Assembly (NCBI RefSeq): GCF_041146345.1
Contig: NW_027191413.1
Coordinates: 2,790,001 to 2,854,000 of the forward strand
DNA: 64,000 nt
Direction: 5' to 3'
Origin: Neodothiora populina
Taxonomy: Eukaryota
This document shows, piece by piece, positions 1 through 64,000 of the stretch. The position numbers and the translations under genes are program-made. The first letter of the stretch is position 1, and every line of letters begins with the position of its first letter. The notes beneath the pieces are model-generated. The model was not told the DNA's origin. It did no database searches and saw only the letters and a list, made by a program, of their open reading frames with translations.

Positions 1-1507
1 ACGATGATGAGACGCATCAACAAGCTGTAAGCTGCGGGATCACGCATGCAGATGACCGGCATTGCGACATGCATGGTCACCGGCAATCAAAGCCATAACG
101 AAGAGGGGTCGTGTACCTGTAGTTGGTCGGACTCAAGTCCGTATAGTAAGCAGGTTCCCGTCGGAGACAGTACCACAGCCAATATGATTTGAAGGTCGTA
201 TTAAGTGAGACGCATCTGGCCGTGGGCTTCAGGCATATTCGCATCACCAGGTGCCTTGATAACCGCCGCAGGAATGGAACTGCTGTCATGCACTGTTTTT
301 AAACAGCGGATTAATCGATCTGTCAATTTCACACAATATCAACGTTAGCCTCTGTTGCGCCTCAAGATCGAATCTGGAGGAGAAGTCCAGACCACTCGTA
401 TCGGCAGGCTGGGGCTGTCCAGGAGGTGGACCCGGGTGCCTGTACGAGAGCCCCAATTTTGTGCTATTAGGCTATTCGGTCCTAATCGTACGTGATCCTT
501 CGATGTGTACCTAGCAATAAGAGCTGATCGGCTGGGTAGGCTAGCAGAGCCGCGTGCGCTGAAGCATGCAACTGCTTGCATCACTTAGCGACGCTCCAAT
601 TCCATACTACTGGCACTGTGAATGGGTCGCTCAGCACAGCACACGAAAACGTTTGCAACCTGTGATCGCGCTGAACTGTACCGTCGCCACGTACGCTCAG
701 GTCTGCTGGGATCACGATGTACGCTCGACATGAAACGATGGTCGGTCGATGCTCATCCTCCTCTCATAGCCTGCGCCTGCGCTCGATCAGGACACGAGTT
801 TGTGCCAATAATACTGATGCAACATCCGCAGGTTTGCCAATTACCTCTGACTGACACCATCGGACCGCATGCATGGTGCCTTGACCGCCTACTTTATGAT
901 AGTCTATGGTCAACAAGTACTTGGCACCTTCAATACAGGCCCGAATACATTAGAAACAAAGAGACCTTGACAGAACAAACGTTCTCCGGGCTAAGAGTGC
1001 GGGCAGGTTGACATACCATTCCGTTGGAGGCCACAGGCCTACCGACATGAATCTTTGCACATTCGCAACACAAAGTCGGGACACAAATGCTCTGGTGGCA
1101 CCGACTCCGACGGAGCTGCTTCTAGTAATTGGATTGCAGCAGCTTCATGGAGTGAGCGCCAAGGACTTGCAGTTACACCTGGCCAGGTCTGCATCTTCCA
1201 AATGATTCGCTTCCGTAAGAAGTGTTACTGAGCAGTGCGACAGCCTTTTTCTTTGCGAGAATAGTGCTGCATGCATACATCACGATAAGTGGTCAGCATT
1301 CTTCAGCTCTAGGATGGTGCCCTCTCTGGCCCGCTTTCCTGGCGTAGTGGAAGGAAAGAGAGATCTGAAGGCGAGAGTCCTGTCTCTATTGCGCCCCGAG
1401 CTGGCCTGTGATTGAGTTCAATGAATCTAGGCATGGGTAAGCATCGTGAGTCTGCGCAGCTTGGCGTGCATCGCCGAGTCTCGGCAGTATTGGAAACTGG
1501 GGTCATA

Positions 1508-1540
1508 GTGGTGGTAGTGGTCGTCGTCGTCGTCGTCGTT
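1508..1540. repeat. GTN trinucleotide microsatellite, (GTC)6 core
   Basis: gtggtggtagtg(gtc)6gtt read directly; it produces the poly-Val of spurious ORF 1412..1762. Confidence 0.85.
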
Positions 1541-3209
1541 CTCGCCGAGCTTGCAGGTACGTGTCGTGCCCTTGACTCGGAGCTATCTCGTGAGCGAGCA
1601 GGCGTTCGCTGTTACAACTCAGGTATGCTACGCTATCAAAGTAGTAACATGTGGAACCTCCAGAAAAGGTGTCCTCGATGCGACCCGGCTAGATGGGGCT
1701 TGCTTTGCGACGACCTGGATATCTGGGACATTGCTCGCCGAGCTGGCTCCACACAATGGTAGGATCTCAACGGCGACAATGCTAGAGACAATATTGTACT
1801 TGCAATAAGGGACGATGCCCTAAAACAGCGGCATTTTGCCAGGCGACGGAAGAGCCTAGCCTTGTGTACAAGTTTCTTGTTCGTTACACTTCCGGTACGT
1901 GAAGCACCCGGCAAGGGGAAGGTAGCGCCGGGGCTACTGCCATCTGCTCGCACTTATGAAAGCCTAACCTTGTCTACAACGTATAATTTGAATTTATGCT
2001 CGTCATGATCCGACTACGTTGAGAAGCAACGTGCGATGACGGTACCCTCGAGGCGGGGGACTGTAATATGCGGATGGAGGTACTTTTTCCTCGTGAAAGC
2101 CATCACTTGCCTATATCGAGTAGGGCATATAGTACCTAAGGTACCTTACTCAAGTGATCACCACAGATAGCCCACCTTTATGACATGTATATCACCTTGA
2201 ACAGAGTAACAAACAACTGAGTAAGCACGGACCTTATCTCAGGAACCTATGATCCCACGTTTCATCTCGCAATTGTTTTCTGCTCGTGCTTGGTGCCGGC
2301 CAGCTTATACGTTTAGCTTTTCGGCTGCGTCGGAGGCGAGACGGGTGCTTACTAGCCTGTCACAAGATGAGCGCCTGTGAACCAAGAACGTATGTCCGCA
2401 CTTCTCAGCGGGTGGTGGTTCGTCCGTCGCTCCACCACCCCCACGCCTGACACGAACAAAGTGCTACTTGTGCGGTTTTGCGTTACGGTACGATGCCGGG
2501 CGGGTAAGTTTAAGTGCGAGTACGCAGGTACATGGCTGTGATGTCCAGAAAGCTTAGCCTGCCCACTATTTCCACGTCCGCTCTTGGCCCGTTAGGAGGC
2601 CGTTGTCGAGGTCCCACTCCGCGCAAAGTCGTACAGTCCTACGCAAGGAACATAGCATTGAGAAAACTTGTGAACTCTAAATCACAAGCGACCGATCGCC
2701 AGGGCAGATTGTCTCTAGGCATTGGTACGGCAAGGTTCGAAATGAAATCATTGGCGCGGTAATGGGACACATCTTGCATTCGGCTGGAGGTAAGTGCTAC
2801 TGGTAATCAAACTATGACTCGCCCAAAGATACTCTTGGCATATCTCCGGCCAGAGGTGACACGCAGCGGCAAAGCGTTCACACCAACTAATAACTTTATT
2901 AGATAGTACTCTCGTTTGCGAAGTGTGCTGTAACTATGTGAACGTTCGTTCAATGCCTGCTTCCTGCCCGCCGAAGCTTTATTGGAGCGCCGTACGCTCG
3001 GTAACTTGTCGCATGTGATGATTTCAATTTCATTCTCTGAGAGCTTTTCTTGAAAAGGATATCGCATGCGCCGGCGGCCCGGCTGGCAAAGCAATTCAAC
3101 GGCAGAGTCCGTGTACAACCTGCCTAAAAATACAATGTATAGATGCTTTGTGGCAAGTGCTATAACCTTCCAATGCTAGTCGTAATATGGTTCGTTCCGT
3201 CGTCTATCA

Positions 3210-6092
3210 TTACCGTCCTTCGGTAAGGGCCTCGGAAAATATTGCAGACGAGACCCCGTACATGACGTCTTGCTCAAGGGGAGGAGCTTTGTCCATGGGC
3301 TCCTGGGTCCTCCAACATCTTCGGGTTTGTCCTCTACCCGCTCGGATGTCCAATTCCGATGGCCAAGACTCGATTTGCGTCAAACGCTTCTCGGCTTTCT
3401 TGACTAAGATCCAAGTGCTCACACAGTGTTGTGAGAGATCACGTAGCACCTCAATCGCAATCGAAAGCACTTGTTGTGTGGTAACGATCTCTTCTCGCAA
3501 GCCGCCCGCACCCAAGGTGTCGATAGCAAAGGACATTGCTTGTGCTATGAAGGGTGACATTAGATCGGTTGTTCGAATACCAATATTGGAGGCGGATGCG
3601 ATAAGTATCGTGACGTCGCATAGCAGCGCTAGTAGTTGTAGTGCGTGAGAATGTGCGGCGCATATGCTGCGCGCAACAACATCCATCGGAAGGAGCTCGT
3701 GCCTAATCATACGCGACAGTTTCAGTTGAGAGAAGAGGTATAGCGTGTGCATTGCCAAAAAGTCTCCCGCATAGCCGCGATGAATAGCCTGATCCAACTC
3801 TTCGCGGCTATACTTGAAGTGTTGCGGCAAGGTCTGCTGCCAATCGTAGAGGCGCCTCTGCATAGTTTCCTGGAAGGATTCAAATTTTGTTCGATAAGTC
3901 GACCGAGGGAGATGAATCGAACGATGCAAGAATTGCATCACGTCTTTCCACAAAGTGCTTGCGGTGATGACATAGGCTGTGGCGCTATGTGCGTCTGTGG
4001 TCGAGGATCCGATGTCTTGAAGTAAAGAAGCTGATGAGGGTGAGCCGTCTTCGTAAACCTGCTCCGCACAAGGCAAGCGAGTCTGCACGTCATCCTCATT
4101 GATGGTGTTCATTTGACGCCTCGGGGAGGTGTTGTATCGCTGGCAAAAATCAGTACATGGGCCAGGGTTTTTTAAAGGTGGCAAAACTTACATCCACGAG
4201 AAAGGCAGCCCAGAACGTACGTCGCCGGCTCTCTCGTAGTTGCTCGCGAGTGAAGCTGAACACTCGTCTGCTTTGCTCGTCGAGATTTTCCCCACAGCCA
4301 TCTTCAGTGTTGAGCCTCATCGCAGCGACGACGCAAAGCGCAGCACCTGTATAATCCAACGAGATGGAGCCTTTTCCCTGCAGATGGTAATACGCACCCA
4401 AGAGCAGCCGTGATTGAATCAGGGCCAGGCTAAATCGTCCGTATGAGCTCGCGACCGCCTGGGTTGCTCTGTCGACGCACATCTTGCTGAATGATGAGAA
4501 ACGACCGTTGCTAAAGGCTGACCCTACAGCTAGTACAGAATAGAGCACCATGCACTCGCTCTGATACCTGGAATCACAGTTCCTCACCCAGCGTCTAAAG
4601 GCATGTCGAGGGAAGATAATGCGAGTCTCGCGAGCAACTTGTGCGAAGAACAGATCCAAGAAGAGCATCGTCCCTTCAGGCTCGAATTGGTAAGGATCTT
4701 CCGACTGAGGTAGGCTGTCCAGCGTGTCCCTATAGACCTTTGAAGGTGCCCATTCGAGATCTTCTGTTGTACCACGCTTGCTATCTTTCCGATCATTAGG
4801 CTGTTTGAGTAAGATTGGAGACGTGTCGCCAGATAATCGTCGTTTCTGTCCCATGCTAGGAGAATCGTCGCCTGTTGAGGTCTGATCCAATGCAATCTCT
4901 TGTTGAGCCGCGTGAGCGGAGCGTCTTCGTTTGGGCGCCGGTGCATCCGAGGGCTGCTTGGTTCGCGGGGAGGTCTGGTATTTCCAATCGTCACGCTCTG
5001 GTGATGTGTTGAATGATGTGCTGGCGGACAGATCCGCTTGTGTCTGGGCTGCTGAGGGCCTGGCACATGTTAAGGAGATGCCAGTCTCATGTTGGCTGGA
5101 CCAATACGTACTTTAAACACTCTCGCTTCGCCTTCTCACACTGCAGACAGCTACTCTCCCCAGGCTCGCACCTTATCTTCTTCTCGCGGCAATTTCTGCT
5201 CAAATTAGCAAAAGTGGCGTATGAGTCCGATGCTCGATCTTGAAACTCACAGACAAGCCTGTGCGAGTCGCTTCCGAGCCTTGCCCGCCTTCGTGGTGCC
5301 CCACAATGGATTGACAGGTTCGCCGTCGATGATGGTCGGACAAGTCGTCCCATCCTTGAACACATAACACAACCCTTCGCCAGGGATATCTCGTTGGCCG
5401 ACGATCTGCAAGCTGAATAGGCCGGCTGGTCCACCAAGTTTACCAGGGAACACGGAGCTTGTTCTACGTTCTCCTAGGTGGCCATCATGGGGGTTCCCTG
5501 TTATTGTCGAGTAGTAAGAAGATGAAGGTGCAAAGTACTCTCCGACTTGAGGCATGCTCTCTAGGCCGTTGCGTGCAACCGGGCTGGACAGTCCAGATCG
5601 TCTCAGGGGTAGTGCTGGCATCGTCTGAGGTGGTTGGCCACCGGAAAGCAGATGCACACTAGATCTGCTGTAGGGATCCTCCACGAGCTTTTCTGGTAGA
5701 TGCCTATTCATCGGACCTAGGGATGAGGGGGACCCATTAGGTAGACCTTGGCCAAGGGATGGGAGAACCCTGTCGTGCCATATCTGGGTGCTGCTGTTAC
5801 GTAGCCAGGAGCCCACACTGGGTGCACGATCTTCATCTCGAATGGAAGGAGTCAGTAACTCTTGAACTCCAGGCAGCTGTTGTTTTGGCGGACCATGCGT
5901 AGCATCAGTATACGATCCCCTTGGGCTCAGTCCTGCTCCTGGTTCGACTGGACGTGGTGGAGGCTCGCGTTGTAACACTATAGGCCAATGACTATCTGTT
6001 TGTGCAACTGGTCCAGGTGGATCTCGTTGCTGCCAATGAGAGAATGGTTTCGACTGTGCGAAGACTTTGTGTTCATCTCTCACAGAAGTCAT
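3210..6092 (-). CDS. Zn(II)2Cys6 fungal transcription factor with fungal-specific TF middle homology region (~907 aa, 4 exons)
   Basis: Exons 6092-5251, 5195-5112, 5059-4192, 4139-3210 join in frame through GT..AG introns. The spliced cluster ACLNCREKKIRCEPGESSCLQCEKAKREC fits C-x2-C-x6-C-x6-C-x2-C-x6-C. The motif RRRTFWAAFLVDRY lies downstream. Confidence 0.9.
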
Positions 6093-9000
6093 TCTCAAGT
6101 TTGAGTATAAGGAATGACTATGCAACAGAACATAAGACAGGGGGGGGGGCGGCGGGCGGTGGATTAGATATTGCTGTTCCTGGATTGAAAGGTTATAAGG
6201 CGGAAAGTAATTCAGGAATGTGAAAGTCTTTGGGCACAAAAAGGTTTAGGACCGTCCCGTTCATTAACAGTCTTGACATAAGCCCTAAATGCAACAGGAT
6301 ATGAGCTTCATGGAACGACGCCACAGGGACACATCGGTGCATCAAGGTTCAAGGGTTGAGAACCGAGAAGCGGTATGTAAACGTCCGAGTGTGGATGTGG
6401 GCAGCCTTCGGTACGTGGAAAAATAAGTTTCCTCTAGTAATACGTGCCGTGCAGTTTGGACAGATTGCACCTGTTGGCAAGCATCTCGAAGAACAGTGGG
6501 GAAGCTCAACGATGTGACGATACTCGGTTTGATATCTTGGGTGCGATCTTAGTAGACACCAATCGAAGGCTAACGATTTAGCAGGCGGATTCTTGAACCT
6601 GCCGCTTCCCACGCCTGCCGAGAGGAGATCTGCGAGAATGAACACTATTCCCAGTAACTAAAGTCTGCAGATCGGCAAACGTATGGGCTGGGAGTACTTC
6701 TCTCAAAGGTTTCCACTTGGAGGAGAGGTACTGTATCTGGTCGCCAGTAGACGAGGAGCCGCGCCGGGGCACCCGAGGAGCCCAATGCGCTGCCGTTGTC
6801 AGACGATGTACAAGTGTCGTAGTACCTCCATAGCGAGGATCATGTAGAACGAACACATGCGGGAATGCTTCGGGCGCGATGGATCGTAGTTCAGTCATGG
6901 CGCTTGTCTCTCCGCAATGTGGACCGCACGTTTTACTTCATCACGTACACCCTAATTTGCCGTGCACTCAAATAGGCACGTACCTTACTATAAGCAAGGA
7001 ACGTTCGGGCCAACCGAGACTTTTTAGCCTATGTCCACCATAGACGGCAATCCATCATAAAGTGTATCGGAGCTACAACCAACATCGTCTCGAGAACCCA
7101 GGTGATCATGGTGATTCGGCGATGTCATAGGACACAAAGAAGCTCGACTTGGTTGGCTGAAGCCGGGCCCGGAGCGTGGGTCCGTAAGGACTTTGCTTAA
7201 ACACATCTTGCAGGACAATGGCCTCCCAGCAATATCTATCTCAGCTGACGGCCGCATGGTCCGAGCGAGTCTTACATGTACTGCAAATGCGATTGCGCAC
7301 AGGATCAATCTATTAAGCTCGGCCTAGCGTGCCACGGCCCCGGGACTTTGCTATAGTCTCGAGACGGGCCGGTGTCATCATTGTGTTCGATTTCCAGGCC
7401 AAAATGTGCGAGCATTCTAGGCGCCTCAAACCCCTTGAGGACAACGTACAGCAAGCCGCATAACGCCGCAAGTTTTCATCTAAGCTGCTACGGGGCCTGT
7501 TGTAACACGCTTTTGTGGCGTAGGGTTACTCGCAGCGAATGAAAGATATTATGCGTAAAGTTTAGATGATGACTGTGATGATCTATCCACTACCCTGTGA
7601 TGATCCTGCCAGCAGGGCAAGTGACAACGCCGTTTGATCCTTCACTGAATCAGTGCTGTGTCGCGTCCGCAGGTGCACTTAGTCGCAGACTCTGAGCGAA
7701 AGGCCCAGGAACCTGGATAAACTACTAACAGCGTTGACGGAGCTCGGGCTGACACACCACACAGCAGCAATGCTAGGCCACTGTTGAACGTTCCTTGGCA
7801 CTGGAAGACCACCGGTTCTTCTCGGTCATTGCCATCCCTCCTAGCCATCCCCAGAGGCTGGTAAGTTAGATAAAGTGAAGGGACCTCTCATGCAGCAAGC
7901 GACTGAAAAGACCGTCTGCGCCTTTCTCTCGGAGGATGGTAAGCGGATATATGCAGCCGATCCTCACTCACTTCTTACTCGAATTTGTAGTCTCAGAATC
8001 GAGTACGGATCATGACGAGATTGATTTCGAGATAATCAATTGTCGAAGAAATCTGCTAAGCGACGTGCGATTGCGGAGTGCGTTGAAGCCAAAACTTTGC
8101 ACGAGATCCTAGAAATCTTTGTCCTATTGCTGCCTCTCTCAGCTCAAGCTCTCGGACCGACTTAGCCCACATCGAGAATGCTCACAAGTCTTTCACCAGA
8201 ATGAAAATGTGGAAGTTACCATGCCTTGGGACCACTGAAAACGTTCACACAGGCAATTGTGACAAATAAGACATGGCGAATCTCATTGGCTGGCTGTGAC
8301 GCTCCACGACCGGTTGAGAAACACCTCTGCGCAGAATGATGTTTCTATGCGGATACTGATTACGGACAGTGCATGCGAGAACCTACACCTTGGCAAATAT
8401 GGCAGTTACATTTATAGCCGTACAAGCGAAAGCCCCTACAGTTTCTGTCTCGTGTTATCGTCAACAGGACGTGCTTGAGGTCTGGACACAAACGTCTTGT
8501 CAGGCACTTACGGGACCTACAAATGCCCTGAATTGTTGCTAGAATATGGCGTCTACAAGCGAGCAATGCCGATGACTTCGGTAAGAGACTCCGAACCTTC
8601 GTGTGCTGGCGCGCCTCGAAGTGACGCCACAAATATCTATTGTCAATGCTCAGTTCCGGGGCACCATCACGGTGAGTATGTGCAACGTGACAAGCTCCGA
8701 GTAGTCTTGTCCTCTGGTTGTTTGAGCGTGCCTGGTGCTCGAGACGGATGTTCTTAGCATATGCGGCTTACTTCTTGGCCTGAGTTCCTATGATGTAAGT
8801 ATACCAGATGCACCGGCATCAGCCGTCAACAAGCAGGCAAGAAATCCTCCCGCTGATTGACTTGCACAAAAACTGGATCTCTCGTCGACGCTGCCTGCAC
8901 TGCATAATGGTTGCAGTCTCGAAGCGAACAAGTAGCGTGCTGTCATTGAGCATACGCAAAGCTGCGCTACAGTGTCGGACACCCACTGTCCAGAGTAATT

Positions 9001-11537
9001 GCATCCACGATGACTATACGCCCATCTGAAATGATGCATCCTGCCGACGCATGCGATGCGCGGTCTAGAGTCTGGATACGCACCGCAATGTCACCTTCCC
9101 GTAGGCCCTTAGTCGTGTAAGGCTAGACATAAGTAGCTGAGGTAAGGTACCTTCCTACCTCGACTGGCATGGCACGTTGGCTCCCTGCTTGCCTTACCAT
9201 GGAACGAAGGACACCTTTAATTGAGGTGTTCTCCAGACAGCGGGAGTGCGGGGCGTCCCGGTGATATTGGGACCCTATTTGGCATTGGTCTGAGTCAGGA
9301 CTGATATATCCACCCATGTTATCTCAAACGACCATGAAGTCCAGGCGTTCACTTAGCTCGAACCCAGTGGGTTCAACTTATCGGATCGGGGGATGCATCT
9401 GCGGGCATTAGCGACGGCTTCACTTTGGACCATATGGTGCGCAAACAACTTGCTCAATGACAGGCACTAAGGGATCTAATCGAGAGCGACTTATGTGTAA
9501 TTGGCGAGGCAAGTATCATATGTACAGTGCACTAGGGCGCCCAAGACTAGTGCGTAGATGAGTTAGTGATTTAAACGCATCTCTGGAATCAACAACGATC
9601 GGGCTTTTGCAATTGGTGTAGAGCAATGAGAGCAGAGTGGGCGCTAGAACGCCTATATCCAGGACTTGAGGCTCAGAAAGGAAGAGAAAAATCATCTAAT
9701 CAGTGCGGAGTTAGTGCCTCGTGACGAGGATGTGCATTGTGCAACGCAACAGTCGCAGACGTTAGTCTCCACATACTGTACACTGCACTTCCTATAGCAT
9801 CGATGCCATGACTAATGACAGGGTCAAGCCTCGATCCGAACGGCGTGTGACGGCAATGAATGATCTGTTGGTATGACCATCATGTAAGGACAGCAGCATG
9901 GCCATTTTTCTGTGACTTGTCCCACTCTGACTCGTCCATGTCCTCAAAGTGGCCGTGTCACTTGCCGGCGGTCTGTTGTTAATCAATGATTTTTCGGTCA
10001 GTCAGAAGTCCCGCGAATTGCACTTGCATGTCGTGGTATAGAGTTTGGCGACTGGTTTTAGCCGTGAGAAAGAGATAACCCCCACGCTCACCTCGCAATC
10101 AGCTAAACATATGCATTAGAGATGTTTCGATTGAGTTCGTGAGGTGGGGGTAAGCCGCGCGCACAAGAGCTTGCATTCATTTCTCTCTTACTTACACAGC
10201 CTGGTAAGATATGGCAAGATGTGCCTCGGGTAGTGGAGGTGGTCACCTTTGATTCAGCACTCTCGTCAACTCAAACCCTGCGATCTCGAGGAAATCGGAA
10301 ACATGTGCTGGGACCGTGTTTGTCAAGCGTCATCATGTGCGTTAGATGAAACATGCAGACGAAAACCTCCATGGGAAAAAGGGGGGGGGGCATCATTGCA
10401 GCGGACGATGATCGGAAAAATGGCAATTTGTACGATACAGGTATGTTCAAATCTGGCATGGCAAGAGGTTTCTCGGCATACCGTAAGTTATGATCGACGT
10501 CCAAATCCGCTCAAGCTTTCCTCGCTTCGATTTGCTATATTCACGGAAGGTGCAATTGACGTGCATCAGACTAGACGTCGTGAAGCATCGTCCGTGGCTG
10601 GTAGTAAGGATCTTGTACACCGGACGCCCGAAAATGTCGATCGCTTGCTCAGATTGTTTGCTTCAACGAGACAAGATTTGGGGGGGGGGGGGGCGTGGAC
10701 TTGACGTCCACAACACGAAGGGCAAGCAGAGCAGGAAGGAGAGCACCGAGACACGCAATAATGGTAAAGTATACTACAGTAGTTATGTAGCCCTGATATG
10801 AAACGCACTTTTCTACGGTTGAAAGATTTCATGCGCGATTAACGACGGGCCTGGATATTCCTTCGCGGAACCTGCATAGAGCTACCTGGCGGCGTGCCGA
10901 AGAACTCGACACAGTGCTAGATAAAGTCACCGATGCTTCATATCTGATGATCCGAGCAGTGATCTGGCAGATTCCTGGACTAAAAGAGAAAAGAGAAGAA
11001 GCTGGCTTTCGGAAGTGCAAAGTTTTGTATGGAGGAGCGAGTCGTCCGAAAGAGGTCAAGCGGCATATTTCTTGGTATGATTTGCGACGCCTCACGTTCT
11101 CCGTTCCTCTCCAGGTGTCTACCCTACTGCCGCAAAGACAAAAAGAACCAAGACCAGATGCCGAAAGTCAACCATGATGCGACGGCGACGGACGTCGTCT
11201 AACATCCCTCAAGATCTTCCGGTATATAGCTCCCTGTCGCCGGAACCTTATGGAGCTGGAATGAGTTTCCGTCCCTGAAACCGAAATGCTGTTGCACTGT
11301 ACCGTGTACAAGTACCGTCTCTATCCCCGGCAAATATTCGGGTGAATGTGACCAACCAAGGCAAGAGCTGACAATGCTGAGGCGGTGATTGGCTGCAAGC
11401 ATAGCCGCGGCTACAGCCGAATGTCGACTGCGTCTCCGACTCTCTCCATCATTGTCATGGTATAACCACTTGGCTGGCTGTGAGATTGAAGCAATTCAAG
11501 TAACGTCAATTGATATACCCCATCCCCAAACATCAAG

Positions 11538-12201
11538 ATGCTCGCTCAAAGAATTGCCCAGCAGTCGCTGCGTCGGCGTAAGTGATCCTGGACGACGACC
11601 GCACTCATCCGTGCTGATTGATGGATGCTGACCTTTCGAGTAGTCGCAGTCGCCCGCCAGCCCGCCCTTGTCTCGACTGGCATCATCAACCAGAAGAGGT
11701 ACGAAAGGACTCACAGAAGGAATCAAAAAAAGAAGAAAATACTCATTCGTCCACGACAGACTTGCCGCCACCCAGCACATGCCCGAGGACGAGGCCTCGC
11801 GACAGATCCTCGCCAAACAACGCCTCCACCGCCCCGTCGCTCCCCATCTCACCATCTACAAACCCCAGATCACCTGGATATTGTCGTCTCTGAACCGTAT
11901 CACCGGCATCACCCTCTCAGCACCTCTCTACCTCTTCAGTCTGGCCTACCTCGCCGCTCCCGCCTTCGGCTGGCACCTCGAGAGCGCCAGCATCGCCGCC
12001 GCCTTTGGCGCATGGCCCGTTGCCGCAAAGTTCCTCACCAAGTTCATCATTGCCATGCCCTTTACTTTCCACAGCTTCAACGGCCTGAGGCATTTGGCTT
12101 GGGACGTCACTGTTGGCATTACCAACAAGCAGGTCCAGATCACAGGATGGTCCGTCGTCGCCCTCACCACCCTCTCCAGCGCCTTGTTGGCCTTCTTGTA
12201 G
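11538..12201 (+). CDS. SDH3: Succinate dehydrogenase cytochrome b560 subunit (complex II)
   Basis: Exons 11538-11577, 11644(or 11650)-11698, 11760-12201. Mitochondrial presequence MLAQRIAQQSLRR; motifs QRLHRPVAPHLTIYKPQ, SSLNRITG and FHSFNGLRHLAWD. Confidence 0.95.
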
Positions 12202-12553
12202 ATTGCGCTGTTGCAAGAACTGGCGGAGCCGTCGGATGCAGAGGGGCTGGCGAAACTGTATACCTTTTTTTCCTTTTCCTTTTCGGTACATACACTAGGT
12301 TCTGGAGTATAAGAGCATGAGAGCAGCATGCCGAGAATTGACGTTACTGAACCTTTTCACCTGTGGTGATCTCTGAATTGTAGTCTCTGTGACGCTCACC
12401 CTCAGCACCATCATCATGCCATAAGCGTACATATGCCCATCGATGGACACGAAAGATGCAAATTCCAACACACAACGGGCTGCGATCATCGGTCCAAGAT
12501 TTGTTATCTATTGATCTTCGATCCCACGAGCCCTATCAACAACGCTACTGGGT

Positions 12554-14695
12554 TCAACCGTGATTCTCCGCGTCCAGCCTCGCTCTGACATCCCTGACCA
12601 AAGCCTTTGCCTCTTCGACTTCGACCTCGTCCTGACAGAGCTCGTTGGCAAGCTGCGCTGCTCTCTGCCAATTTTCCCGGTAGAAACTCCATTTGGCAAG
12701 CCAGAGGCGCGCTTTACTTGTCGTCTGAGTCACGCCTATGCCGGGGTTTGCCGCTAGAGTTCCCGGTGGTAAATCGTCTTCGTCTGGCCCTTCCTCCTGC
12801 GCGAGCGTGAGCTCCATGTACGCTGCCGCTTCTTCCATGTCGTTGTCGCGCTCGTATAGCAGAGCAATTTGATATAATATCTCCGGATCGAGCGCACCCC
12901 CAACGGCTCCGACGAGTGGGTCTGCGGATGATGTGAAGCTGCCTGCTATACTGCCGTTGTCGATATAGCTTCCAGCCACAAGAGCTCTCTTGAAGGCGCG
13001 GATGGCATTCTGTAATCTGCCGCAGTGCGAGAACGAGTTCCCGACCGCTGCCCACATCTTTGGATCCCAGGGCTGTAAAGCCGCTGCTCGTTGGAAGTAG
13101 AATAGCGCGTAAGAGTGCATGTCCAACAGTTCGTACCCTTGCCCTAGACCGTACCAGGCTCTGTAGTCCTTTCTGTTCGCATCGACTGCGCGCCTGTAGC
13201 TCTCAATGGCTGCTTGTGTGTTTTTCAGTTCGATGTATTCGTGACCCATGAGAGTCCATGCAGACAGGAACTGTCTGTCCAGAGTTAGAGCGCGGCGGAA
13301 GTACATGACTGCCTTCTCGTGCTCTGATGACTGTGAGTAGTAATTCCCGATGATGCAACAGGTCTCTGGTCTGAACTTGTCGACCGACGATGCGACAGAC
13401 GCGAGGTATGCCAGTTTCGGCCTGTTGGGCATGACATATAGGATATTCGAATACGAATCCATTGCATCAAGTCGGTATCGGTGGTTAGTCAGAAGATTCG
13501 CGAATAGTTTATCCGCTTCATCGAACTCTGGGAGAGAATCAGGAATCGATCAATCATGAATTTGCGCCTTCCCAGCACGAACCTTTTGAGTGATAGTGAA
13601 GTAAAGCTCTCTGCGTTTGCAGGAAAGCGGACTTTGGAAATATAGTGCTGATCTGGTCGATTTCTCCGTATACTTGTTCGTTTGATTGGAACAACTCCTG
13701 ACTGCAGTAGATATGAAACATAAAAGTCATGATGTTTTTTGGGAGTTGTGCCGTGATGCGGGTCAGCTGCGTAAGGAAGTCAGTGGTGAAATGTCTGTCT
13801 GTGTAATTCTAGTTCATACCTCTTCCGCAGACTCTAGAAGGTCAGCGAGCTCTCGCCATGCGCCCCAATTCCAAGGGTAGAGGTTCACGCTTCTAATCAG
13901 CCATGCTCTGGCCAGGTCTTCGTTCTTGCCCTTCAGTAGTATGATGCCGTAAAGATATTCAAGGAAGCCCTGGGACGCGTCATTGCTCTCGAGACCTCCT
14001 CTCTGGTCAAGAAACTCGCCAAGGATGACAGAGATGGTTGTCAACTCTTTGTTCAGAGTGACCGGCCCGTCAGTAGGACCCAGGATCATCTCACTGTCTT
14101 CTTCTTTACGTTTCTCGCCCGCTAAGTACTTGGCGTACAATGCGAGGAATAGAGACTTTTGACTTAATCGTGGAGTCTTTGGCTTTTGAGCTGCTTTCGG
14201 CCGTGAGGTCGCGCGTTCTTTCCCTTTTGATGGTGAGCTCAAACTTAGCTTTTCCACGTCGGGCGATGCTCGCGACACAGGTTCTTGAGGCAGTAGATTT
14301 GGCAGAAGAGTAGCTGCACATCGATCGAACTCTCGACAATCAAAAAAAGACTTAGCCAGGAGGAACTTGGGCAACTCGTGCTGCTCCAAGCGCGCTTCTG
14401 CCGGATCGCTGGTGAAATTCTTGGTGCTCCAAGGATTTGGATGAGATGTCTGATCCAGAGGTGAGTCTGGCTCGGTATCCGAGCCATGGTCTTCGTCTTC
14501 ATCCGTCGCATCAGGAAACGAGTCTAGTAATTCTGCTGCCCTTCGAACCATCAACTGGGCCGTATCGAAGGCATTGGCTCAAGTAGAGACTTACCATTTG
14601 GCTGATTGATATAAACAGCGATCATTACATGCTATGATAGCCTGGTGCAGCTGAGTTTGGAGTAACAGACGCTGCTCGGATGATAGTGTCGCCAT
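12554..14695 (-). CDS. CDC23: Anaphase-promoting complex subunit 8 (Cdc23/Cut23), TPR protein
   Basis: Exons 14695-14595, 14540-13820, 13766-13583, 13527-12554. Motifs [59 protein letters not shown] and [10 protein letters not shown]. Confidence 0.95.
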
Positions 14696-15065
14696 CCGAG
14701 AAATGTTGGCTTTACGCGTTGCTCTTCAATGATTCTTCCGATCCAAGTGTGATGGCTGATAGGGAGTATACCAACAATCGGGTAGGTGTGTTCTGTGCAA
14801 TCCCTGCTACACCATTAATGGAAGATGGCACAAGTACGTTCACAACTCAGGCCAATTCAATGGCGAATCAGATCTACCTGAAGCTCCCTGTCCGGATACG
14901 AAGATGTCAGGAATACGAGCGGTTAACGCACTTTTGCCATGTGGTTTTGCGATGATCGTAGATATCATGTATATAACGGACTGTTCCTGCAGCCTAATGT
15001 CTCGGTTTCTATGGGACAAGGCTCGGCCCGCTTCCCGCATATCTTCAAAGATTCACAGATGCTAA

Positions 15066-15210
15066 TTGTTTACCGCCCCCCATTTGATTGTCGTACGATT
15101 TGACAATTGTCAGACACCGCAGTGATTGAATAACGCGACCAATCCTTCGCCATTCCTTTCCTCCGCCACTCTCGTTTGGCACTATCGCAGCCTTCTCGTG
15201 GATTGTTTAC
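15066..15210. promoter_or_regulatory. Two forkhead-type sites (TTGTTTAC) in the divergent CDC23/ERG20 promoter
   Basis: TTGTTTAC at 15066-15073 and 15203-15210; an MCB-like ACGCGT also occurs at 14714-14719. Function is inferred from the consensus only. Confidence 0.35.
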
Positions 15211-15310
15211 TGTTCGGATCGGTCCTTTCCCCACAGTCAGAGCGGTGTCTGTTTTATATCAACCCCGTGTCCAAGGCAAGCCCCTCCATACCCGACAGCA
15301 TTGCGCAACC

Positions 15311-16437
15311 ATGCCTACCACACTTAAAGAGTTCGAGAGCGTCTGGCCTCAATTGGTCGAAGATCTCAAGGCAGAATGCGGCCAGCACAAGTTGCCTGAC
15401 CAGGCACTGAACTGGTTTGTCGAGGTGAGTGCGTCCATTGCGGCACAGCCTTTTGTCGCTCCCCTGGCTGCTCCTGCCATTTTTGTATAAAGTCAGCTGA
15501 CCCTGGCTGGCAGTCACTGAACCACAACACAGTCGGAGGCAAATGCAACCGTGGCATGTCAGTCGTTGACACTGCGGCATTGCTGAAAGGCGGAGACCTC
15601 ACGAAAGAGGAATACTTCCGCTCCGCAACTCTAGGATGGATGATCGAGCTTCTCCAGGCTTTCTTTCTTGTCTCGGACGACATCATGGACAGCTCCAAGA
15701 CGCGCCGCGGCTCGCCGTGCTGGTACCTGATGCCCAAGGTCGGCATGATCGCCATCAACGACGCCTTCATGCTCGAGAGCGCCATCTACCTTCTCCTGAA
15801 GAAATACTTCCGCCAGGAGAAGAACTACATCGACCTCATCGAACTCTTCCACGAAGTCTCTTTCCAGACAGAACTAGGCCAGGCGTGCGACCTGCTCACG
15901 GCGCCCGAGGACCACATCGACCTCGACAACTTCAGTCTGGAGAAATACACCTTCATCGTCATCTACAAGACGGCGTACTACTCGTTCTACCTGCCCGTCG
16001 CGCTATCGCTGCACTTCTGCGGCGCCGCCACGGAGAAGAACCTCAAGCAGGCCCGCGACATCCTCATCCCCATGGGCGAGTACTTCCAGGTCCAGGACGA
16101 CTACCTAGACAACTACGCGGACCCGACCACCCTCGGCAAGATCGGCACCGACATCCAGGACAACAAGTGCAGCTGGCTCGTGAACCAGGCGCTGAAGCGC
16201 GCGACGGCGGAGCAGCGCGCCGTGCTGGAAGAAAACTACGGTCGTAAGAACAAGGATAACGAGGCCAAGGTCAAGGCTCTGTTCGACGAGATGAAGCTCG
16301 ACCAGGTCTACCACGCTTACGAGGAGGACAAGGTCGGCGAGATCAAGAAGATGATTGAGAACGTCGACGAGAGCGAGGGGCTCAAGAAGGGAGTGTTTGA
16401 GGAGTTCTTGCGCAAGATCTACAAGAGAAGCAAATAG
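15311..16437 (+). CDS. ERG20: Farnesyl diphosphate synthase
   Basis: Exons 15311-15424 and 15514-16437. GGKCNRG, first Asp-rich motif LVSDDIMD with RRGSPCWY, second motif [23 protein letters not shown] and C-terminal KIYKRSK. Confidence 0.97.
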
Positions 16438-16729
16438 ACAGGCTCTCTCACTCTTTTTGACTAGAGGCTGTATCCTGCGCAGTACGGCTATCTCTCAAGT
16501 ACAAAGAATTGCAAGAGCAGAGGAGGAGAAAAAGAATCTCGTTTTGACAAATACAACACCTTAATCATGCACAAGCTGCACGTCTAGCTTTCCTTTCGTT
16601 CCACGCATCTTTCGATTGTTGACTTGTGACAGACTAAAAGAGCTTGGGATTTGTCGTTTACACTACAAGAGAGAAGAGATGAAGAGAACAAGCCAAAGAA
16701 ACCACCTAGCGTCGGTCACCACTGCATGA

Positions 16730-17635
16730 TTAGTAGATATAAGGCAGTAACTTGAACGGCGTCTTCTCCTTGTACTGCCTCCACTTCTCACCATACTAGC
16801 AGCGAAGAAAAGGGTAAGTCAGCAACGATAACTCGTACCAGTAATAGCACAAGACCAAAAGACACGAAAAGTAGGAACCAGAAAAACTCACCCTCTTGGA
16901 GCAATAATCGTCCAACTCCGGGATCCCCTCGGTGATGAAGTTCCATGAAAAGAACGCAGCAGTGACAGCGCCCCAGACCCACCCACCAGCAGCGAGCGCG
17001 TATCCCGTTCTCCAGAGCGTGTAGCCCCCGTAGTTGATATGTCTAGCCAGACCGAACAGCCCGCGGTCAAACACCTTACCTTTGTTGCTCGGGTCCTGCT
17101 TGAAGTGTTTACGCTGCCACTCGGAGAAGGTCTCGGTGAAGCCTCCGAGCACGAAAAGCGTCGAGCCGACGATCAGGGGTGTCTGAGGGAAGTGTTCGCC
17201 GTTGGTCGAGGCCGACGTGGCGCTGCAGATGAAGAGGAAGGAGTTGATCGAGTTCCACACGCTGTTGAAGAGCGAGACCGTCAGCGCGGTCGAGGCGGGG
17301 AATTCTTCTTGCGAGATGCTCAGGAGCCAGTAGTTTTGCTTCAGTGAGCTGCCGACGGACATGGCGAGTAGGATTAGGCGATAGGGTGACATGCCGAGAC
17401 GGTCGATGATGGTGTTGGTTGTTATTGGCGGGCCTTGGGAGAGAGTGCGTATGCCTGCTTTGTGGAGGAGTGAGGCGCCCACGCCACGGTCGAGGATGCC
17501 ATACTGGAGGAATGGATCGAGACTGCGGAGGCCTACGAAGAGTCCAGTGCCCAGGGGACTGGGCTCTTTGATGCCTCGTTGTACCAGGCGGTGATGTTTT
17601 TGTGGTGGTGGTGATTGCTTTGCGGCGTCACTCAT
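16730..17635 (-). CDS. DUF1295 / steroid 5-alpha-reductase-like membrane protein
   Basis: Exons 17635-16892 and 16795-16730. Motif ETFSEWQRKHFKQDPSNKGKVFDRGLFGLARHINYGG; C-terminus RYGEKWRQYKEKTPFKLLPYIY; several hydrophobic segments. Confidence 0.85.
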
Positions 17636-17926
17636 TGTTGCTATTGTTTGTTCTCACAAATGGTTGGAGGAGATTCACGGGAGAGAGGGAAACTGCAAGA
17701 ACATCCAGGACGATCGGGAAGATTTCCTTTCAGATTTGAGCTCTGGAGAGTGTATTTCAGCCAAGTGAACACTCAGCTAAGATTACCTTAGGCAACGCAA
17801 GGTAAGGTGAGGTAGTTATCCATACCTTGTGTTTGAGGCACACAGATGCAGCTCGTAACTCCGAAGGATCAGGGTCTTGACGTCAACGGTCGGAGGGCGG
17901 GGAATCCTCTTTGTCCCTTTGCAGTA

Positions 17927-17966
17927 TTTCGCGTCTTCGACGACGAAGACGCGCAGAATTCGCGTA
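17927..17966. promoter_or_regulatory. Cluster of three ACGCG (MCB/SCB-like) sites with a 10-bp perfect inverted repeat upstream of the ligase gene
   Basis: TTTCGCGT 17927-34, GACGCG 17948-53, TTCGCGTA 17959-66; inverted repeat CGCGTCTTCG-acga-CGAAGACGCG at 17930-17953. Confidence 0.45.
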
Positions 17967-18089
17967 ACACTGGTGCCCAGGCCTATACCGATTAACATTA
18001 CCTCCCACATTGCATGATCATCAATTATAGCTTGAACTTGCTCCCATCGTCCAGATATATGCCAGAGCCGGACACCATGTTGATGAGTG

Positions 18090-21000
18090 ATGATCAAGTT
18101 CTTCCAAGTCTGTGGTCTGTTGGAAAGACTCGAAAACATCGCGCGCCATGACCCACCTTACAACAGCAAGGAGATAAGCGAGCACAATCTTGACGAAACA
18201 ACTAGGTGGTTCAAATCGAATCGCGAACTCATCGATGCTTCAGATGCAAAGTCCTCCTCTGCCTTTTTGTCGACGTTACTTCCGCACAAACGCAAGGATC
18301 GAGTATACGGCATCCAAAGCGCAACACTCGTCAAGATACTCGGAAGATGTCTGGGCCTGAATGCTTCGAAGCGACATGACCTCGCGCTCCACAAAATTCC
18401 CGGCAATGGGGACTTGGGTGACTGCGTCGAGCGTGTTCTCCTTAGGGGAGGCCCACCAGCAATGCATGCGGTCAGCATTGTAGAAGTGGACGACCTCATG
18501 CAATGTCTTGCCAGTCAGAACCGCTTCTCCGCTGCTAACATGCAAGCCCCCTCACGATCTCCTGATGACCGTGAGATAAGACTGAAGGTTCTCCTGTTGC
18601 GAATGACTGCCATTGAAACCAAGTGGATCACTCGGTTGATCTTGAAGGATCTTTCACCAGCTACATTAGACGAGCCCTTTGTGTTACGCCTGTTTCACTT
18701 TCTGATCTGTGATATTTTGATGATTCACAATGGAATCGAGGCAGCAACAAAAGTGCTCAAGACATCCTTCCCGAGCTACCCCAGCCAGCCTGATCCGCAA
18801 TCCCGTATCATCCTCAGGCAGACTGCGGCAGCCTCAATGAGACCGATTGTCGGCACAATGATCAGCCGTTCTGCATTCTGCAAAGCACGCTCGATACAAC
18901 ACTGCCTGAACATGACAGCCGAGCGCAGGTGGTTGATTGATCGCAAGTACGACGGAGAATATTGTCAAATACACGTTGATCTCCGCAACGAGGGCAATTG
19001 GGTCAGGATATATTCCAAGAGCGGTCGAGACTCGACACAAGACCGGAAAGGACTGCACGACACCATTCGCGAGTGCCTTCGTATAGGTACGGACAGGTGT
19101 CAAATCAAACGGCAGTGCATACTCGTCGGCGAGATGGTAGTCTACAGCGAGACGGACAAGTGTATAGTCAGCTTCGACAGGATCAGAAACCACGTATCGC
19201 GCGCCGGGATCTTTCTCGGTACAGGGCAAGACACGCCAGCCAAAGCTGGAGAGCATCTCATGATAGTCTTTTTTGACTTACTGCTTCTGGATGACGAAAA
19301 TATACTCAACCAGTTAATCGAGCAACGTAGACACCGTCTGAGCTCGCTGTACAAAAAGATCGATGGGAGAGCCCAGACATCTGAGTGCACAGTGATAGAC
19401 TTTGGAAGCCCCGGAGCAGAACGTAAGCTGATGCACCAATTTGCGGCTTCGAATGCATTACGCCACGAGGGGCTAGTGCTCAAAGCATGCGACGTTCCCT
19501 ACCTGGTCATACCCTCGTCAGGTGCGAGCAGCGACACCAGACCAACCTGTCACGCCGCCATCAAGTTGAAGAAGGATTATGTCGCAGGAATGGGAGACGA
19601 GGCAGATTTCGCCGTGATAGGGGCATCCTACAGTGCTCAAGAAGCCAACAAACGTCCAGAGCTCGATCTCAGCTGGACGCACTTCCACCTCGGTTGCCTC
19701 GTGAATGAGGCTGATGTCACAAGACTCCAAGTCGATCCGATATTCAAGATCGTGGGAACGATCTCGATGGATCAGTGCATTCCAGTTGCCATCTTGCAGC
19801 AGATCAATGCTGAAGGCAAGTTTTTTGCTGAACGACCGGCCTCAAGTTTGCGTGTGCATGCTGATCAGACATTTCAACCCGATGTATACTTCTCAAAGCC
19901 GTTTGTCTTCGAGGTGCTCGGGAGCTCTTTCTGCAGACCATCTGACTCTGGCTTCTACATGCTGAGACACCCTCGCGTCAAAAAAATGCATGGTGACAGA
20001 AGCTGGCGTGAATGTATCACCTTTGATGAACTGCAAGATGCGGCTCAAGAAGCATTGAGTGCGCCTATGGGTAGTGAGTCACAAGAGAAGCTTGAGTGGA
20101 TGGCACGGTTGGAACGCAGCTGCAAACGCAAGTTCGCAGAGATAAGCCGCAACGTTACCCCAACGTCTGCGCGAAGTGTGCCAACCCCTCGAAGCATGTC
20201 AGTCATGAAAAGTCGCAAGCGTGAGGCACTCGAACCGACAGCGGTATACGAAGATGATGTACAGTCATCGCCTCTGGCGCCCATTCGTCCCTTGCAACTC
20301 ACTAGAGGGTCAAGACTAGCGTCACAAGGCATTGTCCCGTTGCCAACTCCCGCCTCATCCTCACCCTTGCGAGATAGGCTTCCAGGCACAACCAATGTCT
20401 TGCCGGAAGGACGATATAGCTCAACACCATCGCAGGTCCACGAGCGATGTCTGCTTCAAGACGAGAATGCAGTTGCAGCCGATGCTAGTGGGAGAAATGG
20501 TGAATCGCCGCAGAAAAGACGTCACCAAGGACCGAAGGTTGTTAAGGCAATGCAGACAGCAGCCAAGATCTGTCCGGCTCAAAATGGGGTGCCAACGAAG
20601 GCAGCACCGGGAGAGAACAACAAAAAAGTCGCCGAAGATGTGAGAGAAGCTTGCCGACTCTTTCATAATACAGTCGTGTACACAGCAGGAGATGTGGAAG
20701 AGAGCAAGGATTTGATGCAAAAGCTGGAAGCAATCGGTGTCACTGTCGTCCCAAACCTGGCACATTGGGATCGAGACTCAGATTGTCACCGTCACCTTGA
20801 GGAGACGGTCAGCGAGAGCCAGGCATTCCCAGGTCTTCAAAAGGTTGTACTTGTAGACGGAAAGCAGATCAAGAGTGCATGCTCTACAGTGACCAAAGCA
20901 ATGCGTCTCAATCGAGGACATTTTCGGGAGAGTATAGAATTCTACGACCGTCGGGTTGCTCATGTAGATGAACAATCTGACAGGATCGGGGGCGGAGAAG

Positions 21001-21128
21001 CAAATAAGCAATCGTCAGCGAAGTGGAAGATGGGGACCTTGATGTACGACGAAAAGTCTGGAAGAAGTCGGTTTGTGCCTGCAGGCGTCGGGGGCGATTC
21101 AAGGGCGGAAACGACTTTTGGCATGTGA
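18090..21128 (+). CDS. Uncharacterised fungal ATP-dependent DNA ligase-like protein (DBD + adenylation + OB fold), intronless, ~1012 aa
   Basis: Nucleotidyltransferase motifs I RKYDGEY, III ILVGEMV, IIIa FFDLLLL, IV EGLVLK, V IKLKKDY and VI LRHPRVKKMHGDR. N-terminal DBD features DRVYGIQ, GDLGD and ETKWITRLILKDL. First in-frame ATG is 18090. Confidence 0.9.
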   Translation: MIKFFQVCGLLERLENIARHDPPYNSKEISEHNLDETTRWFKSNRELIDASDAKSSSAFLSTLLPHKRKDRVYGIQSATLVKILGRCLGLNASKRHDLALHKIPGNGDLGDCVERVLLRGGPPAMHAVSIVEVDDLMQCLASQNRFSAANMQAPSRSPDDREIRLKVLLLRMTAIETKWITRLILKDLSPATLDEPFVLRLFHFLICDILMIHNGIEAATKVLKTSFPSYPSQPDPQSRIILRQTAAASMRPIVGTMISRSAFCKARSIQHCLNMTAERRWLIDRKYDGEYCQIHVDLRNEGNWVRIYSKSGRDSTQDRKGLHDTIRECLRIGTDRCQIKRQCILVGEMVVYSETDKCIVSFDRIRNHVSRAGIFLGTGQDTPAKAGEHLMIVFFDLLLLDDENILNQLIEQRRHRLSSLYKKIDGRAQTSECTVIDFGSPGAERKLMHQFAASNALRHEGLVLKACDVPYLVIPSSGASSDTRPTCHAAIKLKKDYVAGMGDEADFAVIGASYSAQEANKRPELDLSWTHFHLGCLVNEADVTRLQVDPIFKIVGTISMDQCIPVAILQQINAEGKFFAERPASSLRVHADQTFQPDVYFSKPFVFEVLGSSFCRPSDSGFYMLRHPRVKKMHGDRSWRECITFDELQDAAQEALSAPMGSESQEKLEWMARLERSCKRKFAEISRNVTPTSARSVPTPRSMSVMKSRKREALEPTAVYEDDVQSSPLAPIRPLQLTRGSRLASQGIVPLPTPASSSPLRDRLPGTTNVLPEGRYSSTPSQVHERCLLQDENAVAADASGRNGESPQKRRHQGPKVVKAMQTAAKICPAQNGVPTKAAPGENNKKVAEDVREACRLFHNTVVYTAGDVEESKDLMQKLEAIGVTVVPNLAHWDRDSDCHRHLEETVSESQAFPGLQKVVLVDGKQIKSACSTVTKAMRLNRGHFRESIEFYDRRVAHVDEQSDRIGGGEANKQSSAKWKMGTLMYDEKSGRSRFVPAGVGGDSRAETTFGM

Positions 21129-21770
21129 CGGGCCGTGGGAGCGGTGAGTGGTACAAGTAATGGTAAGGTAGTGCAGCAAGATAGCATGATACAGGGCAGC
21201 GATTAGCCCTTTGAGTCGATTAAAAGCTTGATAAAGCTCTATCTTGACTCTGTTATCAAGGTGTCGGCATCAAATCATTTTGTGGAAGGTACTCGGCTAT
21301 TGCACGTCGAATTAGAATTGAGCTTGTAGCAGTATCCAAGCCACGGTACAGTATGTTGCACGCAATCAGCAGACCACCGCGTACTTTCTTCTCTCGATTT
21401 AGAACGACTTGTATTCTTATTACCGGGAATAACATGAGGGAAACTCAAGTAAGGCATTCGCACTGTAGCGGCTTCCGTCGGTCTTGGTGTAGAGTAGGTA
21501 CAGTACCCAAGGTACCTTAGGTAGAACAATGGTAGAGTATCCTCGGTGACGGAATGGCCCCTCTGACTCAAGACTGGAAGGTTAGTGGCTGCTGGATTAG
21601 GTCATCGGTCTTTATTAGCACCCGATCACATTGACTGACTACCTACCTTGTCGCTCTGTTACAACTACAGTACTGCACATTCTGTACCTATACCGTACCT
21701 TTATCGTGCAGCAGGAATACCAAAGTCAACTCAAGGCATTCTTCCTGATGATATTGACAGGTTGAGATTC

Positions 21771-21794
21771 TGATACTCTGATACTCTGATACTC
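21771..21794. repeat. (TGATACTC)3 tandem repeat
   Basis: Three perfect 8-nt copies read directly. Confidence 0.85.
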
Positions 21795-22740
21795 ACTGCT
21801 TCTGTGGCTGCCTGTTCCCAAACTTCACGCATCCGGACTGCGTCCATAACACTCTACATTGTCTTGGCGGGGGTGCCCAGATAACCATCACACAGTTGAT
21901 TGACCTACAGCATTGCCATTTCGCTCTGCCGACATTTGCGGCTGTCGCTACCCTTTGGAAATCATCTCCGGTGCGCCCTTGACCTCTAAACTCTTGACGG
22001 TGGTCAGTCCACGTCGCCGACCAGCGGAACACGAGTCATTCCATCAGCCAGCCTCTGTCAAAAGGTCATTCGGTTCCGGCACAGCAGCCAGAGGCTAGCA
22101 TTCCCAGGCAGAAGAGAAGACCGTTATACAGAGCCTGACACGAACGTGCGTTCGTCAGAGAAAGGACGGAAACAGGAAGAGACAAAAGATACCAAGGCAA
22201 CAGTCGGATCATAATCTGGCGGCGTAAACAAGCACAAGCACAAGCGAGCCAGCGACAAGAGCAGGACTGGCCGAAGAGAGTGGCAATACGAAAAGACAAG
22301 CGAAACAAAAGAAACATAGATAAAGTTGAGGGATCCCCAGTCAAAGAGTCTCCGGCCGGTTCAGGTCGTGTAGACTCTTCGGAACCAAACCGCCCTCAGT
22401 CAGACTGGCTGACAACCGCCGAATCAACGTTTCTTCTCCCTCTCTTTCTCCGCCCCCTCCTCCTCCGCCTCCTCTTCCCCCCTCACTTTCTCCACCTGCT
22501 GCTCCCTCTGTTCCCGTTCTACCAAATTACGGTCCGAGCACGATTGTCCCTCCGATCCAGCCGACGCGAGATCTCCACGCTTCGTTGACCTCCCCGAACA
22601 AGCGGCGCCGCAGTCCTTCGCCATCACCGCTCTCTGCCGCTGTTCCTGCGTTGCCTTTGTTGTCAGCGACACCTTCACATCTTGATTCGCCTCCTGCCAA
22701 GCGACACAAGGGTGCAGCATCTGCCTCGTACCCCGAGAAT

Positions 22741-24905
22741 ATGAGACATGACAATCCTGACGAGTCTTCTCCGAACGGCAGCCACATACTGTCACAGCCC
22801 CTGTCGAATGGTTCTAGCAACAATGCTGATTCTACAAAGTCTCGCCTTATGAGCAACGGTTCGACATCTGACGCCCGCACAAATGGCCACTCTTTCGAGA
22901 GGCCGACCGCCCCTTTCTTCGGCCACGACCGGGAGGAGGTGACGCGCATACTCATACAGAGTCTGTCTGAATTAGGCTATCACAATGCTGCGAGCACTTT
23001 GAGCAGGGACAGCGGCTTCGAACTCGAGCTTCCCACTGTCGCTGCCTTCAGATCTGCCATTCATGCTGGTGAGTGGGCTGAAGCCGAGGCACTTCTATTT
23101 GGCCGGCGACAGGACAACGGTATCTCACTCAACCTTGCCTACCCACTCCTCAGCGATAAGACGAGTGGCGCTTCTTCGCCGGCGATCCACTCGGCTGGCC
23201 TGCCCCTGGCCGAGTCTGCTGATCGTCATGAGATGCTCTTCCTCATCCGTCAACAGAAATACCTCGAACTGCTGGAGAGTGGCGATCTGGCTACCGCGCT
23301 CATGGTCCTTCGTCAAGAGCTGACTCCGCTACATCAAGACGTGTCACGCCTACATACGCTTTCGAGGTACTGACGAGCCTCATGTAGTCCTTGTTCTATG
23401 AATTCCGCTGATGTTTCCTAGTCTGATAATGTGTGACTCAGCAAGTGATTTACGATCTCAAGCGAACTGGGACGGCTCCGCAGGTCAATCTCGGAATAGT
23501 TTGCTTTCCGAGCTATCAAGTGAGTCTTCTAGTCATCTTCTCTGCTCTCGTTCTCCGCTTCGTATCTTCAACTAATCTTTCCGAAGAATCGATATCGCCG
23601 TCGGTTATGATACCTGAACATCGCTTGGCTGTTTTACTAGATCAAGTGCAGGATCATCAGATCCGCCAATGTCTCTACCACAATACAACTACGCCACCAT
23701 CGCTCTACCATGATCATGTTTGCGATGGCAATGACTTTCCTCTACACATTCTTCAGGAACTCAAAGATCATACTGACGAGGTCTGGAATCTCGAATTCTC
23801 ACACAGCGGATCCATGCTCGCTTCTGCGGGAAAGGACAATAACGTCATCATATATAACACCAACAACTGGCGGCAGTTGTGGAACTTCCAAGAAATTCAC
23901 GATAGCGGCTCCAGCGACCAAGGCGTGTGTTATGTTACATGGAGTCCTGACGACCGTTATCTGCTCAGCTGTTCACAAGCCAAAGAGATCGTCATCTACG
24001 ACACCAAGAGTGGATACAAGATGGGTTGTATTGACCACTTCACCTATCCTGTGACAACTGCAGCATGGGCTCCTGACGGAGGCAGTTTTGTCGTAGGCTC
24101 GCAAGACGCCGATCGGCCACTCGGCCTTTATCAGCTTACAGACCAGAAGTTGATCCATGCCTGGTACAGCGATGACTCGAGAAAGCTTCGTGTCAATGAT
24201 TGCAGCATGTCCCCGGATGGCAGTCGATTAGCGGCCATCACGGACGACAACAGAGTCCTCGTATACGACTTCCAGACCAAAGTTAAGATAGCCGACTGGT
24301 ACATGGAAGACAAACTTACCTGCGTCACTCTCGGTCGTGATGGTAAGACCGTGCTAATCAGCATGAACGAAGGTCGCCTGATGCTTCTGGATTCCACGAC
24401 TGGAGAGATTGTGCAGCGATATGCCGGTCTCAAGCAGAGCCAATTCGTCATTCGAAGTGCCTTTGGGGGCGCGAACGAGAATTTTGTCGTTAGTGGAAGC
24501 GAAGGTGAGTTCCTCCCGAAAACTCTTCTTGGCGACGAACGTCATCAACAACACAGAAAGTGGAAGGAGCGGATCGGAAGCTAAGATATGCCTGGCGCTA
24601 ACTCGGGTCACACAGATTCACGTCTCTACATCTGGCGAACACAGACAGGTCAACAGGTCGCTGCTCTAGAGGCGCATCACCCGGGCACTGTCAACTGCGT
24701 GGCCTGGCACCCGACTGACTTTGGCATATTCGCGTCCGCTGGAGATGATCATAAAGTCAAGATGTATGTCGTTGCAGCTTCCCATATACTGATCTTGTCA
24801 ACGATAATGCTGACCATCCACCACAGATGGTCAAATGACTATGTAGCCAGGCGTGCGTCCGCACTACTTGGCGGATTCGGACGAAACCTCGGTGACGGGC
24901 TCTGA
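22741..24905 (+). CDS. GID7: GID/CTLH complex WD40 subunit (Gid7/WDR26); true start may be a CUG at 22405
   Basis: Exons 22741-23366, 23422-23519, 23587-24504, 24616-24763, 24827-24905. LisH-like DREEVTRILIQSLSELGY, CTLH FLIRQQKYLELLE, PSVMIPEHRLAVLL, and WD repeats HTDEVW..., FVIRSAFGG, FASAGDDHKVKIW. Confidence 0.92.
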
Positions 24906-26664
24906 GGGAACAAGGAGCGCAGAGAAAGATCCTGAACACGATGTGAATTCGGTGAAGGACACGGGATACTTTTGGACATGGACTTTTAAGACTGGACAAG
25001 GGCGTTTGCAGGTTTGCGTTTCGCAGGTAGGTCAAGATGATCGGCGTTTCCGTTTTGCTTCTGGATTTTCCTATGGTCACTCGATCCCCATCACACACCA
25101 AGGCGGTGACTGAACGGGGGATCGCACAGATTGTTCCGGCCATTCTACTTCTACAATTGCTCTTCGATCCCGTTATCCATAGCGTAGGCGTGGGCATGTG
25201 GGTGGCTAGTGTATGCAAAGTAACCCTATGTACATCAACCGACTGACCGACCAAACACTCTTCTTATCTTCGAAATTGCATATCTGCGGTCGAGGTCTTC
25301 TCTCCACATTGGAGGGAGAGGACCCCTGTACCATACTCGATTGACAATTGTCCGAGATGCCACAACGGACCACTTCGCGATAAATGACGTTCGGGAGCAG
25401 ATCTACGCCATACACGAAGTAGATAAACCATTATCTTGACAAAGGGTAAAAAGTGTAAGGACGATACAAATCGCCACTAATCCCGCATGAACATAAGGTA
25501 CCTCATGATAAGAATAGTAACGATATGATGTAACCGAGTTTTTCTACATGGGGGTAAATAATGCCAATGATCTGCCTCGCATCGATGAAATGGCAGCCGA
25601 CCTTCGATTGAGAGTCTGCAGGAACCAATATGCAGTACAGCGCAGAACATGCAGTCTACCCACGACGACTGCAAAATGCGTGGTCCAAATGCTACTGTAC
25701 ATTTGCTGTATCGGGATGCGAACGGTCAAGCGCACGGGCCGGACCGGGCTTTGGAAGCATGTGTGCACTCTCTCTTTCGCCTTTTCACGATATCTGAAAG
25801 ATTCGCTTAGGTAACTACCCGACTATGTTGCTCGATATGGGTCAAGTTATCTTATTATAGCGCGTTTTTTCCAGTCAAGGCACACTATATTGACTAGCAT
25901 GCCTTTGAATCATACCTTATCTTCGAGGTGAGAAGCACTCAACACAGCCTCAGAGTGGCAATGGAGCCCCACCCCGCAGAGCTGCTCTTACCGGCCTTCT
26001 CTACGGTAAGGTACATGTCACTCAGAGCTTACAGACGTTGAAGGCCAGATCAGGTATGCGGCGATCAATTGAAGCTTTGTCGCCATCAATTCCAGGGCTG
26101 GCACAGACAGCAGATCACGTTTTTGACAAACGTTTGACGGCAACTTGAAGTTCTGCAGACTCCCAAAACTCGCTCAACTGTTCCGGTCTGAGCTGAGTGG
26201 TCTCACTTTACCAACCCTTCGGAGCCGACGTCCATTACGCTTGTCTCTCATCAATCGTCGGCTCCGATCCAGCGTGATTGCTCAACGTGACGGGGTGGGA
26301 AAGCGTGTACGCGAGCTGTAGATCTCCCCGTTATGACAGAGATATGCTTCCAACCGGTCGAGCGAAGTCCATTGCTATCTTATACGTTCCACCTCCACTG
26401 CCCGCCACTCCAACGTCTTATTCCCCGCGTGCGTGTCTTTTACTAGCGGTAACAGATGATCCATTGCCTACCCTTTGTTCGCCAGTACACGATTCCGCTA
26501 GTCTAGGCATGAATCTTTTGTTTCTCTGCTTCATATCTTACTGTACGCTTTCTAGTTCCATGTCTCTCACTCTACACTGTTCGGGTGATCTGCTCAGCTT
26601 GCTCGCATATGCCTGTCTAATCGTGTCACCATATCCCTTTCCCAACCCTTTCCCAAGCGTTTCC

Positions 26665-26746
26665 CATACCATGTCTCGAGTGGTTCCCAGAGTCCGGAAC
26701 TAACGGAGAAGGATATCATTGGCGGGTTCGAACCCTGCGATAATTG
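26665..26746 (+). other. tRNA-like element (degenerate tRNA, SINE head or Pol III A/B-box); acceptor stem unpaired
   Basis: A-box-like TGTCTCGAGTGG; D-like stem CTC/GAG; hairpin TCCG-gaactaa-CGGA; canonical T-arm GCGGG-TTCGAAC-CCTGC at 26722-26738. Confidence 0.35.
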
Positions 26747-28041
26747 TCTCCGTCCAGGAATCGAGAGAGTGACTATCGATGGTCCGACTTTCTCGTAATA
26801 CTATATACAGCACTATGGTACGCCAAAAATTATTAAAAGCTTCAGCTGCATAAGTAGTATTTCGAACGGTTGATCTGCAGGAACCCGCGAGTAAGCCTGC
26901 GTTTCACAAGATCCTTCTGACCCGTAGGCGTCCATAATACGCGCTTTCCCTCTAGTGTACCATTGCACGGCCAGCCTATGCATGGGAACGCAAACACCAC
27001 TGCAGAAATATTGTAGAGACCTTTCGTTCTACATGTTCGGCCTGGAGCTTTTCAAGGCCGTTTCGACTAGCGTGATAGTGACACGCTTTCAATCCCATAC
27101 CAAAGCAATGGAAGATACAAGTCTGAAGATCCTCATGGGTATGTAACTTTCGGGCCTGCCGCAGCCTTCGCTCGCGCGCGTTGCAGCTTGTACTGCCTAT
27201 GTGTCTTGCAACGTTTCTCACCTGCCCGCGCCGCACCGTGTCTGTGCGCGCGCCAACTGTTCTTCTTTTTCGCGTACACTTTCGTGCATACTATGACCAG
27301 GTATGGGAGAATTATCGATGATCACCGCCTTTTCCGTGCCTCGTGTTTCCTCGCCCTGCAGAGCTTCCTGCTCTGCTTGCTGCAGTCACAGTGTTCCGTA
27401 CAGACATTAACGCCACCTCGTGCACTCTGATTTGTCGCACACACACCCTCCTTGCTCTGTTTATAGACTTTATTTCATGATTCTGATTCATGTCTTTTCT
27501 CGCTTTGCATCCGTTCCACACCTTTCTGGATAGCCCCATCCGGAATTCGTCGAGTCGGTTCTAGTAAAGCGTGTCCGAGGGGGTGGGGTTACATGCGTAT
27601 GGTACCCTACCTGATGTGCGCACCGTACGGTCGTGCGTGCGGGCAGTGCATCGACCTTGTATGCAGGGCCCGGTAGGGAAGCAACGACAGACCATCGTGC
27701 CGTCCCATTTTCCAGCATAGGTACTTGTATCATCAAGCATCATCGCGTGTGCCTTGGGATTTTCCGCCGATCATTTATAGTCTTTTCCATTTCCTTGTCG
27801 ATTCTTTCTTCATCCTCCATCTCCAATTCACTCGTTCTGGCCCTGTGTAAGCAACAATTGCTCGTGGCACTAAACAAACGACTTCACAATCTTTTGAAAC
27901 TTGCGGCTGATTCCCTCTTCTCCACACCCGTTTTGCTCGTCTACCGCTTGTTTCACTTTGCATAATCGTGAAGCATAAAAAAGGCCACATATCACGACCC
28001 TATCTGCATTCCGTTGCGATTTGATTCATCGATCATTCATC

Positions 28042-29206
28042 ATGCTGTTCTCTTCAATCCTCTCAGTTGCTGTAGTAGCTTCGGCTGGAGCAATGGCTGC
28101 TGAATCTGCCGCTCCCTTTGTCATCGAGTACATGACCTCGCACCAACCCACTGGCAATCCAGATGGCCAAGTGAACTATTACCACGTCGATTTCAACCTG
28201 TCCTCGAGTAGCAAGGATGGCGCTCCAGTCAACTGCTGGGCAACGTGGGGTGATAACTCGTACAGCCAACAGGAGGCGTACTCAGTCAATGTGCCGACTG
28301 GCAGCTGGATTCCTTGTCAAGGGTCGGATCAGCACTTTGCTTTCCAGCTGTATCCCTACTTCTCCATTGGAAACTTCTCCCTTGGACTCTTGGAAAACTA
28401 CACTGACTCCACGTATGTATTATCCTTTTCTCTGCAACTTGTGATTCTGTCTTCTATCTACTCCCTCCTGCGTTCCTCCATTTCAAGCGCGCACAATTTT
28501 CCTTGTATCGTTGGCCTTGGGGTCTTCTCACTGCGGCGATGTCTCCCAGTCCGTATTCTTTGGTTTCCTTCTACGCATCACCGCATTGCTCTAGCTTCGG
28601 CGCAAGAGTGATTACATACTCCGGGGAACCAAACATTGTTCTTCTCATCAATGAGCAATTGTGCTGATCTTCTTGTGTGCATCTAGTGGAACTGCCATGA
28701 CCGCAACTACTACTACTCACGTCACAAACACGACTTCTGCATATGCCTGCGATATTACAGCAAGCGAAGTCGAATACGTCCAGCACGCTCATGGTGATTG
28801 TTCCATGGCCGCGAATGCTTCTGTCGTTACCGTTCCAGCCGCAGACGTCGTCCCCGCGACTGCCTGCACGAAAAACGTCAATGCCACCTTCATGGCCGCC
28901 TACCCTACCAAGTGGGGACAAACGATTCTCCTCACTGGTAGTCTTCCACAGCTCGGAAGCTGGAACGCCAAGAAAGCGATCAAGATGAAGGGTAGCTCTC
29001 CTAGCCCACCCCCAGCATGGCCCATCTTCACCGCATATGTGGACATCGAACCTGGTGTCGATTTCGAGTACAGATACATCTTCGTCAACACGACAGGCAA
29101 GCGGACGGAGGAGTACGGCGACAACAGATACGACACTACCCCGAGCTACGCATGCAACGGGAACTACCTGGTCGGTCAGGATCCTGATGATGTCCGTATC
29201 GAGTAG
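28042..29206 (+). CDS. Secreted protein: signal peptide + AA1-like small beta domain + C-terminal CBM20 starch-binding module
   Basis: Exons 28042-28412 and 28687-29206 join in frame. Signal MLFSSILSVAVVASAGAMA; CBM20 motif TKWGQTILLTGSLPQLGSWN...FEYRYI...GDNR. Confidence 0.8.
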
Positions 29207-31933
29207 ATTGGCAGTCACTTATGAGTGTCGGAGCCCCGGATTGCCTTTTTCCAGTGCCTGGCCACCTGCATGATTTTGCGGATACACACATGGCACAGAA
29301 AGAGATCGTCCATGCAATGACTCTATTCGGAGATTGGGCCTTTTTGAAGTTGAGCAACCCACGGAGATCAGTGTACGAGGAGGGACTCGTCGAGTATACT
29401 GAATAATGACGATGTGACGAGATATGAACTAGAAGGCGATATATTATTGGGGTATAATCGCAAAGACTACAGAAAGGTCTTTGACGTTCAAGGCATGGAT
29501 TTGAAACAGGTTTTTTGAAAGTACATAATTGACAAAACATTTGAATGATCTTACTGGTCCATCTCATGCTATTTTGTGATTGTTTTGTCTCGGATCGCTG
29601 GACCGAGAGAGGTCTCATCTCTGCTGATGCATCCTTTGAAACCCCCCAGACTGTGTGATTCGACAGCCACGCGACAGAAGACAGGGGTGATGTGAGGAAC
29701 TAGAGGGGAATATTATTGTTCTTGCATATGCGTTGCGCCACCACCATGCAAGCGTTCTTATGAAGAAAAAGAAAGCAAAGCAGAGGGATGTGAAGAGATC
29801 AAGTGAGACATTTTCCTTTTTCTCTCTTAATTCTTTTTTGTGCCTTTTCCTGTTATAAATATCTACAGTAGCATGCTTCCAGCAGGATGGCACGAACGAC
29901 TGTTAATGTTTTAGTTCAATCCCAAAGCAGACTCTTCCGGTTTGGTCTTTTCTTAGCCCTTTCTTTTTTTTCTGCATACTTCTTGTTCTTCTTCTTTTGA
30001 GTAGGAGAAGGGGGAACCGCCGATGGTATTTCCGAGTCGTTGGCATTGCTACTGTCGCTGCTACTGCTGATGCAACCTAATTGAAGTTTCCATGTGCTCA
30101 ATGGGAATCACAAGGCACACTTGCTTATTCGTTTTCAGGGACTTGTAGTGAACCTACTGGTCTCTGAAACCAAGCGCTCGGTTATATGATGTCTTTCTCT
30201 CCTACTGGCGTATCTCCGTCCCTTCATTGTTCAAGAACTCTTCAATCACCTCCTCAGCAATCAATCTCTTCTCGCTCGATCTCCTACGAGCTGGCTTGCT
30301 GTATCTCACCAGGATCTCTCTTGTGCATGTTTCACCCCAGTCGCATCTTTCTGGCATCTACCGCTCCTTACTTCTTATGTACAAATATATAAACTTTGTT
30401 CCCTCAGAGGTTCCGATTTCCAAGACGTTTCTTTCTGTTCTTTGGGTATGCAGGTACAGTCGTATCCTCGGAAATTGTCGGTCCTTGGCTGTCATCTTAG
30501 ATACTGTGACCTTTGGCAGTCAAAAGATGTGGGTTATACTTCATGACACGATGGTTCTTGATCATGGTCTATAGTCTGCGGGTCTAGAGTTCGTGGTATG
30601 GTTCGTACCATGGACTAATCACTTGACATTTTCTGGGGTTTCTTAATTGCTTGGTTCACCCTCACTTAAGACCTTCGTAGCTATCTTGCCTCTGTCTCGG
30701 TGTTAGCAATGAAATGTGTCTCGGGGGCATCACTGCGGAATGTAGAAACACCGCCCCGCGCAGAGAGGTATGGGATAAATCACTCGCCGCAGGGCCCATG
30801 GAAAACCCGTCGATATAGTTCGTGGAGTCGGAACGTCGCGGTCGATACCGTGGTCGACACTAGACATTTTTCTCTTCTTCCATTACTCGAGTCCCCATGT
30901 CTCTCATGTCTTCGTCTTGTTACCAGATTTGGAAAGTGCGTATATCCCTCGAGAATGGAACGGTAGGGGATACCGCGGAGATATCGAGAAAGGAAAAAGA
31001 GAGCCGAGAGATCAATCTACAATCAGACACCCGGCTGATAGAACCATCGATATTGTTTGTGAGATCAAGAGATATCTCATTGTGATGTAGTGGACATCTA
31101 CAAAGTCTCCCTGCCTGTATCTAGGGGTGCAATTGTGAATCGGTTGTGCTTCGAGGTGTTATGAATGCCTTGTGAGATACCACCGGGGGGTGTGCTTCTT
31201 GTCTGTAAGCGCCGGGTGCGGTCTTACTAGACCTTTCGATTATTAGCATTGGATTCGTTGCTGATAAGCAGCGGTCCTAGATTCTTCTGCTCTGTAGCAG
31301 TGAAGTGAATATAGTGGGAGAGCTCGGACTTTGGCTTTGACATATAGTTCTTCATATATGAGTCGTTTCTTATAGATGTATACAAAAGGAGGCAGAGGGG
31401 GGTGTGGTGTAGGTGGAGCAAGACTCTCGAAGAGCAAGATAGGATGCGGTCGTATGAGTTGCCGTTTGAGTGAGATAAATAAAGGGATGACATGGGAGAA
31501 GTATCCTATCTTTGCGTTATGCAAGTGTTGTCAGAGTATCTGTGGCGTTAGATAAGATGAAACGTGTCTCAGCACGAGAAGTGTGAAGTGTCACTTTCAG
31601 ATTCTGCATACCTTGACTGTTATTCATGGAGCTGAGAGGAATATATATTGCAAGGAGCTTGTGTATTCCCTTTTTGTTCAGAGGCAGGATGCTTCATGCT
31701 AAGTGCCGGATCTTAGCTACCGAAAGGAAGACAACAGAGTGCTACTGAGCCGATGATAAACATGTAACATACCAGACCACAGAAAGCAATCGTATATGGT
31801 GAAGCAATTGAAATGATGGCATGTAAACATGCAAGGACACAGTCGCATTTTGCTGGACTGACATGCAACGGCACAAAAAGCAGAAGACAAGTAAAGAACG
31901 CTTGATAGAAGAGATAAAAGATAGGAAAATAAA

Positions 31934-34141
31934 TCACCACGTCCCACCGTCGACTCCCTTCATCTCTTTCCAAAACTGCCTCGGATCAATCTCAGCAACA
32001 ACAGGCAAGACCTGAAACCTCAGCCCCGAAAACCCAACGATGCAATTGAATGCTCGATCTCTGCCCTTGACACCCTTTAGCGTCATGGTCTCTCCGTTTG
32101 TAAACACAAACTCCAGACCCATAGCTTTGGTGGGCACCAGAGGAATGGTAGGCAGACCGGGAGGTGCGAGAGAAGAATATGTCTTGCGCATCTCGATCAA
32201 TTCTGGCCAAGTATGGCGCCAGACTTCTTTACTCTTGTCGAGGCGCGTGAAGCGCAGACCGGACGAGTATATTGTCAGATGTCCTCGGATCTGATTTTGG
32301 TGGGCGCGGAAAGAGAGGATGTCCTGACTGTCTAGGATACTGGTCGAGGATTTGGCGCTCACAAAGGATGCTGTATCACTGGCAACCGAGCTTTCGCTGT
32401 CGCTGCTGGATGTGGTGGTTTCGTCATTGCTGTCGTAGAAATCATTGTTGTGCATGTCATCGATTGGCTCTATTGGTCCGTTGACAGAGACAGCCGTGCC
32501 GCCGAGATAAGCTGAAGCATGAGATCTCTCTTTCGCGTGTTGTTTCTCTACTTTTCTCTCGATGAGGCGGACTCGTGTATTCTGTGCCTTTTCTCGAAGA
32601 CACATCATGGACCATTCGTTGTCATCTGGAATATCCCAGAAAATCCACATGATTGTATTGACAATATGCCTATACTGTGGATACCAACTTCTTACCCAAA
32701 ACCCTAAGAAGAAATTAGAGATGCAAAACAGCCAGACGGTCTTCATGCTGGCATCCGTGCTGGTCAAAGTGCCAAAGACAACAGCACAAGCGAGCCAATA
32801 GAGTGATGCCCAGGTCAGTCCAGGAGCACGCCACTCATAGAAGTTGTTCATTATTTCGAGGAAGCTAGCTACATCGGATGTGTAGTACTGCAGTTTACCC
32901 AATTCCTCCGTGGCAGAATCCGGCCAATCGTCTCCGTGCTTGTTGATAAGCTCGGTCAGCCTATGTGCGGCCTTGCCACTGTCTCTGGTTCGGTTGTACG
33001 ACTCTCGAATAGCAGAAGCTTTCTTTTCGCTATATTTGTTCTCCAACACTTTGAACGCAAAGTATGCCAGGGCAAAGGTTACTACGTAGTTCATGTACCA
33101 TACAATGCACCAGACGAACAGCCACCGCCCTGTCTTTGCCGGGTGTTCCCAGCGATAGAGTTGGCGTAGAGATACAAGGAAAGGTTGCCAGGGCGAGAAT
33201 GCGATAAGCAAACGTTCTAGTTGTCCGATCATTGTATCGCGATCGAAAGGTGCCTGTCCAGCATAGTCGACATGTCTCATGCTGTTATGCACGAAATTGA
33301 GCACATTATGCTTAGACCTCGCGGACAGATAGGAACGCCAATCCAGAACTTGCTTTCCAGATATTTTGTCAAGTGTGTAATGGTTTTCTTTTCGCGGAAT
33401 GGGTACCTCGCGTTTCGGGACGACTATAACACGCTTTATGTGATGTGTGGTAGTCCAGGCGACTTTGCGATTCTCTCTGGCTTTATCGAGAGCGCGGATA
33501 CGTGCTTCGTTATGCTCGATGTCGCCCAAGTCGCCGGAGATGCGACGACGAGGAGATGCACATTTCGCTCTATCCAGCGAGTCATGTGCATTGAGGTAAG
33601 CCTCATCCGCCCCATCTGACAGGTAAGGCTCGTCCTCAAGCATAACTTTGGAGGTCGCTATCTTCTTCGCCGCTTGAATGGGATGGGCTAAGGCGTGGAT
33701 ACCCGAAGAAAGATTGTCCTTGAATCTATGGGCGGTCGCTTCAGCACCCTTGTGTTTCTCGGCGATCAGCATCGACGGCTCGAACGCAGGATTATGAAGT
33801 TCCTCATATGGATCATCAAACTCGTCATCCTGCGCCTGAGCTTCCTCGGGACTCGCATTGTGCTTCCATAGAAGATGCTTTGTTTTGACTTTGGTCTGTC
33901 TGCCTATGCTTTTCACCTTCTGCGTCTTATTGTGGACGTACTCCTTTGTGGTCAATCGGCGCTGAGGGGCGCCGCCAGCACTCATGGCCGAGTCTCGTTT
34001 GCTGGATGCTTCGGTGACACTTGTGGTCTCTTCGGACCATCGTGAGTAGCTGCGACGCGAGTCGACATTTCGAGGTGGGGTCGTCCTGGTGTTGACAGAC
34101 TTCTGTCCTCGCACAAGTCCGACATCATGTGAGTTGGCCAT
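31934..34141 (-). CDS. Membrane protein with C-terminal GRAM/PH-like domain (735 aa, intronless)
   Basis: Long ORF with two hydrophobic hairpin regions (LYRWEHPAKTGRWLFVWCIVW; NFYEWRAPGLTWASLYWL), an acidic/Ser linker and a PH-GRAM-like end (FRAHQNQIRGHLTIYSSGLRF...RDRAFNCIVGFSG). Confidence 0.75.
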   Translation of the reverse strand: MANSHDVGLVRGQKSVNTRTTPPRNVDSRRSYSRWSEETTSVTEASSKRDSAMSAGGAPQRRLTTKEYVHNKTQKVKSIGRQTKVKTKHLLWKHNASPEEAQAQDDEFDDPYEELHNPAFEPSMLIAEKHKGAEATAHRFKDNLSSGIHALAHPIQAAKKIATSKVMLEDEPYLSDGADEAYLNAHDSLDRAKCASPRRRISGDLGDIEHNEARIRALDKARENRKVAWTTTHHIKRVIVVPKREVPIPRKENHYTLDKISGKQVLDWRSYLSARSKHNVLNFVHNSMRHVDYAGQAPFDRDTMIGQLERLLIAFSPWQPFLVSLRQLYRWEHPAKTGRWLFVWCIVWYMNYVVTFALAYFAFKVLENKYSEKKASAIRESYNRTRDSGKAAHRLTELINKHGDDWPDSATEELGKLQYYTSDVASFLEIMNNFYEWRAPGLTWASLYWLACAVVFGTLTSTDASMKTVWLFCISNFFLGFWVRSWYPQYRHIVNTIMWIFWDIPDDNEWSMMCLREKAQNTRVRLIERKVEKQHAKERSHASAYLGGTAVSVNGPIEPIDDMHNNDFYDSNDETTTSSSDSESSVASDTASFVSAKSSTSILDSQDILSFRAHQNQIRGHLTIYSSGLRFTRLDKSKEVWRHTWPELIEMRKTYSSLAPPGLPTIPLVPTKAMGLEFVFTNGETMTLKGVKGRDRAFNCIVGFSGLRFQVLPVVAEIDPRQFWKEMKGVDGGTW

Positions 34142-34756
34142 TGAGTTTTGTCACAGGAATTTCCAGGTCGCCCATGTTGACACTGTACATATCCCCAAGG
34201 TTACCTTATTGTTAAAGAAGAAAGCAAGTGGAGGCAATAGTAAAGGACACTGGAGCGGTGCATGACCAAAGGTTACACAATCGACCCCTTAGAGGCAATC
34301 TTGAATATTGGTGTTCCCGTGTATCGAGTATCTTTGTATAGAAACTCTATCAGCATCACCCGACACAAGGACCATTCAGGCCATGAGCGGCAGGGCAGAC
34401 TTCCTGGATTTCAAGATGTTATGGTCCATCCTGGTTGAGGTGACCATTCATATGCCATGACATCATTGGCGAGGGTCTGCTATGACCCCCACACAAGCCG
34501 TATCTGACGGAGCGCCTTCCTTGATCGGCGATTGGCGTCAAATCATAGAGCATACAGTACCTCTCCGCTACTGACTACGAACGTTGGCTGCGCATCCACT
34601 GGCTCGTCAACGCGATATCTAGGAGTCTTGCCCCAGATCCTCCCGTGAGATACGGATACGGACAAGCTGTGCTGCCTCCGTGCTGTGAATTCATGTCACA
34701 AGCATTGGCTGGGTGTAGCTGCATATCACCTGTGGCGCGTCCATCACTCAGCGGAG

Positions 34757-35503
34757 ATGGCAGGCAAACGCATCCACGACTATTTCGAGCCAGCGACGAA
34801 GAGACAGAAAACGACATCTAGTCCGGAAGATACCAGAGACCAACCAGTGGCATTAGCTGTGCCTCGGATCCCTGGTCTTTCTGTGGTGCAGTCGTTCATT
34901 ACACGGTCGGAGGAATCGGCTTTGTTGGCGTATCTGGACAATCAGCACTGGCGGACCGATCTCTCACGCCGTACTATGCATTATGGCGGTCAATACTGCC
35001 TCATGCCTCCTCGCTCTGCCACCCCTTCCGAGCGGAAGGCAATTGAGCAAAACATAATCATGGCGCCTCCTTTTCCTGTTGAACTTGGTCCAATAGTAGA
35101 AAGAATGGTCGCGCATGGATTGTTCACTGAAACGACAAAACCAGAGTATATGATCGTCAACGAGTATTTACCTGGACAAGGCATCTCCGCTCATGTCGAG
35201 AACTTTCGTTTTGGAGAGCCAGTATGTTCACTTACCTTGGCGGGAGACGATACTATGCGGTTCCATGAACTCGAGAGCGCCAACGATGGCAGTGTGAGGT
35301 CTGGCAAAGCATCTGTAGCACCAAGAACGGGAGTTCGTACTGATGTGCTCCTCCGTCGAAGAAGTCTTATCATACTCGAGCGAGATGCTCGGAGTAAGTG
35401 GCAGCACGAGATAACTCGAGGTCGCAAATCTGGAAAACCACCGGGTTGGAGGAGAGTTAGTCTGACCTTTAGGACCGAGAAGAAAAAGAATCGCGACTTC
35501 TAG
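34757..35503 (+). CDS. AlkB-family 2OG-Fe(II) dioxygenase
   Basis: PGLSVVQSFITRSEE, LSRRTMHYG, IVNEYLPGQGISAHVE, KWQHEI and RRVSLTFR. First ATG is 34757. Confidence 0.88.
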   Translation: MAGKRIHDYFEPATKRQKTTSSPEDTRDQPVALAVPRIPGLSVVQSFITRSEESALLAYLDNQHWRTDLSRRTMHYGGQYCLMPPRSATPSERKAIEQNIIMAPPFPVELGPIVERMVAHGLFTETTKPEYMIVNEYLPGQGISAHVENFRFGEPVCSLTLAGDDTMRFHELESANDGSVRSGKASVAPRTGVRTDVLLRRRSLIILERDARSKWQHEITRGRKSGKPPGWRRVSLTFRTEKKKNRDF

Positions 35504-37164
35504 AGCTCAGTGTGACACAGATGATCGCTTCGGTAGTTGAAGTTCAGGCAAATCACAACGAGCCACACTGAGATCAAAGCGGTCCCCATATGGTACATCA
35601 GCATTGCGATCCTGTCGCATAGATCGGATGAACATAGGCTATCGGTTTTCGACATGGTCATGGAAATGCGTCCTGTTAAGAATTATACACCGCAATTGCC
35701 GTAGCACGGTCAAGGCGCCACAACGCGAAAAAGAGTAACGTCCGGGTGTAAAATCGTTGTTGGATGGCAATTTTCAGTCCGCATAGGCGACAGAGATCTT
35801 ATGTCGATGCATCCATCGTATATACATGAAGAAGAAAACCATTTGATCGTATTTTGTATACACGCTCATATCGGATGGCGGATTCAAGTTTTCGAGGGCA
35901 AAGTAAAAAGACCGAGCCCAAGAAAGCAGCTGTGCAGCCAGACCGTTGTGATTCTCATCGATCTCATCTGAGATTTGGGGTTGGTGATTTTACCGTATAT
36001 TTCTCCATCAGAGCCGCCTACGTAAGTTTTCGCTGCCCTACGCATGTCGTAGCTATTTTGGCAGATCTAGGCATGGAGAGATTAACAAGCTCGAGTTGAT
36101 ACATGGCTCAGGCTGAGTGAATTTTGTGATTAGAGATGGACCATTTTCGCAACTTATCGACGCCCGACAGTACTGATCATCTCGCAGACCGAGGGTGTCA
36201 AGTTGCTGGGCTGAGCAGAGTTACCTGCGCCCTGGTGATCCAATGTATTTTTCCGTAATCACCACCTGACTCCGTCAAAGTGAGGGGATACTTGCTATGA
36301 TGTAGCAAGTGCAATGGAATTGAAGAGGGAGGGTGTCAAGAGGCCGCCTGTTGCCATAGTTGCGGACCGCTGGTAGCGGTCAAGATATCGGTAACATCAG
36401 ATCCGAAACGATGCGACGAGATCCTCACCGGCACGAGCAGCACGCTATGGTAAAGAAATGAAATGCAGCGACGGAGCGGTGGTCCAACCTTCTAATGCAA
36501 ACAACAGATTTCGTCATTCGTCGACGGCGAGTCGTGATAAGAGGAGCAACGTTTGATTGCGGCGTCTGAGCGTAGTAATTTGTGCTAAATGCGGCTTGCT
36601 GAAGCCGGCAGCTTCGCCTTATAAGGCTTCTCGTTGCTATGAAGCACACATTGCTGTCGACGACCGTGCTGACGAGTGGTTGTGCGGTGGAAGCAATCGA
36701 AAGTGCCTCTACTTGCGAATCAAAGACAAGATGCCCAAGCAGCAGCAGTGCACTGTGATGATATAGAGTGTGATCAGCGCAGGAATATATTGCAACGCAC
36801 TACAAGTTTGTACAAGCTCGACACGAGAAAGTCGTTGTGTTGCGCCAAGGGCAGGCAGAGCGTCAGGTGCACGGGAAAAAGCCGCCATAGCAACCAGGGA
36901 AATGTGGTAAACACCCGAGCGAGCGAACGAACGTCCCCCAGACATGGTAATTGAATTTCTGGCTAGTCTATAATTCAGCGCATAGTCTACTAGAGGCCGT
37001 GCAGCGTTCGATAACCATTCTACGAGCATGTAACTGCTATTCTTAAAAGACTGCTGCAAGCCGCCTTAACCTTCAGGCGCGCTCTCATTCTTTTGCCTGT
37101 CCTTACCTTCTTGCGTTGACCGCGGAGCCCAGGCACCTTTATATTTCGAGAGTCTGCACAGAAG

Positions 37165-39534
37165 ATGTATTCAGCTTCTGGAGAGGCCGCTATGGCCGAC
37201 GACTATGAGATGCTAGAGGAGCTTGGAAGTGAGTTTTCGGTCTGCTGTGTGTACTCGAGGGATGGCGATGGCTGACCTAGACATTGTAGGCGGAAGCTTC
37301 GGTGTTGTCTACAAAGCTATTGACAAAACCACAGGCGATCTTGTCGCCATCAAACATGTACGTGGAGACCCAATCTGCGGCCGACTAATCCATGTCATCT
37401 TGTGTTACTGACGTCTTCCCTGAAGATTGATCTCGAGGGTAGTGACGATGATATTCGAGAAATTCAGCAAGAGATCTCGTTGCTCAGTACATGCTCGAGC
37501 AACCACGTCACCAGATACAAGGCTAGTTTCGTGCGAGGTGTCAAGCTATGGATTGTCATGGAATATCTGGGCGGAGGCTCTTGTCTGGACTTGGTAAGTG
37601 ATGTGCTCGGAACCGGCTCCTTCCATTTATGTCCAACTAACACACTGCACCAGCTCAAATCAGGCTCCTTTTCCGAAGCACAGATTGCCGTCATCATGCG
37701 CGAGCTTCTCCAAGGCCTCGACTACCTACACAGTACTGGCAAGATCCACCGAGACATCAAAGCGGCCAATGTTCTATTGTCATCAGACGGCCTCGTCAAG
37801 ATTGCCGACTTTGGCGTTGCCGCACAGCTTACCAACATCAAATCGCAACGTCTGACATTTGTCGGCACTCCATTCTGGATGGCTCCCGAGGTCATCCAAG
37901 AGGCAGGTTACGACTTCAAGGCTGACATCTGGAGTCTTGGTATCACAGCAATGGAACTAGCCAATGGCGAACCCCCTCACAGTCAAGTGCACCCAATGAA
38001 GGTCTTGTTCTTGATCCCGAAAGAAAAACCCCCACGATTGGAGGGAGCAAAATGGAGCAGAGACTTCAAGGATTTTGTGGCTGCTTGTCTGAACAAGGAT
38101 GCCGAGGCCCGACCAACAGCCAAATCACTTCTCAAGCATCGTTTCATCCAGCGCGCGGGCAAAGTAGATACTTTGAGATCACTTGTGGAACGATCACGCA
38201 GCGGACGGTCAAGCGACAAAGCTGATCGTCTGAGATACTACGAGGAGACTTTGCACGCCATGAGCCATTCCGCCGAAGACGACGACTGGATCTTCGACAC
38301 GGTCAAGCAGGCCACGTACCGCCCGCAGCAGCTCCCGATACCGAAACACACTGTCAAGAGACGAAAGCTATCCCGAATCATATCAGACGAAGAGGCTGCA
38401 GACGCCGCGGCCATGCTGGAGAGTCTCGACATCAACGCGGCGCCTCTATCGTCCTCCACCCCAACCTACTCTTCCGACTACTCCAGCACGATTCGCACCC
38501 CGAAGCCACAGCCACGGCCAGCATCTCCATCAGAGAACAGGAAATCGTCCGCAAACACGGCGCGAAGGATATCGGGATCGAATGCGACAGCAAGGAGAAC
38601 AAATAGAGAATCATCCGGGACAGCTCGCCGAATTTCAGGACAGGCCAAGCAGCCCTTGGGTCTCGACATGTCATTTGGTAATGGCACGAGTGTCGTGCGC
38701 CCTTTCCGCCGAGTCTCTTCAGGCGGAAATTACCACCAAGCTCAAAGACCACACACAGCGGATGCGGCACTTTTGATAGCAGAAGATGCGTACGAGGACA
38801 ACTCATCAGACCTTGAGAATGAAAAGCCTGGAGTCGTCGCTGTGCCCGTTCAAGCGACCAAGGAGACGGTCCTAGGACGCAGGGCATATGCAAAATGTAT
38901 CGACCCCGCGCTGCAAGAGGCGTATGCATCGACTGCACCTGGATCAAAGCAGACTGTCTTGGCACGATTCGCGGAAGCCTGGGATGCGCTCGACGCAGTG
39001 GACCCCGAGGGAGAGCTTCTCTTCCTCAAGTCACTGTTTGAGCGGATACAGGCAGATCCCAAGCTCGCTTCACAGGTGATGCCCACGAAGGCTGCAACCT
39101 CGCAACTCACTGCACAACTCACTTCGCAGCGTATGAACGGATTTTCAGTCAAGTCAGGACAGCAGCTACAGAGTCACCGACTGTCGATGCATGCAACGTC
39201 GGCTCTAGGTGACATGGATACATTGGCAACACCTCCACTTTCACCTTTGAAGCAGCAAGTGACAGGCAGACTGACGCCCAAACTTGTCATCTCTCCGCAC
39301 AATCCTCATCTCAAGGAACACCACAGTCGTCGACAATCGATCGCACCGAACATGGCGCTGGAGAAAGAGTACGACGTAGCGGAGAAGAAGAGACCAAGCA
39401 GCAGCCGATCTGTAATTGCTGAGGAGAAGTTACCTGGAAATGTGGTACCTGGGCTCGAGCATGTAGGCATGTTGGCCGATGCTCTGTACGGGAGGTGGAG
39501 CGAGGGCCTGAAAATGAGATGGCCGCTGGCCTGA
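37165..39534 (+). CDS. sid1: STE20/germinal-centre kinase of the septation initiation network (Sid1/SepL/Don3 type)
   Basis: Exons 37165(or 37192)-37228, 37290-37357, 37426-37593, 37654-39534. GSGSFG, HRDIKAAN, DFG, TFVGTPFWMAPE; the C-terminal LADALYGRWSEGLKMRWP resembles the Sid1/Don3 terminal motif (orthology from memory). Confidence 0.85.
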
Positions 39535-41261
39535 TCGTAGCCCACAGATGTGGAGTGGATCAGGAGGTGGGGAAGAAGAGTGGAGACGAGGGGGTTTGGA
39601 GACGGAGAAGAAGGTCCCTACACTACATTTGAAGGTGGTGAGGGACAGGGTTCAAGCAATCTCGTGATTGGTTGTGACGACAAATCTTTCTATTCTTGTC
39701 AGTACTAACAATTTGGGGAGTGAGTTTTCGGGTCGGCTGTATTTCATCGTTGCAGCTGGGCTGCTGGGCTGGGCATTTTGTTTGCTGTTATCTGTTGAGA
39801 TTCGATTGAGCGAGCGTGAGCGTAGCATTTGCATCTAGCATTGGGCGCTTCTGGTACATCAGGGGCAACGAGGGACGACGACGCAGCGAAAGGGAGTTTT
39901 TGTTCTCTGTTTTCGAGTCTTGTGGATCTTTACGGAGCATTGCAGATAGGAAACAACAAATTGATCACATTGAGCTGTATGTCTATCTTCGAGGTCATTT
40001 CTGTATTCTTCATACGTAGTCATGTGTTAGAGCTTTCTGAGGTAAGCTATAAGAATCTGGCAGCTTCGCACAAGTCAGCGCACAGACGTGAGTATAAGCA
40101 TGCAAACACCTCTCCTTCGTACATGTTCCTTTTGCATCCGATCCCCGGTGGAAGTAGGTACCTTAGGTACTGTTGTGCCTCTAGCAGAAGCATACCCAGG
40201 GATGACATCTACGATCAAGAACCCTAGCGTGTTGTCAAACCAGAAGAATTGTTCAGCTGTGACCAGGAGATGATGCATAACCGTTTCGTAGCTCATCAAC
40301 GGGGTGGGGTAGTCACTGTAAAGAAGGTTCAAAACACATGATGCAGACGTTTTACACATTTGGTGTTTTTGACTTGAGGTGGGCTTGACATGGCCACAGT
40401 TCGTCGTCCTGGTCAGCTTATGGTGATGACTGTACCGGTGGTCATACTGCACGGCAGAAGGCAGAGGAAGTCATGATATGGTCAGACAAGTCTAGAGGGT
40501 TTGCACACGACAGAGCCAGGTCCAGGTCCAAGCGCGAGGAGCGAGCGATTGAACGAAGACTGTAGAGCAAGACAAAAGGGTTCCGTTCGGGACGTGGATT
40601 GTTCCCCCCGTGGTTTGATTGTATTGCCAGTGCATTCGGCGGCCGGTCATAGAGTGATACAGTAGTCAAGAAGAGAGAGAGACGGAGAGGGCACAGAGAG
40701 GATAGAGAGGCCAAGGCCGTTCAGGGCTGGCGCTGAAATCAATTATCCTCTTGCTCGAGTTTGATGTAGATGATACTCTGTGTTCCATACAGTCCGCGCG
40801 TCCGACTATTCCTATTCGCTACGATTTCACTTTCAGGACAACTAAGGCAAAGTGAAGAGGCCATTGTACGCATTATTCATATGTTGCATATGATTTGTCC
40901 CAAGCATCAAGGCTTAGCTCAAGCGATACGGAGGTCTTCCTTGTCTTTCTCTCTCGAGTCTCTTGTCTCTTGTCTCTCTTCCTGTTCCTGTCCCTGAAAC
41001 TCCACAAAAACGCCCTGCAGGAATCCTATAAACCTTGACGAACACAGAGTTTCTGGGGATGATTATGTCTTTGTTGATGCAATAGTTGTAAACGTTGTTT
41101 TTCGTCTCCGACTGGACAGCTACTCCTCCAGCTCTTATCTTATCTCTATTGTCACTCTAGCACTCTCCCACCCGGCAGTTGAGGACTTGTTTCTCCAAAC
41201 ATACCGTACCTTAGTCACGCGCCCTCCCCAGTGAATCGTCACCGTCACTGGAAGACCCTTG

Positions 41262-43192
41262 ATGGATCAGGTACAACAACATTACCTCGACCATCACCAA
41301 CGCACCACCTCTTCGACAATAACGCCACCAGAGACAACACAATTCCTGACCAAACGACAAAAGAGTCATGACATGTCGACGACTCCTCCGATCCAAAGTG
41401 CGATAGGCGGCGGAGGAGGAGGAGGGGGAGGCCACGGCAGACACGACAGCACTCAGACTCCCCGAACATCAGCATTCACCCGCGTCTCTGCGGATCTCGG
41501 TCATGCACGCTCAATGTCCGGAGCAGACGCTGCTCGCAAAACGAAACGATTCAGCTTGACCTTTCCGATCAATACCACCGCATTGGATGGGTCAGCCACA
41601 CCCTCACCGACTCGTCCCTCGACGACCACGACGACGACAACGGCGCCCTTCGGTCTTGCGGAAAGTTTCGCTTCACCCACCGCCGGACCCACAGACTCGA
41701 CTTTCCTGACTGCAGTTGCTGCTCAGGAGAGACGAGTGCTCGAGCTGAAGGAAGAACTACACAAGGCCGAGGGGGAGCTCAAGAGACTGAAACAGGAATG
41801 GGCACTGCATGAAGCAGCGCGCAAGAGACACGACGTCAGGCGGGTGCAGAGACTTGAGAATATGAACTCTCCTCCGTCGACTTCGGCCTCGTCGCATAAT
41901 GTCAACCTGGAGGATGACGTCGATGGGTCGTCTGCCTGGATGCAGCAAGAGATGGAAAGGCGAAAGGCGCTGCTGAACGGCACAAAGACATCCAATCGCA
42001 CCGTCTTTTCTGGCTCTCGCCATGCAAGAACGCTGTCCCTGCTGTCTCCCACAGTGCAGCCTGCAAAGGCTGCCCTGCAACGTGACATGGACGTTCGCAC
42101 CAGGTCTCGATCACCCACTGCGCCGGAGCGACCGAGTCGACCGGTGCGTTTGGGAACAGATGAGCTGCTCACCAACGAAGTCGCCGACAATGCCGATGTG
42201 AACATTGATCTCGGTCTGCCGAGGGACGTCCTAATGAAGACTGGCAAACAGATGGCCACCGACTTCCGCGACGGACTGTGGACATTCATCGAAGACCTCA
42301 GACAAGCCACGGTGGGTGACGAGGGCGTCAATGGCACTTCGACCAGAACTCAATCCCAGCAAAGTCCTGTTCTGGGCCAGAAGAGTCTGAGACCGCAGCC
42401 CAGTCGGGGAAGCCTCAGACCACCCACAAGACCACCGCCCGCTCTCAAGAGACATTCCACCACAAGCAGTAAACGCACCGTCACCCCTTCCCCGCCCGCA
42501 CGATCGAACAGTGACAGCAGGGATGTATCTGCTCTGATCGATCTCGGGACTTCTTTCTGGAGAGAGAACGGCGTGGACGAAGCAAGAGTAGAAGAGCGTC
42601 CGGTGAACAAGAAACTGGGCAAGAAAAAGTCCCAGGTTCTTCCCAAGCCATTGTTAGCCCAGGACGACGGATTCGAAAACTGGGACAATTGGGATACCCC
42701 TGAAGATGGTAGCGGCCAGAGCGCAGAGAAGTCCAACAGCAGCGACACATCGTTCTCGACGTCCGACAACCATGTCGGTGCGGGCTCTCGCGTCACCAGC
42801 CGCAATACCAGCGTCAGGTAAGTGGGAGCGTGTACCACCCCACCCCTTGTCTTGACAAAGTAAAGAAGAAAAGACTGCTTCCCTGCTTTCGATGAACAAA
42901 ACCACTGACGTGTCATCGGGTGACTAGCTCAGCCTATGACGGCAGCAACGGCGTCAACCCTCAGCAGAGCGACCGCGGCAGCAGTACGAAACGCGAGTCC
43001 ATCCCCTGGCCGACACTGACGAAGCTGGCGCCCAGCAGTCTCAGACGCACCGCTTCCAATCTGATGGCTGATTGGGAGGCGAGTGTCGCCAATTCGCCTG
43101 TGGACGAGGGTGCTCAGCAGATTGATTACATGGCTGGGGAGGCTGCTTCGCCGACTGGGTCATTCGTATCCAAGGACCACAAAGCCGGTTGA
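41262..43192 (+). CDS. Conserved fungal coiled-coil protein, DUF4048-like
   Basis: Exons 41262-42817 and 42928-43192. Coiled coil FLTAVAAQERRVLELKEEL; blocks RTVFSGSRHARTLSLLSP and KTGKQMATDFRDGLWTFIEDLRQATVG; C-terminal PSSLRRTASNLMADWE. Confidence 0.8.
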
Positions 43193-44099
43193 GTTTGATC
43201 TAGATGAGCAGAGAGTGGTGGTGATGGTGCAACCTTTCTTGCTCTTTTTCGTTCTCATATCTTCACTTGTATGAACACTGTATATAGTACTATACCTGAA
43301 GGAGCGTTTTTATTTTGATCAAGAAATCGAAAGCTAGATGGCTTGATGCTGCGGCTTATTATTACCTCTTCCTGTCTTGTTCGCTGGTTCTCTCTTGCAC
43401 ACATCATTGCGTACTGTACATACCACCGTATCTTGTTTGACAATACCTGACAGGCAAATAACGTCTACTCAAGTCAGCGTCGGTCGCAGACGGGGCGCAG
43501 GTAGCGGGCAGCGGCGGCGGGCGAAAAGACTCCCGATTGACTGTCGGACTTTTCTGCCACTTAGTGCTGCGACTACTCCGCAATAATTATATCGATCATA
43601 ATACTGCTGTCCGTACCTGCCTGTCTAGTTTGATCTACTCTATTTTTGCTGTACCGTACTGTATTGCCACTTATACGCCCGGAAAGGAATCACGGAATCG
43701 AGAAATACGGCATTTTGGTCCTCTGGACTTTTGAATTTGGACGCTTAGATATCATACGACTCTGAACGGACGGACTAGGGACCTTTGTCTTTCGCAGCGC
43801 AACCGCATCAAGGCCAACGACTACAGAATTCGCTTTGTTTGTTCAAGTCGACTCTCTCATCACCCGTCGCATTCTACGGACGGCTTGTTTCCGGCATCTG
43901 CGACAGCGCTTTCTCTCTCCTTCCATCTTGGAACAATCTCAAAACCACGGAGTCAAAGAACGCCTCGATTGCGATTAATCATCTGGTTTTCTGCAAATCT
44001 CTGCTGCTGAAAGACGAAAGTGCGGAGATAACAGGGCTGTAGAAAGAGCTGCAGAGTCAGAACTTGAAGGGTAGTGACAGAAGACAAAAGAACGAAAAA

Positions 44100-44110
44100 A
44101 TGTCGTTTCC

Positions 44111-44141
<31 letters not shown>

Positions 44142-44920
44142 GGTGGAGGAGCGTCACAGCAGGCGAACATGTCCGATGAACAACTCAAGGAGCAGCAGAT
44201 GATCAAATACGTATGTGCCTCTTCCCACGACCCGAGCAGACATTGCACAGAAGAAGTCGCGAGTCCTGACAACAAGAACAGATGCAATCGGCCATGGAGT
44301 CATGTCCGGCCAAAACCGCCATATCGGGAGTCATGGGATTCGGTCTAGGAGGAGCATTCGGTCTGTTCATGAGCAGTGTAAGTTTTCGCATCTTCCCTCC
44401 ACTCTCCAATCCTCCCTTCTTTGCTGAGACTGATGTCCCAAAAAGATGCGCTACGACACACCGATGATGGCTCAAGGCACAACGGAAATCACAAACTACC
44501 CGATCCGCGAGCAGCTGCGCCGGGGCTTCAAGGACATGGGAAAAGCCAGTTGGAGCAGCGCCAAGAACTTCGGACTCGTGGGCGCCATTTTTGCGGGGAC
44601 GGAGTGCTGTATCGAGGGCGTGAGTTCTTTTTCTTTATCCATATACCTTTCCCCCCCCCCCACATCCCATTGTACCCTCCCCCGCTTTCCTCCTCGTTGC
44701 TTGAGCAGAGAGAACAGGATACTAAGAAAACCAGCTCCGCGCCAAAAACGACCTCTACAACGGCGTCGCAGCAGGCTGTCTGACCGGCGGCGCTCTGGCA
44801 GCGAAAGCAGGTCCACAGGCCGCCGCGTTTGGCTGTGCGGGTTTCGCCGCGTTCAGTGCCGCTATCGACTGGTACATGAGGATGGATAGTGATGACCCTG
44901 GTGCGGATCCCATTGCTTGA
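44100..44920 (+). CDS. TIM22: Mitochondrial inner membrane translocase subunit Tim22
   Basis: Exons 44100-44210, 44282-44377, 44446-44619, 44735-44920. [50 protein letters not shown] and [11 protein letters not shown] (GGCATG)5 repeat encodes GMGMGM. Confidence 0.95.
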
Positions 44921-45115
44921 TCTCGTTCTTTTCGTTTCGCTTTTTATCATCCTTGTTCACGTTCGTTCTTGCCGTTCAGTTATGGAATGGACATATCTGC
45001 AGAGATGAGGACAAACGCAGTGAGGAACGAGGGTCAGGGCTGAGGGCAGGCCATGTATTTATACCTATTTCTATTTCAATTTCTTCTCTTTCATCATAAT
45101 GCTCGACCCTGCACC

Positions 45116-45140
45116 GCATAGCATGGCATAGCATAGCATG
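45116..45140. repeat. (GCATR)5 pentanucleotide repeat
   Basis: gcatagcatggcatagcatagcatg read directly. Confidence 0.75.
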
Positions 45141-45366
45141 GGCAAAAGCAGGGATTGGGTGGTGGTGGGAGATATGGGCGTATCGTTTCACTTTTCTTCA
45201 ATGCTTACTTCCTGCATCTCATCTCTGTTGTATTAACATTTCGCTATCTTTAAGTATGGAATATAAGACACTCATGCGCAGTCGCTCACATAGAGACGTC
45301 ATCTCGAGGCATTGATATAGAGCTTTTCTCGTGTCTCGGTCATTAAATGAAGAGAAAAGAGTAATC

Positions 45367-45466
45367 GACAAATAGACAGACGGACAGATAGATAGACAGA
45401 CAGACAGATAAAACAGATAGACAGACAGACAGACAGATAAAACAGATAAACAGACAGACAGACAGA
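45367..45466. repeat. Compound (AGAC/AGAT)n tetranucleotide microsatellite
   Basis: About 100 bp of gaca/gata units with internal cagataaaa interruptions. Confidence 0.9.
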
Positions 45467-45756
45467 AAAGCAACAGCAGAAACCCATCCAGGCACCAACA
45501 CAAGGACCATTCGATCAACAGCACATTCTCCTCTTACTGTGGTATCTCCAGGTGTCGACGCATAGTCCTCTCTTCTGTTCTCTTCTCTGGTACTCTCTTC
45601 TTTTTTTCTTCTCTAGAAGCCAGGTCTTGGATCTATGATACAAGCATATCCAAGATGGAACTCTTGATTCTGCTTTCAGAAGAGAAGCGCCGGGTGTCTG
45701 GTCTCTCATGCTCCTCCTGTGTTCTTAGTGGTGCTTCTGTACCCCCGTGTACCGAG

Positions 45757-45803
45757 TATGCTACGCTGTGCTATACTATGCTATGCTGTGCTTTACTGTG
45801 CTA
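45757..45803. repeat. Degenerate (TATGC/TGTGC)n pentanucleotide repeat
   Basis: tatgctacgctgtgctatactatgctatgctgtgctttactgtgcta read directly. Confidence 0.75.
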
Positions 45804-46285
45804 CTCCATGATAGGTTTCTGACGAATGAGCGACTCGTGCTTTGATCATCAAGCATGCGTACATGACTGTGACGGGACTAGGCACGTATACATAAAAGTC
45901 CCACATGAGAGTCGCGGATCAAGGTTTCCAGAAAAGGACTGAGCGTGAGAGACACGATAGACAGACGTCGTGTGAGCTGACTTTCTGTTGATGTGGAGCA
46001 CGTGACGATACTTTTCCGGACTCGCTTTTTCATCTTCTGCCTCACTTCTCAGATTATTTGCGTTTGAAGAGTATCACAGAACGAGAGAACCAGTCAGAGG
46101 AGAGAGCGATTGACAGGAGAGAGAAAGAGGTAAATTATTCTTCTGCTAATCTGGCCATCCATCCCTTTTCTTATATTTTCCTGTTTCATATCCACACCTC
46201 GACAACTTCTTCCCTTTTCATTGCTTTCCCCGTTGAATGTCTTCTTCGAACAGAAGACTTGTTGAGAGAAGAAAAAGGAAGAAAC

Positions 46286-47677
46286 TTAAGAGCTACCAGC
46301 GAGTCTGCTGTAAGGCGTAGCGCCAGGGTAGAAAGAAGTAGGGATGGTAGGAATAGGGATACTGGCAGCAGTGCCGAACGCAGTCTTGAGATCACCAGCC
46401 ATGCTAGCGGCGCTGTAACCAGTAGGAGCGCTCTTGAGGGTAGTGGTCGTGACGGCGTACTTGCCGCTTCCGCTGTTGTGCAGGCAGGCGCCGGTGCCGT
46501 AGGCGCTGCGGCATGAGTACCACTGCGAAGTTCCGGACTCGGTCCACATGGCGAAGTTGTTAAGCGTGATGTCCTCGCAAGGGGTCGAGTCGCTGCAGAT
46601 GATCTTGATGGGTCCGCGTGCGGAGCCCGAGGCCTCGGTTCCGTGCCAGTTCTTGAAGGTGATGTTGCTGAGGGCGACGCCGGAGCCGGAGACTGCCTTC
46701 ATGGATGCCCAGTATTGGTCAATGTCGAGCGAGTAGGCGTTGCCGTGGCCAATGAAGTTGTCGAAGAGGACGTTCTTGACAGAGCCAGAGCCTGGAAATC
46801 TTTGTTAGTGTGTTGTTTGAGAGTAAGACGAAGAAAAAAACGAACCTCCGTTGCTCTTGATCATCATCATCTGGTTGGAAGACCATGTGTACACGTTCTT
46901 GTACGTGACGTCAGAGATATCAGTGTCGGCACCGAGGGATCCAAGAGCACAACCACCACTCCAGTTGCAGTAGACGTTCTCAATCAGAATGTTGTGAGCG
47001 GGAGACTTGACAGTAACACACTCGTCCTTGTTGGTGACAGTAACATCGTGAATCCAGATGTTGTTGCTCCACACGTCAATACCGTCAAGACCACCCTCAT
47101 TGCCACCGCGAATGGCCATGTTGTAGACCTCACCGTTGGTGCAGGTGTCCATGGAAAAGTGGAAAGCAGGAGAATCGACAAGAATGATATCGTGGACAGA
47201 GAAGTCGGTGACTTCATAGAAGCGCAGCAGGCGGGGTCCAGAGATGGAGCCATCCTTGTGGAACTCGTATCCGTTTCCTTGCATGGCACCCTTGGAGGTC
47301 GATGAGAACAGCTCAAAGTTGGTTGTGTGCTCGATGAACAACATGTTGCCTCCAGCAGTACCGGTGCGGTAGATGGTACCGTCGAGTTGCAGAGCCCAGT
47401 TGGAACCTCCGCTGAGCGTGGCCCAGGTGCTCATAGCGTAGTCGCCGGCAGGGACAACGACAACACCTCCCGTCTTGCAGGCATTGAAGGCCTTGACAAT
47501 GGCGGCACCGACGTCGGTCTTCTTGTCTGCTACGGCACCGTAGTCCTTGACGTTACACTCCTTGACCTTGAGCTTGGCGGCAATGTTGGTGGTTGGACCG
47601 ACACGTCCAGAAAGTTGACCTACGACCAGCGTAGGCACAAGCGCTGCAAGCGCAACAATAGAAGAAGTGAAACGCAT
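46286..47677 (-). CDS. rhgA: Endo-rhamnogalacturonan hydrolase, GH28, secreted
   Basis: Exons 47677-46846 and 46791-46286. Signal peptide followed by [51 protein letters not shown] and C-terminal [11 protein letters not shown]. Confidence 0.95.
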
Positions 47678-49380
47678 TTTAAATAGGAATGAGTGAATAT
47701 GGTCGAAAAAGAAGGGAGAGTTGCCTGGTTTCACAAACACAGGGCAATGGTCTTGAATGAGAATAGCAAAGAAAGAAAAACCCTACACAATGGAACGGAG
47801 AGACTGTTGATTATATATTCATCTTTCTTTTCAAGGTCCTTTCTACTCCTCAATTCATCAGAGGTACTATGTGCCCATTTCAAGCCGCAAGACGGGAGCG
47901 GGCGAACGAAGTGCACGCGAGTGCGGTTCTGAAACTCGAAGCACAGATAGGCAGCCCCCTCTCACAAATCCATGTAAGGCTTTTCTCCTAGCTCAATATA
48001 TTCACAACGCCCACTAATCGAGGCTGGCTTCGGTGGTATAATCGATGGAAAATGTAGACTGAAGTCCGTAGAGACAATAGTCGAGAAAGCTTAACAGTGT
48101 CCTGGCAGTATAACCCCAAGGTAACGTCAATATCAGTTTCCAATAGACGTACTTGTTTGGGAAGGTGAGATGCCTACTGCTACTGCTGCTGCAGCTGTTA
48201 GTGCACGTAAAGCAACAACGTGACCCCTATAGCGTGGACCTTTGCACGTTTCCCATTCGGCGGCTCGCTTAGGCTATGCAGAGTCGAACGTCAAGTGACA
48301 GGTGAAACTTAGGATGTCTCTTATTACTGTAGGTTCAGCAAGACAAGTCTGGCTAGAGTTGAGCCTGTGGAGACAAAAGGGACGGGCCACAATGCACGCT
48401 TTGGGCAGTCATGGGATTCGGCACGATCGGGACAGAGTTGGAAGACTCATAAACGACAATGATCCTCGGATCACGTACGGGGTATCATACCCTGGCGCAA
48501 ACAGGCCGAGCTGATCATACCTGAGAAAAGGGTTTAGGTGTTTCATGTTGATGCTGAGACGGGGAAAATCTGGTGCCGCACGCCGATACCGCGGAACGCG
48601 GAACACAGAACACAGACATGTGTGGTCAAGACGCCATTCATTGATAACCACAACCGGATAAGTCACACAGACATGTACGGGCTGCCATCGACCGAGGATT
48701 CACTTGTCAGATATTGTTCACGAGAACATATGTTATGATGTCTTGAAGGAATAAGTTTGTGTCCCCTTCTTATTCCATTCCTGATGGAGGGTCGGCAGGG
48801 TGCTAGTAGCCACACAGAAGAAGCGCTACAGTAGATACTATACTCGGAGCGAGGACGGACAAAAAGAAATCCCGCATCAGTCTATATACAGTAGCACCAC
48901 ATGGCGCATCCCTTATAGTGTCGAGTCATATAGCCTCGAATGGACAATCTCAGGCAATAGTCGACTAATTGTAACTCAATCTACTCTCCAATGCAGGTTT
49001 GGCAGACGGTATCAATTATAGTAGGCAGCAATACCGCTGTTGCCGCTGCGAGACATGCTCTGCTGATTTACAAGCACGACACGTCCCGGGCCGTCGTGGT
49101 CCAAGGTCTAGAAGGTACCAGAAGTAATAAGGCGAATCCACTAGAATCTAGACGTCCATACGATACTCAATCATGCGAGTACTAGCAACTCAGCTAGCAG
49201 CAATATAGCAACACAGCTGGCAGCAATATGTGGTAGCGTGGTCCCTCTCCTTTTTGAGCGAAGTTGTCACTTCTCTATGCTAACCCTTGCATGGGTACAG
49301 AACGCCCGCTGAAACGCAGCATGATAAAACTATACGAGAAGAAGAGCATAAGCTTTAGATTGCCAACAAGGCCCACACGC

Positions 49381-50396
<1,016 letters not shown>

Positions 50397-51243
50397 GTTT
50401 TCCTTGCGCTCGTGATCCGGCGAGAGTAATGTCGCTCCGGTTGGTCTCCCCAAGTCTCGAGTTCAAGGCTCTGTCGTAACAGTGGTGCGACCAGGCGTGA
50501 TTATGATAGGCAAGGGCGACAGTCCAGTATGCGTTATGCTGGGCTGTATTGGGGATGATTTAAGAATCCAATCTCGTATCAAAGATGCTCGCAGTGTGTT
50601 GCTTATGACATAGGTATACCCTGGCTTGCTGCTGCACCTTCCGCTTGTTGCTGCACCTTCCACTTGAACAAGTCTCGGAGGTGCCAAGAATTGCGGGAGA
50701 GTTGCCGCATGTTGTGAGCTGCTTATCGATATGGGAAGGTGCGTGTTTCGAGTACCTTGGTATTGGTAAACAAACGGTAAGATGAACTTCCAGGGTCCGA
50801 GCAGTGGGCTGCAACCTGCTGCATCCTGACCGCGACCTTGTCCATATGACACTGAAATGTTGCAGATGCTGCCCATCTTGCCTTGGCTTCTTCCTTGTCC
50901 TGTGTCTCATCTTTCTCCCCCTGCGTTTCTTGCTTCTCATGGCATCAGTATCGGAACGTCATCTTTGCGTAGGTATACAAATCGACCGGATAGTGGAGTT
51001 TGCTGGATCGACGCATGATAAGACCATATGAACTAACTCCACTAAATCCTGCCAGCAACTTTTTGTATATTGTCTTACCGTACTTACACCTGCTTCACAT
51101 TGCTCTACTTTCTCCTTGAAAAGTGAGACTTTCTATCCTGCATCCTGAATTATACTCTGTAGGTTGACTCTACTATATCATCGCTGCGATTTTCCCGCGT
51201 CTAGTCTGCGTGCATCTCTACCGCAAAACATCCACCTCAAATC

Positions 51244-52433
51244 ATGTGTCGGTGAGTGGACATGAGACAAACAAGCAATGCATCGCCAACCTCGTAACGC
51301 CTTTTGATCTCAGTTGGTTCGCGTACATATCTCCCACTGAGCCATGTCTACTGTCCGACGTGCTCATCACACCCAAACACGCCCTCACGAACCAGGTTAA
51401 TGATCATTATCTACCCCACCTGATTGCCCATCTCCCGGACCAAACATCTGCCCAGCACGAAGCCAATGCCCGGAATCGTATCCTCAATGCCGACGGCCTA
51501 GGAATAGCATGGTACACTACCTCTTTCTCGGACTTCGAGCGAGGTGCTACAGGCGAGAGTGAAGACGGGAAGCCCCACGGTGGACTACATCCGGCGACAT
51601 ACAAGTCCGTCCAACCACCCCGTAACGACGCAAACTTTCACTCCATATGTTCAAACACTGAGACTCGGTGCTTGTTCGCCCACATACGTGCCACCTCGGC
51701 TGCAGCAGTCGCGCAGGTCAACAATCACCCGTTCGTCTTCGGCAGGACCAGCTTCATGCACAATGGTTCCGTCTCCGACTTTACCACTATCCGACGCGCC
51801 CTGTGCGATCTGCTCGACCGCGACACGTATGCCAATATACAGGGAGGCACAGACAGCGAACACATGGCCGCACTGTACATGCATTTCCTAACCACAACCA
51901 ATCCTCCCAGAGACGACGACGACAGTGAAAATACCAAAGCGCTCTGGGACCGCGAAGACTACTCTCTTTCTCAGATGACAGCAGCGATGCACAAGACCGT
52001 GACAACGATTATCTTCCTCCAAGCTCAAGTCCTCGGTGCTGCCGCGAAGCCGAACAGTCTCAACCTCGCAGTCACCGACGGCAAGAAACTCGTGGCGTAT
52101 CGTTTCCGTAATCATGCAAAGGAACAACCGCCAAGTCTTTACTATTCGACCAAGGCCGGCGTCACGCTGAACAGGAAATACCCCGACAACGCCGACGGAA
52201 ACGCCGAAGACAACGACGGCGAAGTCGATGCGCAGAACAAGCGAAGTCTCTTCGCAGAGGAGGAGCATGGTCGTCATGTCATCGTCGCTAGTGAGCCTAG
52301 CACTTACAAGGAACACGATTGGATCCTGGTTGGTAAGAATCAGTGCTTGATGGTTGACGTGGATGGTGCCCCGGTGGTTGAAGATATCCCTTATGACGAA
52401 ACGTGGAACGTCGATGATGAGGAAGAGGCTTGA
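51244..52433 (+). CDS. Class II glutamine amidotransferase / Ntn hydrolase, Dug3/EgtC-like
   Basis: Exons 51244-51251 and 51314-52433 give MCRWFAY. NADGLGIAWY, FAHIRA, NNHPF, FMHNG, GGTDSE and VASEP are present. Confidence 0.9.
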
Positions 52434-52805
52434 ATGGGAGTAGAAGCTCGAAGCAGCAAAACACAGGGAAGGAGATAGAGAGAGCTCGGTGACGGAGCAT
52501 TAGACCTTTATGATCAGTCCGTGTTCCATCACACAAGAAATGCATAGAAGATGTAGCATGAGCTCCTCGCCCCGAGAACCCTCTGTTAAAAAGAAACACT
52601 AGACCGACCCATAAATTAAACATTGCCAACTTGCCCATCATGTCACATAAGAATAGTCCATGAATCAATGAACAGTCCCCGGATATCCCAACCATGAAAA
52701 GAGAACCCGCTTCATTCCATTCCTACTAATTCATCCACGCCAAGCCCTTCCAATACAACCCATTCCGGTTCACCACAATCCTTAAGCAGAGAAAAAGAAG
52801 AAGCT

Positions 52806-53482
52806 CTAATAAGCAGGTGGCGCTCCCTTGACATCAGTCTTACCATAAGTAGGCTGCTGATGACCAGCATACCCATCACCATAACCAGCAGGAGCAGCAG
52901 GAGCATTCATAGTCCCATACTCCGTCCTCCCAGCAGCAGTAGCGCCGCCGGTTCGGACATTATCAGAGTAAACCCCGGGAGCAGGAGGCGCACCAGAAGG
53001 AGGAGGAGGATAAGCAGCAGTAGCAGAAGCGGCTTCGGCTTGTTCTTTTCTGTGGTAGTACACGTATTCTAGGTAGAAGGCGTGGATGTGGCCTGGGAAA
53101 TACCTTATTTCCGTCCACCATTAGCTGAGTACAACATGGTTTGTTCCATGGTAGAGAAACAATGGGGTGCTTGAGTGAGGGGGACAAAAAGATAAGGAGA
53201 GATGCAATGGAAGTGAAAGAGTAGACAGGCAAAACATACCCGAGAATCGTCAGACAGATATTGATCAAAAGATCCGCACCGCAACCTGAGATTAGGAAGA
53301 CGCCTACTGGTGGGACTGTTTTCTCGTCAGTTCTCTACTTTTCACACTTCCCGCTATTTCCTTATTAAGATACTTGTTTCTCTTAGAGGAGGCAACAAGG
53401 CTATGCAGGAATGGATAAAGGAAGCCTTGGGGTCTCACTCACGGAAGATGGTGATGATGATGAGCAGGAGTGCGGAAATCAT
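52806..53482 (-). CDS. PMP3/UPF0057 (RCI2-like) proteolipid with Pro/Gly/Tyr-rich tail
   Basis: Exons 53482-53443, 53315-53240, 53103-52806 give MISALLLIIITIFLPPVGVFLISGCGADLLINICLTILGYFPGHIHAFYLEY... Confidence 0.9.
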
Positions 53483-54110
53483 TGCTCTGTTCCCTTTGCT
53501 GCTTATGTTTCTCTGGCTTCTGATTGTGGCGATTTTGAAAGACTTATATGTCTCTGATAGGATAGCTCGAGAATTAATCGACAGTAGTCGATTGTTGAAG
53601 GGGGTCACGAACTTGATATATATCTGGGATGTTTGTGTACGAGAGGAAGATGAGTTTGATGCACAATGGTCAAATTTGTGTATTTGTCCGTCTGAAGACT
53701 GAGTAACGGAATTGCGTCGCGTCGCACGAAGAAGCAACCGCGATATATATACACCTTACCTACCTCAACCTCCACAGTAACACAATGTGGCGCTTGCTAT
53801 TCGATAGCGGTTACTTGACGCAGGCGAAACAGGTACCCAGCAAGAAAGCATGGCAACTAGCGCCATCTCTTTCCCCACACAGCCACACATCTGCGCCACA
53901 AAAACAGTCGTATGTCTCGCTGACTGCTTGATGACGTCTAGATATCTCACTTGCATCCCCAATGCAGCCAGTCATGTCCAAAAGTCAGTGTAAAGTAAAA
54001 TCGATCTGGTGTACTTTGTCTTGCCTATACCAGGTTCGATTCAGTGCAACAGACTAGAAGTTGCGAATACATCAAAACGAAACTGCAAGACAAATACAAA
54101 AGAAAGCAAA

Positions 54111-54833
54111 ATGCCTGACCCAGAAGTTCCCCAGTCCTATGAAATCAGACCTGATCCCCAGGCATTAACCCAGAATGCCGATCTTAGCAAAAACTCCTCG
54201 ACCGGGGTAGACTACGAGCCCCATCCAGAGAAAAGCATCAAGCTTGAACCCCAGAGCGAGAAAATCGTAAAGGCGATATGCAACCTCTACAGTGGCAGTG
54301 CAAGCGAGCAAGACATGCAAGTCTACGCAGAAAAGTCCATTTATGATGACCCGTGGAGTTATTGCGACACGCGGTACAAAATCGCTGGGCAGTGGTATGG
54401 TACGTATTTATCTCCAAGTAGTTCGCACAGATGCATGATCGTCTGACTCAGCCTGCGATAGGCATCGCTCAAGTCTTTGCCAAGTCAGAGACGCGCAAGA
54501 CAGAAGTTGTCGAATCGAAACCCGACCGCATCATCTTCAAGTTGCAGCAGGCTTACACGCCTAAGCTTGTCCATTTCACAAAGGAGGTCAACTCGCTTGT
54601 GACGTTAACACTCGACGACCAAGGTCTTGTCAAATACCACAAGGACATGTGGAATGAAAAGGACTATTCCCATGATGGTCTGGGCAAAATCATGAAGACG
54701 CTCAATGGTGATCATTTGACCAAGGTATGTATCAGGTCGGGCGTTTTGCAGGACGCAGTGATATGTATGAGTACTGATCATATGCCAGATCACCCAGCCA
54801 CCCAAGAGCTTATCCGCAGATGCTAGAGAGTGA
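54111..54833 (+). CDS. Conserved fungal hypothetical protein, possibly SnoaL/NTF2-like
   Basis: Exons 54111-54399, 54462-54724, 54789-54833 join in frame. YAEKSIYDDP and LTLDDQGLVKYHKDMWN resemble NTF2/SnoaL fold elements. Confidence 0.75.
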
Positions 54834-55080
54834 TAGTCTAACTCTAGGAGAGGCCAATAGAAAGGCTATGGAGGAAGCAACAGACTATATAGGACTTCAT
54901 CCATAGCCATTTCGTGGTCTTTCTTGTATTGTGGTACATCCTTTACATGCCACTGCTGAAGAATAACGCAAACAGTCAGACGACATCATGTGCTCAGGTG
55001 CGAGGCGAGCTGCAGCTTCCCAATGGGCTATGCTCCTTAGATAAGGCGATGTTATGCTGTATTCATTTGCGCGTGCGTGC

Positions 55081-57755
55081 TCAGCCCTTGTTCATGTATT
55101 CGGCGCCAAGGTTAAGTTTTTCAGCCAATGAGATCCAGGATGACTCGCCTCCAGCACGACTGACACCTCGAAGACCGGCAATGGCGAAGTGGAGTTGACG
55201 GTTGTACTCTCTCGTAAGAGTAGACAAATCGCGGATATGCCCGAAATTGACTTGCAAGTCTTCTTCCATTTCTTCTGCAGAGTCATCAGAATGTTCAGGC
55301 TCCGGAGCGACGCTTGTGCGCTGCGTCCTGGCGCCATCGAATATGTTGTGATTGGCCTCTTCTACCAGATGAGACCAGATGACCGCGAAATCCTCGCAGA
55401 TCTCCAAGATATCGACGAGTGCACGATATATCGGCTTCATGTTCGCGCGCAACAGCAGCCTCGCCTCAACACGATCCTGGAAACCATCGTATGCCAAAAC
55501 CATGCCGTCAAGGTCGACAGCCTTTTCCATGTCTACTCGTAACTCATGGGCCGCAGCAGCAGCAATATCAGCCATATGACTACGAACCGTGTAGGTGAAC
55601 CAGATCAGCCTTTGGCGTAACACAAGAGCTTCTTGGAGTCGCCTGTTGCGATGGTCTTTGATCGTAAGCATCGTCCACTGTTGCTTCTGCAGAAGGTATT
55701 CGGAGCGGTAGACACGGATAGACGTAAGCAGAGCACGTTGACACACGGTCATATCGCGAATAATGTTTTTCAATGGCCATGGAACCACATAATCGACCAA
55801 GAGGCAATCCAAGTCTGCAGCAATCGCAGCGACTGCAGCATGGGGTCTTGTAGGCGAACCTCTTGATATCATCTTGACTGACAGTCTCTGTGGATCGAGA
55901 TGATTCGCTGTACCAAGCGTGTTGCGTGCCAGATCAGTAAGTATATAACGGTCAGCCCATGGTCTCTTGCGGTCGATGCGTGAGAAGAGTCGATCGGCGA
56001 AATGCTGGACTCGAGCACCGTCCAGAGCCAGATATGCGTTGCCGATGACAGCAATGGTGCCGCTTAGACCACATCGTGTAAACATGAGCTCGCGTAAATT
56101 GTCCATGCTGTGGCTCTGTAAATCGCCGATCCAAGCTTGAAGTGCTTCCGCAAACACACATGTAAAGGGAAGTAAGCCTTCCTCAAGTGATGAAATGATG
56201 CGCTGTGAATCAAGCCCCCTCATTTGTATGTGATCGAACGAATTGTTTTGTTTCCCATAGCGAATTGCATCGAGGAACATGGTACTTTTGCCAGAGATGA
56301 AGATTTGTCTCGCTGCATCATGCATGACAGTAGGCGCCTTTGCATTCCCGTCTGTATCAGTCAATATTTCAAAGTGAGAATGCCACAGAGACCCAGGATC
56401 AACGACTTCATGGCAAGCGCGGACAAAAAAACCCTTGTTTTGAGGGTGTAGTTTTCCTTGCGTCATCCACAGATAGACCGGTCTGAGATAAATGTCCAGA
56501 CAATCGAAGAAGACACTGGCAACATAATAGAAAACACTGCTGTCCTCGCCAAACTGCAATTCGCAGGTCATGTCGTAGAGGGTGTCAAGAACAGACCACA
56601 CTTCAACACAGGACTCTGCTGTTTCTACTGTAGTTGCGAGATATTGTATAGACTTCGTGCGATCCTGGACTTGGAGAAGCACCTCTTGCAAACTTACTGT
56701 CACATCTGTCTGAGATGACAAAAAGCGATGCTCAAGCTGTGCTAGATCTTTGTCGAACTCTTCCAGCTTTAAAACAATGGTGGCATTTAGTCGTTGTAGG
56801 AGATCCCCCTTGGGTACTTCTTTCGACCAGCGACGAAGATACAAGACTTGACTCCCATGATCTGCGAAAGATTGCATCACAGTTCGAAAAGTCGAAGTGT
56901 TACACGTCGCGCCATGGAAGTCTGACCGAAGGCGGTACTTGTGTACAGAGTCGATCGTGAATAATGTCGTTGGTAGACCTCGAAGCATGAGTAGCGCTTC
57001 TCTTGTAGCTTGTAGATCTGAGATCTTGCGTGGCCTTGATTCAAGGTCTGCGCTGGATATTGGAAATCCTGGATTAGGTGTTGCAGACTCGAATGCTTCG
57101 AGTTCAGACGAGTCCTTGACGACGATGAATGACCTGGCGAAAGCTGCAACATCTTCCTCTGCCAAGGAGGACGCTTCTGTTGACACAGTACGGTCGTCAA
57201 TTGTATCATCGCGGAGAGCTTGGAATTCATCGTCGGAGTTGTCTGAGTCAATCACAACATCGTCCCAAATACCTTCTTCGTTCAACGGGTCTTCGGCGAG
57301 GATATCTGCCCACGTCAGTTGGGGTGATTCTTCATCATCTACATCCTGCTCGTCGAGGATGGACAGATTCGTCTTCTCCACGGGACGGTCAGAGAGACTC
57401 AAAAGCAAGGATAGAATCTCGGGAGTCCATCGGGTAGACTGCTTGGTCAGCTCCTCACGACGATTATGAAGGGCATCGGCAACAGATTCTCTGTTCAAAA
57501 CGGCGAATTTCTCTTCCAAACCATCTAAACGTGCCTGGACGTCGAATTGGTTCACACGAGCGTACTGCTGGGATCGGAACGCCCTTGTTGCAGCATCTTT
57601 GCACAACTTGAAGCGTCGAGCGTCTTTCTTGAGAACAGTCAGAATAATTGGAGAAGATACCACGGCATATGCTGAAAACTGACCTCAGGATTCAGTCCGG
57701 AAATAGCATTGATCAGCCCATTGGTGAGAGAGCTTATGGTTGCAGCATGAGACAT
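55081..57755 (-). CDS. GCP5: Gamma-tubulin complex component, Spc97/Spc98 family, GCP5-like
   Basis: Exons 57755-57684 and 57627-55081. N-terminal RVNQFDV..RLDGLEEKF...WTPEILSLLLSLSDRP; REALLMLRG, YLRPVYLWMTQG, IFISGKS and YVVPWPL. Confidence 0.85.
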
Positions 57756-57884
57756 GCTAACAATGACAGATCATGATATATCAGATGTAAAAGACCAGGT
57801 AGTCGTCTTGTGCACGCCTCTATACCTATGTACCATCAAGCTCAGGCAACACAATATTGTTTTCTGATATAACACAGACGACGC

Positions 57885-57897
57885 TGTAACAACGCGT
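57885..57897. promoter_or_regulatory. MCB-like ACGCGT with adjacent GTAACAA in the GCP5/GT15 divergent promoter
   Basis: tgtaacaacgcgt; consensus match only. Confidence 0.3.
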
Positions 57898-58180
57898 TGG
57901 TCAGGGTCCTAGTCACCACCACGCGCTGTGTTTGCCAGATGCAAGCGGAAGTGCTTCCCCGTTTCCACTCCGCAACGCCAAGACGGGCAATCAGCGTCGT
58001 CATCGGCAGCTGCAGCCGCGTTTCAATATGTTGCCGGAGGTCTTGTACACCTCAAGATTCTACAAACAGAAGGAGCGTCTTGAGGCGAGATGTCTGGAAT
58101 GGCAACTACACATTAATCAAGTACACAACTCATGATTGTAAGATAGAGCATAAGAGACAAAAGGTAGACACACTGTCACT

Positions 58181-59592
58181 ATGGCGCTACCACCAGCAAT
58201 CCGCGTACTGGCTGTGGCCACGATATGCGTCTTCGCTTTCTTGATTGTGCAGATATTCAGAGCTCCGGCAAATCTTAGACTACCGGGCGATGAAATGGGT
58301 AGATTCGATGACATGGTACGGGATCCGCAATTGGATGGTAAGCTGAGCTCTTTCCTTCGATCCTCTTGCGATAGAGATGTGACAAGAAAAAGAACCCTCC
58401 GGAGGAGCGTTTGGCTAAATCATAGGGCGGCTTGTAGAAACCGGAGAGCCTCCTGAACCGCTATGGAGGATAAAGGGCGCCAACTACGCGCCTGATAACC
58501 CAAACTCGGATCGCATCAATGCGACCATCATCTCGCTCGTGCGAAATGAGGAGCTCACGCAGCTGCTGCAATCAATGCACGATCTGGAAAAGACGTTCAA
58601 CCACAAGTTCAACTATCCCTGGACTTTCTTCAACGACGTTCCGTTCACGGATGAGTTCAAGCGAAAGACTCGAACAATGACCAAAGCCGAGATTCGATAT
58701 GAACTGGTGCCAAAGGAGCACTGGGAGGTACCAAGCTGGATCAATCGCGATCTCTTCGTCGAGAGCGCCAACATCCTGCAAGAGCAAGAAGTGCAATATG
58801 CCCACATGCTTTCATACCATCAAATGTGTCGGTGGAACAGTGGTTTATTCTATAAGCATCCTGCTCTTGCAGATATGCAGTATTACTGGCGTGTCGAACC
58901 TAACGTTCACTTCTTCTGCGATGTCGACTACGACGTTTTCCGATTCATGCAAGACCACAACAAGACATATGGCTTCACGATCAATCTCTACGACTCTCCA
59001 CAGTCCATCTCGAGTCTATGGCCCGAGACCATCAAGTTCCTTGCGTCCCACAATCACCACTTGAACCACAACAACGCCATGGATTGGCTCACAGACTCCA
59101 AGAGGCGACCCGACCACAACCTCAAGGCCAATGGGTACAGCACCTGTCATTTCTGGTCCAACTTTGAAATCGGCGACCTGAACTTCTGGCGAGGCCAGGC
59201 TTACGAGGAATACTTCGACCACTTGGACAGAGCAGGTGGTTTCTTCTACGAGAGGTGGGGCGATGCGCCCGTGCACAGCATCGCTCTTGGCTTATTTGAA
59301 GATAAGAGACGACTGCACTGGTAAGCTATCATTCGCCCTTTGCGATTATTATCTATGTGGTCGCGCATGATTGACTAATCTCCCTGCTGCAAACAGGTTC
59401 AAGGACATCGGATACCAACACATCCCCTTCTTCAACTGTCCCAACTCCGCAAAATGCAAGGGCTGCGTCACAGGCCGGTTCACAGACGGCGAGAAGTGGC
59501 TACATCGAGAAGATTGCAGGCCGAACTGGTTCAAGTATGTCGGCATGGGGCCAGAATGGACGCAACCGTCCTCGGCAACCAAGGACGAGTGA
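58181..59592 (+). CDS. Alpha-1,2-mannosyltransferase, GT15 (KRE2/KTR family), type II membrane protein
   Basis: Exons 58181-58337, 58438-59320, 59397-59592. NATIISLVRNEEL, FNHKFNYPWTFFND, SYHQMCRWNSG, YYWRVEP, CHFWSNFEI and GGFFYERWGDAPVHSIA. Confidence 0.95.
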
Positions 59593-60953
59593 CGTGAAAA
59601 AATGCAATTTTCTTGAGTGTTCTTAGGACGACATACAAATAATAAAGGAGAAAGAGATAGGGAGGGATGTGTGGTCAGCAAAAAAGAAACAAAAATTAAA
59701 CATATTTGAGCATCTGATACTAGACTCGCATCCCTGCCAAGTCCTTCTCATGCAAACATTTCATTTTCTTTCGAGCATCCAGCAATACCCTTCGAGAGCC
59801 AGCGTTGAGAAAACATAGACGCCGGTCACAAGTCATGTCCCTTACATCCATGTTTCATGTTTCACATGACGAATACCCTTCCAACCTTACCTTACCTACT
59901 TTACAAATCGTTCGACCCCAACACAACCCGTGTGCCACGCGATCGCCACCCCAAAATAAAACCTTACAGTTTCGCGTCCTTGTCTCTCCCTCTCCCTTTC
60001 CCGCTTGTTCGTCTAATAACTACACACGCAAAGGAAATTTTTCGGCCCCTGAAATGAGGGGCGGGAAAGTGAGAGAAGACTCGCTCGTCGTGGCTTTTTG
60101 CTGTACGTAAGGTGTTGCCTCTCTCCTGGGGATGAGACGCAATTACGTGATTGGGGTGCTCTAGCTCGTTTTGTAAGTCACGACTCGAGATCTTTCGCCA
60201 TGCGCGTTGTATGCGTGCAGCTGTGTTGGGCTTTCGCTATGTGTTTTCTATGCAGCTTGATTTGATTTAGTAGAACCATGGTTGAGTCACATCATAGCTT
60301 TGTATTCACAAATGACAAATAGGCAGGTTAGAGAGGGACTTGGGAGGACGTGAACATGTTGCCTGTGTTATTATTGGCGACTGTATATCTGCGTCGAGAT
60401 TAAAGATATATGTATTCGTTAGATTTCTCTCGTCCCGCCCTCCGACATGAACGTTGTTTTCCGATTTTACTATGTTCCTTGTCGAGCGTAGCTCTCGTAC
60501 TGAGAGAAAGAAGTGATAGAATGATAAATGCAAATCGCATGTTGACAAGAGCAAGAGAAGACGATTTCGCCATGTTGGTTCTCGTAGTCGTTGAGATGAG
60601 GTGACCGCTGTGCCGCGACATGATGGTCTGCAAGAACAAGCAAGCAACTCCACAGCCCATAGCTGTATGATGTCCGGGTAGTAGATGATTCGGCGCTGAC
60701 CTTGATGCTCATTATCTGCTTCTGATGATGTTTATTGTATTCATGATATTGTTGAGATGAAATGCCCGAATGATGCCGTATTCTCTGGAATGTGGTTTTT
60801 CCCCTTTTCCCTAGATCCTTGCTCACTGGTACCTTCTACTTTTGTCCACCGGGACTCCTTGGAAAATGCAAATACCCTGCACCCAATGCCTCTCGCTAAA
60901 CGCATAAAGAGGTGGAAATAAATATTGTAGGAAAATTTATTCGTCGAGAGTGA

Positions 60954-62137
60954 TCAACAGCTCCCAACGAAAAAGTCATGGGCGTCGCCTTCCGGATGAT
61001 TATACGGCGTCCGGACAGTCGGTGCCCACGCTGGAGTTTGAGGTCTTGTGCTCCCAGAATTACTCTCTGTGTCCTCGGTATCATCGTCGCCGTCGTTCGT
61101 AAACTCAGGGCCAGGCTCATCCATCCACGTTAAGCCATTGGCGGCTTCCTCGTCCTCAAATACTTCGCGGGCGTATTCTTCAAGACCGCGCCAGCCTTCC
61201 CACAAGCTTCTTGCTTCTTTGGGGTACTCCAAGCCTGGTCCGAAGTAAGGTGCTCGCTTCTCCCCTAACGTTTCTTGGAGGATCTCAAGGTGTTCTCGGT
61301 AGCCACTTGGGATCGATACTGAGATGTCTATCGGGCCATGCTCGTACCTCACAGGCCTACCAATGCCGTCCGAGAACCGCTTCACCGCTTGACGGGGCGA
61401 TAATCGCTCGAATGCCAATGTGACTCTGACTCAGTTTTAGCATATATTACTATGAATCACATAGATCAAATCACTCACATCTGTCCCTTCCAAGCGTTAG
61501 GACCCATCTTGAATATCTGTAGCAAAGCAGGACCGACGTCATGCTCGGCATCGACCCATGGCAGGGGGTCGTCTGGGTGGAACGGCGCCTTCCACACGAA
61601 ACTTCCGTCTGTCTGTAATTCCATTCGGAAAAGAGGGTAAGGTAGAGATGTGAAATTGTTGTTGTAGATTCCGGTGTACACGAACGTGGCCGGAATGCCG
61701 ATCTGCCGCACGTAATTTTCCACGGTGAATTTCTGGGTCCATAGTGGCAATGCTCTCAAGTCGGGGTCAAAGATGGAATGATCCGGCATAGACGAGTAGA
61801 TATAATGAACAACACCAGCCTTCTTCGCAGCATCCGCACAAGCACGGCCAATTGCTACCTCATCACCCCAGTGAGTTGTGTTAATGAATGCAAGCTTTGC
61901 ACCTTGAAAGAGATGATTTAAGAACGGGACCAAATCGGCTTTGGGCTGGCAAAGGTCGCCTTCCACGATTTCGACATTAGGAAGAGCGGCTAGCTCCTCA
62001 GCAACCAATCCTTCACAAGTCCGTACTTGGGCTTTGACATGCCAGCCTACTGCAGATGCCACCCGGACAAATGAGGCGGTCTGACGACCGGTGGAATTGA
62101 TTGTTACAACAGTCTTAGTCGGCATTAGAAATGGCAT
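60954..62137 (-). CDS. nmrA: Nitrogen metabolite repression regulator NmrA/NMR-1
   Basis: Exons 62137(or 62125)-61479 and 61425-60954. KTVVTINSTGRQTASFVRVASAVG, AFINTT, HYIYSSMPDH, GIYNNNFTSLPYPLF, LPWVDAEHDVGPA and LWEGWRGLEEYARE match the true NmrA clade. Confidence 0.92.
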
Positions 62138-64000
62138 CAGCGATTGATGAAGGCGGAAGGTATCCGCCAAGACTTCTTAGAAATGAGACGACGAAGACTC
62201 TACAGAGTTTGTCCCTGGTTCAGTCGGTGGAATGCTGCAAAATTTCGGCCAGTCTGCAGTCTTGTAAGTAGGAAAAGGCAGGCCGTTCTAATATTTTCGT
62301 TTGTTCGATATGTCGCCAAGGCTGCGAAAAGTCCAGAGGATACGTGAGGTACAGTCCGTTTGATACTTTAGCGATGTCTGCCGATCTGCCGGAATGGCTA
62401 AAAGTAAGAGGAAGATGAAGGGTGATAAACAGAAGAAGGATGGAGGGGTGCTGAAGTCTAGTTGCTGGAACGGGCAAGCCCAATTATTTGTACCACCAAT
62501 GTACGAACTTTCGTAGAGCTTCTGAGAGGAAAAAAAAGGACTATGATGCCACTCGTCTATTCGTGCGGGGAAGAAAAGTCGACTCTCCAGCGGGGCGATG
62601 AGAAAGAAATCAAGGGGATGGATGGAACTGCAGCAGGCCCAGCGCTCGTGCGACTTCCCAGCAATAAGAAGACTAATCTTGGACCATCATCTCATGAATC
62701 ATTCCTACACATTCTGGCGCCATTCGCCATAAATGGACAGGACCACATGCGGTGAGCTGTTGCAATTTTACCTCGAGGGAAGTCACTCTTAGGTAATAGC
62801 CGGTCTCGGGCTCGATCGTCCAGGGTCGCCAAGCCAGAGTCCTCGAACACGTGCTACCTATACCGTCTTGCGACACGATCAGATCGAGAATGTTTTCCTG
62901 GTGACGAATAGCATGGTTTCGTTGTTGCGCACAACACGGGATTGGTTGCTCTTCTGCATACGAAGTGCAGTCGTACTCGAATGTCTAGCATGTAATTGCT
63001 GATTCACTGCGGGGAAGGGTTTACTGCTGCGGCAGGCGCGTAGTGGCTGCATGCAAGGCAAGACGTGTGGCGCAAGGGCACACTTCATATGTTAGGAGTA
63101 TTTAGTTGTGTGCAAAGGACGTCCACGGTTGAATAGACATCAAGGCACTCCAACTGCATGCGGCCCACACTGTGACTGCCTATCTTGGTTACTTGCGAGA
63201 GATACCATTACAGCTGAAAACTCAATGCATTGTCACATACCTTGAAGCTTTCATAATCGTCTCTTGGATATGCTAGTGGAGAATTCATCTAACTTCGGCA
63301 CGACCCTCCGAATCACCCTAATGGAGGGACAACGCTCGCCTTCTACAAGGTACCTACTTGTGCGCAAATTGCAGTGACCGCGTACAACCGGACGTCAACG
63401 TGGCAGAATGTCTTGTGATGCGAACCCTAGATATCGCAGTGCAAGCGAGCGTACTGTACCACGAGACCGTGGCGAGGGTGCGCGACTCTACAGGACGTCC
63501 GTGTGGCAGAGTGTACAGGACAAGTACAGCACTTCCTCCGGGCCGTGGACCATTCGGCTGATCTGCGTATTCTAAGTTACCTCACTTCACACAGATTTGT
63601 CTATCGATTCGTCGCATTCATGCGGGGAGTAAGTTGTGGTTTCGGAGTTCATTCCAACTACAAGATGTAATCAGAAAACTCACTCAGGTATCCACAAACA
63701 GATGGGTCAATCGCCAAATATACTCCACAAGGCACGCGTAAGTATCGTGTTAATAACAAACAGCCATGCTCTCCTGATGTACGTTTGGGTACCCTGCGAA
63801 AAACCCGTGTCCTGCTGTGTTGATCGCTCTAAGGAGGTTGCTTTGTGGAGAACGCGGCACCAAAGTGCCCAAGTGATGGATCTGTAGCCGCACAAGTGAA
63901 TGACCCGTTCCCAGCCCGGCTGCCACCTCGATCAGGTTGTCGTTCAGACGGCACTAAGTATGACGACATACTAAGTCTTTCCGCTCTCATACCTTGCCTT

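Follow-up and report, generated by a model that had tools for sequence, protein, structure and literature searches.

In vertebrates, WDR26 carries an N-terminal extension that is initiated at ACG/CUG and conserved among vertebrates, and fly WDR26 (Drosophila) carries an AUU-initiated extension that was judged to be independent of the vertebrate one (Ivanov et al., 2011; PMC3105428). The same authors read a blot made with a commercial antibody as showing two WDR26 products ~10 kDa apart. The available part of that report makes no mention of a fungal WDR26 extension, and our literature search, which covered work outside subscription journals, found no account of fungal GID7/WDR26 starting at a non-AUG codon. 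In Pezizomycotina, a near-cognate-initiated N-terminal extension has been described for cpc-1, the GCN4 homologue, in which several near-cognate codons are conserved in 73–98 of 100 species amid regulatory AUG uORFs, and near-cognate initiation has been shown in vitro (Ivanov et al., 2017; PMC5487733). CUG initiation of Podospora anserina IDI-4, conserved in Neurospora, is mentioned in the same paper. In S. cerevisiae, AUG uORFs of GID7 were reported to raise reporter expression under salt stress (PMC3564994). Here, we describe a GID7/WDR26 gene in the 64-kb stretch of DNA that we analyzed (the window), for which a CUG codon 112 codons upstream of the first AUG is very probably a translation start, as judged by comparison with fungal relatives. 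The sequence-only reading from which this work began had noted that a conserved non-AUG extension was reported for human WDR26, which agrees with the vertebrate report (PMC3105428).

The gene lies on the + strand. PF23627 (LisH_WDR26) matched residues 193–233 of P0001 with 57.8 bits (E = 6.9e-16; cut-off 27), PF00400 (WD40) matched window positions 23583–24503 with 70.5 bits (cut-off 27), many propeller families also matched there, and PF21889 (TPR1-like CTLH-containing domain) scored 25.7 bits, slightly below the cut-off of 27. The closest relative of solved structure was human WDR26 (8qbn), whose solved chain aligned only from about window residue 128 onward, with the putative CTLH stretch aligning to human residues 194–240 (32.3 bits). 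These matches identify the gene as the GID7/WDR26 orthologue in Pezizomycotina; GID7/WDR26 is the subunit of the GID/CTLH ubiquitin ligase with a LisH-CTLH-WD40 layout. From the conserved AUG onward, exon 1 (22741–23366, as defined by Pfam and tblastn matches and a GT donor at 23367) encodes first a disordered stretch rich in Asn, Ser, and Gly, then the LisH motif and the beginning of the putative CTLH region. The downstream exons (23422–24905), which encode the rest of this region and the WD40 propeller and are separated by short introns, were placed by Pfam and by a tblastn match of P0003 covering 23423–23497 and 23589–24836, with presumptive exact junctions and a stop codon at 24903–24905.

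Upstream of this AUG, the GID7/WDR26 frame is bounded by a TGA at 22327–22329 and runs without a stop from 22330 to 23373. Its first ATG (22741–22743; context gagaatATGa), 137 codons past the TGA, is the next one in any of the three frames after 21748, and the resulting 993-nt gap is the longest ATG-free run in the window on either strand (runners-up, 754 nt on the + strand and 550 nt on the – strand). A 989-nt segment here contained no ATG and 17 CAT trinucleotides, compared with ~11 ATGs expected from base composition and ~19 from the + strand mean of the window. The proposed start codon, a CTG at 22405–22407, occurs in this frame 336 nt (112 codons) 5′ of the ATG in the context gtcagaCTGgct, where –3 (22402) is A and +4 (22408) is G. 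The region above it (21751–22404; about 654–657 nt), which has no ATG in any frame, is presumably 5′ leader. Between the TGA and the CTG, the sole in-frame near-cognate codons are ATC 22333 and AGG 22363. The in-frame AUC at 22333 could allow minor initiation farther upstream. The extension itself (22405–22740) is Pro/Ser-rich, presumably disordered, and ATG-free in all frames; it includes the polyproline tract SLSPPPPPPPPLPPSLSPP (22441–22497), whose coding sequence is a run rich in C and T, a first basic cluster, KRRRSPS (22600–22620, with KRRRS at 22600–22614), and a second basic cluster, KRHK (22699–22710). The 137-codon open frame, the well-placed CTG adding 112 residues, the polyproline tract with two basic motifs, and the ATG-free stretch of ~990 nt that the sequence-only reading had reported were all found again when we read the locus directly.

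At this one locus, the open frame is weak evidence for translation, because frames +1 and +2 contain just one and two stops, respectively, over 22405–22740. Moreover, no coding signal was detected by codon usage in the window extension, which scored –3.2 bits in frame 0 versus +10.2 bits for the 60 codons past the ATG and fared no better than frame +1 with its single stop, although we think that this missing signal reflects low-complexity composition. A start-enhancing hairpin downstream of the CTG is also unsupported, because the predicted fold of 22380–22500 was no more stable than those of shuffled sequences (z = +0.85) and the sequence 3′ of the CTG is G-poor, in the relatives too. The few stops in the other frames and the lack of a codon-usage signal would fit a model in which the region is simply an untranslated, AUG-free 5′ leader where C-rich sequence has by chance left the frame above AUG 22741 open, and a long leader would by itself account for ATG depletion. 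Comparison with relatives makes this model exceedingly improbable, for the reasons given in the paragraphs that follow, which concern the conserved near-cognate codon, conserved open frame, and coding-type evolution that the sequence-only reading had proposed to look for in orthologues.

First, the start codon is nearly invariant. We compared 80 loci from fungal metagenomes that encode GID7/WDR26, of which 70 reach the start site and 10 are cut by a contig end. Among the 70, the codon aligned with CTG 22405 was CTG in 62, GTG in four, GTG within a short-extension form in three, and doubtful in one. The short-extension loci (L033, L042, L043) have a 26-codon extension opening with "stop ACC GTG GCT", and the doubtful locus (L079) is without a clear start motif and has CTT as its best-guess codon; no other Leu or Val codon was clearly present among the 70. 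Thus, CTG or GTG occupies the orthologous site in 69 of 70 assessable loci, always with a purine at –3 and always with G at +4. When the loci were reduced to 42 lineage representatives with mutual nucleotide identity below 90%, 39 had CTG and three had GTG. By contrast, three invariant LisH leucines in the same loci, used as controls, were encoded by all six Leu codons with CTG at 27–40%, and CTG made up 24.7% of 773 downstream Leu codons. This invariance at a synonymous site, where control leucines vary freely, is not expected of an untranslated leader.

The context of the start site is conserved as well. Position –3 is G in 40 of 42 representatives and A in the other two, and +4 is G in 42/42 and +5 is C in 37/42, bases that are partly dictated by a conserved Ala, Glu, or Asp codon, so that the context is not fully independent of protein constraint. 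The synonymous positions –4, –1, and +9 are 83–98% conserved. Set beside the base composition of 41 lineage representatives, the window context gtcagaCTGgctgac (22399–22413) agrees with the family consensus TCGTC CTG GCN GAC at –6, –5, –4, +4, +5, +7, +8, and +9, and its –3 base is a purine; the bases from –3 to –1 are AGA versus GTC in the family. In none of 60 loci placed with a uniform profile did an in-frame ATG lie 5′ of the start site, as far as the nearest upstream stop or the end of the contig; this placement is not fully independent, as the profile was built from hand-picked motif positions. Three proteins that begin with "MAD" (P0105, P0148, P0101) were considered as cases of ATG at the same site and rejected, as none of them is annotated and each is an ORF call made on an assembly. 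In an annotated Sordaria brevicollis protein that clusters with P0148, the start site reads T-V-A-D, and the M of the "MAD" proteins may thus reflect a GTG start that the ORF caller rendered as Met.

Second, the frame is kept and the extension evolves like coding sequence. A frame-blind nucleotide motif found a match upstream of LisH in 47 of the 80 loci, and every one of these 47 matches was in the LisH phase with no intervening stop; elsewhere in 757 kb, the motif gave only five other matches. When 10 independent pairs were aligned as nucleotides without regard to frame, mismatches at the three codon phases numbered 201/167/245 (chi-square p = 5.6e-4), and indels in the closest pairs were multiples of 3. 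Protein-guided alignments of 15 pairs gave 492/409/661, with phase 3 highest in 15/15. Both the kept frame and this coding-type substitution bias speak against an untranslated leader, and they suggest that the extension evolves as a coding region under weak constraint outside three short motifs. Conservation within it is strongest in these motifs: L/V-A-D at the very start, RRRR-S-x-S, and KRRR just 5′ of the internal Met. A basic run followed by Ser (cluster 1) was present in 38/43 lineages and a KRRR-type cluster 2 in 41/43, whereas a P-x-A-x-D-x-P motif, found in 17/43, is absent from the window. Upstream of the CTG, conservation was seen only at the nucleotide level, and frame shifts and in-frame stops are tolerated. 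An "SGTPA" block in this upstream region was examined as a possible sign of a start farther upstream and set aside, as it is conserved at the nucleotide level, occurs in several frames, and has in-frame stops in some lineages.

Third, the window contains the family's protein motifs in colinear order. Against a profile of extensions built from the 42 relatives alone, with the window left out, profile position 1 fell on residue L26 (the CTG) and the match continued through KRRRS to KRHK, with a modest frame 0 score of 15.9 bits versus –2.3 and –1.1 bits for frames +1 and +2 and 5.3 bits for the best of 1000 shuffles. Cluster 1 is the window's counterpart of RRRR(R)-S-x-S in the family, with R92 invariant in 23 sequences; cluster 2 corresponds to KRRR, located 5–15 residues before the conserved Met, with K124 and R125 invariant; and M138, the Met encoded at 22741, is nearly invariant. 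A homologue search of residues 1–140 against longer proteins gave no match at E <= 0.01, but this search was weak, with polyproline words probably crowding out relatives. The same architecture is present in protein relatives from Sordariomycetes, Leotiomycetes, Dothideomycetes, and Eurotiomycetes. At the level of sequence, these comparisons demonstrate that start codon, context, frame, motifs, and AUG depletion are orthologous and conserved across at least 42 diverged lineages.

The extension could be coding and nonetheless begin at the AUG of an upstream exon spliced into the frame, as several public gene models assume. Several annotated relatives have extra N-terminal sequence from upstream ATGs, and the window itself has ATGs 5′ of 21748. 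These upstream sequences are mutually unrelated, however, and differ between models of one species; for Aspergillus fumigatus, four models have four different lengths. In addition, seven loci (including L053, L066/L067, L031, and L044/L045) have an in-frame stop 2–4 codons 5′ of the start, with no consistent AG acceptor in between and with no other near-cognate codon between that stop and the start. Two whole contigs, L010 and L032, look like spliced mRNA: from the CTG, their reading frames run uninterrupted for 798 and 718 codons, and the 320 and 291 nt, respectively, that they carry upstream of it contain out-of-frame ATGs only. As an upstream exon would also leave the synonymous invariance of the CTG without an explanation, we regard it as very improbable. 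The public models disagree at the N-terminus: 22 of 94 relatives with a LisH lead-in start exactly at the conserved Met, and others start at unrelated upstream ATGs. If the CUG is the start, then models of this GID/CTLH subunit are wrong or inconsistent at the N-terminus, being truncated at the internal Met or furnished with spurious upstream exons, and they therefore miss the conserved basic motifs.

A start that is used in the family might have fallen out of use in this species. Pyrimidine tracts occur near fungal transcription starts, and the CT-rich run at 22440–22500 resembles these; transcription beginning in or after it would yield the short protein only. The polyproline tract encoded by this long CT run is specific to the window, with other Pro/Ser/Thr-rich sequence at this place in relatives, and the codon-usage signal of the window is weak, which would fit such disuse. 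Yet the window keeps the CTG, its context, the open 112-codon frame, and both basic clusters in order, below the long ATG-free region, features that would not persist unused, and we consider disuse improbable.

ATG depletion bears on whether one or two proteins are made from the CUG-initiated reading. The extensions of the 42 representatives contain six ATGs in 14,367 nt versus ~123 expected, as well as 192 CATs, and 36 of 42 contain no ATG at all. Over the 300 nt past the conserved AUG, by comparison, there are 223 ATGs and 205 CATs; over the 300 nt upstream of the start, there are 62 ATGs versus ~130 expected, and a conserved uORF lies 160–240 nt upstream in four lineages. The conserved AUG has a purine at –3 in 43/43 lineages and never has G at +4. 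An ATG-poor extension that ends at a conserved AUG is likely a signature of leaky scanning, with two isoforms. Alternatively, the CUG could be the sole start used, with the Met being internal, kept for protein function, and present in a single long isoform. The Met does sit in a conserved K-R-R-R-x(3-8)-M-R-x-D motif, which could impose a constraint at the protein level. Depletion of ATGs both in and out of frame between CUG and AUG, on the other hand, is expected only if scanning ribosomes must reach the conserved AUG, and near-cognate codons are usually inefficient starts. We therefore think a single long isoform unlikely.

From the conserved CTG/GTG, the frame, and the depletion of ATGs, we infer that initiation at the CUG does occur and that both isoforms are produced. 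There is, in our estimation, a good probability that this gene makes a conserved CUG-initiated long isoform and an AUG-initiated short isoform by leaky scanning, and the evidence from relatives thus favors the long and short products of CUG/AUG initiation that the sequence-only reading had envisaged. In such a mechanism, scanning ribosomes would cross the long AUG-free leader, and a fraction would initiate at CUG 22405, in its good context, to yield a protein longer by 112 residues at its N-terminus; the remaining ribosomes would scan through the AUG-free extension to AUG 22741 and make the short protein. The added segment would be fast-evolving and presumably disordered. Its basic clusters might act as nuclear-localization and/or basophilic-kinase sites, giving the long isoform a different location or regulation, and from the conservation of both clusters we infer nuclear targeting as a candidate role for the long isoform.

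How does this locus compare with the systems described previously? The AUG uORFs of S. cerevisiae GID7 are a different device from a CUG extension. IDI-4 resembles GID7/WDR26 in having a CUG start in a filamentous ascomycete, but it is a bZIP factor and CUG was proposed there as the sole start. The likeness to cpc-1 is closer, as both belong to the same fungal group and the evidence is the same in kind, namely an open frame, near-cognate codons in good context, and purifying selection. Unlike cpc-1, GID7/WDR26 has a single site, with CUG or GUG in 42/42 lineages, and an AUG-free extension, and it is known here from sequence alone. For filamentous fungi, it would thus be an unusually clean example of near-cognate initiation with deep conservation, having one site and the AUG-free extension expected of leaky scanning. 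With animal WDR26, the locus shares both the gene family and the proposed device, an in-frame near-cognate start above a conserved AUG; L/V-A-D, RRRR-S-x-S, and KRRR are motifs particular to the fungal extension. Because the fly and vertebrate extensions were judged to be independent of each other (PMC3105428), the fungal extension may represent a third independent origin. A fungal case beside those of vertebrates and flies raises the question of why the E3 subunit WDR26/GID7 should repeatedly couple its N-terminus to start-codon stringency. A tentative and rather speculative reading is that a non-AUG extension is a recurrent or ancient WDR26/GID7 trait that would act as a translational switch on a glucose-responsive E3 ligase. 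Start-codon stringency (set by eIF1/eIF5, stress, or nutrients) would then determine the ratio of the long isoform, with its basic NLS-like and kinase-site-like clusters, to the short one and thereby tune the site or assembly of GID/CTLH action.

In the window, the identity of the GID7/WDR26 gene on the forward strand was established by a WDR26-type LisH motif in exon 1 (Pfam, 57.8 bits; cut-off 27), by WD40 repeats on downstream exons (Pfam), and by a top match among solved structures to human WDR26 (8qbn). tblastn with two full-length relatives placed the end of exon 1 at 23366/7, a small exon at 23422–23497, and the propeller from 23589 on, all on the + strand. As the sequence-only reading had stated, a TGA at 22327–22329 is followed by an open frame (22330–23373) in which the first ATG of any frame lies at 22741, 137 codons past the TGA. 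CTG 22405 precedes this ATG by 112 in-frame codons, in the context gtcagaCTGgct with A at –3 and G at +4, and translation of the extension contains the described polyproline tract (22441–22497) and basic motifs KRRRS (22600–22614) and KRHK (22699–22710). AUC 22333 and AGG 22363 are the sole near-cognate codons in frame after the TGA and before CTG 22405, which makes this CTG the first efficient candidate start. The + strand has no ATG from 21748 to 22741, in agreement with the proposed ATG-free leader, and no other ATG-free run on either strand of the window is as long as this 993-nt gap (runners-up, 754 and 550 nt); base composition predicts ~11 ATGs in the segment, which contains 17 CATs. 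The 754-nt stretch (43346–44100, + strand) is an AUG-free leader without an extension: the small ORF that follows it begins at 44100, and an in-frame stop lies 19 codons before that ORF. Upstream of the GID7/WDR26 region and adjoining it on the same strand is an unbroken 1013-codon frame (18087–21128) containing a K-Y-D-G-E motif, which resembles the site at which ATP-dependent DNA ligases are adenylated.

By itself, the open frame is weak evidence of a translated extension, as the other frames carry only one (frame +1) and two (frame +2) stops across its 336 nt and a log-odds score for codon usage, with the window's long ORFs as the training set, gives it –3.2 bits. The 60 codons after ATG 22741 score +10.2 (other frames, –19.6 and –33.3). 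The case from the window alone is undecided.

Multiple comparisons with related sequences support a CUG start. First, we collected 80 fungal loci with flanks from metagenome contigs, all 80 containing the LisH anchor. At the site aligned to CTG 22405, 69 of the 80 have CTG or GTG, bearing out the expectation of a conserved near-cognate codon: CTG in 62 (51 + 11), GTG in four (L070, L072, L074, L078), and GTG in a short 26-codon extension reading 'stop ACC GTG GCT' in three (L033, L042, L043). Ten contigs stop short of the site, and one locus (L079) has no clear start codon, CTT being the best guess. None of the 69 has CTC, CTT, CTA, TTA, TTG, GTC, GTT, or GTA there. When loci sharing at least 90% nucleotide identity were merged, 42 lineages besides the window remained, 39 with CTG and three with GTG. 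Three invariant LisH leucines from 42 loci served as a control and use all six codons (CTG in 27%, 38%, and 40%), so synonymous sites are saturated across these lineages and inherited similarity does not account for the unchanging CTG; CTG accounts for 24.7% of the 773 leucine codons in the ORFs of these loci. Of the 42 lineages, 40 have G and two have A at –3, all 42 have G at +4, and 37 have C at +5; synonymous positions –4, –1, and +9 are 83–98% conserved. The window, with A at –3, agrees with the consensus at –6, –5, –4, +4, +5, +7, +8, and +9.

Second, the extension evolves as coding sequence. Applied without regard to frame, a nucleotide pattern based on the consensus matched 47 of the 80 loci no more than 1 kb ahead of LisH, in all 47 cases in phase with LisH and with no intervening stop (chance expectation, one third), and matched just five times elsewhere in 757 kb; the proposed open frame is thus conserved. 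Frame-blind nucleotide alignments of 10 independent pairs gave 201/167/245 mismatches by phase (p = 5.6e-4), the anticipated coding-type pattern, and indels of the closest pairs have lengths divisible by three. When 15 independent pairs were aligned with protein guidance, a method biased toward phase-3 excess, the counts were 492/409/661, with phase 3 highest in 15/15. Judged by these patterns, the extension is coding; a disordered segment would be expected to show the weak constraint seen outside the motifs. The short forms of L033, L042, and L043 encode KRPRSASP and then KR(G/A)R before the conserved Met, and retention of both basic clusters in 26 codons suggests that they are the selected content of the extension. 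The clusters may have a nuclear role; they also fit basophilic-kinase sites (R-R-x-S).

Third, a profile of the extension built from 42 relatives, with the window left out, matched the window from its own first position, which falls on residue 26 (the CTG), and ran colinearly through KRRRS to KRHK. Frame 0 scored 15.9 bits, compared to –2.3 and –1.1 for frames +1 and +2, –12.3 for the reversed sequence, and 5.3 for the best of 1000 composition-preserving shuffles. By this measure, the window is a member of the family carrying the predicted CUG-started extension.

Fourth, in none of the 60 loci placed by profile is an in-frame ATG present after the upstream in-frame stop (or contig end) and ahead of the start site. 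Seven loci, including L031 and L044/L045, have an in-frame stop just 2–4 codons before the start codon ('tag cca gtc gtc CTG' in L053; 'tga gtc aac CTG' in L066/L067), with no near-cognate codon between stop and CTG. From these sequences, nothing besides CTG/GTG is available as the putative start. A GCGG-N5-CCGC block lies 13–27 nt before the CTG in many loci of several clades (L014, L016, L023, L054, and L065 among them) and is absent from the window. It is conserved at the nucleotide level, and its varying frame and in-frame stops in some clades mark it as non-coding leader sequence, possibly a 4-bp hairpin with a variable loop. In 39 of the 39 lineages having an upstream ATG within the flanking DNA available, the nearest ones open short uORFs that close before the CTG. 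Four diverged lineages (L014, L017, L022, L040) share a 24-codon AUG uORF 160–320 nt before the CTG, with start context agaATGa, a peptide ending ...(I/V)HAP(S/I)D, and a stop 162–239 nt before the CTG; the window, with 657 ATG-free nt upstream of its CTG, has no counterpart. Two whole contigs (L010, L032) look like spliced mRNA: each can be read from the CTG without a break, for 798 and 718 codons respectively, and carries ~300 nt before it in which ATGs are out-of-frame only.

Leaky CUG/AUG initiation had been proposed to generate long and short isoforms, and ATG depletion before a nearly invariant AUG backs this idea. Across 42 lineages, the 14,367 nt from CTG to AUG contain six ATGs (~123 expected from composition) and 192 CATs, and 36 of the 42 extensions have no ATG. 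The 300 nt before the CTG contain 62 ATGs (~130 expected) and 211 CATs, and the 300 nt past the conserved AUG contain 223 ATGs and 205 CATs. The conserved AUG has a purine at –3 in 43/43 lineages and never G at +4. Avoidance of out-of-frame ATGs within a coding region implies that scanning ribosomes passing the CUG must reach the next AUG. In the window specifically, a transcription start downstream of the CUG is conceivable, though improbable, as the CT-rich run behind the polyproline tract resembles the pyrimidine tracts that occur near fungal transcription starts. Overall, a CUG start with long and short GID7/WDR26 isoforms is quite probable.

Finally, P0001, the stop-to-intron translation of the window, was compared without a profile (HMMER) against 1.84 billion representative proteins and gave 713 matches at E ≤ 1e-3; among the 150 of these that were listed, alignment starts before query residue 130, inside the proposed extension, in 56. 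The aligned N-termini share four islands: (L/V)-A-D-(E/D/N/Q) near the start, P-x-A-x-D-x-P in some relatives, an RRRR(R)-S-x-S cluster, and a KRRR cluster 5–15 residues ahead of the nearly invariant Met (window M138). Window residues R92, K124, and R125 are invariant in a 23-sequence alignment. In annotated proteins, sequence before L/V-A-D is unrelated from species to species, and in 22 of 94 relatives with the LisH lead-in the first residue is the conserved Met itself. One 90% cluster contains four Aspergillus fumigatus models (P0065, P0174, P0175, P0176; 712, 666, 743, and 697 aa) with two different N-termini, and Sordaria brevicollis models P0148 and P0152 also disagree there. Assembly ORF calls starting 'MAD' probably represent GTG written as Met, as an annotated cluster mate has T-V-A-D. 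Named members bearing the extension include Sordaria and Apiospora (Sordariomycetes), Sclerotinia (Leotiomycetes), Elsinoe and Teratosphaeriaceae (Dothideomycetes), and Aspergillus (Eurotiomycetes).

Our full-text searches turned up no account of non-AUG initiation for fungal GID7/WDR26. For vertebrate WDR26 an extension begun at ACG/CUG was predicted, and for flies one begun at AUU, the two being judged independent (Ivanov et al., 2011; PMC3105428); a 2022 survey places WDR26 among genes for which GENCODE v35 still lacks an annotated near-cognate proteoform or an intact extension (PMC9789052). The nearest fungal precedent comes from cpc-1 of Pezizomycotina, which has a near-cognate-initiated extension (PMC5487733). 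Fungal GID7/WDR26 would be an unusually clean case of this known type of non-AUG N-terminal extension.
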